Below, piece by piece: positions 1 through 64,000 of a stretch of DNA of 64,000 bases (position 1 is the stretch's first letter; each line of letters starts with the position of its first letter). The position numbers and the translations under genes were made by a program. The notes under the pieces are model-generated. The model ran no database searches, was not told where the DNA came from, and was given only the letters and a program-made list of their open reading frames with translations. The DNA comes from Podarcis erhardii (lineage: Eukaryota), in the NCBI GenBank assembly GCA_964252035.1, contig OZ176208.1; one strand, given 5' to 3'.

Positions 1-974
1 TGAAGAAGATCACTGGTTTGGAAACTCTTCAGAAACCCCATCAGAAGCATCCTATGGAGAAGTCCAGGAGAACTTCAAATTATCCTTTGAGGATAGGATC
101 CAAGAACAGTCCACATCTCCAGACACTTCCCTGGGGAGTGCAACTCCTAGCAGCAACACCCTGGAGCTAGCAGCTGTTGAAAATGAGGCTCTGAGGGACG
201 TGTTACAGAATAAAGAACACCTTTCCCCCGGTGTGTCTTCTGCATGTGAAGATGACACTCCTGGCCCCAATAAGCCACTGAGTAGTAACCTGAGACGTCT
301 GCTGGAGGCTGGTTCTCTCAAGCTAGACACTAGTGTTGCAGTTAACGGCAGGGTTGAGTCCCCTGTAAATCTTGGCTCAAACATCTCCTTTTCTCCACCT
401 ACGCATCATGCTCAGCAGCTAAGTGTCCTTGCTAGAAAGCTGGCTGAAAAACAGGAACATAATGACCAATATGGCGCCAACAACCAGTTTATATGGAATC
501 AAGGCAAGTGGCTGCCCAACTCGGCGCCATCTTGCGGTTTGTCTCCGGACTCAGCCATCCTAAAGTTGAAAGCAGCTGCTAATGCAGTCCTTCAGGACAA
601 GTCGCTTTCTCGAACTGAAGATCCTATCAGGTTTGAAACCTTTTCTTCGCCATTTAGTTCCCAGTCTGCAAGCTCCACCTTAGCCGCGCTATCAAAGAAA
701 GTCAGTGAGAGAAGCATGACTCCTGGTCAGGACCACCCACCGCCAGCTAGCTCTTTTCTTTCTCTCGCCTCAATGACTTCTTCAGCAGCCCTTCTCAAGG
801 AGGTCGCTGCAAGAGCTGCAGGCAGTCTTTTGGCTGAGAAGAAAAAGTCACTGGTTGCAGAAGATCCCCTGCAGCTTTCGGATATGAAGCAAGAGAAAGT
901 AACTCCACCGCAGTCTTTGGAATTATTGTTACTCCCAGCCCCTAAAGGAAGAAGTTCTAAAACCTCTAATCCAG
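1..974 (+). CDS. ZNF827: ZNF827 large N-terminal coding exon (exon 2 by analogy), 5' end outside window
   Basis: Frame from nt 2 reads EEDHWFGNSSETPSEASYGEVQENFKLSFEDRIQEQSTSPDT...LSSNLRRLLEAGSLKLD...SLELLLLPAPKGRSSKTSNP, matching vertebrate ZNF827 as recalled. Donor CCAG|GTATGA at 974/975, phase 1. Confidence 0.96.
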
Positions 975-1430
975 GTATGAGCTGTCATTCTGCTGAGAGT
1001 TAAAGCATCGTACGCATTTTCAGTTCTGCATTGTTTCAGTGCATTAAGGAAACACAATGAAGCAGAAGGCAGTTAAAATAATGTATGTGACGGATCAGAG
1101 TCCTTAGCCTCCTGCGTGTTTGAAAGGAAACTGGTGTTTAATACAGTTCTCTCTGAAATCTGGGCTCATTATCCAAACCAAATTTAAAATAGTTTTAAAA
1201 ACATTTTTAGGGGAGGAGATAAAAGAGTTCTTGTTAGATAGCACATATCAGTGAATGTGTGATTTTTTTTACATAAAAGAGGCTAGGATGCATTTTAATA
1301 GCAGCCAAATGCCATACGACATCTCCCTCACCTTGTCAGCTTCTCATCCTGTTCAGTTGTTTGTGTATAGTAAATAGAAAAGCAAGGTTCCTCCAGCCAT
1401 GGAAGGGAGCGTGCTTGCATACACTTTAGG

Positions 1431-1570
1431 TCAAGGATGGGGGAACCTGTGACCCTCCAGATGTTGCTGAACCAACTTCCATCAGCCCCAACCAGCATGG
1501 TCAGTGTTTAGGGATAATGGGAGTTGTACGTCTCACAACATCTGGATGGCTTCAGGTTCTCCACCTTTCC
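1431..1570. mobile_element. Short palindromic MITE-like repeat, common squamate family
   Basis: Imperfect inverted ends (ggggaacctgtg..ccctccagatgttg / caacatctgga..caggttctcc). Related copies or fragments at about 8570-8640, 9640-9700, 41712-41820 and 58350-58476. Confidence 0.65.
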
Positions 1571-2789
1571 TTTAGGCTCTTTTCACAGCTTCAGATGAAT
1601 GTATGTTTGTCAGGCATAAGGTGCCATCTCCCTTCTTGATGAAACAAGGATTCCAAATGGCTGAACAGGGTTACAGCCTATTTGCAAAGCAAGGGGTTTA
1701 AAGCCTGTATAGGTTGTTCTCTTCTTCCTTTGAGGACGGAGTGCCTGCAGGTGCTACAAATGCTACAAAAATCACATTTAACTGTTACAAATGAGGTTAA
1801 CCATATCACTAGGCAGAAGAAAATGAACAGGTTTTTCCTAATTATGCTCCATAGAATCTATCTATCCTTATTTTTATCACTTTACTGCTTTAGTCCGAAA
1901 GGGCAGAATTCAGTTGTTTGCCCGAAGATACTTCTGTTAGCAAAAAACAGATAAACATTTTAAATCATAGATGATAATTAATGAGATATATATGAATTCT
2001 AATTTATTCTTTAGTATACGCATCCCATATTTTTGTTTCCATGGAAATATTGTTGTAGTTCAAAGAAAATTAACATTTAATCATTTAATATTGTTAGCAT
2101 GCTTTTTAAAAAACAAAAACAAAGAAAACTTATAAGTAACCATGACTTTTTGGAGTAGCAAGCAGCAATGCTCAATGAGAGCAGTGGAACTAGATTGCCA
2201 CAGGCTTTCAGATCCTGGGTAAACTTTGCAGAGAACATTCATGACACTGTAGAGAACATGGTCTAGTGGCTTGTAGTAAAGTTTGATTCTCCACCAAGCC
2301 TAGACTAGTCAGTAGAGTAATAATAATGATAATATTTAATAAAACCATCCAAATGGAGTACCATCCATAGCATGCAATGAATGTTCATTACATAGGTTTT
2401 AGTATTTTTAAGCTGATCTGCATCTCCCCAAACAGAAAAGTGGGGTAAAAATAATAAAACCAAATCAAAATTTGTGGGGAACAAGTAAAAAAAGAGAAAC
2501 AAACAAAATATAACTTGCTGGGTGGCAATGGGAGACTTCTAGGCCCACTAACATAACTTCAAGAGTCAAGATAGCTTTTGAGCCTCTCCAAGAGAACCCA
2601 TTTTCCTTTGTATAAGTCCATGTTTTCCGGAATCTCAGGTCCAGTTGTTACATTCTTAAGGTCACACACAGCCTGTTGTGTATTAACAGGCCATTTATGA
2701 AGCTCTAGGTAAAAATCAAATAAGTTTACAATACATATTTTTGGTGTTGCTTTGGAAACATCTTACACAGACTTGACTGTTTTTTGGAC

Positions 2790-2960
2790 ACTTAATAGGA
2801 GCCTAATGGCCTGCTGGATCAGGCCAATGGCCCATCTACTCCAGCATCCTGTTCCTCCAGGGGCTAGCCGCGTGCAAGCAGGACCTGAGCACAAGCAGGA
2901 CCTGAGCACAAGGGCATTCTCCCCTCCTGCCATTTCCAGCAACTGATCTTCAGAAGTATT
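2790..2960 (-). mobile_element. CR1 LINE 3' fragment
   Basis: gcctgctggatcaggccaatggcccatcta..ccagcatcctgttc motif, the reverse complement of a squamate CR1 3' end as recalled. Related pieces at about 36722-36790 (-) and 54290-54373 (+). Confidence 0.6.
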
Positions 2961-3689
2961 ACTTTGCTTCTTTGTTTGACTCGAAAATAGTTAACTAGAT
3001 GATAATCAGACGAATAATAATCCTTTACCTTTTTCTTCTTTGTTTTTAAAGAGGAGTTGGGCTGTTTTTTAGGCACATGGTACTCTGCAGTGTTTGTCAC
3101 TGCTGCAAAAATGGTACCGCTTGCAGAAAGAGGTCACCGTTAATACATGTTTTGGGAAGAAGAAAATTTTGAGCAATTGAGCTGAGTGTAGAAACTGAGT
3201 ATAATCGCAGTGGAAATAAATCTCATGCATTCCTTTGATTCTTTTCATAACCATAGTTTTATGGCATTCTGTATATTTATGGCATACACAGTATATTTCA
3301 TTTTTTGAAGCTTTGTTATTTTTGTAGACCTCCTGCTCATATAGCCATGAGTCCTGTCCAGTTGCCATTAAGATAAATGTGATTTCCCTCAAGGATTATA
3401 TCGGCAGCATTTCTCATTTACTATATGGCCGGGTAAAGAATGGCTCAAACAGATTAAGAATTTGCTTCTTTTCATCACCATTGGCATTTACAGTCTGATG
3501 GTTGCAGAATCCCGAAGAAGCAGCAAGAGAGGAAACGTCACTCACACTTCCTCTCCCTCTGCTTCCATGTCTGTGGAATAGATACTGAGTCAGATACAGG
3601 AACATGGTTCAGCACTATTGAACCATCAGCACAGCCAGATATGGTATTGTTCTAATAGGGTATCATTATAATTATTTCATTTATGCATT

Positions 3690-5020
3690 GCTACACATAA
3701 AGTATCCCAAAGGGATTTACAATTCTATAAAACAATTTAAACAATTGCATATATAAAAACAATTTTATAAAATCACAAGTATCTATATAAAGCAGTTTAA
3801 AAGAACAACATAAATAAAATCAATTCAAATCCAATACAGAGGCTAACTGGAATGAAGATCTCCACTTAGAAGGCTTGTTGAAAGGAGAATGCCTTCAATA
3901 GGTGCCAAAAGGAAAATAGTGAAGGCACCTGCCTGAAATGTAACGGGAGGAAGTTCCAAAGGGCACACTAAAAACCCAATTCCAACATTGTGCAAGGTGG
4001 ACCTCATGGTAGGATGACAACAACAGCAACAATTTGATTATTTATATTCTGCCCATCCGACTGGGCCATCCGCTGAAAGCTGCCTTCAAATGTCTTCTAA
4101 GATGTCTTCATATAGTTGCTTATCCGTTTGACATTTGATGAAAGGGCGTTCCACAGGGCGGGCACAGCTACTGAGAAGGCCTTCTGCCTAGTATCCATAG
4201 GATGCCCTCTGCTGAAGAATGCAGTGGTCGGTTGGGCATGTAGGGGGTGAGATGATCTTTTAGATATCCTTGTCTTAAGCAAAACAAAACAAATTCCTTC
4301 CAGTAGCACCTTAAAGACCAACTAAGTCAGTTCTTGGTATGAGCTTTCGTGTGCATGCACACTTCTTCACACATCTGAAGAAGTGTGCATGCACACGAAA
4401 GCTCATACCAAGAACTGACTTAGTTGGTCTTTAAGGTGCTACTGGAAGGAATTTGTTTTGTTTTGACTATGGCAGACCAACACGGCTACCTATCTGTAAC
4501 TTGTCTTAAGCTTTATCGTTAAGCAGACTGAGCTTGAATCCTGGCAAGGTGGAGGCACAATGGGCAAACGCTTCCTGTGTCTGAGAAAGTGATTAATTGC
4601 CTGCACCAATAGGGTTTTAAGGCCTCCTGAAGGAGCAGGGATGCAGTCTGAGGTGCTTCTGGATCCAGCTTTGTCACTAGAGGTCCAGGTAGCCTCAAGG
4701 GCTAGTATTACCTTTTACCAGTTGTGATTAGTGTGACAGCTGCAACTATTCCTGGACTGGGAGAGCTTGACCACAGTAGTCCAAGCAGGTTGGATTACTA
4801 CAACACATTCTTAGCACCTACACTTTGCAGCTCCCTGCCTGTTGACATTAGGCAGGTGCCTCTGCTTGTACCCTTTCCAGCGCCTGCTTAAAATGTTTGT
4901 ATCCAGATATGTAGATGTTAATGTGTTTTCATCTGCCTTTAATTGTCTGTTATGGATAATTTTAATGGGTTGTGAGGTTTTTGTAAACTGGTTTGAGGTT
5001 TTATTGCAATCAAATAGTAT
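3690..5020. mobile_element. Cluster of degraded L2 LINE 3' fragments, interrupted by a Penelope-like insertion
   Basis: Minus-strand translation KAFSVAVPALWNALSSNVK (4097-4321) is typical of the L2 RT C-terminus. A plus-strand ggttggattactacaac (LDY-N motif) fragment lies near 4790. Confidence 0.7.
4281..4500. mobile_element. Penelope-like element remnant with perfect 89-bp inverted repeat and minimal hammerhead core
   Basis: Arms 4281-4369 and 4376-4464 are exact reverse complements. TSD TTGTCTTAAGC at 4270-4280 and 4501-4511. CTGAAGA-A-GTGTGCATGCACAC-GAAAGCTC at 4375-4404. Confidence 0.75.
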
Positions 5021-6696
5021 GTAAATATGGACTGGGAAGCAAGGGAATGGAGAAAGTGGAGTTCACCGAAACTTTTGTGTTGAAAGGGTAGCAGTCATTT
5101 GGAAAATTCATGTAAGTACGTATATCTGGTAGATCAGTAACTATACCATGTAAAGCTGCCGCATTGTAGTTGTTGTTTATTAGATTTCTTGCCCTTTACC
5201 AAAAAGTCCTGGGGAGATTTGCAACCATGTAAAAATGCAGTATTGAAATGGACAAAACAATCAGTAGACTGTTCAGTAGAATTCTGTTTTAAAATATTGA
5301 AAAGATTCCATCGTTTAAAATATGGAAGGCAGGGTTTCAATGCTTTCTGTTGTAGCTTTTCTGTTTCTCATCTCCCCCACCTAACCCAAGTTGCAGAATA
5401 AATTAAATAAGGAAGCAGATTTGCATGTATTTCCTTAATTTGCATCACTTATGCAGGTTACTGATTTCACCTGTTTCAGCACAGGACACTTGAGTGCTGT
5501 ATTTAATTATTTATTTTCTGAAACAGATTCAGAGTACACATGAACAATCCAGTAGGGCTCTAGCAAAGTCAGCTGAATTATATCTTTACAAGAAAGTCTG
5601 CAGCAGGAAATGACAAGTTCATGCAGGTTTTATCTCTGCATTCCAAGTCATAGAAAGTATTGACATTTGAGTTCTCAAAGATGAAAAACAGCTGATGAAT
5701 ACATTAGGGAGTGAGCTGTAATATTCTGGACATAATTCCTAAATATCACAAGAAAAACGGCACTGACTTTTGCAGTTTTGAAAATAATCAGATATCCTTT
5801 CGGCAGTCACAGAAATATCTCCTGTTTCCAAGGTAACACTGTAAACTTTCTCATAACAGGACTAGGAATTTGCAGTGTAATGTCAGATGGTTGATTATGT
5901 CAACTCAGTGGGCAGAATCCTCTCTTCCTCTTAGCATTTTTAACAAGTTGCAAAATCTTTACCTTGTCTTGATAGCACCCACTATCAGTAATGACTGATG
6001 GCCACATTTATAAAAGAAGCACTTAATTTTTGAGGTGCTGGGACATAAGCCTGTTTATAAATTATATCTTTTGACTCAGTGGCCTGATTCAGACTGTTTA
6101 TGACAAACAGTGGTTTCTTTTTATAAGAATGAACAAATGTGAGCCTTGGACTGACTCGCTCCTCCTTTAAATTGTGAGGGGAGGAAATTTAAAGCTTCCA
6201 GTCATGGCTTGTAACAAACCACAGTTTCCCATTTACTCCGCTTGCATGTAAAGGAAGAGGAAAGGAAATGAGCAGTGTGTGAGTCCAAGTCTCGTACTTG
6301 CTCATTCTTCTAACAACAAGCCATTGTCCGTTGGGCTCATCTTTTAACATTATGCATAAGTAGTGGCTTTGTGGTTGATTGCTCTGTATATGTTCAAATG
6401 CGCTTTTCTCTCTAGCTTAACCAGCAGGGGTGAAGAGCAGCATTCAGATATAATATATGATACTTAAAAGAAAAAGAAAAAAGGATTCCAGGGATTAATA
6501 TGGGGGAGTTGTAATGAAATGCTAAAGTGAATTCTTGATGCAAAAGTCAAGTCTTCTATGAAAAGTCTTGTGACTATTCAAGCATAGCCGTGGTCCCTTA
6601 GGTGAGGACCAGCTTGAAGAATAAGTCAATTGTTTTATATCTAAGTAGAATATGTATGGTCCTTTACTTCCCCTGGAAGGAATCTTCTTTGGCTCC

Positions 6697-7087
6697 CAGT
6701 ACGTTTCCGAGCACAATTCAAAGTGTTGGTGCTGACCTTTAAATCCCTAAACAGCCTCGGTCCTGTATACCTGAAGGAGCGTCTCCACCCCCATCGTTCA
6801 GCCCAGACACTGAGATCCAGCGCCGAGGGCCTTCTGGCGGTTCCCTCATTGCGAGAAGTGAGGTTACAGAGGGCCTTCTCGATGGTGGCGGCCACCTTGT
6901 GAAACGCCCTCCCTTCAGATGTGAAGGAAATAAGCAGCTATCTTCTTTTTAAAAGACATCTGAAGGCAGCCTTGTTTAGAGAAGTTTTTAATATTTAATG
7001 CTGTATTGTTTTTAACACTTGATTGGAAGCTGCCCAGAGTGGCTGGGGAAACTCAGCCAGATGGGCGGGGTATAAATAATAAATTAT
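6697..7087 (+). mobile_element. L2 LINE 3' end
   Basis: cagtacgtttccgagcacaattcaaagtgttggtgctgacctttaaa...gggcggggtataaataataaattatt, matching RT C-terminus (FKVLVLTFK) plus 3' UTR and tail of lizard L2. Confidence 0.8.
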
Positions 7088-7101
7088 TTCTTCTTCTTCT
7101 T

Positions 7102-7131
<30 letters not shown>
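7088..7131. repeat. (TTC)n microsatellite at the L2 tail
   Basis: About 14 perfect TTC units seen directly. Confidence 0.95.
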
Positions 7132-7132
<1 letters not shown>

Positions 7133-7957
7133 TTCCGACCAAAAGATTCCTTCAACCAAATGCAGAAACACCTTTAGTTCCATCCCTCATATGTCCATGA
7201 GAAAGGAGCAGCAGTTTGGGAAGGGAATTAGCCATAGAAGTTGTACTGAAATCAATGGTTTTTAATTTATTTATCTGGTTGCTCACAATGAAAGCAGATT
7301 CTAGGGCTCAAATTAAGCTCTAGACATAATGTGTAGGTAAAACTGAGTAATGAATTAAATAATGACCTCAGAGTTGCCTCTGAATCCTGAAGTGGCATCA
7401 GTGGTCTTCTTGAGCCAGAATGAAATTGCGCATCAGCAGGGGCTCTAAAATCTCTCAGCATCAGTATTGCAAATGCAGTATGTCATGCTCAGTATTGCTT
7501 TCATTCAGGAGGTGTGGATTACTGTGTAATTTAATCACTTCCCTTTTCTTTGAATACTTCAGTGAAAGAAAGTGAAAGAAAGAAAGAGCCGAGTACTTTC
7601 TCTGTATTACATAGGTCAAAAGCAAAAAAAAAAATTAGCTGCAGGATTATATTCACGAGGCTAGGTAAAGCACAGTAGCATCCTCTGCTGGTTGACCAAA
7701 GTATGATTGGGACACTTGTCCTCTATTGCCAGCATCACTTTCATTGGACCCATAGGATCCCCATTCCAGGGAAATGATTATTCAACGTTCTAAAAGTTCT
7801 GTACCCAGAGATGAATGAAACCATTAAGGAAAAGCATCCAAGAGGTATTTCCACAGGAGAGAGATACAATTTGCAAAACTGTATTTAGATAGAGGCAGAG
7901 ACGTTCACTACAATTTAATGATGTTTTCTTTCTTTTTTTATTGCTCCTTATCCTAAG

Positions 7958-8130
7958 CCTCAGAAGAAGAAGGTGGGAAACCTTTCCAATGTCCGATCTG
8001 TGGCCTAGTGATAAAAAGGAAGAGCTACTGGAAGCGACACATGGTTATACATACAGGCTTAAAAAGCCATCAATGCCCTTTGTGTCCATTTCGCTGTGCA
8101 CGCAAGGACAATCTAAAATCGCACATGAAG
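7958..8130 (+). CDS. ZNF827: ZNF827 exon 3, C2H2 zinc fingers 1-2
   Basis: Polypyrimidine tract plus CCTAAG| acceptor. Encodes (A)SEEEGGKPFQCPICGLVIKRKSYWKRHMVIHTGLKSHQCPLCPFRCARKDNLKSHMK. Donor AAG|GTAAGG. 173 nt, phase 1 to 0. Missed by the ORF track, which gives another frame. Confidence 0.97.
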
Positions 8131-8799
8131 GTAAGGTCAGTGGATACTAGTAATTGAAGAAATCCAGTCTATGAGGTCATTGCAGTTTTTAAAAACCCAC
8201 TCGCTATAAAATCCAGCATGGTGGTGGGGTTTTTTTGGTTTTTTTTCTAGTGCCATTTTAATGGATTCATTTTCTCAAGCATAGGGGTTGGGCAGGGAAA
8301 GCAGTAGCCTTCTTGCTATCTATAACAAATACTTGCCAACGTTTGGCCACCATCCAGGAAACCCATTTGCTTGCATGCAAGGGATTGTATACATGCAGCT
8401 AAGCTTTGCAATAATTTTTCAGAGAGGTCCCCTGTGAGATGTTTGTGCCTAAACGAACACAAAATATCAGTCTGTGCCAAGCTTTTCTTGATAAGAGCCT
8501 TGGTCTAGTACATACAGCTACACATCACTTATAACATTATAAGGGCGAAAATGTAATTATCCATGAGATGGGAAACCCATGGCCTTCCAAATGCTGTTGG
8601 ATTCCAACCTCTATGAGCCCAGCCAGAAGGGCCAATAGACAGCCCATCAAAGAGTCAGATTTATTTGCTAAAAACCATTGATCATCACACTACAGTCAAG
8701 TTGAGAGATACATTTTTAACATAGATCAACTCCAGCACGTTGGACCCCGTTTTGTGTGACAAATTTTTGTCTGATCCATTGAGCCACTAGAATAAACAT

Positions 8800-8945
8800 A
8801 GAAACTTTATGTAGAGTCATGGAATTGTAGAGTTGGAAGGGCCCACAAGGGTCATTCAGTCCAATGCAGGAATCTTTCACCCAACATGGTGCTCAAACAC
8901 ATTACCCTGAGATTTAAAAGCCTCATTCTCTACTGACTGAGCTCA
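8800..8945 (-). mobile_element. tRNA-derived SINE with CR1-type tail
   Basis: Reverse strand reads agctcagtcagtagagaatgaggc..aatctcagggt.. (tRNA-like head) followed by ..cccttccaactctacaattccatgactcta (CR1 tail). Confidence 0.6.
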
Positions 8946-9106
8946 GATTATCCCTATCAATCAGTAAATAACCAATCCCCCCTACTGTTTAAAAAAGGAA
9001 AGTGTCTGAAGAATCTCTTTCAAAAACCTGTCCTTAGGGAAATTATAGTGGAACAATATAATACTTAGTGATATCTCCCTTATACATAAACAACAATTTA
9101 CAGATA

Positions 9107-9350
9107 CAGTAGTACCTCGGGTTACATACACTTCAGGTTACATACACTTCAGGTTACACACTCCACTAACCCAGAAATAGTACCTCGGGTTAAGAACTTT
9201 GCTTCAGGATGAGAACAGAAATCGCGCAGCAGCAGTGGCGCGGCTGCAGCGGGAGACCCCATTAGCTAAAGTGGTGCTCATGTTAAGATCAGTTTCAGGT
9301 TAAGAACGGACCTCTGGAACGAATTAAGTATGTAACCAGAGGTACCACTG
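9107..9350. mobile_element. Tc1/mariner (Tigger-like) MITE
   Basis: TA|CAGTAGTACCTCGGGTTAC ... GTAACCAGAGGTACCACTG|TA terminal inverted repeats and TA target duplication. Confidence 0.85.
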
Positions 9351-10223
9351 TATTCTAACTTATCTCCCCTCTAAATATACTGTGGACATAGTTTGGAATC
9401 TTAGTGCAGTTAATGCTTTCTCAATTGCAGCAACAGATAATTCAGAGAAGTAATCTGGAAGATGATGATCAGATTAAAAACAACAACAAAATGATGAAAA
9501 TTGCATAGCTTGAAGATGACATGTAGTTAATAAAAGATCCCACTCTCTAAATTTGTTTTTAATAGTGTTTTGCAACTATAGGAATAGAAACCTTAAGGAT
9601 CTCAGGAATCCATCCATATTTGGATATAAATATGATGTTCAGGGATGGTGGGAGTTGTAGTCCAACAACATCTGATGGGCCACAGGTTTCCCATCCCTGA
9701 ATATAGTGCCAAGTACAGAGCAGGTATGATGAAGGTGCATCATTGCAAAGATGCCTGTAATACAAGGCATAGATTAACTAAACTGCTATCAGAAACCCAA
9801 ATATGTAAGGCATGTTCTACATGTGAAGGCCTAAGATTTCAGTATCTCCATGCATTCTCCCTTTGGGTATGTGAGTGTAGGTAGGTGTGTGTGTGTGTGT
9901 GTGTGTGTGTATGATGTCCAATTGTGGTTGTGATTTATTAAACCATGAACAAGCAATCAGTTTGCAGTTATGAACTTTGCAAACCATTTCAAATGCAGTT
10001 AGCTACCTAGTGGCCAGAGCAGATGTTGCATTGGCATGGATTGGCAAAGATGCCAGCCCTGCTGTGTTCCTCCTCCTCCTCCTCCATCAACATGATTTAG
10101 ATGCTGGCTGCCATCAACTGGAAAGGCAGCAGCAATAGAACTCATGAACTGGGGATACAGATACACTAAAGTCAATGGAATTTATTCACAAGTAAACGTG
10201 ACCAAGGATGGAGTTCTTAGAGT

Positions 10224-10341
10224 TTTATACACTGTAGGGAATAAAGGCTAGGTCATAAGGACTGATTCCTTGGAACTCACTCTCTCTCTTTCCAGTGAAT
10301 CAGTCCTTATGACCTAGTCTTTATTCCCCACAGTGTGTAAA
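10224..10341. repeat. 45-bp near-perfect inverted repeat (foldback), family unknown
   Basis: Arms 10224-10268 and 10297-10341 differ at 3 of 45 positions; the inner 21 bp are perfect. Confidence 0.85.
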
Positions 10342-10763
10342 CACACACACAAACACACACTTATATACACACAGAGATAGATAGATAGATATAGATATAT
10401 TACAGGACATAATTGCTTTTGGAACTAATCTGAGAAGCAATGTGCTTTGCAGCTTGCTCTTGAATAATTCTGTGACTTTTAACCCGTGACCTCTGAACAA
10501 AGATGTGTACTGTGAAATATTCATCATTAAATTGTCACATATAGACAGGAGAGTCAATCTCAGCTCATCATGCTGACCTCCTTTGTTAAGGTCTTTTGAG
10601 ATGTGCAAATAAAATGTACTGAGCTCTATAAGCACTAAGGAGGCAGGAAGGCAGCCAGTAGGAGATATGCACAGTATTGGTCTGAAATAAGTTTCTGCTA
10701 TTTGTCTGAGAGATGTTGTTGCTGTTGTTGTCACTGTTACTTAATCATCAACCGCTTAATCAG

Positions 10764-11235
10764 GTTCACCAACATCAAGACCGGGGAGAGACATTTCAGT
10801 GCCAGCTATGCCCATTTACCTCCTCTCGCCACTTCAGCCTCAAACTCCACATGCGCTGCCACCAGCACTTCCTGAGGACAGAAGCCAAAGTGAAGGAAGA
10901 GATCCCAGAAATGGATGTCAAGGGGTCGCCATTGCTAAGTGACAACTCCAGAATGGGGCAGCAGATGGATGGGGCAACAGACCACGCAGGGACTGCGGCC
11001 ACCTCTAAAACTCCTGAGGTGGCTGGATCTACTGTCCCACCTCTGCTAATAAAAGAAGAGCCCAAAGATGACAGCAGCACCTCCACCCCAACCTTCGCTC
11101 TCAGTGTTGTTGACAGAATCACCAACAACACAAAGCTAAAAGACTCCATTGACTTTGTGACCAATACAGCGTCAGCACTTTTCAGCCAGGACATCTCTGT
11201 CAAGATGGCATCAGATTTTCTCATGAAGCTCTCAG
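10764..11235 (+). CDS. ZNF827: ZNF827 exon 4, zinc finger 3 plus first KEE/QDISVKMAS repeat
   Basis: Acceptor TAATCAG|. Encodes VHQHQDRGETFQCQLCPFTSSRHFSLKLHMRCH...VKEE...IKEEP...LFSQDISVKMASDFLMKLS. Donor TCAG|GTAAGG. 472 nt, phase 0 to 1. Confidence 0.97.
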
Positions 11236-14200
11236 GTAAGGATGACAAAACTCTCTGCTTCTGGTCTGCATCCCTTTTTTCATGTTTTTACTCACTATGC
11301 CACCCTGTTAAATTCTTACAAAGTATGTATTTAAACACAAGTTTTAAGACATATTTAACTCATATTTTTCTCTCAGAATAAGTTCTAAATGTTACCGGGA
11401 ACTAGGGTCACAGAGACTCCAAGGTCAATAGAATTGAGTCCCAAGTAAATATGCCCATGATTGGAATTCTTATGCATTATTTGCATTATGTTGTAGCATG
11501 CTCTGGGATTATATTTAACAGAGAGCAGGTTGGAAATATTCCGAATAAATTTATAATAAAAACTGAGAACTGTCTTGCAATATTCAGAGAAGTGAATATT
11601 TAAGTTTCAGTTGGCACATGAATCTAAGGTTACTTCATATAGTGAGTGGCCAAGATTGAATTCTTCAAGCATCTCTACTCTTGGGTATTTGAGATGTGGG
11701 CTGAAGTTCCTCAACTCATATAAGACACCTCAGTTTTATGTCCCTGTTTTATATTTTGAGGCGATAGATCTCAGGTGTCTCCCCACCTTGCATTTGCATT
11801 AATAGTGCAACAACAAGGAATCCTGGAGCACTTACAAGGCTAACTAATTTATGTATTTATTTCAGGTGCTTTTATTTCAGCTGAAAAGGTTTTCAGAGCC
11901 TTACAAGGATCAGTAATAAAACAGTCCCTGCCTTTAGGCTTACAATCCAATGATGCAACACAAAAGGAAAAATAATTGGGAGTCAGGAGAGAAAAAGCAA
12001 ATTCAAGCATTTATAGGGGCAGAGCAATCCAAATTATAGGAAGCCAGTGTAATTCACAGGATAAAATATTCCGGTGAAATTTATCCCTATTCCAGACTTA
12101 GCTCTGGAGTGGGACTACTGCCAGCTGAGTTGGCCTGAGCCCAGCAGAGGGAAAACAAGCCTTTAAAATAGACAGCACCCTTTTTCCAGTGCAATTTCCA
12201 AGATCATGTGACTGACCTGAAAGGAATTGGGCTTAGTGGAAAGTCTCCCCTGCTCCATCACCCCTTGCCACACCCCTTTTAAGGACTTCCTCACCTGAGC
12301 CCCTGCTAAGTGTATCTCCACCTGAACCAGGATTGTGGACTTCCAAGCTGCCTCATCCCATTGGATCTTGGTTGGGATTACTCCTTTGGTTACAAAGTTC
12401 TTATAATAACCAGCTGTAATGGAAAGAGTTTAAGAAGAGGAGCCAAAAGTTGCTACTATCTCAGCTGAGCTGATGAAGTGGTCTCTTTTCCCTTCTCCCT
12501 GCCCCACTGCAACCTGACAGGAATGGCTGTTACAAGTTGATAGTTGGAGTGGGAAAACTGGATGGAGCAGATTTCTGAAGAGAGCTGATGGTGTGCCTCT
12601 CCTTCTCCTTTCTCCCTCACTGCAGCTTGATGGAACGGCTATTGCCAGATAACAGGAATGGATCAGACTTCTCAGCAGAGCTGATGAAGTGGCCCTACTT
12701 CTCTGTTGTCCCTCTCTGCTGAAATTTGGCTCTTAATCAATGAAAGCTCACGCCATGATTAATTTGCTAGTTTTTAAAGTGCTATAAGGCTAACATGGTT
12801 GGTTTTGCTACAGAACAGACTAATGCAGCACATCCCTCTGCAAATTAATAATGTGATTTCAGTTTTTGTATCTGAGCATTCAAAAGAACATAATCATTTT
12901 CCCTAAATTGTTATGCATTAGCTATGCAGCTGCACTGATGCCCAAATGTCTTGTGGGACCACGACAGCAGGCAGTTAAATCACTGGTGTGATCACATAAC
13001 TAAAGTGTTGACCAGTTTGGCAGGGTGCCAGCACTGGGATATCACTAATCATGATGCTCTTGCTGAGTGATGTGCAGAATATTTTGCAACTCTGCTTCTT
13101 GCCATGTTGGGGGTCTGTCATTCTGACTGTCTTCACTTACAGGTTTGTGTTCAAAAAAGAGTGTAAAACTCTGAAACTTCCCTTCTGTTACAGTATGTGT
13201 TTGAACTGATGTGCGTGTCCAGCACTCACATATTCATACACACACCATAACGAGAAATTTAGGATCTTTTGCTGGAGTTATAACATGCATCCGTTTATGA
13301 ATATGTGATTGCCCTCAACTCCATGCCCATAAGAAGTTCTTACACAAAAAGAATAAAGAAAGCTTGGTTTATTATATGAAATGAAAATGACAGAATATAT
13401 AAATTCTGCTTTAGACAGAAAAATTACAATTTAAGCAGGCTGTAAACCCTACAACACCTACACACCTAAAGAGTGGGGAAATCGCTGAGTATTCTCAAAG
13501 CCTACAAAAGTGAGCGTGACAATTTGGGCCAGCAGGACTCACCCTAATAGTAAGTTAAGAAATGCAGGGGGGGGGGAGTATACCTGTCCTTAAGCGAAAT
13601 GGATTTGTGCTGATTCCTTGGGAGCTTTGTGTGAGTTGCTTTCAATGGAACTGGGAGAACCCAACTAAAACCTGAAAATCCAGGTGTTTTATAATATTTC
13701 TTGCTAATGCATCTTAGTGAGGGAGGGGGCCTTGAGATGAGCAATTCCTGCAGTTCTTATTGTCTTATTGTGTTTCCCTCCCATTTCTTACCTCGCCCAT
13801 GTTGCAAATTAGTTTGAAAGGATATTATCCTAGTGCATGATGTCTAAACTGGTCACTCTTTGTTTGCCCCTTGCCTTCAAATTATCTTGATGGCCCCCAT
13901 TCAGGTGGTAAATAGGCTGTACTGGCAACTGAATTTACATGTGTTGACCTTTATGCCAGGTCTGGGGGACTCTGAATTTCTTGAATGCCCTCCAGGAGAT
14001 GAGACTGGAATCAGACTTGTACCAAGGTCACCAGAGTTCATCATGGAGGGTCTCCTGTCCTTTTAGAGTTATGTCAGTTTTCTTACCTATGCCATGATAT
14101 ACAGTAATAAACCACAGAATAGGTTCAGATTGACACATACACCTATTCATGCTTCTTTCCCAAATGTTTTGCGCCCCCCCCCCCGGCAAATCGTAACAAT

Positions 14201-14597
14201 TTATATTGTTCCTAGTGGATCCATGAGGATCTGGGAAAAATCATTTTCATTTTCTTTTTTGTTGCTGATGCAATGGAATATGCAGATATGCCATTTATTA
14301 TGACTATTGCTAGTACTTCAGTCTTTTTCTGAAAAACCTCACTTGGTGAAGGGAAAGGGGAAAGCCTCTTGGGGGAGAGCATTCCATAACAGGTGTGTCA
14401 ACACTGAAAAGTTCCTTCACCGAAGAGCCATCTGCTGCACTGAAGATGGGGAGGAATGTAGAGAAGGGTGGGCTTGTAGAAAGGGTAGCCAATATGGTGT
14501 CATCGAGGCTTCCATAATCCCTACCCATTGGCCATGCTGACTTAGGCTGATGGTGGCCACAATGCCCACTCATGCTTCATTGTCTTGATTTGCCCTA

Positions 14598-14756
14598 GTT
14601 ACAGATAGGTAGCCGTGTTGGTCTGCCATAGTCAAAACAAAACAAATTCCTTCCAGTAGCACCTATCTGATAGAAGTGTGCATGCACACGAAAGCTCATA
14701 CCAAGAACTGACTTAGTTGGTCTTTAGGTGCTACTGGAAGGAATTTGTTTTGTTTT
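14598..14756. mobile_element. Second Penelope-like remnant of the same family as 4281-4500, with inverted arrangement
   Basis: Near-identical sequence to 4281-4500. TSD GATTTGCCCTA at 14587-14597 and 14757-14767. Inverted arms 14634-14664 and 14726-14756. Confidence 0.75.
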
Positions 14757-14975
14757 GATTTGCCCTAAATGTTTGATTTCTGGGGTTACAAAAATTGCTA
14801 TTGGCAAACGTAGGATGGAGAGAAGATTTGTAAAGACGAATTGACAATTAAAGAAGCTTAACAAATGAAGTTTGATATGCTAAGAGCAAGGAACTTCTAC
14901 TAGATTTCTAAGAGGTACACTTCCTAGGGAGTAAGTGCAGTATTGGGATTTACTTCCAAGTAAACATGCATTGAA

Positions 14976-15289
14976 GGGACACAGGTGGTGCTGTGGGTTA
15001 AACCCTGTGATGGGGTGAGCTCCCGTTGTTCGGTCCCTGCTCCTGCCAACCTAGTAGTTTGAAAGCACGTCAAAGTGCAAGTAGATAAATAGGTACCGCT
15101 CCGGCGGGAAGGTAAATGGTGTTTCCGTGCGCTGCTCTGGTTCGCCAGAAGCGTCTTAAGTCATGTTGGCCACATGACCCAGAAGCTGTACGCCGGCTCC
15201 CTCGGCCAATAAAGCGAGATCAGCGCCTTAACCCCAGAGTCAGCCACGACTGGACCTAATGGTCAAGGGGTCCCTTTGCCTTTATCTTT
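14976..15289 (+). mobile_element. Sauria SINE with internal deletion in the tRNA-like head
   Basis: gggacacaggtggtgctgtgggttaaacc...ggggtgagctcccgttg...ggggtccctttgcctttatcttt. TSD TAAACATGCATTG at 14961-14973 and 15290-15302. Confidence 0.9.
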
Positions 15290-15744
15290 TAAACATGCAT
15301 TGGATTATACTGACATAAAATTATGAGGAACTGATAGGTGTTTAGAATTAGGAACACACTGATATCCCTTCCCCCTTTTTCAAACCCAAATCCAAAGGTT
15401 TGTAACCAATTTGTGCTACTGCTCTGGCATTTTAGAATAACACTGCTTAAATATATGCCATGCGTTCAGTAACTTTCAACCTTACCTCTACTGACTTGGT
15501 GATAGCAGAGCCTGTTTTGGCTGAAAGAAAGGCAACAAGAAGCATTTTAGGGGGAGAGGAGAACAGAATACAGACAGAATACAGTCTCACTCTTCATGGT
15601 TTTTTTATTTAGAAATTGATCTTTAGTGTTCAACAGACAGGAATAGTAAAGGCCCCCAATGTGCATTTTTCATGCAAAAAAAGGCCCATGCGCTCATTTT
15701 ATAGTGTCTTAACGAAAGGTCCTGAAACCTGACTTGTGTGCACT

Positions 15745-15757
15745 GTTACCTAGCAAC
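15745..15757. promoter_or_regulatory. Candidate RFX X-box in non-repetitive intron 4 sequence
   Basis: GTTACCTAGCAAC fits GTNRCC-N-RGYAAC. Motif match only. Confidence 0.3.
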
Positions 15758-16771
15758 ATGTTATAAAGTCACTGAAGGAATGGAATATATCTGAAAGATG
15801 AAAATGTAAACTTGGTAGATATGTCAATGCCACACAAGGGGAAAGATGTTATGCTAAAGGAAGAAATTAAACCCATTGATCAGAGCAATGTGTATCCAAA
15901 ATAGTGTGCGGAATTGTACATTTGACCAGCACTGCGATACTTAACAGAGTTTCAGCTCATAAAACAGCAGGCAATGATGTTTTATTTAGTGGGCTTGCGA
16001 AATTTACTAGCAATGTTTTAGGAGAGTATTTCCATTTATTATAATATGAACAACGGCAAAAACTTAGATGGAGCCTGAGGATAGTTCCCTGTCAGCCTTT
16101 TCCGCAAAATTGAACTTTATCCCCAGCCACCCAGCTTGCTTTGGCTCAGATCGATGCGTTGCAGGCTTCTCTGCAAATGAGCAAAATACAAAGGGTGCAA
16201 TTAAAGAAAGGAAAAAGTGCCAGGGCTTGACAGCTATATGTCTGATTGGAGCAAGCTGCATATCCTGCCACTGCAGGCATTATTTGAGGAATCCTATGGG
16301 CTTGGGGGGTGGGGAGCTCCCTCTGTTGTTCTGTGAGACACTTATCTCCATTGTCCCAAAACCTGACAAAGGTTTTTTTTAAAATGATGTAGTGCTGCTT
16401 CATGGATGCAACAGAACTCCAAAGGCAGCTTGAAGCATTACTGCCTATTGAGGATCCTAACTTTTTGGAATTCCAATAGATTAACCAGTGGGATGAATTA
16501 GTGCTTCTTCCCCCAGACTGCATCAGAAAGTATATTCTAGGATTGGCATTCAGAAGGCATCAGCTATCTGGTTGCCTTTTGTGTAGGATTTTGTGTAGGA
16601 ATTTATCAGTACTTGTTGCCTCTTGAAGCCTGCCCAATTTGGTTTTCTGTGTAGAGTTCCCTGCCCTGCACCATCATCCCAAACTGTTCTCCATGACTCT
16701 TGTGAACTTGCTGTCTTCTGATGATACATTTACGCACTTCACTGAACCCTTTCCTCCCCTTCTGTTAACAG

Positions 16772-17005
16772 CTGCAAATCAAAAAGAACCCTTGCCTCCT
16801 ATATTTAAAGTGAAAGATGAACCGAAAGATGAGGAAAATGCAAGTTCCACTTTTCCTAAATCTACTTACGTTTTTAGTCCTGAGCCTGAAACATCTTCCG
16901 CAAGCCTTCCCGAGGAGAATCTCAAGCCACAAGAAGTGCCAGCGAATGCATTGCAGCAGGACATGTCTGTCAAAGCAGCATCCGAACTTCTTATGAAGCT
17001 ATCAG
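16772..17005 (+). CDS. ZNF827: ZNF827 exon 5, second repeat exon
   Basis: Acceptor TTAACAG|. Encodes (A)ANQKEPLPPIFKVKDEPK...ALQQDMSVKAASELLMKLS. Donor TCAG|GTACCA. 234 nt, symmetric phase 1-1. Confidence 0.95.
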
Positions 17006-17227
17006 GTACCAGATTGATTTTTAAAATATTCAGCTTTCTTTTTTTAGTTGTGAAGTTGCCTCGTTTTAGTTACAACAAAGAGGGCTTTAATAGCTAATTA
17101 CTGTGATGTACTGATGTTGACTTTCTAACAACCACTATCAAATTATTGCAAAATATTTCTGGTTCCTCTTTGTGAGCTTTTTACAGTTCCATACTTGGAA
17201 CGGCTACGACTTTGGGATAACCTAGAG

Positions 17228-17465
17228 CATGGGTAGGCAAACTAAGGCCTGGGGGCCGGATCCGGCCCAATTGCCTTCTAAATCCGGTCCGCGGGCGGTC
17301 CGGGAATCAGCGTGTTTTTACATGAGTAGAAGGTGTCCTTTTATTTATAATACATCTCTGGGCTATTTGTGGGGCATTCCCCCCCCCAAAAAATATAGTG
17401 CAGCCTCCCAAAGCGTCTGAGGGACAGTCGACCGGCCTCCTGCTGAAAAAGTTTGCTGACCCCTG
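17228..17465. mobile_element. hAT-type MITE
   Basis: TIR-like ends CATGGGTAGGCAAACT / AGTTTGCTGACCCCTG. 8-bp TSD ACCTAGAG / CCCTAGAG (7 of 8). Confidence 0.75.
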
Positions 17466-18289
17466 CCCTAGAGGATGCTGCAATTCAGAATGTAGGGACA
17501 TCATACAGGCTTCATGTATCAAGTGTTGTGCTCTAAGCCTGCATCTGCCCTCAGGTGAGTGGGCTTGCTTCTAGCCTCCCATATGTTGAACTGGGTAAAG
17601 AACTGTTGCTCTCCAAGTGTGGATTGTATGGTACACAGCATCATCCATGCACAAGAATGCAGTATCAGCAGGCATGAGGAAACCTCAAACATGGGATGGG
17701 GATTCCTAAAGCAGGAGTAGGGAAACCTCTGGGCTATGAGCTAATCTTGCCCCCCACCCCAGGATTTCCATTTTCCACCTGTCACAACAGCTGGTGTCAC
17801 TTGTAATGAGGGGTGGCTGGGGTTCAATTCTGCCTTGGCTGCACAAACAAGTGCTTATAGCCAAAACAGGATTTAGCCATCCACTTCTCAGCTGACGAGG
17901 GTTTGCTAAATCCTTCTTATTTTGGCTGCACCAAACTCCCCATTACTCTTTTGGATTGAAAAAGCTAGCTTCTCCAATTTTATCATTTTCCTAGAGGCAA
18001 ATTTCCCAATTCATTAGCATTCTTCCGATTCTGCATGTTTAAACTTTTAGCTGCTTTTAATAAGTAATAAATATGACTGCAATCCTAACCATGTTTACTC
18101 TGAAGTAAATCCCACAGATTTTAGTGGGGCTTACTCCCAAGTAAGTGGGGTTAAATTTGCAGACTAAGTTATTTTTCGGTCTCCAATCTAAAAACAAAAT
18201 ATTTATTTACGAAACATTATATACCATTTGATTGTAATAAAGCCTCTAAGCGGTTTATGAAGTAACTATCATGGAATCTTCACCTTCAT

Positions 18290-18770
18290 TAATCTTACTT
18301 AGTGTTAATCTCCAAAATATCTGTATTACTGGTGCATTCTAAATACAGTGGTACCTCTGGTTACGAACTTAATTTGTTCCAGAGGTCCGTTCTTAAACTG
18401 AAACCATTCTTAACCTGAGGTACCACTTTAGCTAATGGGGCCTCCTGCTGCCGCTGCTGGTGTGAGATTTCTTGTTCTCATCCTGTGGTAAAGTTCTTAA
18501 CCCGAGGTACTACTTCCAGGTTAGTGGAGTCTGTAACCTGAAGTGTTTGTAACCCGAGGTACCACTGTATGTAGCATATCTGCTTTCGGGCATTTACATC
18601 TCCAACATGTTGTCTTTTCTTCTAATCTCTTTCTTTTAATTATTTCTGGATATTTTAAGGTGGGTCTATTCATTTTCTGGCTCTCTTTCTATTTCTGTCT
18701 ATCCACTCCGGCTTCACCCATTTATCCAGAACATGTTGTTTGGATGTACTGTGTATTCTAGGTAGACCTA
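18290..18770 (-). mobile_element. Probable L1/Tx1-like ORF2 C-terminal fragment interrupted by a MITE
   Basis: Minus strand reads KTTCWRCKCPKADML, then the MITE, then LECTS, resembling the CWRC...H...C zinc knuckle of L1-clade ORF2. Confidence 0.4.
18346..18567. mobile_element. Tc1/mariner (Tigger-like) MITE, same family as 9107-9350 in opposite orientation
   Basis: TA|CAGTGGTACCTCTGGTTAC ... GTAACCCGAGGTACCACTG|TA. Confidence 0.85.
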
Positions 18771-20739
18771 TTATACGAAAACATTTGTAAACAGCGTGCT
18801 TGTCTTGGTAAGCTACTGGTGACTGGGCAAGTCTGGATGTCTCTCAGGCTATTCCGAAAAATGAGGTTGTACCCTGCATAAAATATTCAGTATGCAATTA
18901 TACTTAATAGAGATTTTGAGAAAATTTCCAACAGCATACCTGGTGATATGAGGTTTATTTTTCATTCACAAAGCACAAGTATTTGTGGGTAATGTTTGAA
19001 TACAAATATAGGAATAAGTTGTTGAGAAGAAGGAAAAAGCATGCCCACTTTCTGCTTTCATGAATAATAAGTGTGAGTTTCTGGAGAGGGAGATTTTATT
19101 ATTAATAATTCAGTTATAAAGAAATAAAATGTCTTATTTAGCATCCTGATGATATGATTAATTTTTATCACCAGTGATTAGAAATTTAATTCTTGTGACT
19201 ATTGGGGAAAGCCTCCGGTATACACCATTGGAAGACTTAAAACAACAACAACAAAACGCCTTTCAAAATAGTATGAGGCTACCCTTGTACACAGCATTAG
19301 AGGATGGGTTGCTACACTCATACATATACTGGTTGTTGTTCTTTCTTTGTAAAAATCGCCAAGCAAGGAACCTGTTGAGAGGGGAGCATGAAAGCTTCAC
19401 CTTGTTGGTGAATAATACATGTCTATAAGACAAGTGGTTTGCTCCCAAGTCCTGCCAAGATTTGTGGGCTCTGCTACGAATGCAGAGCATAATTTGTTGC
19501 TAGTTTTATATTAATATGGGTTGTAATGATTTTCTTCGAAATATATGCTTGTGCATTATGATGGCCTATTGGTCCATTTGTAGTTTAAATGAAAATGTTC
19601 AGAAGACACATATTAAATCTCTATTCCTTTTTGAGTTTTGAACTCACTGTATTGAAATAATGTATGTTAGAAATACATTAACAAACCATTTGTCTTGTGT
19701 GTGTGCTTTAAGTAATTCTGTTAAAAAAATGCTGATGGTAGTGGTGTTTGATATCTAACTCATCAATAAGCTGGAAAGGGAGCAATTAATAAGGGCTTTC
19801 TTACAGAAACCACAGCTGATCTTTCTTTGCAGGCTGACTGGTGGGCTTATATTAACCTTCAGATTGAAATATTAGATTGTTTATGACTATCTATTTTCAA
19901 TATAAAAACTTTTTTGACTTGTTTGAAATGTTCTAGACCAGAAAAATGGTGAGTCATACCTTCTGAGTGAGGCTTTCCTTAGTTATATTCCATATAATGT
20001 CTTTGTTCCCAGAGATTTTGAACTAGAGCTCATTTTTGGACAGCTATTTTAAATATTCACAGGTGTGCTGCTCATTTTTTTACAAAATCAGGACTTTGCT
20101 TACATGTATATATTCAGAAGTAAACTATGCTGGTGTTGGATGTTTCCTGTGCAATTGTCTTAACAGAACAAATGCTCAAGCTTAAAAAGCCTTGTTGTTA
20201 ATGATTTGCACTTCAAATTGCTGACAGGTCAGCCTGGTGGGGTGTTTTTTGGTTTTTTTTTAAGTGCCCCAGTTTCTACATTTCTCCTGACAATGTCTGC
20301 AAGTGCTTCTGCAATCTTAGCAGCAGCTGTCTCATAACTGTAGATGTCTTCTGTGGTTCAGAAAGTCCTTCCTTTCATCTTTATCCGATTGAGCTGAATC
20401 TATCAGGACAACAGGCCTCCAACGGATTTGCCATTTCTAAGGATGGCTGCTGAGCCAGCGGCATTCCATGGCCTGGTGATGTCACAAGGCCCAGCCTAGT
20501 GATGTCATATGGTTACCAACTCTTGCGGGTGGAGGAAATCTCATACCAGAGCAGAATCCCAGTGGTAAAAGAAGAAAAATGAAAAATGTCAGGGGATAAA
20601 TGGAAATGTAGGAGGAAATTGAAAAGCCCTTTGTGCAAATTTTTTTATAACATTTAAAAATAATATTGCAACAGTTATCTTGCTGCAGAATTCTGAGAAC
20701 CAAGTTTTGATGCTAGCAGTATGCCTGTGTAGTATAAAC

Positions 20740-21061
20740 CAGGGTTGCCCACTTATGTGTTGCCAAAACAGAGGACGTGCATCATTCAAAAAAGAGGACA
20801 ATAATTTGCATAAAAATCACATGATATATTATACAAACGGTCACAAATTTAGAAACAAAATAACAAAATGATACATACACTTCACCATACTGCGGAAGAC
20901 TTGTGTGCCTGTTGACTATACTGACCAGGTGCTGCTAACTGTTGATAGACAGTTTCAAGGACCCTGCTCTCCCTTTTTATGGTCCACTGTCTTTAAAGCA
21001 GATTTGGACTGGACATTCAAAACAGGACTTTCCTCTAATGTAGGATATGTTGCCATCCTAG
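20740..21061. mobile_element. Degraded MITE with AGGGTTGCC-type ends
   Basis: cagggttgccc..aaaaaagaggaca at left and aaaacaggactttcctc..atgttgccatccta at right. Confidence 0.45.
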
Positions 21062-23574
21062 TATAAGCAGGCTTGTTGTGGAATGACATTGTAGCATCAG
21101 GCTCTTTCTCAACCTACACACATCTGTTTGAATGTCTGAAGATGGCCAACCCACACATACACTCTCTTCTGATGTTCAGATGAATGTGTGTAGATCGGGC
21201 ACAGAGCCTACCACAAGAGTGCCACCGAATGCATGCTGCCTGGAAAGAACATCTGTAAAGGGCTTTATTTGGAATGACTATGTAGATAGCATAAATACAG
21301 ACATTCATTAAGCTGTCTACCAGTTGGGAAGACAGTGGCCTTGCTTGGTGGTGGTGGTGGTTTGACAACTGGCAGAAAAACAGGAAAGACTGCCCCTCCC
21401 TCCTCTGCTCCAAAAAAAGCTGGATTCCTTTGTACTGAGCACCATCTCTAGGTCACCAAAAATGACAAGGGTTTTGCCCCATGCTTGCTTACTTCAAGAG
21501 CTGGGAACTGTGGCCATTCCTCTCTTGAATACCAAGACTAGAACCTTCATCAAGCCCAGCTGCCTTTTCAAAGTGATTTTTTACCACAATATGTGTGTGT
21601 GTGTGAATATATTGTTTGTGTGTATGTATTCACATAGTAAGAAGTGAAAAAGGAGATGGGGAGACAGCTTTTGATTTATGTTTGAGGGAGTAATATTCAA
21701 GTATACACCTTGATACATAAGTCACATTTACAGCAGCATTGTAAGTGTCTGTAAGATAACTATTTGTCCAATATATATACTTGTGTGGTAAAGATTCAAA
21801 CAGTAACATTATATAAGTTTGGAAGGTTATTTCACCTGTTTACCAGACCAGAAAGGAAATAAAAATATACAATGTGCATCAGTATTTATTCAACAGTGTT
21901 TGGATTTCATCATCTCTGTTTAGATGTATAACACAACCACGTGTTTCTGTTATTGTATTTATGCAAGCAGAGTAGCATGTGCTATTGAAACATTTTTTCC
22001 ATCTTGAATAATTTGAACTAGCATAACTGTCCTTCCTACAATCCAGTCCACTAAAACAACAGAGGCAACACCCTCCCCCAAAACAGATGCTCCTCAGCTT
22101 GTTTACATCAAGGATGGGGAAACTCAGGCTCAGTGGCCAAAGGGGGCCTGCTAGGCTTGTCTATCTGGCCTTCAGAATTTCCCCCGGGCTGCACCCCTTA
22201 ATGCCCCACCTTTGCACCACAAGTGCTTTTGCTTGGTTGGAATTTGTCCTTGAAATTTGACAGCGCCTCTTGCTTGTCAGGATGGTGGATACAGTGTGTG
22301 TGTGTGTAAGTGTGTGTAAGTGTGTAAACAAGCCCACTGTACAATGTTAAAATATACATTCATTGCTCTACCCACTGTTGTCTCTGGCTTCTGACATGTG
22401 GTCCTCAGAAAGTTGCCCAGAAGGAAATGCAGCTCTTGGGCTGAAAAAAGCCTCCCACCTCTGGTCTACATGGATCATTCTTGCCTTGCATGTACTCAGC
22501 TGAATGCAGTACATCTAATCAAGCATTGGGGACGGGGACACATTCTCCTAAAAGAAAGTGCCTTGTTTATTTTTTTGGAGAGGAGGGTTGAAACAGGAGT
22601 GAAATAAGTATTGTTTATGAATCTAGTACATTTCATAATACCCAGAGCAGAACATATTAAGAAACATTTTCCTGAATATCTTTATCGACCTTGCAGGCCA
22701 AATTTGACAGGGGGTTAGGATCCCCCATATAAACCCCTTCCTGGAGAATGCTGAGCTAGATTTAAACCCTGCTTATCCACTGGTGTTTTCAAGAGGTTTA
22801 CAAATAACCTACGTTTTGTTTTAAAGGTCACTTTAGGCTCTCACTTAGATTCAGGGTCTCTTTACCTCTGGTTTTAATTCTTAAATAGCTAGAGTTACTC
22901 TTTCAAGTTTTTAAAGGTCAAATCCACATCCTGCAAAGTTTACACTTTAATATATGTTATTTTATATATGTGTGGGTCTTATAGCACAGCAGGTTCATTG
23001 AGTCATTTCCTCTTCAGATACTCTTTGATGACAATAACACTTTGACCTTTGCTTTAAATGCATTGCAGAATGCAAAGATAGAAAGCTTAAGGTTTTTTTT
23101 TAAAGAGAATAACTGTTTTCCTACAATAAGAGCTTTTTCTTACAATATTGTTGAATTGAAACATTCACCTCAGTGTCTCTATTATCTTCTAAAAGAGGGT
23201 TGGGGAAAAGAGCATGGGAGATCTTTCAATTTTTAGCCATAATAAACCTTCCTAAGTAAAGCACTGTTCAAAACTCCCCAAGGTAGTGAAGGATTGATTT
23301 GTACATAGTTTTGAAAGATGGTATAATCCTCACTTTATCATCTATGTTTCTCAGAGAGGCATTTATCTGAAGTTCGCCCTATGTGAAAATGGAGGAACAG
23401 TATACCAGGAAAACAAGCTTTCATTCTGATGTAGAAAGGACTGCCATGTCAAGAAGGTGTAGAATTGCCAGGTCTTCTGAACCCTAAGAGTGTTCTTGTG
23501 TTCTTTAGAGTTCTTCAGAGACTCTTCTGTCTGCAGAGATAATAAGAATGCTGAACACTTGTATGACACTTTCA

Positions 23575-23795
23575 AGTGTCTGAAGTGCTTCATGTCATTA
23601 TCTAGTTGTAAACCTTACAACAACCCTGTAAGACAAAGTCAGTATTATTATCTCCACGTGTTGTTGAAGATGGAACTCAAACCAATAAAGTGTGGTTTGC
23701 CCAAGGTCATCAAGTGAGTTCATGGCAAGAGTAAGATACAAATCAGTGATCTTCTAATTCATAGCTCCATCTCTCAGCCAGTACACTATACCAGG
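23575..23795 (-). mobile_element. MIR-like CORE SINE
   Basis: ccttacaacaaccctgtaag..tgcccaaggtcatcaagtgagttcatggc motif. Same family at 42335-42560 and 45605-45848. Confidence 0.6.
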
Positions 23796-23854
23796 TCTCC
23801 AAGGCAAATGGAGCAACCAGAGACTGACCAACCCTGGTCTATGGTCCTGATGAG

Positions 23855-24006
23855 ACCAGGTTCCTGGTGCAATCCCCAGCATTTCCAGGTTGGGCTGAGA
23901 ATTTCTCCTCTCTGAAACCCTGGGAAACCTCTGCCAATCAGTATTGACAATACTAAGGTTGCTGGACAATTAATCTGACTCAGTACAAGGTAGCTATTTA
24001 TGCCCC
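23855..24006 (+). mobile_element. tRNA-derived squamate SINE, 5' truncated
   Basis: caatccccagcatttccaggttgggctg..ctgaaaccctgg..tgccaatcagtattgacaatact..ctgactcagtacaaggtagct. Same family as 49300-49500. Confidence 0.65.
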
Positions 24007-24074
24007 TTTATGGTTGTGATTGCAGATAGATGATTGTCCCTCTATGGGACACTAAGGTGGTTTAGTCCCTGTGT

Positions 24075-24168
24075 GAGTATCTTTAAACAACAGGAATTGC
24101 CAGGGAATGTGTTAAAAGACAGAACATGTCAGTCAAATCAGCATCTGAGGTTCTTAGCTGGCAGATAG
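24075..24168 (+). pseudogene. ZNF827: Decayed paralogous copy (pseudo-exon) of the 3' half of the ZNF827 repeat exon 5, inside intron 5
   Basis: Hand alignment to 16915-17005 gives 60/78 nt over 26 codons, with +1 and +2 insertions. Repaired translation EYLKQQELPGNVLKQNMSVKSASEVL versus ENLKPQEVPANALQQDMSVKAASELL. The donor position reads G|TT instead of G|GT. Confidence 0.8.
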
Positions 24169-26870
24169 TTGATTCATTTACCACATCACAAACTTATGCA
24201 TCCATCATTGCAAAGACCAAAGCCCTCTTGGGTGTTCACTCCTGGCAAGTCCTGTCCCCTCTGGCACTTCACCTTGCCCATCTTTACAGCCAAGGGCTTT
24301 CTTTGGAAGCAAGGAGGCTCTTCTAGTTATGGGGGACCACAGCAAGATTCAAATCAGGGTTCTTAATTGCTTGGGGAGCCTTAGTGAGGAGGTTCCCTGC
24401 TTCAGATGAATACCTTTCAGCTCAGAAGGGGCTGTGCTAGCAAATGTGTTGCATCCTACACTCAAAAAAGGCTGTGATCCCAAGAGTATCTGGCACTGTG
24501 AAACAGTGTAAAAGAAGGCATACCCACTCACATTGCATATACTGGAAAGACGCAGTTTGGCACATCACCTCCTGGTTTGATCATTGATCACTGGCAGAGT
24601 GAGACGGCTGCCCCAGGCAGCAAGTACCAAGGGTATCAAGCAGGCAGAACTATGTGTATCACATGACCTGCCTGCAACACTCTAAGCTAGTCTAGTGCCC
24701 TCAGGTGCAGTGGAGATTGGTGTCCCATTGTCAATATTGAAGTAAGAGTCAGTCTAAGGCTGTGTATACACCATACCTTTAAATAATTCTGGAAACTGAA
24801 CTACAGTTCTCAGCAGTGCTTTATCCCTAGAAAAATAGGTGCTGGTACTCACCATGAAGTTGTTACAGTAAATGCCATACTTTTTGACAACAAAAAAAGA
24901 TATGTCAGTACTGCGTACCTTTGAGTACCCCCGGGGGGGCGGGAAGCACTCATCGTCATCTTTTTATTTATGTGCCGCCTTTCCACAGTTAAAACAATGC
25001 TCAAGGCGGCTTACAATATGAAAAGGTTTAACATAATTACAAATCTAGCAAAGTAGTCATAAAATTATAAAAAACACATTAAAAACTACGTAACCAAACT
25101 GAACAATTTCCACATAAAAATAAAGATACAGAAAGGTAATATCCGTTAATATCAGTAACGACAGCAAAAACTCCCAACAAAACTTCTCCCCAAATACCCC
25201 AGTCCTTGCTGGGCAGCACTGGTTCTCAGCCCCCTTAAGAAACTACAATACCCATGATTCTTTAGGGGGGTGTGCTTTAAATGTATGATGAATACACAGC
25301 CTAATTGGCTTCTATATGTGAAATGGAGGAAGGGTTGCCATCATGTTATTTGCCTCAGGCAGCAAAATGCCTTGGGCCGGCCCTGTCTCAGTGAAAATAT
25401 GGTGCAGTGGGTAGGAAACTGCAGATTCCATTATGCTATTCCTTTTTTCCGTACATCATTGCTGTGTTACATTAATTTACATCTAATCTGTATGCTCTCA
25501 GATTCCCCCCCCCCGAGGGGAGCCATGACGCTAACAATGTGTACCTTCCATTGTAAGGCACTTGAAATCTAATAATAAATTATGGTGAATTCAGTTTATT
25601 ATGTAAATTCCATAGTGTGCTGACTAGAAGCAGTTTGAATCATTTTATGGTGGATATTTTCATAGGGAGTTGCTTATGACTGGATGAGATCATCCTTTGG
25701 AGAGAGATCACATGGATTCTAAAAATTAAAAAATAATGTTGGCTTTTCTACTCAGAGTGCAATTGCTAAAAACTAGCTCCCAATATTTTTGGCATACTAA
25801 ATGACTGTGCTGAAATGTATTGCAAGGCAGTAGAAGAAATGTGCTGATTTGATAAATGAAGAATATTGCTTTGAGTGTTCCAAGAATATTACATTAGGCA
25901 ACTCAGCTGATCTCAAATAAACGTTGTAGATGATGCACTGTTGTTACCATTTAATCCGTATACAGTAGTCAGTACTCAACTAACCCTATTTGGGCATGAG
26001 CTCCTCAAGTTAAGCAGATGCTGAACTTAATCTGAGTGGGTCCTAAAATACATGACTTTGGCTGGATTGTGTCCATTGTTTTCATGTTTAGGTTTCCTTA
26101 AAAAGGGGAGGAAACCTGAAGAGGAGCACAGAATATTGTGTAGTGCTCCTGAGGAAGATTCTGTTCTGAACACATTGGGCCAATAAGCAGTACCTTGTGC
26201 ATCTAGATGCTTCCTCCCTTTTCCTTTCTAGATTGGGGCCTCTTTCCCTTTTCCTGTTAGCCCTTCCAACAGAACATTTCCACTGAACCACTTTCCCCTT
26301 CAATGCATTTGATGTACCTTTGGCAATTTTAATAATAAATTGGGGAGGCAATATGCATAGTAAATGTTTGCTTACTGATGTAATCTGCTTAACACGGTGC
26401 CTTGTTTTTGGAGGATTTTAAAACCAGAATGGACCATTTGCTTTAAGTAATAAATGAGGTGGGATGCCTCTTCCTACACTTGACTATTTATCTCTTTAAA
26501 AAAAACAAATTCTCTTGAGATTCTTGTTCCATTATGGCCCAAATGAGTTTACAGTGTGGTCTTCATGACTAAACACTGTTTGCTACAGCATAAGCCTCTA
26601 TGCATGTAGGCTGTCCTCTTTACCTGGAACTCTAAGCATGCTGGATTCCAGCTTACAGGGACCACCATTTCTGCATGTTTGGCAGCCTGTGCATCCCTTC
26701 AGAGACCACCTATGTGCCCTTTCAAACCTTCCCTCTACACATAGACAGCATCAGGAAGGGGCCAAGAAAACCACAGAACATCAGGTTTAGTGCTAAGGGT
26801 GCAACACTTTTTCAACAAGATTTGCCCCTTCACATGAGTAACACAAAAAGGGAGTGTCAGGTGTGTTTGG

Positions 26871-27476
26871 ATCATAGAATCATAGAATCATAGAATCATA
26901 GAGTTGGAAGAGACCACAAGGGCCATCGAGTCCAACCCCCTGCCAAGCAGGAAACACCATCAGACCACTCCTGACATATGGTTGTCAAGCCTCTGCGTAA
27001 AGACCTCCAAAGAAGGAGACTCCACCACACTCCTTGGCAGCAAATTCCACTGTCGAACAGCTCTTACTGTCAGGAAGTTCTTCCTAATGTTTAGGTGGAA
27101 TCTTTTTTCTTGTAGTTTGGAACCATTGGTCCGTGTCCGCTTCTCTGGAGCAGCAGAAAACAACCTTTCTCCCTCCTCTATGTGACATCCTTTTATATAT
27201 TTGAACATGGCTATCATATCACCCCTTAACCTCCTCTTCTCCAGGCTAAACATGCCCAGCTCCCTTAGCCGTTCCTCATAAGGCATCGTTTCCAGGCCTT
27301 TGACCATTTTGGTTGCCCTCCTCTGGACATGTTCCAGTTTGTCAGTGTCCTTCTTGAACTGTGGCGCCCAGAACTGGACACAGTACTCCAGGTGAGGTCT
27401 GACCAGAGCAGAATACAGTGGCACTATTACTTCCCTTGATCTAGATGCTATACTCCTATTGATGCAGCCCAGAATT
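26871..27476 (-). mobile_element. Young 5'-truncated CR1 LINE
   Basis: Uninterrupted 154-aa RT C-terminus ([25 protein letters not shown]...), (ATAGAATC)n tail at 26871-26901, and TTGGAT on both flanks as a likely TSD. Confidence 0.93.
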
Positions 27477-27576
27477 GGATGAAAGGAACTTGTTAAAATA
27501 CAAAGCTCTTTATTATTGTTTTATTGTCCCACCTTGTAAGGAAATCAGGCTGGGCACATATGGAGACCTGAGGCAG

Positions 27577-27760
27577 TTAGTGACCACAAATGCCAGCTGT
27601 TTATTAATAATACAGTCAAAAGGGGCCTGTGAGTTACACTGAAGACATTTGTCAAAAATGTGTTTGCTAACTTGCCTCAACTGACTGGTAGGCAGTAGCT
27701 GGTACTGCTTGCGCCACTGTGCTTCTTAGGGAGGATGTGAGCTGCGTCTGGAACTATTTG
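27577..27760 (+). pseudogene. Possible second decayed repeat-exon copy
   Basis: GCAG| then VSDHKCQLFINNTVK[E]GP, spaced like AANQKEPLPPIFKVKDEP. Same frame later gives LLREDV..AASELF versus LQQDMSVKAASELL. Needs three small indels and contains two stops. Confidence 0.4.
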
Positions 27761-28129
27761 GCTTTTTAAATAACATGACTCCACTGGGGGAAAGTATATT
27801 AGTTCAGGGCACCTACAAATTTAGCATGTACTTATCCGTATAGTATGCTTTGAGACTGCAATCCATGACTGTAACTGGATTAATTTCACTGTACGGCAGA
27901 TGTCCTGACCCCTACCAGATAAATCTATGTCTTCAGGGCAGCTTGACTTCCTCGTGTAGGGTTGATTCATCACATCACTTTTATTTCTTCTTAGTTCAGT
28001 AGTGTATTTCATGGTGCTCCTGAAATATACTAAATATTACTTCATAAATGCAATCAAGTTAATTAATAGAGTTTGAGTATCTTGAAAATTACTTTGAAAC
28101 TTGTTTTTCCAGTTTCCTGCCAAACTGAT

Positions 28130-28620
28130 ATATTTTGCAGCTTTCATCTCAGTTCACTTCATGCTGCTTCAGGCTACCAGAATAAGTCCCAAAGTGTTTT
28201 ACAGGGAGAATAGTATACAAAACATAATATACAATAAAATATACATTAAAACAAAAATACATAGTAAAAGCCTTCATCCACATAACAGCCATCCAACAAC
28301 ATAAAATGACCACTACACTGACATAAGAATGAACACAACAAAGAAATGACCCAAAGCAAGACCATTGGCACTGCCCAGATGCCCAGGAGAAACAAGAGCA
28401 TCTTCTCCTGGCTTTGTCAGAAGGATGACAAAGTCAGTGCCAGGCAGGCTTCCCTGGGGAGAACACAGCTGTTGGTTCTTGCTCCTTAGGATTCTCAAAG
28501 CGAGTCCCAGTGAGAAGATGGGACAAGCAGCCAACCAGAGTGAACAGGCCACATACATGCATGTTTCAGGGACTCCAGAAAAACGAAACATTTATCAAAA
28601 TACAATACTGCAGACTGGTC
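28130..28620 (-). mobile_element. Degraded L2 3' fragment
   Basis: A-rich reverse tail followed by ..aaggatgacaaagtcagtgccaggcaggcttccctggggaga.., typical of reversed L2 3' coding sequence. Confidence 0.5.
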
Positions 28621-29546
28621 TGTGACACTAACCGAATAAGAGAGTCATAGAGGGCATACATGTATGGCTCATAAAGCTGTCCACATCATATTGAAGAGAA
28701 TCAGGGTTGGAGGAGCCATTGACAAAGTGCTGTCTGATGGACCACCACCTTTCCCCCACCCCAGCACAGGGTTGTCTGGTATCTTCCTCCTTGATGAGTT
28801 CTCCAAAGGGAAAGGAGGAGGAAGCTGACAGGATGTGTTACCTATTATTTGAAGTAAATTTTACTCTGACTTACTAATTGCCACCCATTCACCCGTCCTT
28901 TATATCTTTGTACAGGTGTTGTTGCTTTTTAAAAAAAGAAAATACAATGTGCTTAGAAATTCTGAACATTAAACAGTATATAAATACCTGAAATAAATAA
29001 AATAAGTATCCAAGCAGGAAGATATTCGCAGGCAGGAATTAACTGTTGAATGACACACACATTCATTGTTACACGGAGGCGGCGTTCTAATCTACCACCT
29101 GACCACCTTTGCATTTGTGCCAGATGCAACCTGTCTAGCATCTACAGAAGGCTTTTCCGTTTGCCATAAATTTTAACAACTCGGGGGCAATGGAAACATG
29201 ATTAAGCAAAGAGTTGTCCAGAAGAACAATCAAATTTCAGGCATGTTAAAGGAAAAACAAAATAGCATTTCAATTAACTGCTACTCTAATGCTGAAGAGG
29301 TGGCAAACTGGAAATTAACATTTGGCTGGCTCCAATTTGATAAAAATTATTCAGAGTAGGGTGAGTCATTAAAGTAATCAATCCAAACTCCTTCCTTATC
29401 AACTAAATAATTCATTTGCAGGTGAACTGACCTGCCACTCCTAGGAAGGAAATGGATATTTGCATAAATGGTAAACTCTGAGATTTGCTAGTGACAGTTT
29501 GTGGTTAGGGAGCAGAGAGCTTAACCGTGATTCCCTAGTCTGGAAG

Positions 29547-29601
29547 ACATGCTAAGCCAAACCTGTGTGGTTTTGCAAAGCTAAGGTTTGGCTTAGCATG
29601 T
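29547..29601. repeat. 17-bp perfect inverted repeat, short hairpin repeat family
   Basis: ACATGCTAAGCCAAACC (29547-29563) and GGTTTGGCTTAGCATGT (29585-29601). Confidence 0.8.
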
Positions 29602-29960
29602 TGTGCTGATGGTGATGTGGCTGAGATGAAGCTCGGAGAGAGTTCCAAGAAACGTAGAGGAAAGGTCAAAACTTTTCCAAAGTGCAATCGTCATCAAAGG
29701 ATAGATGCAACCTTTATGTTAATGCAGTTTTCACACTGAAGATGGATACAAAAGTTATGCCATTATACTGGCACTGTCATAAGCATGTGACACTCCTATA
29801 AAGAATGACCTGCTTTTGACCTTTCCTTGCTAAGCTCCAGGAACCACTGAAGATTTTGCATGGGGGTGGGGAGAGATCCTATTAAAAATAGAAACATAAC
29901 AATGCAGTAGAAGAATATAAAAATAAAATACAGGCTTCATTAGTTATCTTGTTATATCGC

Positions 29961-29976
29961 TGCTGACATCTGGTGA
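29961..29976 (-). promoter_or_regulatory. Candidate CTCF site
   Basis: Minus strand TCACCAGATGTCAGCA versus consensus-like CCACCAGATGGCAGCA (2 mismatches). Motif match only. Confidence 0.3.
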
Positions 29977-32900
29977 CAATTAAGCAGTGTTGTAGAGCAT
30001 ATCCTGTTTTCCCAGTTACTTACAGATATTTAATTAACCTGTTGGTGAGATACGTCTAATAAGGAGTGTGCCAATTTTGGAGGGTTTTCGGTTTATTACT
30101 GGTGAAGGCATGCTGCAGAAAGTTTATTTCAGGCAGTTCATTTAACAGCTTTTTCCATAACAGTCACAGAAACCCAAAATAACATGAGTACCAATATGAG
30201 CCAAAAGAGCAAAAAACCAGCATTGAACTTGGACCAGGGAAACCTTCATTCAAAGATTTGTTCAGCCATAAAACTTACTGGGTAATATTGTGTGAACTGC
30301 TGTGACAATAAAACGTGGAGAGGGACCTGTGTTTGTCTTCCCCGCGTTGGATGAAGGGTGGAATACATTTGCAAAAGTTAAAAGTAGTAGTACTGATTGT
30401 GTAGATCAGCTAATGTAACTAATTTGGTTTAGAACCCGTGAATCAACTATCTAAGTGCAGAGAATACCAACCATTTATTTATTTTGGATATTTGTATATC
30501 ACTTTTAAATAGTAAGTTCTTAAGTGGTTTACATAGTAAATTCTTATTACATAGTTACAGATAAAAACAAGAACTACTAAAAACACAGAAAAAATAATAA
30601 TAAGCAATTAAACTTGATAGAATATATATATATATATTCTGTGGGGATTGTGTCATGTTAACTATGCATGCCTATGAAATACACAAAGCACACAACTACT
30701 TAAACAGTAACAATGATGGGGAAATTGGTTTTTAGGGTCACTGCTCGCTACTTAAAAGACTTGGAGCACAGACCTGTGGTACAAATTTACATGGGATATG
30801 CATATGCTAATTTATTTGAAAAAATGCAGATTTAGATCAACTTTCAGAGTGGGGCTGAAAACAGATTCTGACTCCTGCTGTTAGGACTTCATTGGCTCCT
30901 GGTCTTCTTAAGATAGTGAGGGTTGGCTTTGACCAATACTGCATTCTGCAGAATGCCCAGATAAACTGTCAGCAGAGTCAAAATAAAGATATAACCAAGT
31001 GTTTTAAAAAGAGGCGAAGGGATAAGAGATCTTGGAACTAGCAGAAAGTATGTATGCCCCCCCCACCTGGTCAGGCAATCTCTTACCAACATCCTTACTA
31101 GCTTTTCCTCTGGGATGGTTAGAGGTCTCTAAACCATCTAAAAGAGATTAGGATTAGCCAGTGTTGATAGGCATGAAAGGAGCTGGTTTACAGGTATGGA
31201 GATGAGTTGTGTTGAGATTAGTATCCAGTTCTTTAAATAATTACAAGTCACCCATCCCAACAAGGATACTGTGATATCTTTGTTAATTTGCTGATAAATG
31301 TGCGTTTTAGTTTTTGCCTTCTGTTTAGAATGAATCAGAAGGGGAAACAAGCATTTTCAACCCAGCCCTGTAAAACTGTAGCTAGTTCTCTATTTGGCAA
31401 ATGGACTCCCCCCCCCCCCAAGCCTGAGTGTTTTTCCTCATTAAATATCCTGAAAGGCTGTTGTTAGTGGGAAATGTTCATATTCATATAGAGGTAGCAT
31501 ATTAATCACAATGCAATGTACTTTAAAGTTTATTAGATTCTGGTGGATAATCTGCCTTCAAATAGCTTTGAGATTACATCAAATATTTCAAATGACCTTC
31601 TACCTCTTTTATGCATGTGTATCTAATGAAAAAACATGTTAATTTGAAAGATGAGATCATTTGAAATAATGTTAAAGGGCAACAGTTTAAAATGTACTCA
31701 GCAAACTTCCAATGAGAACTTTAAACTAAAAGCAGTGACCCAGTACACAGTGCTTTGTGTTACAGCTCTTTACTTATTCAGCCTGTAAAGGCCTTCAGAG
31801 CTCTGGAAATGTCTAGACCTGAGTCTTCCGGGTGTGAAACAGACTGTTTTACATCACACCACACACTTCCTGGAAAGAGGTATTTTTAGTTTGGGCGGTT
31901 AATATTACCATGGTGTGCCGCCTTATGCCAGACTTGTTTGGGGCCATATGCAAAATAGTGGAGACTGGATTCAGAACCTCTTAGGCTCCTCTTTTCACCC
32001 ACCGTACTGAGCTCTGTGCGTTGTTGAAGTCCAAAGGGTACTCTTTCACATGGTGCTCTATAAAAGGACACTACCCTTTCCCCCTTGCTCCCTTGGATGA
32101 TTCAAACTACTTCCCAGAAACCTGAGTGACCTCTTCCCCCCACCCCTGCTGAGGCCCTTCTGCACCACCCCTGAAGCCCATTGTCTGTGGGGAGGCAGTA
32201 GGTGGCCTTTTTCATTATGGCATTTCTCTGGCAACTCACTCCATGGAGAAGCTCACCTGATGCAGTTTCTGTTATTTTTTGGCATCAATGGAAGACTTTT
32301 TTTAAAAAAGGATAGCCTGTTTTTAAACGCTTATCTGCTGAGATATTATTCTGTTGTATTGTATAAGTGTTTGTTGATATGGTATAATGGTTTATATATA
32401 ATGTCGATATAATGTAATGGTAAATTTAGAAAGGCAGGGTCACTTCATGATAGTCAGAACCATGCCCCCTCATAGCCATGCCCTATTTAATATTTTACAG
32501 CCTTCTAAGATTATACAATAGTAAGTACACAACAACAATAATTAGGGATGTATTGAACAATCACTGCAGATTGCCATGTTTTATTTAAGTTGTTAAATGT
32601 TTGCATCTAGGTAGATTGAACAATTAGCATTTTAAATGCCCACTTCATTCTTCTGAGGGCTTTTGATGAGTCAATGCAGCATGTGCAGTTACTTAGTTCC
32701 ATCTAGTTGATAGTCAAAAAGCAAAGTGGCAGTTTCAGTTTATTAAACAGCAAAGAAAAATCCCTCCACCTCCAAAAGTTGGGACCCCAATGGGTTTAAT
32801 TTTTTTTTGTTATAACTGAGAGATAGGATGGTATGAAACCTAAATGTCAACTGCTGGAAAAAAAATCAAAACAATTTGAACCTAATTTTGTTTCAGTTTG

Positions 32901-35303
32901 TTTTTACTTCAGTATTAGAAACTAGTGTAATGTTTATAAGATTAATAATAGAAGTTCAAAAGCATAGTGTAAATAAATATCCTTTACAAATAATTTGTAA
33001 ATATTGTTTATGCTGTGACATAGGCGTGATCTTGAACTTGCTGCACTGATTTAAAAAACACCAACTTAAGTTGGTACAGGTTAGGCTAGTGTGAAAATTT
33101 AATGAGGTGAAAATTGGGCAGTATGGGGCTATAAATGTAAAATGTACCATTATTACACTGAAAGACTAGCTAATTTGGGTTTGCATACACACAGTGTAAT
33201 GTCACGCTACAGTCTAATTTTATTTTAAAGCTCAAAGATCCTGAACACTTTCTTTTCTACCCTTTCAAAACAACAGCGTGGATGTTTCTCAGCTGATCCT
33301 TTTGTCTGCTTGCAGAGGAAATCCTTTCAGGAAGCCCAGGACAAGGCAGAAATGGAGCAAGCGGAAACCTGGGGGGAATGGGAAGGAAATAATAAGGTTT
33401 TATTTTTGCATGCAAGGACGTCAGAAGCAGAGCAGTGATTCAGGAGTCAAAACCAAGAGGATCTGGAGTGGGGGAAACTGCTATAATGTGAGCTCATTAT
33501 AAAGCATTGTTTATCACACATAAATACTGTAATACTATTTTACCTTCTTTTGCTTATATGATTTCAGGATAGCATAGCCTCAGCAATCCATGCTCTTATA
33601 TTCTCCAGGTTATATGATTGTAATGTGCTCTACGCCACCAGTCCTTAGCTGATGGATCAGGGCCCACTAGGTGGTCATGGCCTGATCTAAGGTGGGTCAC
33701 AGCAGGAGCCGTGCCACCATGCAAATATATGATCAGAGATTAAGAAATGGGTCCCCAAAGGCTTGTTTGGGTTAAGAATGGGCCCTAGGTCTGAAAAGGT
33801 TGAAGAATAGTGCTCTACACTATTTTGAAATTGCATCTAGTTCAGAATACAGAAGGTAGACTACTAGATGTTACTAGTTGTTATGATCATTATACCAGTG
33901 CTACACCAGGAGTTGTGCTGATTTCATTCTTGGGCCCAAGCCAAAGTGCTAGTTTGGATCTTATTGGTTTAGGATCAAGTGGCCTTCTATGCCTACCCAT
34001 AACATTAAGATTTCTGTTGATGGTATTTGGCAGGTGCCCCTGGCATCTAGAAGGGGAGTGGGTGGCTTCTAGGGCCTTCTTAGTGATAGTGCCCAAATTA
34101 TGGAATGCTCTCTGCAGAGAGTTTGATTAAGTTCACAGAGCAAATGTTCCCCATCCCTTACTTCCTACTGCAGTCAGTTACACACTGTCTGAAAAGTCTC
34201 TCTATAGCGGGGAGGGGCTCCTGAGTAATGTGGAATGCAGTATAGTTGCTGGGATCAGGGAAGGTGGAGGCAGCCCGGAAGCTGCATTTTAGAGCCCCTG
34301 CACCACCATCATATGGGGACTTCCAGCAGCTCCTGAAGCCAGCCAGAGCCAAGTGCTCTGGGCTGCTGAGACTGCCGCTGCTGCGTTTCCCGGGGACATT
34401 CTGGGGATGGAATTTGTCCGGGGACTTATTGAAACGGGGACATCTGATAGCCCTAGTATAGGAGGACTGCTGGGGCAGAGATGCAGGAAACTTCCCTTCC
34501 ATGAACTTATTTACCTTGGAAGTCTTTCTTGATTTGGGGTAATTCTCCTCACATCTTCCTGTTTCCCATTGTTCTGGAAGACCCTCAGCTTAAGGCTTTT
34601 TGTGGGGTACAGTAGCTGCAGGGGACAGGAAGGGATAGGAATCTTTCCTTCTTTGAACTTTCCTAAGGATAACATCTTAGGATCCCAGACATCAGCTGTT
34701 CCTATGAATGGGGCTGTAAGAACAATGTACAGCTCATTATTATTGACCTTCTATCACAAAATTGGAACCTGACTGAAGACCACAGGGGTAAGCGTGGCCT
34801 AGGGCATGTATATGCGAGGCTGCCTATACATGGAATTGCTAGACTTTTGAAATCTATCCAGGCTATTGTAATTTACCAAATAAGTTAATATTTTCATAGT
34901 TGGATTTTGTAGGTAAAAATGGAACAACTGGGATGTCAGGCACTACAAAAATGGTTCCACTGGTGCTCACTAACTCTAGTTTGGTGTTCTGTGCCCATAA
35001 AGTCTTAAGACCTGGGCCTCCACTCTGAGATGGCAGCAGCTCAGCCTTCTTGAATGCTGTTGCCTCTGCCAAAGAAGGAAAATGACAACTGAGTCTGGGT
35101 CACTACAGTCAAGGCTCCCTCATTGCATGCCACCATTTGCCAAGTCATTCACTATTGCCTGCTTCACATCTCCCCACATGCTCCAAGGCACAGCCTGTCA
35201 AGAAAGCACCAGTATTCTTGCCAGATTAACTGTCTAATGCCTTCTTGATGGTGAAAAAGAATGGGCACTTAATTAGAATTTATTGTGAAATAGCGGACAC
35301 TTC

Positions 35304-35439
35304 NNNNNNNNNNNNNNNNNNNNNNNNNNNNNNNNNNNNNNNNNNNNNNNNNNNNNNNNNNNNNNNNNNNNNNNNNNNNNNNNNNNNNNNNNNNNNNNNN
35401 NNNNNNNNNNNNNNNNNNNNNNNNNNNNNNNNNNNNNNN
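35304..35439. other. Assembly gap (136 N)
   Basis: Run of N seen directly. The X-filled ORFs across it are artefacts. Confidence 1.
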
Positions 35440-37355
35440 GATTTGCACATGTTTACCTTTCTGACTAAAACTTGTACAGTACTTGACAAGTCGTTGAAAT
35501 AGCAAAAAGAAATGAGGCCTGTTCCAAACAAAGCTGCCCTGGGGCATTTGCTGCCTGAGGCAAAACCACAAAAGACACCATTACCCTGGCGCCATCAAGT
35601 TATATAGTGCCCAAGACTGACCAAGTAATTTTGCCACCTGAGGCAGAAACTCTGGCAAGCATCCTTTCCTGAGGTAAAAAGACAATAACAATGTATTCAA
35701 TAACAATTTGTGTATTTTCATTACACCTAAAATCAGTTGCCTGAAGCAGGCACTCCACTCTGCCTAATAGTAGGGCTGACTCTGTGGGTTCACTATGATG
35801 GTGTGCCCTGAGGTGTCCAACTGGGCAGTATAATTTTAAAACTGCATCTCACTTGCAGTGTGGGTTTTACAGTCCACTTTTGTTACCTCAGGATTTTACC
35901 AGTTCGTTTCCATCTCATTCTGCTGCATGTGAAGATCAAGTTTTAAATGTATAGAAGCGTTTCCTGCATGTGAAAATCTGGAACGGTCAATGAGTAAAGG
36001 AATATACGGTGTCATTACACGTTTTCCATACCTCGGTCATGCCCATGTGTGCTAGCCAGAAGTGTTTGCAGAGCAGAGGATTAAACTGTGCACGGAGCAG
36101 AAACAGAAATAGAAAGAATGTTTCGAAAGAGAGGCTGAGCAACGAAGGTCATCTTGACTCTTGCACCTAAATTTGGAGTCCAGTGCCGGAACTCTAGAGG
36201 TCAGACATCTGAAGAACACATTTGTTCTCTCTGTTATCTGAGATTTTCATAGATAAAGATACCCAGTGCATACCTCTGAAGAGCCAAGTTCATTCTTAAC
36301 GCACAGCGTTTGGGAGGTTTACCCTTCACCCTCAGTCCTGCTGAGAGACAATCATAGGGAAGGAAATAGCAGTACAGTAGCTGGGGGGAAGGGGGACCTG
36401 CATTACATTACTTACTTGAGAATTCAAAAGAAAAGCCTATTTAAGTTTGCAATAAATAAATGAGCTTCAAAATATTGGCGGTTTCATCAATATCCATGCA
36501 GTGTTTTAAAGTCAACTACTGTCAAAACAAAGGACAGGCAGAACACCAGTTTGTTTGTGTGTTTTTGTTTTGTTTTTCTAGTATCTGCTGTTTTTGGTAC
36601 TAAGTACAGTAAATGCATTGTTTTGGTTGTTAAAAAAAATAGAATCTCAAAATACAGTAAATATCCTTCCCCATTCCCACATGAATACCAAAGCAAACTA
36701 GAAATTGATTTTTTTAAGGGGCTAGAACATAAGGCCAAATGCCCATCTAGTCCAGCATCTTGTTCTCACAGTGACCAACCATAAACAGCACTTGAGTGCA
36801 TTTGTGATTCACAGTAACTGACAACTAAAAGGCTGCAATCCTGTACAAGTGAGTTCCATTGAACTCCGTGGGATTGTTGGCAGCTGTAGGATCAGACTGC
36901 ACATCATTTGGAGTTGTTACTTTTATGATTAGGCTTAAGATAGTTCCTTACTGAACTTGATTCCATTATGTAGGAAAATGCAGTATTCCCCCACCCCCCT
37001 GAAGCTAAATGCAAAGGCTGTGTAGTTAAGGGGATGCTGTGCCATTTATCTCAAGTCATGTTCCTACACATCACATCTTTCATAACAAACGGTGTGCCTT
37101 AGTTTGACATTTAGCAGGTGGGTGAGAATAAAAATGGAAATGAATGAAAGTAGCAAATAACCATGTTACTGGCTTCATTGGGGCAGAGGTGGAGTGATGG
37201 TGAACCTCATCTCAGAGAAAACAGTAGGGTCCCAAAACTGTACAGTGCCTTATTATTTCAAATACAGGATTAAGAGCTATGCCACACATCACCATTTCCC
37301 TCACTGGTACCTCTGCTATATACAAAATCCATGTATACTGGGAGGGGTAGCTAGA

Positions 37356-37705
37356 TTTCATGGACTGGCTGCACACAGAGGAGCGGTGGGAGACATCAGC
37401 TGGGGAACCCCCAAAGGAAAAAGGCTCAGAGCCAGGGGATTGGTGGTGGGACAACGATGCATGGTCCGAGGGAGAAGAAAGAGCAGACTGGGAGGAGGTG
37501 GTGTTGGAAGCTGAAGAGGCAACAGGGTTTAGTGAGCAAGAAGAGGTTGTGACAGAGGGCAGTCCAGGCTCAGAGACAGAAGAGGTGTGGGGGCTAAGAG
37601 GCAGGCTGCCCTCCTTCTGTGACCAGCTCCCCTCCTCCCTGGTCTCCCAGAACACGCAAAGAAATGAAGAGGGTGGAGCAACAAGATACAAGGCCACAAT
37701 TTAAG
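37356..37705 (+). mobile_element. LTR-like lacertid repeat fragment containing an acidic Trp/Glu-rich ORF
   Basis: Purine-rich block starting ttcatggactggctg, resembling a solo-LTR-like repeat recalled from lacertid genomes. Truncated at right by CR1. Family assignment not verified. Confidence 0.45.
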
Positions 37706-38112
37706 AAGCATGTTGACAAGCTGGAAACCAAGCCTTATGGATGAGGGAGTCGGGTATGTTTACTCTGGAAAAGAGAAGACTGGGAGCCTTCTTCAAGTAT
37801 CTAAAGGGCTGTCACATGGAAAATGGAGCAAGCTTGTTTTTTCCTTCTCCTGAGGTAGGACCAAACCAATGGCTTCAAGTTATAAGAAAGGAGGTTCCAA
37901 CTAAACATCAAGAAGAGCTTTCTGACAGTAAGAGCTGCTCAGCAGTGGGATGGACTCCCTAGGGAGGTTATGGACTCTCCTTCCTTGGAGGTTTTTAAGC
38001 AGAGGTTGGATGACCATCTGTCGTGGATGCTTTAGTTGAGATTCCTGCATTGCAGGAGGTTGGACTAGATAGCCCTTGAGATCCCTTCCAACTGTATAGT
38101 TTTATGTTCTAA
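37706..38112 (+). mobile_element. CR1 LINE 3' end, degraded
   Basis: GMFTLEKRRL..FKYLKGCH RT C-terminus followed by ..ggttggactagat..cccttccaact..tagttttatgttcta 3' UTR. Confidence 0.85.
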
Positions 38113-41100
38113 GGGAATGTTGTGCTTGGGCTGAAGAAGGTTCCCCACACCTACCTACATGGAAGAAGCTTCTGTTTAGGAAATGGCCATGTGTGAAGCA
38201 ACCCTAACTAGGCCTCATTTATAAGAGTGATCTCCCTTGCCCAGGAGGAAGAGCTTAGTGAACTTATAATACCTCAATTATCAATGAACATTTACACTAA
38301 TTCATATGCTGCTTCCCAAATTAAAACCTACAATCCCTCTGCTTCATGCATCTGGTTGTGTGATGAATTCATGCAGTTGGAAACATAAAATTAAGGCTTC
38401 AGCTGTGGAAGGCAAACTGAGAATTTCACTGACTGAAGTTTCATTCAGAGAATTTCCACATATCAATGCTGTTGGGTAACAGATACAAAGGAAAAGAAAA
38501 ACCTTCCCTCTCTAGTTGTCAAAATTATGACTTAAAAGATGGCAAGTGTGTGTGTGCACCATCCAATTAAATTCCTCAGTCTTGCCACTAGCAGGGCAAC
38601 CAATTCTCCTTCATTGTGCTTATAGCACTGAGATTCCCAACAGCTAGTTGAGTCCTATTCTGCACCTTTCTATTGCAACAAATAATATGTGCAGCCTTCC
38701 CCCTTTCGTTTTCTGCATACTTCATCTTTCTCTAGGAGGAAGATAGGAGGAGGTGACGCAAACAGCAACTGTCTCTTCTGGTTGAAGCCTGTGAGATTAA
38801 TTGGCTATCCTACAGCCTATCACCTGTTCTCTAGCAGGAGAAGGACAGCAAACTGATCTGTTAGCGTTTGACCCCCTTCCAGTCAGCCTTGAAACCAGGT
38901 CACAACATTGTAAAGCATTGGCAACATGGATGGACAATTTCATGGCACACAGCAACAGTAAAACAAATGATGGTGCTATTTCATCTGTCAACTGCTTTTG
39001 ACATAATGGAGTACGAGTGACTCCCCAAGCTGAAATAATGATTCTTTCCCCAGCATTTCTTAAAAAGAGGCATGACAGCCAGTTCCTCCTCCTCCTCCTC
39101 CTCTAAACTGCTGGCATTTACATTTCTGCGGGCAAATCCTTCACCATTGTTTCTTCACAACTTTGTAGAACGATCAGGGAGCATCGTGACATAGCACAAG
39201 TTACACTGCCTGCAGACAATGGTTTGAGAGACTGAGCATAAGCAGGCTGGTTCCACAGCTATTTCACCAGGCGCAAGAAATTGGCGACCAAAACTAATCC
39301 TAACACCTGCTCCATGCGGGTGGAACAGATGTTTCGTGCACAGGTGTGGGGCTCCACATCCATGGAACCCCCAGCTGGGAGAGCCAAATAAACTGTGGCA
39401 AAGTGAACACTATTGCTGTAGCCAGGATAAAACCTCAAAACAGGGTGTTACGAGGCAGGGCAGGGTTGCATCAACTGGATTCTAAGCTGACCTGTCCCCT
39501 ATTAAGGGTCCCAGTTTTTGCCCCTCAACTGGCACAACAAAAAACCTAAACACACATACGCACACCCCTTATGCTGGTGCAAGTAGCAAGACTTTGGATG
39601 CAGTGGTGGATCTGCTACTTCCCAGCCAGAGTTTGTATTGTTGTGCCCAAAGAATAAAGAACTGACAGATTTACTGATGGAAGCTCTTTGGCAAGGGTGA
39701 AGAACCTTAAGGCCAGGACCCAAATGTAGCCTTCCAAGCATCTCTGACTAGCTCTCAGGACTCTCCCCTTGCCACACTCCTCTGCCTCACCCCTCACCAG
39801 CTTTGCTTCACATCCTCTTGAGTGTTTTTACCTAGCTAGAATGTGTCCTTGAACTCTGATAATTCCTTTGGCTTGTCTGGATGGAGGATCAGAGGTGTCT
39901 TGCTGTACCCACTTTTTCCTCTGGTTCTGTATTCCAGTGGCTTGTGGTCACCCGGGAGGTTGCCCAGAAGAAAATATGACCACTAGGCTTGAAGAGCCTG
40001 ATTCCCATTCCTGCAAGCACCTTCCTCTTGTCCTTCCATACTTTCATCTTCCTTTTTACCTCTTCCACCCTCCTCGGTTCCTTTATAATTATTTTTAATT
40101 GACAGTGTCCACAGGAATCCTGAGCCAGATCCTTGCTGAGGGTTTCAAAAGCAGAGTTGCGTCTCAGAGCAGACCACCTGCCTTTCAAGGTGGCGCCTTT
40201 TGCTTTTCTTTTTTGTCTCCTGGTCAAGTTCTCTTGAAGTTCAACCTTTGACATCTCTTTGAAGTGAAGGACAGCGAATACTTCAAAAGGAAACGGTCAC
40301 TTCACCTGCACTCAAAACCAAAGCATTTTTCAGCCACAGAGAGCAGTCCAAGAACTGCAGCAGGAGTGAAAAAGTGGTTCTTTCCTTGAATGAAGAAGAG
40401 GACTTCAAAACACTGAGGGGGAAACAGTTGAGGGGAGGGAATCAAATTCTGATGGGATCCAAGATGAATTATGCACGATAGCTATAATTTAAACAAATTT
40501 CATTCCTATCTATTGAATGAGTTGTGGGGGTGACAAAAGAGATTTGCTCATGTTTCCTTTTATTATTTGTACAATGCATCAATCTACCTTGTACTTTGCC
40601 AGTGGCAGACTTTGGGCTTTCACATTTCAGCACCACCCTGTGCAATGCTAAATTCCACCCCTGCCCCTTGCTTCTCTCACTCTGTTCTACATTGTTGTGA
40701 TGCCCCATGTAGCATGGTGCCCAGTGTGGCCAAACCGGTCGCGCTACCCTAAAACTGCCTTTGACTTTACAGGACATCCTTTACTGAACTTATTAATACA
40801 AGCGAGAGAGAGATTCTTGGCTATTATTAGTAACAAGAATGAAATCCAAATTGAGTACTGGGCCTGGAAATCAGCAAATAAGTTTAGTAAATAAATACAT
40901 TTTAGTTGTGAGAGGCCTATGACACTGAATGAATGAATGGAGTTTTAAACAGAAGTTATGTATGGTTAGTGTAACTCTGTAAAACAATGAATCCTCATGG
41001 TTGCCCGTTTCTGTTATGAAAGCATTTCTTCTTTTAGAGTTTCCAAGTTCTCAAAGTTTTCATTTTTACCAAAAGATGCAGGATGTTTTTTAAAAACAAA

Positions 41101-41349
41101 CAAACAGTAAATATTTTTGTCACTGCATACTTACAGTACAAGCAAACAAATAGGTGCTGTAGTTCTTTGATTTACCTGAGTCATTCTTTTAACACTGGGT
41201 AATATGTGAAGTTAGTAATGATGCATGGTACTGTTGTTCTTGCAAAATAATGTGTAAGACTTGTATAGCCTAACCTTACATTTTAAATGCTAAATAGATG
41301 AATAATAAGCAACCTTGTGGTGCTTTGTTTTGTTTTCTTCTATTTGCAG

Positions 41350-41589
41350 CGGAAAGTTGCAAGGAATCTCAAATAATAAAGATCAAAGAAGAGCCCATGG
41401 AAGTTGATATTCATGATTCCCAAGCCTCAGTTTCACCTAGCCAAAACATCAGTTATAGCACTTTACTCAGGCAAGAGATAACTGAACACATACAAAAGAT
41501 ACCAGAAGGCCGAGTGCTCCCTGAGAGAAACCTCTTCAGCCAAGATATATCAGTGAAGATGGCTTCAGAGCTACTTTTTCAGTTGTCAG
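41350..41589 (+). CDS. ZNF827: ZNF827 exon 6, third repeat exon
   Basis: Acceptor TTTGCAG|. Encodes (A)ESCKESQIIKIKEEPMEVD...PERNLFSQDISVKMASELLFQLS. Donor TCAG|GTAAAT. 240 nt, symmetric phase 1-1. Confidence 0.96.
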
Positions 41590-42334
41590 GTAAATAAAGT
41601 AGTTGGATACCTACAGTCTACTTTCCTCGTTTTTGTTAAATTCTGAATTTGAATGTGTTGAACTGAGGCTGAAGTCCTTACTAGGACCTTAAGGCTACAA
41701 TTCTGTACACCATGGGCAGCCAATATGGTGACCACCGGATATTGTTGGTCTTCTACTGCCAACTGCTGCAGCCGGCATGACCAATGGAAACATGGAGGGT
41801 GCCATATTGCCTACCCCAGTTATACGCAATTACCTAAGAACTTAGTCCCATTGAATTCATTGGGCATAATTCTGAGTAGATGTGTGTAAGATGGTACTAT
41901 AAGTCCTTTTAAATGCAGTGTGGCTTTTTTATGAGTAAATGTGCTTCTGATAAAGCTTTCATATCTAGAAAAATAGCTTTGTAAGTACTGCAGTAGCAAA
42001 AAGTAAAAAATACTGTTGCAGATTAACTGGAGACTTACCGTGCAATCCTAAAAGCATCCTGGAAAAAAAGTCCTACAAGCAACTCCCCATTTACTCAGGG
42101 GTTATGTTCCAAGGCACTGTTCACATCAGTGAAATTGCTTATATTTGAAACACTATTTAAAAGGTCTGCAAACACCCTGCCCGTCCCCCATTTTGTGACA
42201 TTTTTATGATGATTTTGGTTCACTTCTCGATTCGGCACGATGTGCATATGTGCGGTCACACACATATTGAAGTTGCTTAAATGGGGGTTGCCTTTATTGT
42301 ATTTAGGCTGTAAATTTGTTTTGCTTTTTAATTT

Positions 42335-42560
42335 TAGTTTATTTATTATTACATTTATATCCCACCTTTCCTCCAAGAAGCTCAAGGTGGCATACATGAT
42401 TCTCATGCTCCCCATTTTATCCTCACAATAACCCTATGAGGTAGTTTAGGCCAAGAGATGGTGACTGCCCAAGGTCACCCAGTGAGCTTCATGGCCCAGT
42501 GTGGATTTCAGCTCTCAGGTTCTAGGTCTAACACTCTAACCACTAAACCATATAGGCTCA
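42335..42560 (-). mobile_element. MIR-like tRNA/CORE SINE with L2-type tail
   Basis: tttatatcccacctttcctccaag..atcctcacaataaccctatgaggtag..tgcccaaggtcacccagtgagcttcatggc..aacactctaaccacta. Confidence 0.75.
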
Positions 42561-43387
42561 CTGCATTACAGATAAACACAATTTTACTGCCAGTATCTGT
42601 GTGGTGCCACTTCTTTTCATGCGCCATTGTTCCTGTTCTTAAAGGTTCAGCAGCATATCCTGTGGTCCTTTCTGCCCTGTTGAACCTGTGGCACTCAGTG
42701 GAAAACCATGGGCACAGAACTTCTTTCCTTTTGAACAATAAAGTTATGAGTCACAGCAAGATTGCAACGTTTGAACTGGATGTGGAGAGTTTAAATTTGT
42801 GTTCTAGGAAGATTACGAAATAGTTTCTGCCATCAGTTGAATATGCTTAATGACAAACTAGAAGGGAGTTCCATTCCAAAAAAGCAGTTAATTACCTGGG
42901 CAAAAACCTATTCCTACATTGCCTAGAGGAAAAATTAAGCATGCATGACTTTTGATTTTTCTTTCCCCACCTCTGTATGTGTGACATGAGACATATATCT
43001 TACTTACAATGGGTGCCATAAGCCACAGATAACTTCTTCTTTCCAGGTCTCTAAATAATACAGGAATAGTTTTCCTTGCAGTCATTTGTTCTAACACCAA
43101 GGCACCTTGTTTTCCTTTTGCCAATTTCTTTGTTTCCCATAGTATTCAAGCAAATTTATAATATCAAAGGAAAGCACATAAATTGAATAGGGGAATTTTT
43201 CAGCAAGGGAACACTGATGCATGTTTTACAATGTAAATGAGAGGTTGGAGAGGAGATTTGGATAATAAGTTGATAAATCCATACAAATAAGATTTTCCTC
43301 AGCTGAAAATGGCCAGAACTAGAACTTTTAAAGGAAATATTTTTGTTCGTTTTGACTAATTAAAAATAATAATTTATATCTCTGCAG

Positions 43388-43445
43388 AAAAAGTGAGCAA
43401 AGAGCACAATCACTCTAAGGATAACACCATCACAGCTACAACTAG
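43388..43445 (+). CDS. ZNF827: ZNF827 exon 7 (58 nt)
   Basis: Acceptor TCTGCAG|. Encodes (E)KVSKEHNHSKDNTITATT(S), like the recalled human EKVSKEHNHTKENTIRTTTS. Donor TAG|GTAAGC, phase 1 to 2. Not in the ORF track. Confidence 0.92.
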
Positions 43446-43735
43446 GTAAGCAGCATACTTGTTAGAGCATGAAAAGTTGATGTATAAGGGCTTTTATGCA
43501 TGCAGAGAAAAAGGTCCAAGGGTTTAGTTAATTTAGCTGGTTAATTTTGGGTGTGTTTGTCCTGCACCTGCACGTGTACATGCACCTAGTTAAACATGAG
43601 AGTGTGTCAGCAAGCATGTGAGAGTGACTCAGCACAAGTATAAATACACTTATGGTTGAAGCAAGTTTACTCTTGGCCAAAGTCTATTCTGTTTGGAGCA
43701 CTGCAAGGTGACTGTATGCTGTTGGAAGGACGGTA

Positions 43736-43981
43736 CAGTGGTACCTCTGGATACGAGCGGGATCCGTTCCGGAGCCTCGTTCGCATCTTGAAGTAAACGC
43801 AACCAGCGTCTGCGCGGGTTGCGATTTGCCGCTTCCGCGCATGCGCGTGACGTCATTTTGACCGTCTGCACATGCGTAAGCGGCAAAACCCAGAAGTAAT
43901 GCATTCTGTTACTTCCTGGTCGCCATGGAGCACAACCTGAAAGCGCTCAACCTGAAGCAACTTCAACCCAAGGTATGACTG
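43736..43981. mobile_element. CpG-rich Tc1/mariner (Tigger-like) MITE
   Basis: TA|CAGTGGTACCTC ... AAGGTATGACTG|TA ends and many intact CpGs. Confidence 0.75.
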
Positions 43982-45604
43982 TACAGTATATTACAATGGA
44001 ATGTAACTTAAAAGCTGTGGAACTGCGTTACTCTGTCAGTAAAGGAACTGCCCCTACCTAGAACTATCTGGTGTTTTTCTGTTCCATTGGCCCACTTCAC
44101 TGGTGTGTTGAATGGGCACTCTGCAAAGGCCATACAGATAAAGCATCCTGTAACATGGCAGGTACTTGGCATTGGTGTAGTGGGAATGTTATTTCAGATT
44201 TTGAAATGCTGCAGTGTATCAGATGGAGAATCGTACATGGTGTTATCAAACCAAAGTTATGCCCTTTTAAATCTCATTGATCTCATGAGCTCATACCTAA
44301 ATATTTCCCACAAAAATCAGGGGAATTTTTTTTTTTTTAATGCTTAAGTTTGGCATGATCATGCCCATGCTATCTATGTGATAAGCTGATATATTTCTGT
44401 TTGACATGTGATTAAAAATTAATTCAATCAATAAGCTCATAGTATTAGGGCAGCTAAGGCAATAAATCAGCAGCAGCAGCGTTGATACATTTCTGATGTG
44501 CTTATAAATCATAGGATTGTTAACTACAGTAGGAAGGAAAAAAAATATGTTCTCTGTACCTACTTCCTGTAATAGAGACTCACATTGGATATGAAACCTC
44601 ACTCTCTCGGTCCCTCTTCACCTCTGGCCTCTGTCATGCTTGATTATTGCAGAGTTGTTCCAAAGTGCAGTGATTTCTCTCGTCTCTAGTCTTTCCTTGA
44701 GATCTCACTTCAGTTCATTGGTGCCTCTTCTAGATTCAGCAAAACATGGAAAAGGAAAAAGCAGCGGCCCATGCCATTGCCTCTGCTTATTCTTATTTAG
44801 CAGAACAAGGCAGGACTGTAGTTTCCCAGGTGTCCTGGCAAGTCTAGTCAACCAAGGCTGTGTCCCCTCTAGGTCATGTGGGTGGTTGTGTCTGTTGGGC
44901 CTTTGTGGGAATACACATGAGCACCTTAGATTTTTTGCCTCCAAAATATATCCCGATGTTTCCTATCTGCACTAGCAGGCAGAGCTTGATGAGATGTTTC
45001 TTGCTGTGTGTTATTTTCTCCACCCCTCAATTAGTGCTTCTGTACCCACCATAAATTCTGGAAACCTGGAGTCTGTTGTGAGCAGGTATTTGTTTACTTG
45101 TGTGTATCTGTGTGCAGATACACCAGATTTGCACAAAAAAGCAGTTTTTAAAAAGTGTGTGAGGGTGTCTGTCTGTCCAAGTCAAGTCAGGATTTGGATC
45201 CCTTTCATGAAAGGCTACCACTTGCTTTCCTCCTGCTTTCCACCTCATCTATCTGCAAGGACAATTTTTATTTTTAATAGAGCTGTTTCGTGCAAGAGCA
45301 GTTCTGCACAAAAGGCAGGCTGCGTCCTTTCCTGTGGGCTGATAGAAACAAAGTGGAAGTGGAAGGCTGGCAGATGACAACACCCAAAGAAACCTCAGCA
45401 CATGTGTAAACAAACAGGCGAACAGTGCGCCTCAGAGCACCCATGCTCAAGTAACATGCAATATTATATGGGATTTGATTGTCCTTAAAAGTAGCATGCA
45501 GGTAGACCCCCAATCATGAGCAGAAATCCATCTGTTGAACACCCCAAACACTTGGGTACAGTATACCAAAGAGAATTATCCATTCTTTCTGAACCATTTA
45601 TCTA

Positions 45605-45848
45605 TTCCTTTATTTTTATTTAATTTTTAAATTACATTTATATCTCACCTTTCCTCCAAAGAGCATAAAGTTGTGTACGTGATCCTTCTCCTCCCTATCA
45701 AATCCTCACAATAACCCTGTGAGGTAGGTTAGGCTGAGAGACTGTGGTTGTCCCAAGGTAACCCAGTGAGCTTTATGACTGAGTGGGGGGTTTGATTCCT
45801 GGTTTCATAGGTCCTAGTCCAACACTCTAACCACTACACCACTATCTC
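45605..45848 (-). mobile_element. MIR-like tRNA/CORE SINE, same family as 42335-42560
   Basis: Shares atcctcacaataaccctgtgaggtag, cccaaggtaacccagtgagc and aacactctaaccactacacc motifs. Confidence 0.75.
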
Positions 45849-47121
45849 TTCCATTGTGAAATCCTGTCCATCATTTTAGTCCATCATTCCAGGTATAGCT
45901 CGGGTCAATTTATCCACACAAAAACTTTTGCATGCAGGAGCCAAGTTTTACTTGTTGGGTTGAACATGAACTGATTTTCCCTCCGTCAGTAAATAAGTTG
46001 TGTAAAAAGGCACACGGCTTCTCAGTTTGTAGTCCTAGAGCTCCGAGGTCTTCCTGTCACAACCTAAACCACTTCCTTGCATAGGAAACAGAATATATTG
46101 GCTCAGCCAGAGATGAGGGGAATAACTGTAAGGAGAATGCTTAGCTTCATTTAGGCTCCTCCAGTGATACAGACATTTTCCTGAGAAAATCAGTCTCCCA
46201 CTAAGGGCCACTCAGGACAGAAGCACCGTCCTCCCTATAGAAGAATATTCAGACAGGATGTGTCAGTCTTCATACTGACATTTACTGTATCCACACCAGC
46301 TGGATTAACTTGGCTTGGACATGTTGCTGGAACATATGTCTGAACTGTGAGCTCTTTGCAATGTGGCACTCCATAAAACCTGATATACTGTGCCATGTCC
46401 TGAAATTCCTTTGCACAAACATCACTGGGCTTCAGGAACATGCATGTCTCCTTAAAATGTCTCTGCTAATGCTGCTTTTCTAATGCGAACCATAGCCAGC
46501 GAAAGATGGTGGTTCTTCATTAAGGAATAGCTGGGAAAACATAGAGGCCATGCATCAAAATTACATTATTGGCATTGAGGGCTTTTGATTTTTAAATTCA
46601 GGGGAGGCCCATGTGGTGGTTGTGGGCCACCCACCTGCCCCTGGGGTCACTGCATCTTACCTGGATGGTGATGGGATGGCAGCAAGGTCGGGGTTGGGCA
46701 GATGCAGTGGTATGGTCAATCTAGCACTTCCATTGGTGCCCCCCCCCAGCCTACATTGCCCTGCACCAACCAGCAAGCAGAAGTGATTCCAATATCAGGA
46801 GAGCAGCTCTGTCTCACCTCAAAAGCCACTACCATTTGTCTCTTTCTCCAAAGTATTTCTACAAAAAGTTCCAGTTTTTTCGGTTTTGATACATGGTATG
46901 CTGCGTAGATAACAATACAGAATTCAGTAGGGAGTGATGATCAAGTCATTTTGTAAAACAACTGAATTTTTTTTCCAAAGGTTAGTCTTTATTTGAGTTT
47001 CAAAAGCAATTTTCATTGTGACATTGTAATCAGAACGTATTTAATTGTGCATTACTGTGATTTTTTTTCTCTGATTAGTATTATGTCAGCTTAAAAGAAA
47101 ACAAATCGTTCTTTTCCTTAG

Positions 47122-47225
47122 CCCTTTTTTCCCTGAAGATACATTTAGACAATCGCCATTCACTTCCAACTCAAAAGATCTCCTGTCTAATGAGACTGCT
47201 GTTCATGGAAGGACAACAGTACCAG
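47122..47225 (+). CDS. ZNF827: ZNF827 exon 8 (104 nt)
   Basis: Acceptor CTTTTCCTTAG|. Encodes (S)PFFPEDTFRQSPFTSNSKDLLSNETAVHGRTTVP, like human PFFSEDTFRQSPFTSNSKELL. Donor CCAG|GTATGG, phase 2 to 1. Not in the ORF track. Confidence 0.92.
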
Positions 47226-49299
47226 GTATGGGACATTATGTTTTTAGTAACAGTAAAGTTCAGATATTGTGATTGAAAAGTCCTAGTTGTGTTCAGATAC
47301 ATTAAGTGGAAGCATCACAAATCCTGAAACAAAATATATCAGAAGTCATCGGCTTTGAAAATATAAGACACCAGTCATAGGCCTTGAAAATATAATTGGC
47401 TAAATAAAATGTATTTAACTTAGCATGAATTAATGCTAATTAGAATTAACTGGGATTGGATTCTTCAGCTAGAAAAAAAAAAACATTAATTATTATTATT
47501 ATTATTATTATTTTACTAAAAAACATTAATTATTATTTCCAAGAATTGAAGAACATTGCAGTGCACATTGATGTAGGCTGACATCCAATGGTGACTGCAT
47601 GCAAGCAGAAGAGACTTCCACTCATGCAACGTTGGATTTCACCCATAGTCTTTTATGGTCCACGTCACAAAGCCTAGAAAACTGCTATGAAAAGGGATGT
47701 TGATTAGAAATTCCTCAGCACATAGAGTTCTGGAAACATTTACTTTATCCCAGACTCATTGGGTTGCTTTTCTACTTACACAAATTCAGCTGCAGTTGTG
47801 TCATGATAGGATAAATATTGCTTGCTACTATGACAAGTAAACTGTTAGGTATTAGGTCACTCTGGGGCTGTTGGAGCTTAGGCAGAGTGGAGTGAAGGAG
47901 AGGTTAGCATATATAATTGCCCTTACAATTACCAGAAACACAAGATCATGTACAAAACATTATGTATTTTTAGCTTTTCAATTGAAGTTCTGCCACATCC
48001 CAACAATATCTCAAAATATTTCCATAGTGGCTAACAAACTGAAAGGAACTGGAACTGGACTTTCTGCTTTTAATTTTCTGTCTGTATAAATAAGCACTTT
48101 GATATTTCTGTCAACCTGTACATTTGAAATCATTTCATCCCTTTAGAAACCCTCTCAAAAGGGCTTTGCTACTGAAATATTTATTTTATTTATTTCATTG
48201 TTGCATACCAGCCAGCTCTTTCTAACTTTTAAGGAGGCAGGATGTGACCGCCATCTGTAATTTACCTAGCAAGAAAAGAGCATTGGCTGCCTGCCAGGAT
48301 ATCTTAATGTTGCTGTAACCTGACATTAACTTCAGCTGAAAATGTGGTAGGGCAAATTCCAGACTCCTGTGTATGTGGCACAATTGTCCAAAAATCTTGC
48401 ATGGAATCCAGAGAAGAAAAGAAACTTTGGTTCTTTGGAAGAGGACCCACATGCAGCCGGTGGTTTTCTTGCTGTTTTTGACAAAAGGCATACGTAAAAC
48501 TAAATACTGACTTCAGCATGCTCTGAGCTGGTGGGGGAGCGGGGCAGGTAGCGAAAGCAAAGCTCTGGCAGAGAGCACAGTTATTTTCTGCCTGCTAATA
48601 CAAATAAATAAAGGGGTGCTGGCATCAGCTGCAGTAGATGCTCTGGACATTCAATGTTTGCCCAGCTCTGCCACATGCTGATGTAAAGCCTTGGCATACA
48701 TGCAAAACTTGAGTTCCTGTCCCCTCTCTTCTGCTTTCCATGTGCATAAGTGGTATTATTAGCCAGCGGGTTAAATCCATGTTCCTTGCAAATGTGGAAG
48801 GTTAATATATGATATGTGAGCCCGTCAAAATGCATTAACCAAGTGTTACAGTATTACCAAAGGAAGATCAAATTAAGCTCACCGGGTGAGGTCATAGCTT
48901 GATATCAACCAAACTGCAAGAGCTCAAGCTTTTGTCTGGTTGTCAAATGTGTTTTTTTGTTTTTAGGATGCTATAGACATGAAAACTTTCACTATCTTTA
49001 TTTGTAAAATTAGGAAAGAATCATTTGCATTGGGTAAAATAAATCCTATCACAATTCCATAAATTTGCTGCAAGGATAATAAACCAGTTTTCATTAAGGC
49101 TGAGCGGTGTACTTGGCATACACCACACGTTTCGTTATGTCTCGGGTTCTCAGAGAATAAGCTAGTAAATTCCTATGCCCTCAAAAAGGCTGCCATAAAG
49201 AGACATCACGGGTGGTGACGGGACCAGGGCAGGGAGACTAAGATACCTTTATTCTGTCTACTCTCCCTGCCTTCCCTCAGGTGTATTCATTATGTATAG

Positions 49300-49500
49300 G
49301 GGGGGGGAGTGTAGCTCAGTGCTACAACATATTCTTTGCATGCCAAAAGGTTCTAGGTTCAATCCTAAGCATCTCCAATTGAGGCTGGAAAAGACTTCTG
49401 TCCTGTCTGAAATCCTGGAGAGCCACTGCTAGTCACCATTGACATCTACTGAGGTAGCTAGGTAAATGGTCTGATTTGGAATAAGACAGCTTCTTGATTC
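49300..49500 (+). mobile_element. tRNA(Ala)-like squamate SINE
   Basis: gtgtagctcagtg (A box)..ttctaggttcaatcc (B box)..gcatctcca..ctgaaatcctggagagccactgc. Related fragments at about 52440-52590 (+) and 62905-63020 (-). Confidence 0.7.
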
Positions 49501-52500
49501 TATGAGTTTTCCTTGAATGCGAAGCACCAAAGGACCTACAAGGGCTCAGCTGAAAGGCGGGAAGAAGGTTCCAAAGTGAAGACGACCCTCAGGAGAAGAA
49601 TCTGTTCCTGGAATAAGTCTCGCATCCCAGATCATTAACACTCCCAACAGTAGCCAACTAGACACTGTAGCCAGGTTCACAGGAAGGGCATGATACACAA
49701 TCTGCATCATCTAGGAAACTTTGCTTATGAAAATTGTAGTTAGTAGCCATTGCTAGTGTTATGGTCTATATACTACCCCAGTCCTGTGACAATGAGTTTC
49801 ATAGGTTGGTTATATGTTGGAATAAGAAATACTTCCTTTCGTTTGTCCTAAAGCTACTGCTTATCAACAGCATTAGATGAGGGTTTGTTGCTCTTGCGTA
49901 TTAGCATTAGTAGTATTGTTCTTATGTTCTTAGACCACTTTTCAGACAAATATTGTCTCCCAAAGTGGCTCACATCAGTTTAAAAAACAAACCCTGAGGC
50001 TTCTGCCATCAGGCTTACAAAAGAAAAGTCAGGACACACGAACTGAGGGGAAAGGTAGAAGAAGTATGTCAGTTTGACAATGCCAGAACAAGGTGTTGAG
50101 TCACAACCAGGCATTTATATCCACTTAGAGTCAGGCGGATTTTCCTATGTGGGTGGCCTTGCCTGGATTAAGGTGCTGCGACTGGCCCAGCTGCTCTTGC
50201 TCCTCTGACTGATGGCAAAGGCCAGAGTGTTCTTCCCGTCACATCTGCAGGGCAACTGGCAGTTAGAGATTTCTTTCTGGCAGGAAACTCCCTGTAGCAG
50301 TGATAGATGAAACTGGTCTGGTCTTTCCCTTACTATGATGTTCCTAGGAGACAGAAGGTGGAACCAGTGGATGGTAGAGACCAGAGTAAACTTCCCTTTG
50401 GCTCTCTGGCCCAAGGGTGACTGACAGTTGGAGTCAAATGCTATTTCACACAGAGGGAAGAAGCAAGCTCCCTTCAGCACCTCCTCCTTTGGCTGATAAA
50501 TGGAGCCAGACTTGCCTTCTCTTATTCTTTCTGGGAGACATAGGGTGTAGCCTTCCAGGGGCCTGTGTTCCCCAGCAGACAACAGAGGCTAGAGTGTGCA
50601 TCTCTTCTCGTCTGTGGACCCTCAGCATGGGATACAGAATATATTCTTGATTTTGAGACTGCCTGGGGGTGCTGGAATCTTGTGTGGCTACCCCATGTGG
50701 TAAATAAGTGAATCGTAGGAGGCAGTCTTCTTGGTGAAGAAGCTTCTGGATTGACTGCACCTACTCAGGTGGATCCTGCTGTGCAGGAAGAAGTTTAAAG
50801 AGATTCCTTTTCTAGTGGAGCCTCATTTTAGCAGCAAGGGGTTCTCAAGCTCTCATGTATGTTATGTCTCTGGTCATGCATTGTGGTTTGACCTCTATTC
50901 CTGATTTCACAGCTCCTTTTTCCCGGCTCCTGGCTCACCTCATAATACTTCCCATAGTTCAGTTCCCAATGAATAATTCTTTTCCAATTCCCTCTTTCTA
51001 GCCATTCGCAATTTTTACAAACTCCTATTTTGTTGCTCACTCAGTGATCCTTTTTATTTGCTAAAAAGCATCTCTGTCTTTTAAACTCTGCCTCAGAAGT
51101 TATTTATTAATTTTTATCCAGTCTTACACTCAAAAAGAAAAAATCACACATCACCTTAATTGTTTTGTCCCTTTCCAGCCTTCCTATCACTTTTTCTGAG
51201 TTGAGGCAATAAGAATTTCATACAGTATTCTCTGTGTGGATATTCTGTAGGCCTTTATTGGAAACATCATAACTTGCTGTTTAATCGTTTAAATTCCTAA
51301 CAGTGAGGGCATTTTTACTGCCACAATACACCGAGTTGACATTTTCAGTGAACCATTTAGAAGAACTACCCTTTTAAAATAAACTGAATTCATAGTAGAA
51401 ACTGAGACTAGTATCAAAAGTCCCAAGCATCTCAGGAGCCTTCCACACATGTGTGTATAGAGCATGTCTAGAAAACGTCTCTAGCAGTCAATGTGAAATA
51501 TAGCTGATCTCATCCCAGTAATAGATCTACTACTGACAGCACCACAACAGCTGAGAAGAAGAGCAAGTAACTGCATGCAAACAGAGACTGAAGTACCCTT
51601 TCACTCTATGAGACATCATCTTGAGGACAGCACTGAGGAAGCTGTCAGTGCCAATAGACATATAATGCCTAACATCCTGTGAGTGATAGCATACGTGCTT
51701 CTTTACTTTTAAAGACAGCTGCTGATCTGTGTAGCTGAGAGTCCTGCCAGCATTTCCTGCTTGGTTAGCTGGATGTGTGGATTGGCTAGAGTTCTCCATC
51801 AGAACTAAGAATAGTAAGATGGGAAGGAGAAAGTTCACCTGAGCTAGGGTCTGACCAGCAAAAAATTGGCTAGGGTTGGACATGCTGGAATTCAGTGCTA
51901 GTCCAATGATGCGTTGCAAATTCCAGAAATATTGATGGAGGGATCGCCTATGTTAGGAAATGTTACCTTTCCAGCTTTTGTTTGAGAATCTTTCTAGTTT
52001 TCACTGTGGCAGAGAAAATCTTTAAATATCACTACATTGTTTGCCTCTGTCTCTCTCCATTACCTGTCTCTGAAGATTAGTAGACCTGCTATATTCCTAC
52101 TCCTCTGTGTTCTTTTGTTGCTCTCCCTCCTCTCTATGGCTTCTCAGACATTTACCTGTTCCCCTGCATACGTATCTGCCTCATGTGCTTCTAAATTCTC
52201 TTCTAATAGTATCTCTGTTATTGAGCATCTGTTTCTCAGGCTCCGGGGAGGTCTTATTTGTCATTCACAAAATAAAGAAGTCCAACATCTGGGGTGCAGG
52301 AAAAATCTACGACCACATTAATAAAGGTGTTGAAAGAGTGGGTACACATGTCATAATCTTCAAACATTATTACATACATGGTGAGGAACCACAGCTTATC
52401 AGACCAGAGCAGAGAGACGTCATTTGCATGCAGCTTCAGTGCTTGGCATCTCCAGTTAAGGGGGTCAGGTAGCAGGTGATTGGGAAAATCTGTGCCTCAG

Positions 52501-52734
52501 ACGCAGGAGAGCTGCTGCCAATCAGAGTTGACAATACTGGGTTGGCTGGACAAGCAGGCTGACCTGGTATAAAGCAGCTTTCTATGTTCCTAGCAATCAT
52601 GTTGGCTTAGTTTTGTTTAAGCTTCTCTCACATATCAGCGGTGATTCATAGAATTGCCATATCCTACTAGCTATGCTGAATAGCTAGGAAGTGCTTGCCA
52701 GCTGGAGGCATATTGCAATTTGCAATACAGTCTT

Positions 52735-52990
52735 AATATTATATGTTAAATTTATATGCTGCCCTTCATCTGAAAATCTCAGGGTGGTTCACAAGATAAA
52801 AGTACAGGATAAAAGCTCAGATTGGTTATTTAGAACAAAAACAAAACAATACTCCCTCCCAACACATTTAAAAGGCCGTAGAATATTAATCAGCCCAAAG
52901 CCGGGTTGAAGAGGAATGTTTCACCTGGCACCTAAAGATGTATAATGAAGGAAAAGGAGCAGTGTTGGCTGCTTTTCTAAATTCACCTTA
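52735..52990 (-). mobile_element. L2 3' end
   Basis: aaatttatatgctgcccttcatctgaaaatctcagggtggttcaca..gcctgg/gttgaagaggaatgtttcacctggcacctaaagatg. Confidence 0.6.
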
Positions 52991-54743
52991 TGGCCCAGTC
53001 TCCCTGTTAATTTTAAGACACAAAGTTCATGATGTATATAATGTCTTAATTCTTGTCTTATACGCTGTTCTATAGTTGGTGGAACAGTAAATCTCTTGCG
53101 ATCGCAAGGAACTGGGAAAATCTCGGCTTGGGCTGATTTACACAAGAAACAGGTCCCACTGTGAAGCACAAGCAACCTTTAATGAAAGAACAATAAGAGA
53201 ATTAAACACAGCAAAGAGTAAGAGTCAGGAGGTTTGAACAGAAATGGAATAAGGAAGAAAAAGTTAAAAGAATTGCTTTGAAAAACAAAGGTCAGCAGTA
53301 ACACCACAACAGCCCAATATTGGCCAGGAAACCCATGAAATATGATTGAATTGTTAACGGCTTCCTGAAATGAATCCATGGATTTGAAAGTCAAAAGGAT
53401 GACTCTCAGCTTCTAGCGTGGATACTGCAACCCAAGCATATTGTTAGTTTGTGCTGAGGTCTTATATATTAAGCTGAAGGAGAAAAGAATCATATATTTG
53501 TGTTAAACACACACAGTACACACACAGATGCTCTACATTATCATCAACGCAAAAGTTTGATGTTAAGAGGCTGTTTCCATTCATGCTCTGTTACATTAGC
53601 CCTTTCCCCTCACATTGCTTTCTGGATTCTGTGGTTATAATATAACTATTGCTAAAAACAAATGATTACTTCAGTTGGCCTACAACTATTTTTTTTTAAA
53701 AAAAGAGAAATAGGTTTATGCAAACTGAGCAAGCTTGGATAAATTTTTACTACAGGCTCTTTATATCTACCTGTGTCAAGAGGTAAAGCACAGTTATGGG
53801 TTTGCATTGTTCTTGGTCTAAATGTGTCAGTGAATTAAACATTTGCCTGTCAGTTGGCTTTCTTGGCTCTGTGCCAACCTTTAATCCTTTTTAAAAGTTC
53901 TCTACTACCTTTTCTGTCACATCTTGTAACTCAAAACTAAACTCTTGATACCTAGATAAGTGGATTTCTTTGTTTAACCTTTCCTTCCACTTCAGCAATG
54001 TGTCCAGATAAGTTTTCAACTACTGTCAGACTCAGACTCCCTTTATCTCTATAAATTCTGTTTCTTAGGGCAATAAAATATATATTATTTTCCTAATTTG
54101 TTCATTGCAGCTCAAGCATAACGAGTTGGCTTTTCCTTCCTTTGGAACTAATGTGTCCTATGTCCTCCTATTTCCTTTCCTACTTCAAGAAGCAGAGTTT
54201 TAAGGCAGTGCAACATTATTCCTGGCAGTTCTGGCTACAAGAAATTAAGACTCTTAAGGCCAATAAATTGCCCTGCTTGAGGGTTTCCCACAGGCATCAG
54301 GGTGGCCACTGGGAGAACATGCTGGACTAGATGGGACAATGGCCTGATCCAGCAAGCTCTTCTTACGTTCTTAAGACTGAACAACGGATGGACCATTTCT
54401 GCCCTGATTTATTATGACTTCTATTGGAGCAGCCAGCAATGGTGTCTTGTGTCCATTCAGAAACAGTTCTCAAACAATCTAGATTTTTTTCTAGGACAAA
54501 CAGCCAGCGTGATTATTGTGACACACTAAGTGAGGCTTTTCAAGTGTATGGCATTTGTTTCTTCTTTTGGGGCTAATGTTTTGGACCTTAGGATGGCCTT
54601 GGGAGCAACACCTTCCCTCCCCACAAAAGTTTCAAATTCCAGTGTAACATTTAACATTCATTAAATAACTTTTTGAAGCAACAACCTTGTTTGTTATGAA
54701 TGACTCTGAAGGTCATCTGAGTGACTTCAAGATGCACAGCATG

Positions 54744-55080
54744 GGTAAGGTAAAGGTAAAGGGACCCCTGACCATTAGGTCCAGTCGTGGCCAACTCTGG
54801 TGTTGCAGCGCTCATCTCGCTTTATTGGCCAAGAGAGCCGGCGTACAGCTTCCAGGTCATGTGGCCAGCATGACTAAACCGCTTCTGGCGAACAAGAGCA
54901 GTGCACAGAAACACCGTTTACCTTCCCGCTGGAGTGGTACCTATTTATCTACTTGCACTTTGACGTGCTTTCGAATTCTAGATTGGCAGGAGCAGGGACC
55001 GAGCAACGGGAGCCCGTCATGGGGATTTGAACTGCCAACCTTCTGACTGGCAAGTCCTAGGCTCTGTGGTTTAACCCACA
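54744..55080 (-). mobile_element. Sauria SINE
   Basis: (GGTAAA)n tail then gggacccctgaccattaggtccagtcgtgg...gggatttgaactgccaaccttctga..ctaggctctgtggtttaacccaca. Confidence 0.9.
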
Positions 55081-58000
55081 ATGCTTATACATCAGATTCC
55101 ATTTTCTGCTGCTCTTCCAAATGCTGTTGACAATTGCCCAGTGGCAGTAGGGAGCACACTTAGAGGTTTTGAATGTAAAGCCGTATTTCCATTTAAGGAA
55201 GATTTGGCAGGCTTTGGAGATTTCTGAAACAAATTAGTATATTACTTCTGTGAAATGAAGAAGAGTAAATAGTCAGTAGTGTTGAGATTCAGATTGCTAT
55301 TCTTCTGCCTCCAGAGCTATCATCCTACTGAGATAATGAAGATAATTAACACCATGCTTCCCCATTGTCTGCCCTACTCTGCCAAAAGGCTTCAAATCTA
55401 ACTGCATTCCTTGCTTTATGAGGATTTCCTTAGTGATTGCAGAAAGCTACTACTTTTCAAAACAGAATATTCCATTTCTAATCCACAGTATCCCAAGCAA
55501 TGCATCGCTGCTGTGGTTTTTTCATTGTATTAGGTACCCCAGAAATGCAAAGGACTTTTAAAACAAGAGTTTCAAAAACAATGAGTGTTTTATGCATTGC
55601 AATTGGACCTCTGACTAGATTGGACATTTGTAGTACTTTCACATCAAAATTGCCTTGAAACTAGAGGAGACACTTATGGTTAATTTGAGATACCTACAGG
55701 GAGTTGAGTTGGGAAAGGATGGCGGGTAGATGGCCGGGTACATCAAAAATTATCTCAATCACTCACCCATCCACTAACAGCTCTGTTGTCTGGTATTTAT
55801 TCTCTCCAAACTGAATGAGTGGGCAGTAAAATGACAAATGCAACTTCAGTAAGCTGGTGTAAAGTGATGCAGGTTAGGGCACAAAATATTAATTTTACAT
55901 AGATGCTGATCCAGAAGCTGCATTTAGAGCAGAATGCTGTAGCACAATTGCTACCAGGATGAGGCCTTGTCAGCATAGAACACCTGTGCTCAGGAATCTG
56001 CACTGCCTGCCAATTTGCTACTGAACCAAGTTGAAGGTGATACTATTAGTATTTAAAGCCCTTAACAACTTGGGGCCTGTTTACCTACAATATTGCCTTT
56101 ACCCACTTGACTGCTTCAATCAGTTGAATTGTCACTATTACAGGTGCCACGTAATACTCATTCCACATTTATAAGAACTTAATCATTTAGAGTGGCAATG
56201 CCTGCACTTTGGAACTCCCTGCCTATTGAGATCAAACAGGTGCCTTCACTGTACTCTTTTCAGTGCCTGCTGAAAAAAATCTTTTGTATGTTTTTAGGTC
56301 TTCTTGCATCAAGACATTGAAACACACCTTTCCCGTTCCCCATGGCAGCGCTGACTAATACTACCATTGAATGGCAGGCATATATAGATGGCTAGCTCTG
56401 CATTCACTTTCAGCCATTACTATTCTGTAGACCCATAAATCGAGGAATTTGCCTGCAACAGTCTAACATCAGTTTTAGTTATTTGGACTCTGTTTCTTAT
56501 GGTTCTCTTGGAGGCTATTATCATGATTTCCATAAGCAGAGAACATTCTGGAGCATTGTGTCTCCTTTCTACACTTTTACCCTTTAGAAAATTTGCCAGC
56601 TGGTCTTATTGCTCTTCAGGTTCTCATAACGGAAGAAATAAGACTCATTACGGATTGGAGAAAGCTGGTGCTGGAAAATCAGTTTGTTTGGCAAGTGATG
56701 GAGGCAAACATACTCACAATAGTACTTCTTTTGGAGACACTGATTAACAGTATTTTTTGTCGGGTTCATATTGCACTAAACAGTGCTGTATGTGCTGATT
56801 TAGCTCATGTGGATTACTGCTTTGTTTATTCCACTGCTTTGTATCTTGAAAATTCCACAATTATGTGCCTAGCTTACATGCAGCATAGGGCTGATGTTGT
56901 TCCATGTGTCTGAAGACCAATATAAAGTATCTTCAGTTGACAATATGCCTATTATCTTTGATAGGGCTGTAAGAAAAGCTAGATTGCAGCTTGTGGTTAC
57001 AAATTATTACAGCATAAACATTTCCTCCCACTTTCCATGCAATTTTCTTCTGTCATGATACCAAACTAGCTGGCACTTAATGCAGATGGGCGGCTGAAAC
57101 ATAGGATCTTGGACACATTAAGCGTACCACATTTGCTCTATAAATTTGGCTGAAGAGTTAGATAAGAATTGAAAGCTGCTTTGCACAACAAATGTACTCT
57201 GTAATATCTATCGGGCTAATATCTATCTGTGTTGATGGCTGACCCTGCTCACCAACCCGGACCCGGCACCCCAACACCCCTCCAAAAACACTTTAGACCA
57301 GGGCTGGGGAAACATCTTGGCTCTCACTGCTGAGGCTAAAAGTGTCGTCAGTGAGGTAGACAGCAGCAGCAGAGCAGGTTTTTTGCTGAAAAGCTGCCCT
57401 GGCCTGTTGGGACTACTCCTGAATGGACTGCCCACCACAGCGACCTCCCTCCTCCACTGCTGCAGTGGTCCAGCAGCTCTCAGAAGGCTGTTGTTGCAGG
57501 ATAGTTTGCAGCACCATTGGTCTGTGGAAGGCACCACAAGCTACAGCATGATGACAGCCTTAGGAAAATATTATAAAAGGATATTTTCTTTCTGGAGGAA
57601 ATTGTAATTCATACAGTGAATGACATTTCATTGCTTTCATTTCATAGGACTCCAGATACAGGAATTTGCAAAGATAGACCATTACTTTCACATACAGTGA
57701 AATTTATTTATTTATTTATTTAATACTACTTCTGGTTTTGTGAACGTATAAATTTGAACCAGTTGAGTCAGCTGCTTATTTTGGCTGAAGGGTAAAATGA
57801 GAGCACAGCTGGTAAAAACAGCAAATCCTATCAACCTACATTTACCTTTTTCTGATGGTTTCTTTGTTGCATAACCTTTTTCGGATGACCTCAGTTTTGT
57901 AATTATTTTTTCTCCATGGTTGATGACCATTTTATTTATAGAGCTCACCCCACTTTTCTCTTTCCAGGATGTTTAAGCTGTTCTGTAACCATTTCGTACT

Positions 58001-58349
58001 TTTAAACAGCAAATAGTGATTAAAAAAACCATATGAAATGCAAACAAATAAGAAGAGTGGAAATCAAACCTTCCTGGCAAATAATTCCTTAGGGATGCCT
58101 TCATTTTTGACTCAACAGTGCTGATATTGGCACAGTCCACCAGGAATAGGATACCTTTAAGGCACAAACCTCTGTTTAAAAGATTGTGCCTTTAATGTGT
58201 ATGCAGAAAATCATTTGTATATTGAAGACATACTTTTCTTTAGCTTCAACCAATACAAAACTTATTTCACACTATTTCTCATTAAGTTAGTTTTGTAAAG
58301 GGATAATCACTAATTTGGGGATGCAAAAAATAAAACCCACCCTCTATAT

Positions 58350-58476
58350 CAGTGATAGCCAACTCTGTGTCCTCTAGTCTTTGTTGGACTATAACTCACT
58401 TCAATAGCCAATGGTCAGGGATGATGGGAGTTAGGAGACCAACAAAGACAAGAGGGCACAGAGTTGGCTATCCCTG
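58350..58476. mobile_element. Palindromic MITE-like repeat
   Basis: GATAGCCAACTCTGTG ... CACAGAGTTGGCTATC inverted ends. Confidence 0.7.
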
Positions 58477-58823
58477 TTCTATATGGTATGCCCATGGACT
58501 GGACATAACATGATTAAATAAAAGTTAGAGCCAATTGCTTTCTACGGAAATGTTTGGTTCAGGCGAGACTTGCATTTTGGGGGGGGTATCACTCACAACA
58601 CAAGTTTTCTAGGAGGAAGAATTACAGAGCTACAATTCTCAGTGTGATTTAACCATCAATCCCTCTTTCCAAGGAACTCTTGTGGGGTGGATAGACATCT
58701 CCTAACAACTCACAGCACTCTTTAGCACACAGTTCCCAGGCTTTTTTGGGAGAAGCCATGGCTTTTTATAGTAGTAGGATACTGCTTTAAACATATAGCA
58801 AAAATGGACCCTTTGCCATAAGT

Positions 58824-59184
58824 GTTGTTGTTTAGTCGTTTAGTCGTGTCCGGCTCTTTGTGACCCCATGGACCAGAGCATGCCAGGCACTCCTGTCTCC
58901 CACTGCCTCCCGCAGTTTGGTCAAACTCATGTTAGTAGCTTCGAGAGCACTGTCCAACTATCTCGTCCTCTGTCGTCCCCTTCTCCTTGTGCCCTCCATC
59001 TTTCCCAACATCAGGGTCTTTTCCAGGGAGTCTTCTCTTCTCCTGAGGTGGCCAAAGTATTGGAGCCTCAGCTTCAGGATCTGTCCTTTCAGTGAGCACT
59101 CAGGGCTGATTTCCTTAAGAATGGATAGGTTTGATCTTCTTGCAGTCCATGGGACTCTCAAGAGTCTCCTCCAGCACCATAATT
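58824..59184 (-). mobile_element. BovB (RTE clade) LINE 3' end
   Basis: Minus-strand RVPWTARRSNLSILKEISPECSL.GQILKLRLQYFGHL.RREDSLEKTLMLGK.EG.RRRGRQR is the characteristic BovB RT C-terminus. (GTT)n tail at left. Confidence 0.92.
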
Positions 59185-62100
59185 GTATTACACTATTTTT
59201 GGTGTTTTTATGGTATTTTTGGCCATAAGCGTATTACACTATTTTGGGGAGAAGTAGCTGGGAATATTCTAGAGCAGAAGTTGGGAACCTTTTTCGGCTC
59301 AAGTGCCACAGTCCCTTGTGGGCCATTTTCTGTGGGCAACATGCCACAGGTATGTGGGGCCAGAGGAAAATGTGGGAGAAACAGCAGATAAAACTCCTAC
59401 CTTTGTCCAGCAGGCTACGTTCCAAGCATGGAAAACATCACATCTACAGACACTTTCCTCTGTCTTCCATTTAGGCACACAAGTGGCATTGGCACGGTTT
59501 AAAGACACTTTCTGGGCAGGCAGATGGGTGCAGAGCAGACAAAGGAAGGTGGAAGTGTTGAGAGCTGTGGTGAGGAAGAGCTCCAGAGGAAACTTTCAGC
59601 CACTTCAGAATGGTCAGTTTCTGCTAGGAGTAAGGACACTCGACTACAAAGAAAGTGCATAGCTGAGGTGGGGGGGGGGGACCCACTGCCGAGCATCACT
59701 TATAGTAAAGTTGGCCAAGAAAACCTATTAGAAAATATTGGCAACCCAATTCCCAAAAGATTGCCTCTGAGTAGCAGACATTTAGAGGGAATTTTTAAAG
59801 CAAGAGAAACTTGTGTTCTAGATGGATGCAATGTAAGCTTTTACAAAAGTCTGGTTTCAGCACCTTTGGGGAAATTTGAAAATGGACACTTTTGCAGTTT
59901 CCTATGGGATTTCGGTGGCGATATTCTTTTCCACAGGAAATAGTTTCTGGTTTCAGCTACTTTATTATGGCAAGGAGAGAGCTAGTGACTAACGCTGAGA
60001 GGAATTGTTAAAGAGACGTATTGGCTTTTAATTGAGTCTGCTTGTTTGCTTTGTGTTCAAATTAATTCAGTTTTGTAGTGACCATGCTTTAGGAACTGGC
60101 ATACACTTGACATTTTCTCATAATCATTACCATATTCCTCCCGTTGAAGCACTGTTTTGATTAAGCACTCAGAAAGCTCTGCTAAAATATCATTGCAGCC
60201 GAGTCAAATGACCGCTGTCTTGAACTCAAGACTAATCATAGGAAAAATGGCTCACAATTGATTTCAGGGAAGCATGATACATACTTCAGCTTGTTTCCCC
60301 TCCTCCTGCCTTTTAAACTTTACAGAAGGGCTAATTTGGAAGAAGCATGAGTAATCACACATTAAGGATAATTTATATTATTATAAGACAAATAGCAGAT
60401 AATGGTAACACCCAGAGGGCACCCTTCAAGTGTCAAGCTTTTGTTGTTCCAGGTGCTGTATGAACTGTGGCTTTCTTGAGAGATGTGTCCTATAATAAAT
60501 AGCCTGTTGTGATGGCTGCGTAGATCCTTGCGGCTCTGTTAAGCTGGCTTTGAGGTCTTGCGTGCATTAATTACAATAATTCACATGTATACTGTGAATT
60601 ATACTGACGGTCAATCCAGATAGTTCTAGCTTTACATAAATGGAAAAAAGAGCAGTTCTGAATAGCAGCTGAACAGGAAGGTTGGGGGCACCTTGCAGTT
60701 CACAAGTGCAATACTAGTTGCTACCATAAGGTCCATTACTGCTGTGGCAGTTACTTTATTATTTTTCATTGTTTATCGTACAATACATTAAAAATAACAG
60801 TACGGAAGCAAACTGGAGAACAGAATGTCCTTGCCTGCAGTCACTTTATATTACATGCAGAAATAATCTGTGAGACTGACCATATAGGCACAAAAGGATT
60901 TCTGTCTGTTGGGTGGGAGGAGCTGCTTAACTGGGTAAGAGGAAGAGTGCTTTTTTTTTTTTTTTTTGCAGTGCCACATGAGCTCTGACCAATGGTTGCT
61001 TGCGTAAAGGGGCTGTAGGGGGCTCACATCTTATAGCCCCATCCTCGTTGCCATGCAACTCCTTCCAGCTTTTATGTTCAGTTTTTTTTACCTACAGATG
61101 CGAGACAATAAAACGTAACATTATTATTAATATTTTCCATTTATGAATCGCTTAACATGAAGCATCATTATGTGAATTACAATAGAATAAAAACATTAAA
61201 CAGTGTCATATATAAAAACATAAGCCCTCCCCACACAAAATTTAAAACAACATACATAAGATCAATTCAAATCCAATACAGATTCTAAGAGGAATAAAGA
61301 TCTCTATTTAAAAGACTTATTGAAAGAAGAATTCTTTAGCAGGAGCTGAAAAGACAGCAGAGAAAATGACTTCCATGTATAAGGGGAGGGAATTCCAGAG
61401 GAGAGGGGCCACCACACTGAAGGCCCAGTTCTGGCACTGTGTGAAATGGATCTCCTGATTGGATGGTATCTGCAGGCAGGATACCCTCTCCAGACTCTTA
61501 TTTATTAAATGTATATACTGCCCTTTGTTAGAAAACCACAGGGTGGTTTACAACATACCTGACAATAGATAACATCAAAGCTTTACAACATAAATATCAA
61601 AACAATTATATAAATACAGTCATAATAATGAGAGGTTCACAATCTATTAGAAGTATTCTCTTTATTTCTGAGTTAAGCAGAGGTTCCAGTAAAGGAAAAT
61701 AAATTTAAAATTCTGGGTTATGGCCAAGGGTAGATGCAGACAACTAGTTTTAACCACTGCATGGTGACTTTTAGAGTTATTCTGCAGTGCCTTAGGTTGT
61801 CTAAAGGTTCTCACATAGAATGGATCTGGAGCCAGCCTGCTCAAACAAGTCCCCAAATATGAGTGAGTTGCATATTCAATCACACATTGGACCCCATCCC
61901 TTCAAACAACTCAAATCTTCCTAGCATGCTGTCACCACAGAGTTAGCAAGAGGTGGGGAAAATGGTTGACTTAACAAGCTAACAACAACCTGTTTTAGCA
62001 TCACTTTTTAAAATAACGTATTTGTGGGGAGCCTGAAGGAGAGAATAGTGCTAGTTGTGGTGGTTTGCATCACTATAAGTCTTTAAATCAAGTTGGGATG

Positions 62101-63682
62101 TGCTGCATTTCAACCAGAACAGATGGGCTAGATGCAGGAATTGCTAGATGGATTTTTACAACACCTTTGAAGCAGAATGTCAGGTTTAAGTACCATAATG
62201 GCTACCTTCTTGCCTTAAAAATCACCAAGTCTATAAACGATTACTTCAGAAGAGCAGTCACACAGCTCAGCAATTTAGCCTGTTCTGTTTTGCCTTCCTC
62301 TGTTATTTATGGCTTAAACTTCTCAGTGTTGGAACATTTGGAGCAATGAAGTGAATGAAAGATGCTACACAACTGTATAGGCATAACTCTTAACAGCTGG
62401 TATCATGAAACAGAATTCCTTTTGTAAGTGTTAAAAGCCACTATGAGAGCACGTGCGGTGAGGTGAATTCTGACCGCTGTAACTATAGTATTGGTATTCA
62501 TGAAAACCACCTTGAAAAACAAATCTGCCACTGTAGGATTTGCATTTCATCAGTGGTGAGGCTAGTTCAATTTATGTCCAGCAGTACCAAGTACACCCAT
62601 GTTAACGAAATACCACAGATAATTGTGGCTTTGATTATTTGACCCTCTGAAGGATGCCCTGTTCCTGTAAGGAAAGATGGGATAACCACAAGAGTTTTGC
62701 AACCTTAAGATCATATTGGGGAGTAGATGTGCTATGCAAGGGACAACGGGAAAAGCTTGATTTCAGTGGAAGTATCTGTGCATTAAAAGTGAACTACTCA
62801 ATAGTACTGTTTCCACAGGAGTAAAATTTTGATTAAAATTAAGAAATAAAAGCGGTTGCAGACTAAGATGCTCCAGTTACTCTGAAATTGTCAGTAAAAG
62901 AGGCTATACTTGCCTACACAGGCTGGCAACTGCTCTCCCTGGTTTCAGACAGGACCTTTTCAACCCTACCTGGAGATGCTGGGGATTGGACCTGGGAGCT
63001 TTTGTTTGCAAAGCAGATGCAAAGAAGAACCATAAAAGAGAGCACTTGCGTGGTGGCATCGTGCTTCCAGAGTCTTTCCTGAGAGTTTGAGGCTAATGAA
63101 TGCTATGTGACTTCCCTACCACTTTACAGAGTTGCTTTCAGCAGGAGTGCCAAGTTGAATAAAATATTGCGGTGGGGGGCAGGTAAGCCCTGCCCCGCAT
63201 AATTGATCACATGACATGGTGCATGCACACCATTTGAATCGCAATGCCCATCAACTTTGGGGGGACCTGACTCCCTCAAATATTTTATTGGGGGCCCCCC
63301 CGAAGCCCTTAGGAGTTAGCTCCTATGTTTTCAAGCCATGCTTTTAACATGATTGTAACATGGTCTCCAAGGAGGCTCCTGGCCTGCCTAATGTTAGTAT
63401 GATTAGTGCAATAAAGGAATCCATTGTCTAAGGCTGCAGTCCTAACTGTCTACTGAGAAGTAAGTTCTACTGAATTCAGTGAGGCTTACTTGTGGGTAAG
63501 CGGGGTTAGGATTACACCTTGATTGGTGCCACACAAGAATCGTACCCATGTACCACGACTGACAGTATGGAACAGTAGCATTGTGTTGCTCATGACATAT
63601 CCAGTGACACATAGTGTGGAATCAAGTTATGCCTTTGAGTCATTAATATTAGAACTGTATTTTCTCCTTTCTTGGGGAATAG

Positions 63683-63820
63683 AAGCAGAGAAGATAGGGC
63701 TGGAGGCTGGAAATGGGTTACCATCTTGGAAATTTAATGACCAGCTCTTTCCCTGTGATGTGTGTGGAAAAGTGTTTGGCCGACAGCAGACGTTGTCCCG
63801 ACATCTCTCCCTGCACACAG
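63683..63820 (+). CDS. ZNF827: ZNF827 exon 9, zinc finger 4
   Basis: Acceptor GAATAG|. Encodes (E)AEKIGLEAGNGLPSWKFNDQLFPCDVCGKVFGRQQTLSRHLSLHT. Donor ACAG|GTAACA. 138 nt, phase 1-1. Confidence 0.95.
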
Positions 63821-64000
63821 GTAACACTTTTTAAAAATAGTGTTGGGCAGTTTCACTCCATTTTTTTCCGTGGCAACAATGAACATTTCTTTGCATGCAA
63901 ATAACGGTGGATTGATCTATCCTCTGTACACTTTGCAACACTCATAGTCAATGGGTCTCTCTCCTGAAAATTCATAGTTTTTTATATTATTATTATTATT

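What the first reader, a model, noticed from the sequence alone, without database searches (positions are those of the whole stretch)
24075..24168. Fossil extra copy of the ZNF827 repeat exon hidden in intron 5
Seen: 24075-24168 aligns to exon 5 nt 16915-17005 with 60/78 identical nt over 26 codons. Seven of the 18 differences are synonymous third-position changes (ctc/ctt, aag/aaa, caa/cag, ttg/tta, tct/tca, tcc/tct, gaa/gag). It is on the same strand as the gene. A +1 insertion creates an immediate TAA, a +2 insertion follows, and the phase-1 donor position reads ATAG|TT rather than TCAG|GT. Inference: this was a fourth repeat exon that stayed coding for a time and was later inactivated. Its GNVL(R) segment looks closer to the recalled mammalian exon 5 (GSVLRRD) than to this lizard's own ANALQQD, hinting at an old duplication. 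I know of no description of this.
Basis: partly seen in the sequence, partly recalled or inferred. Interest (0 to 1): 0.78.

Follow-up and report, generated by a model that had tools for sequence, protein, structure and literature searches.

The report
Decayed partial copy of ZNF827 exon 5
A lizard ZNF827 intron holds a real, old, broken copy of the last 100 bases of the neighbouring repeat exon plus the first bases of its intron; nothing shows that it ever coded, so it is an ordinary relic of exon duplication.

Summary
Window 24062-24183 (+) is homologous to the 3' ~100 nt of the ZNF827 R2 exon (16772-17005): blastn gives 48 bits, E 4e-8, against a maximum of 31 bits in 200 simulated introns. 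A seven-species exon 5 profile gives 53.7 bits, E 2e-16.

- **DNA-level copy.** The match runs about 19 nt past the exon end into the conserved start of the intron.
- **Broken.** It has +1 and +2 insertions, a 4-nt deletion and CAG|AT in place of CAG|GT. It has no acceptor and no trace of the first ~130 nt of the exon.
- **Single copy.** It lies in single contigs of three related lizards and has no flanking inverted repeats.
- **Old.** It keeps ancestral bases that the lacertid exon has lost. The best ML placement is the squamate stem, and a lacertid-stem origin is not rejected.

"Stayed coding for a time" is unsupported. The relic's own changes are 2 synonymous to 7 non-synonymous, as expected under neutrality. 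None of 127 long vertebrate orthologues has a fourth repeat.

No RNA data were available. Orthologous introns of distant squamates could not be fetched. It is a new member of a known kind and of modest interest.

The parts
24062..24164 (+). Relic of the 3' part of ZNF827 exon 5 (about exon positions 132-234). The secure core is 24075-24164. Read codon by codon it gives E Y L [+1] K Q Q E L P G N V L [+2] R Q N M S V K S A S E V L [-4] L A.
   Evidence: blastn E 4e-8. nhmmer with a seven-species exon 5 profile: 24076-24183, 53.7 bits, E 2.3e-16. Codon table. R2 protein profile hits VKRQNMSVKSASEVL, E 0.03 in the six-frame window, the only hit besides the three real exons.
24165..24183 (+). Relic of the first ~19 nt of intron 5. 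The donor GT is now AT (24165-24166).
   Evidence: The nhmmer alignment continues past the exon end. ATAGTTGATTCATTTA matches turtle GTAATTGATTAATTTA at 13/16 positions without gaps.
24082..24084 (+). +1 insertion (one T in a run of T) that gives an in-frame TAA at 24084-24086.
24113..24116 (+). +2 insertion (AA within a run of A) in front of the AGA (Arg) codon.
24155..24156 (+). Site of a 4-nt deletion relative to exon 5 (ATGA of ATG AAG).
16772..17005 (+). The living parent, ZNF827 repeat exon R2 ('exon 5'): 234 nt, phase 1-1, flanked by AG and GT.
   Evidence: Orthologous exons in six other sauropsids are all 234 nt and align without gaps.
10764..11235 (+). Exon with repeat R1 ('exon 4'), given for context.
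41350..41589 (+). Exon with repeat R3 ('exon 6'), given for context. The relic lies in the 24.3-kb intron between R2 and R3, 7.06 kb downstream of R2.
23814..24008 (+). Interspersed repeat (SINE-like) just upstream of the relic. It is context only and not part of the relic. Its 3' limit is my reading.
   Evidence: Summed contig depth is 26-35 times baseline in bin 23814-23947 and 3.4 times in 23948-24081. In-window partial copies lie at 52515-52553 and 62992-62941. The SINE identity rests on my recollection of squamate SINE consensus sequences and was not tested.

Best explanation
A stretch of genomic DNA holding at least the last ~100 nt of ZNF827 exon 5 and the start of intron 5 was duplicated locally. 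The copy landed in the same orientation, 7 kb downstream in the same intron. Today the copy is a dead, single-copy relic. It has three frame-breaking indels, an immediate stop codon, a donor mutated from GT to AT, and no acceptor or 5' exon part. It has drifted neutrally. The duplication is old. It postdates the lepidosaur/squamate-specific changes in exon 5, and it predates most synonymous changes on the lineage to lacertids, so it falls somewhere between the squamate stem and the lacertid stem. Shown here: homology, strand, extension into the intron, the disabling lesions, single-copy status, presence in related species, and retention of ancestral bases. Inferred: the mechanism (unequal crossing-over or replication slippage), the date, and the lack of function.
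For: The match is significant against controls and improves with a cross-species exon 5 profile to 53.7 bits, E 2e-16. That exceeds the scores of exons 4 and 6 against the same profile, 37.7 and 18.8 bits. Homology continues 16-19 nt into the intron. Indels, stop codon and AT donor. No 5' exon homology upstream. Contigs of three other species span the segment as single pieces at baseline depth, with no listed difference inside it. Twelve of 21 differences from the window's own exon 5 are bases that other sauropsids' exon 5 still has. The nine unique changes are 2 synonymous and 7 non-synonymous, as neutrality predicts. The relic shares the squamate-derived CCA (codon 9), AAA (codon 20) and xTT (codon 25), but has GTG, AGA and GAG like turtle and bird at codons 12, 14 and 24. 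ML placement: squamate stem is best (ELW 0.33), and placement as sister to a living lacertid exon is 5.6 lnL worse.
Against: Only 87 aligned exon sites carry the dating. No placement except 'sister to snake' is rejected at 5%. Three third-position states (codons 10, 26, 28) are shared with lacertids and pull towards a younger origin. The relic's branch (0.18-0.22 substitutions per site) is about half the third-position divergence of the living exon over the same path (0.36). That fits a younger origin, a low local rate or some constraint. There are no RNA data, so residual use as a cryptic or poison exon is untested. Absence of the 5' part does not tell a partial duplication from later loss.
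Confidence: 0.8

Rival explanations
1. A complete fourth repeat exon (234 nt, phase 1-1) arose by tandem duplication and was spliced into ZNF827 mRNA for a period, as an extra repeat or as a mutually exclusive partner of exon 5. It was later inactivated and lost its 5' part.
For: The repeat exons are symmetric (phase 1-1), so an extra copy would stay in frame. The copy included the donor region. The relic's branch is shorter than a purely neutral history from the squamate stem would predict. Most of its replacements are conservative: V>L, A>S, D>N, L>V, S>A.
Against: There is no excess of synonymous change on the relic's own branch: 2 of 9, P = 0.78. There is no acceptor or 5' exon sequence. 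None of 127 long orthologues has four repeats, and no fourth-type repeat appears among the 61 hits of a profile search of 1.84 billion representatives.
Confidence: 0.15
2. The exon fragment was captured and moved by a transposon (Pack-type hAT, or transduction by a retroelement), as reported elsewhere in this genome for SPR exon 1.
For: High-copy repeats flank the relic at 23814-24008 and 24752-25000.
Against: Depth over the relic is at the single-copy level in three species. There are no inverted or direct repeats bracketing it: the repeat finder gave none, and the best reverse-complement match between the two flanking repeats is 11 nt. It sits in the parent gene's own intron, on the same strand, 7 kb from the parent, which a local duplication explains more simply.
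Confidence: 0.04
3. The segment is kept for a non-coding role in splicing of the ZNF827 repeat exons, for example as a decoy or poison exon or an intronic enhancer. That would explain its slow decay.
For: The branch is shorter than expected. Exon 5 has strongly conserved intron flanks across sauropsids, and some mouse and chicken isoforms lack one repeat, so this region is under splicing regulation. An acceptor-like site (tgattgcag|, ending at 24025) and weak GT sites lie nearby.
Against: No RNA run holds the stretch. The donor is destroyed. The indels and substitutions are spread evenly over the segment. Conservation could not be measured beyond close relatives.
Confidence: 0.05
4. Chance similarity or an assembly artefact.
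For: None beyond the short length.
Against: E 4e-8 and 2e-16, with controls at 31 bits or less. Independent contigs of three other species carry it.
Confidence: 0.01

Closest known systems
Tandem exon duplication and its decayed products (Kondrashov & Koonin 2001; Letunic, Copley & Bork 2002, as cited in PMC5224494; gain and loss of duplicated exons in PMC5740500)
   Same: A copy of an exon lies in the adjacent intron on the same strand. It was made at the DNA level together with flanking intron sequence. The parent exon is symmetric in phase.
   Different: Only the 3' ~40% of the exon survives, with a dead donor and no acceptor. There is no evidence that it was ever alternatively spliced. I found no paper describing this for ZNF827: one paper holds both search terms, and I did not open it.
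The three-repeat core of ZNF827 (R1-R3: ...KEEPK... then QD[IM]SVK[MA]AS[DE][LF]L..LS), each repeat ending an exon at TCAG|GT
   Same: The relic carries the R2-type end of the repeat (PQEVPxNVLRQDMSVKAASELL becomes QQELPGNVL-RQNMSVKSASEVL). It derives from the same kind of event that built the three repeats.
   Different: The three repeats are present in every long orthologue from coelacanth and fish to mammals. The relic is a later, squamate-lineage event and is not part of any predicted protein.
Pack-type hAT capture of SPR exon 1 in this same genome (scan note s1-229638)
   Same: An exon fragment plus the start of its intron sits at a secondary site inside an intron.
   Different: That case has 10-20 copies and transposon ends. 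Here there is a single copy, no terminal repeats, and the fragment lies within the parent gene.

Membership tests
Relic of a tandem (intragenic) exon duplication | Statistically significant similarity to a neighbouring exon of the same gene | tested here: met
   48.2 bits, E 4e-8, against a maximum of 31 bits in 200 simulated introns. Profile hit E 2e-16.
Relic of a tandem (intragenic) exon duplication | Same strand as the parent exon and located in the adjacent intron | tested here: met
   On the + strand, 7.06 kb downstream of exon 5, inside the R2-R3 intron.
Relic of a tandem (intragenic) exon duplication | Similarity extends into flanking intron sequence, showing a DNA-level rather than cDNA origin | tested here: met
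   On the 3' side, 13/16 matches to the conserved intron start, and the nhmmer alignment runs to 24183. The 5' side could not be assessed because that part is missing.
Relic of a tandem (intragenic) exon duplication | Not a dispersed multi-copy element | tested here: met
   Baseline depth in three related species. No second copy in the window. A whole-genome copy count was not possible.
Relic of a tandem (intragenic) exon duplication | Coding capacity destroyed | tested here: met
   +1, +2 and -4 indels, an in-frame TAA, donor AT, no acceptor.
Functional cassette or mutually exclusive exon of ZNF827 | Open frame in phase 1-1 with AG/GT splice sites | tested here: not met
Functional cassette or mutually exclusive exon of ZNF827 | Present in proteins or transcripts of this or other species | tested here: not met
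   None of 127 long orthologues has four repeat motifs. No extra repeat type among 61 profile hits. RNA of this species was not available.
Formerly coding exon (purifying selection on its own branch) | Excess of synonymous over non-synonymous change on the relic's branch | tested here: not met
   2 synonymous and 7 non-synonymous changes, neutral expectation 0.285 synonymous, P = 0.78. With only 9 changes the power is low.
Transposon-captured exon fragment (Pack-type) | Terminal inverted repeats and several copies | tested here: not met

The most novel reading that the evidence does not exclude
Stem squamates or lepidosaurs carried a working fourth ZNF827 repeat exon, a duplicate of exon 5 used as an extra repeat or as a mutually exclusive alternative. 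It was later silenced, and an intact or less decayed version may survive in tuatara, geckos or other unsampled lineages. The relic would then date a gain and loss of a repeat in an otherwise fixed three-repeat architecture that is more than 400 million years old.
Probability: 0.12. Interest if true: 0.5.

Novelty: new member of a known kind. Interest (0 to 1): 0.3.

Why it matters
It is a clean example of exon birth and death inside a gene whose three-repeat core has otherwise stayed fixed from fish to mammals. The duplication process that built the repeats acted again in the squamate lineage, and this time the copy was not kept. The relic also preserves ancestral codon states. Its AGA bridges AGG of turtle and bird to CGA, CAA and CAG in living squamates, so it serves as a small molecular fossil of the old exon sequence. 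There is a practical lesson for the scan. Synonymous-looking differences between a relic and its living parent must be polarised with outgroups before they are read as evidence of past coding. No medical or functional consequence is expected.

Tried and rejected
- **Second relic at 21211-21234.** It matches exon 5 at 24/25 positions, 33.7 bits, E 0.001. The cross-species profile does not support it, a lenient alignment scores below intron controls, and it lies in a 119-nt stretch deleted in organism B. I treat it as probable chance.
- **5' part of the exon copy.** nhmmer found nothing in 22500-24100. A local alignment of 23880-24075 scored 19 against controls of 17 ± 2.4.
- **Orthologous introns of other squamates.** Full-length orthologues are either not on record (Rhineura isoform) or the gene spans 136 kb, so no DNA is served (Elgaria). 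Only short Logan contigs around exon 5 could be fetched.
- **ORF overlapping the relic.** A word search with 24126-24323 for orthologous ORFs in other lizards found no candidate.
- **RNA evidence.** No RNA run holds the stretch, so inclusion could not be tested.
- **Species names.** Names of the lacertid and gecko-like sequences are hidden in the collection. 'Gecko-like' rests on the position of P0104 at the base of squamates in a quick protein tree; the careful tree search did not finish.
- **Transposon carriage.** No inverted or direct repeats were found.
- **Bird contig.** No second exon-5-like copy in the 11-kb contig L006 or in the other fetched loci.
- **Not used.** Structure, complex and RNA-family tools have no bearing on a 120-nt pseudo-exon.
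- **Spliced model.** Exons were searched one by one by reference.
- **P0212.** This peptide comes from a JGI metagenome contig and matches what I recall of the human exon, so I take it for human. I did not look up or fetch its contig. The peptide was printed with the other hits, and my blanket script swept it into the R2 profile.

Full report
**Gene context**

The window carries part of a ZNF827 orthologue on the + strand.
- A large exon ends near position 1003.
- The exon with repeat R1 is 10764-11235.
- The exon with repeat R3 is 41350-41589.
- A zinc-finger exon lies near 63600.

The three repeat exons all end TCAG|GT in phase 1. They share the pattern ...K(E/D)EP... then QD(I/M)SVK(M/A)AS(D/E)(L/F)L..LS. 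The finding lies in the 24.3-kb intron between R2 and R3, 7.06 kb downstream of R2. I searched the exons one by one by reference and did not build a joined spliced model.

Yes.
- blastn of exon 5 against the whole window finds 24075-24156 on the same strand: 75.6% over 82 columns, 48.2 bits, E 4e-8. Only exon 4 (E 5e-7) and a 25-nt match at 21211-21234 (E 0.001) also stand above noise.
- In 200 first-order Markov simulations of the intron the best hit averaged 24.7 bits (SD 1.85, maximum 31.0). The reversed intron gave 22.9 bits.
- An nhmmer profile of the gene's own three repeats finds only one extra site in the window, 24082-24156, E 6e-7.
There are 59 to 60 identities in the first 78 aligned bases and all seven listed synonymous pairs are present. 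A +1 insertion produces GAG TAT CTT TAA, and a +2 insertion follows.

**What is the segment?**

I obtained the orthologous exon 5 DNA of six other sauropsids from short public contigs. These were reached through ORF fragments found in two protein searches (contigs). The six are a second lacertid, a snake, two gecko-like lizards, a turtle and a bird. In all of them the exon is exactly 234 nt, aligns without gaps and is flanked by AG and GT.

Results with a profile of these seven exons plus their intron flanks:
- The profile hits 24076-24183 with 53.7 bits and E 2.3e-16. That is better than the gene's own exon 4 (37.7 bits) and exon 6 (18.8 bits) score against the same profile. The segment is therefore specifically an exon 5 derivative.
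- The alignment needs a 4-nt deletion at 24155/24156.
- The alignment then continues into the intron. ATAGTTGATTCATTTA matches the turtle intron start GTAATTGATTAATTTA at 13 of 16 positions without gaps. The copy was therefore made from genomic DNA and included the exon-intron junction. Its donor GT is now AT.
- Upstream, homology may reach about 24062 (TCCCTG) but no further.
- Neither nhmmer on 22500-24100 nor a controlled local alignment of 23880-24075 finds the first ~130 nt of the exon or its acceptor. That part of exon 5 is well conserved among squamates. If it were present and as well kept as the 3' part, it should be seen.
- A high-copy interspersed repeat lies just upstream at about 23814-24008. 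Nothing exon-like lies beyond it.

**Is it a repeat-family member or an artefact?**

It is neither. Contigs of four related species were laid on 21000-25000.
- Three of them (X4, X12, X20) span the segment in single contigs (22324-24854, 22324-24775 and 23872-24853).
- Summed depth in bin 24082-24215 is at the single-contig baseline. Nearby transposon pieces pile up 30- to 4000-fold.
- No difference or indel is listed inside the segment, although that table is truncated.
- The fourth run (X17) had no contig there, which proves nothing.

There are no inverted or direct repeats around the relic, and the two flanking repeats share only 11 nt in reverse complement.

**Did it ever code?**

- There are 21 substitutions between the relic and the window's own exon 5. 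At 12 of them the relic's base is still found in some other species' exon 5.
- Those changes arose in the living lacertid exon, where synonymous change is expected whatever the relic's history.
- The nine substitutions unique to the relic are 2 synonymous and 7 non-synonymous. The neutral expectation is 28.5% synonymous, so P(2 or more of 9) = 0.78.

There is therefore no sign of purifying selection on the relic's own branch, although nine changes give little power.

Surveys of other species point the same way.
- A profile search of 1.84 billion representative proteins returned 61 hits, all assignable to R1, R2 or R3.
- Among 127 ZNF827 proteins longer than 700 aa, none has four repeat motifs. 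The set includes Rhineura, Varanus, Elgaria, two Anolis species, Tiliqua, Pogona, Hemicordylus, Liasis, other snakes, four unnamed lacertid-like sequences, turtles, crocodilians, birds, amphibians and Latimeria.
- Those with two motifs are either sequence variants my pattern missed or isoforms that skip one repeat exon.

**How old is it?**

The codon table shows three groups of characters.
- **Squamate-derived states shared by the relic:** CCA at codon 9 (turtle and bird have CAG, two changes away), AAA at codon 20, and T at the third position of codon 25.
- **Ancestral squamate states kept by the relic where lacertids have changed:** codons 4, 6, 13, 18 and 23.
- **States matching turtle and bird against all sampled squamates:** GTG at codon 12 and GAG at codon 24. 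At codon 14 the relic's AGA is one step from AGG of turtle and bird, and one step from CGA of gecko-like 1, which leads on to CAA (snake, gecko-like 2) and CAG (lacertids).

Three third-position states (codons 10, 26 and 28) are instead shared with lacertids.

I compared the likelihood of all eleven attachment points on the fixed species tree.

| Attachment point | lnL difference from best | Test values |
|---|---|---|
| Squamate stem | 0 (lnL -943.6) | ELW 0.33 |
| Within or beside the geckos, or on the snake+lacertid stem | 1.6-2.6 worse | not rejected |
| Lacertid stem | 3.2 worse | AU p 0.32 |
| Sister to a living lacertid exon | 5.6 worse | AU p 0.13 |
| Sister to snake | 3.8 worse | AU p 0.044, the only one rejected at 5% |

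The duplication is therefore old. It is certainly older than the several lacertid species that share it, and probably older than much or all of the lacertid stem, but 87 sites cannot fix the node.

One oddity remains. The relic's branch is 0.18-0.22 substitutions per site. That is about half the third-position divergence of the living exon from the squamate crown node to this lizard, 0.36. A somewhat younger origin, a low local rate, ascertainment of only the best-kept piece, or some constraint could each explain this.

The resemblance to the mammalian GSVLRRD is mostly retention of ancestral V and R. The Gly is probably the relic's own change, and it also arose independently in a gecko-like lizard (VPGNVLQQD).

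**Conclusion**

The segment is a decayed, single-copy, partial DNA-level duplicate of the 3' end of ZNF827 exon 5 and the first bases of its intron. It is a pseudo-exon left by an old local duplication in the squamate lineage.

Whether a complete fourth exon once existed and was used cannot be decided here.

Tandem exon duplication and loss of duplicated exons are well known (Kondrashov & Koonin 2001 and Letunic et al. 2002, as cited in PMC5224494; PMC5740500). I found no paper describing such a relic for ZNF827: the one paper holding both search terms was not opened. This is a new member of a known kind and of modest interest.

**Limits**

- No RNA run holds the stretch.
- Orthologous introns of distant squamates could not be fetched, because the gene range exceeds 100 kb or the isoform is not on record.
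- A word search with the ORF overlapping the relic found nothing.
- Taxon labels 'gecko-like', 'snake', 'turtle' and 'bird' for the Logan contigs rest on matching their exon 5 peptides to named orthologues and on a quick protein tree whose careful search did not finish.
- One hit, P0212, comes from a metagenome contig and looks human to me. I did not look up its contig. The peptide was listed, and a blanket script included it in the R2 profile.

Noticed in passing
window 21211-21234 (+): A 25-nt stretch matches exon 5 positions 155-180 at 24/25 with one gap (33.7 bits, E 0.001), on the same strand and in the same intron. The cross-species exon 5 profile does not support it, and it lies in a 119-nt stretch (21192-21310) deleted in related organism B. 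It is probably chance, but a second, more decayed relic cannot be excluded.
   Followed up: partly
window 16713-16771 and 17006-17091; L001-L006 around exon 5: The intron flanks of exon 5 are strongly conserved across lizards, snake, turtle and bird: about 60 nt upstream and 40-85 nt downstream, for example ATATTCAGCTT. Mouse and chicken have predicted isoforms that lack one repeat exon. This suggests that exon 5 is a regulated cassette exon with conserved intronic splicing elements.
   Followed up: partly
window 22206-22473, 23546-23679, 23814-24008, 24752-25000: High-copy interspersed repeats: summed contig depth is 6 to 4000 times baseline in four related species. The repeat at 24814-24940 gives many 'goes back' and 'opposite strand' joints, as a hairpin-forming SINE or MITE would.
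   Followed up: partly
window 26960-27424 (-): A 154-aa ORF ([26 protein letters not shown]...) looks like the C-terminal part of a CR1/L2-type LINE ORF2. This is from my recollection and was not tested.
   Followed up: no
window 35304-35439: A run of 136 N (assembly gap or masked). Left as it is.
   Followed up: no
P0198 / L003 1105-1338: A second gecko-like lizard has VPGNVLQQD in exon 5. Both the Ala>Gly and the Arg>Gln changes in this short segment have therefore happened more than once in squamates, so single residues here are weak phylogenetic markers.
   Followed up: yes
P0212 (protein hit, source JGI metagenome contig of 8.5 kb): An exon 5 ORF fragment whose peptide matches what I recall of the human sequence, probably human DNA in a metagenome. 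Its contig was not looked up or fetched.
   Followed up: no
window 16948-16950 (codon GCA in ...PANALQQD): This species has Ala where the other lacertid sequences (except P0135) and most squamates have Val (ANVLQQD). The same Val>Ala change is seen in Anolis carolinensis and in the unnamed lacertid P0135.
   Followed up: partly
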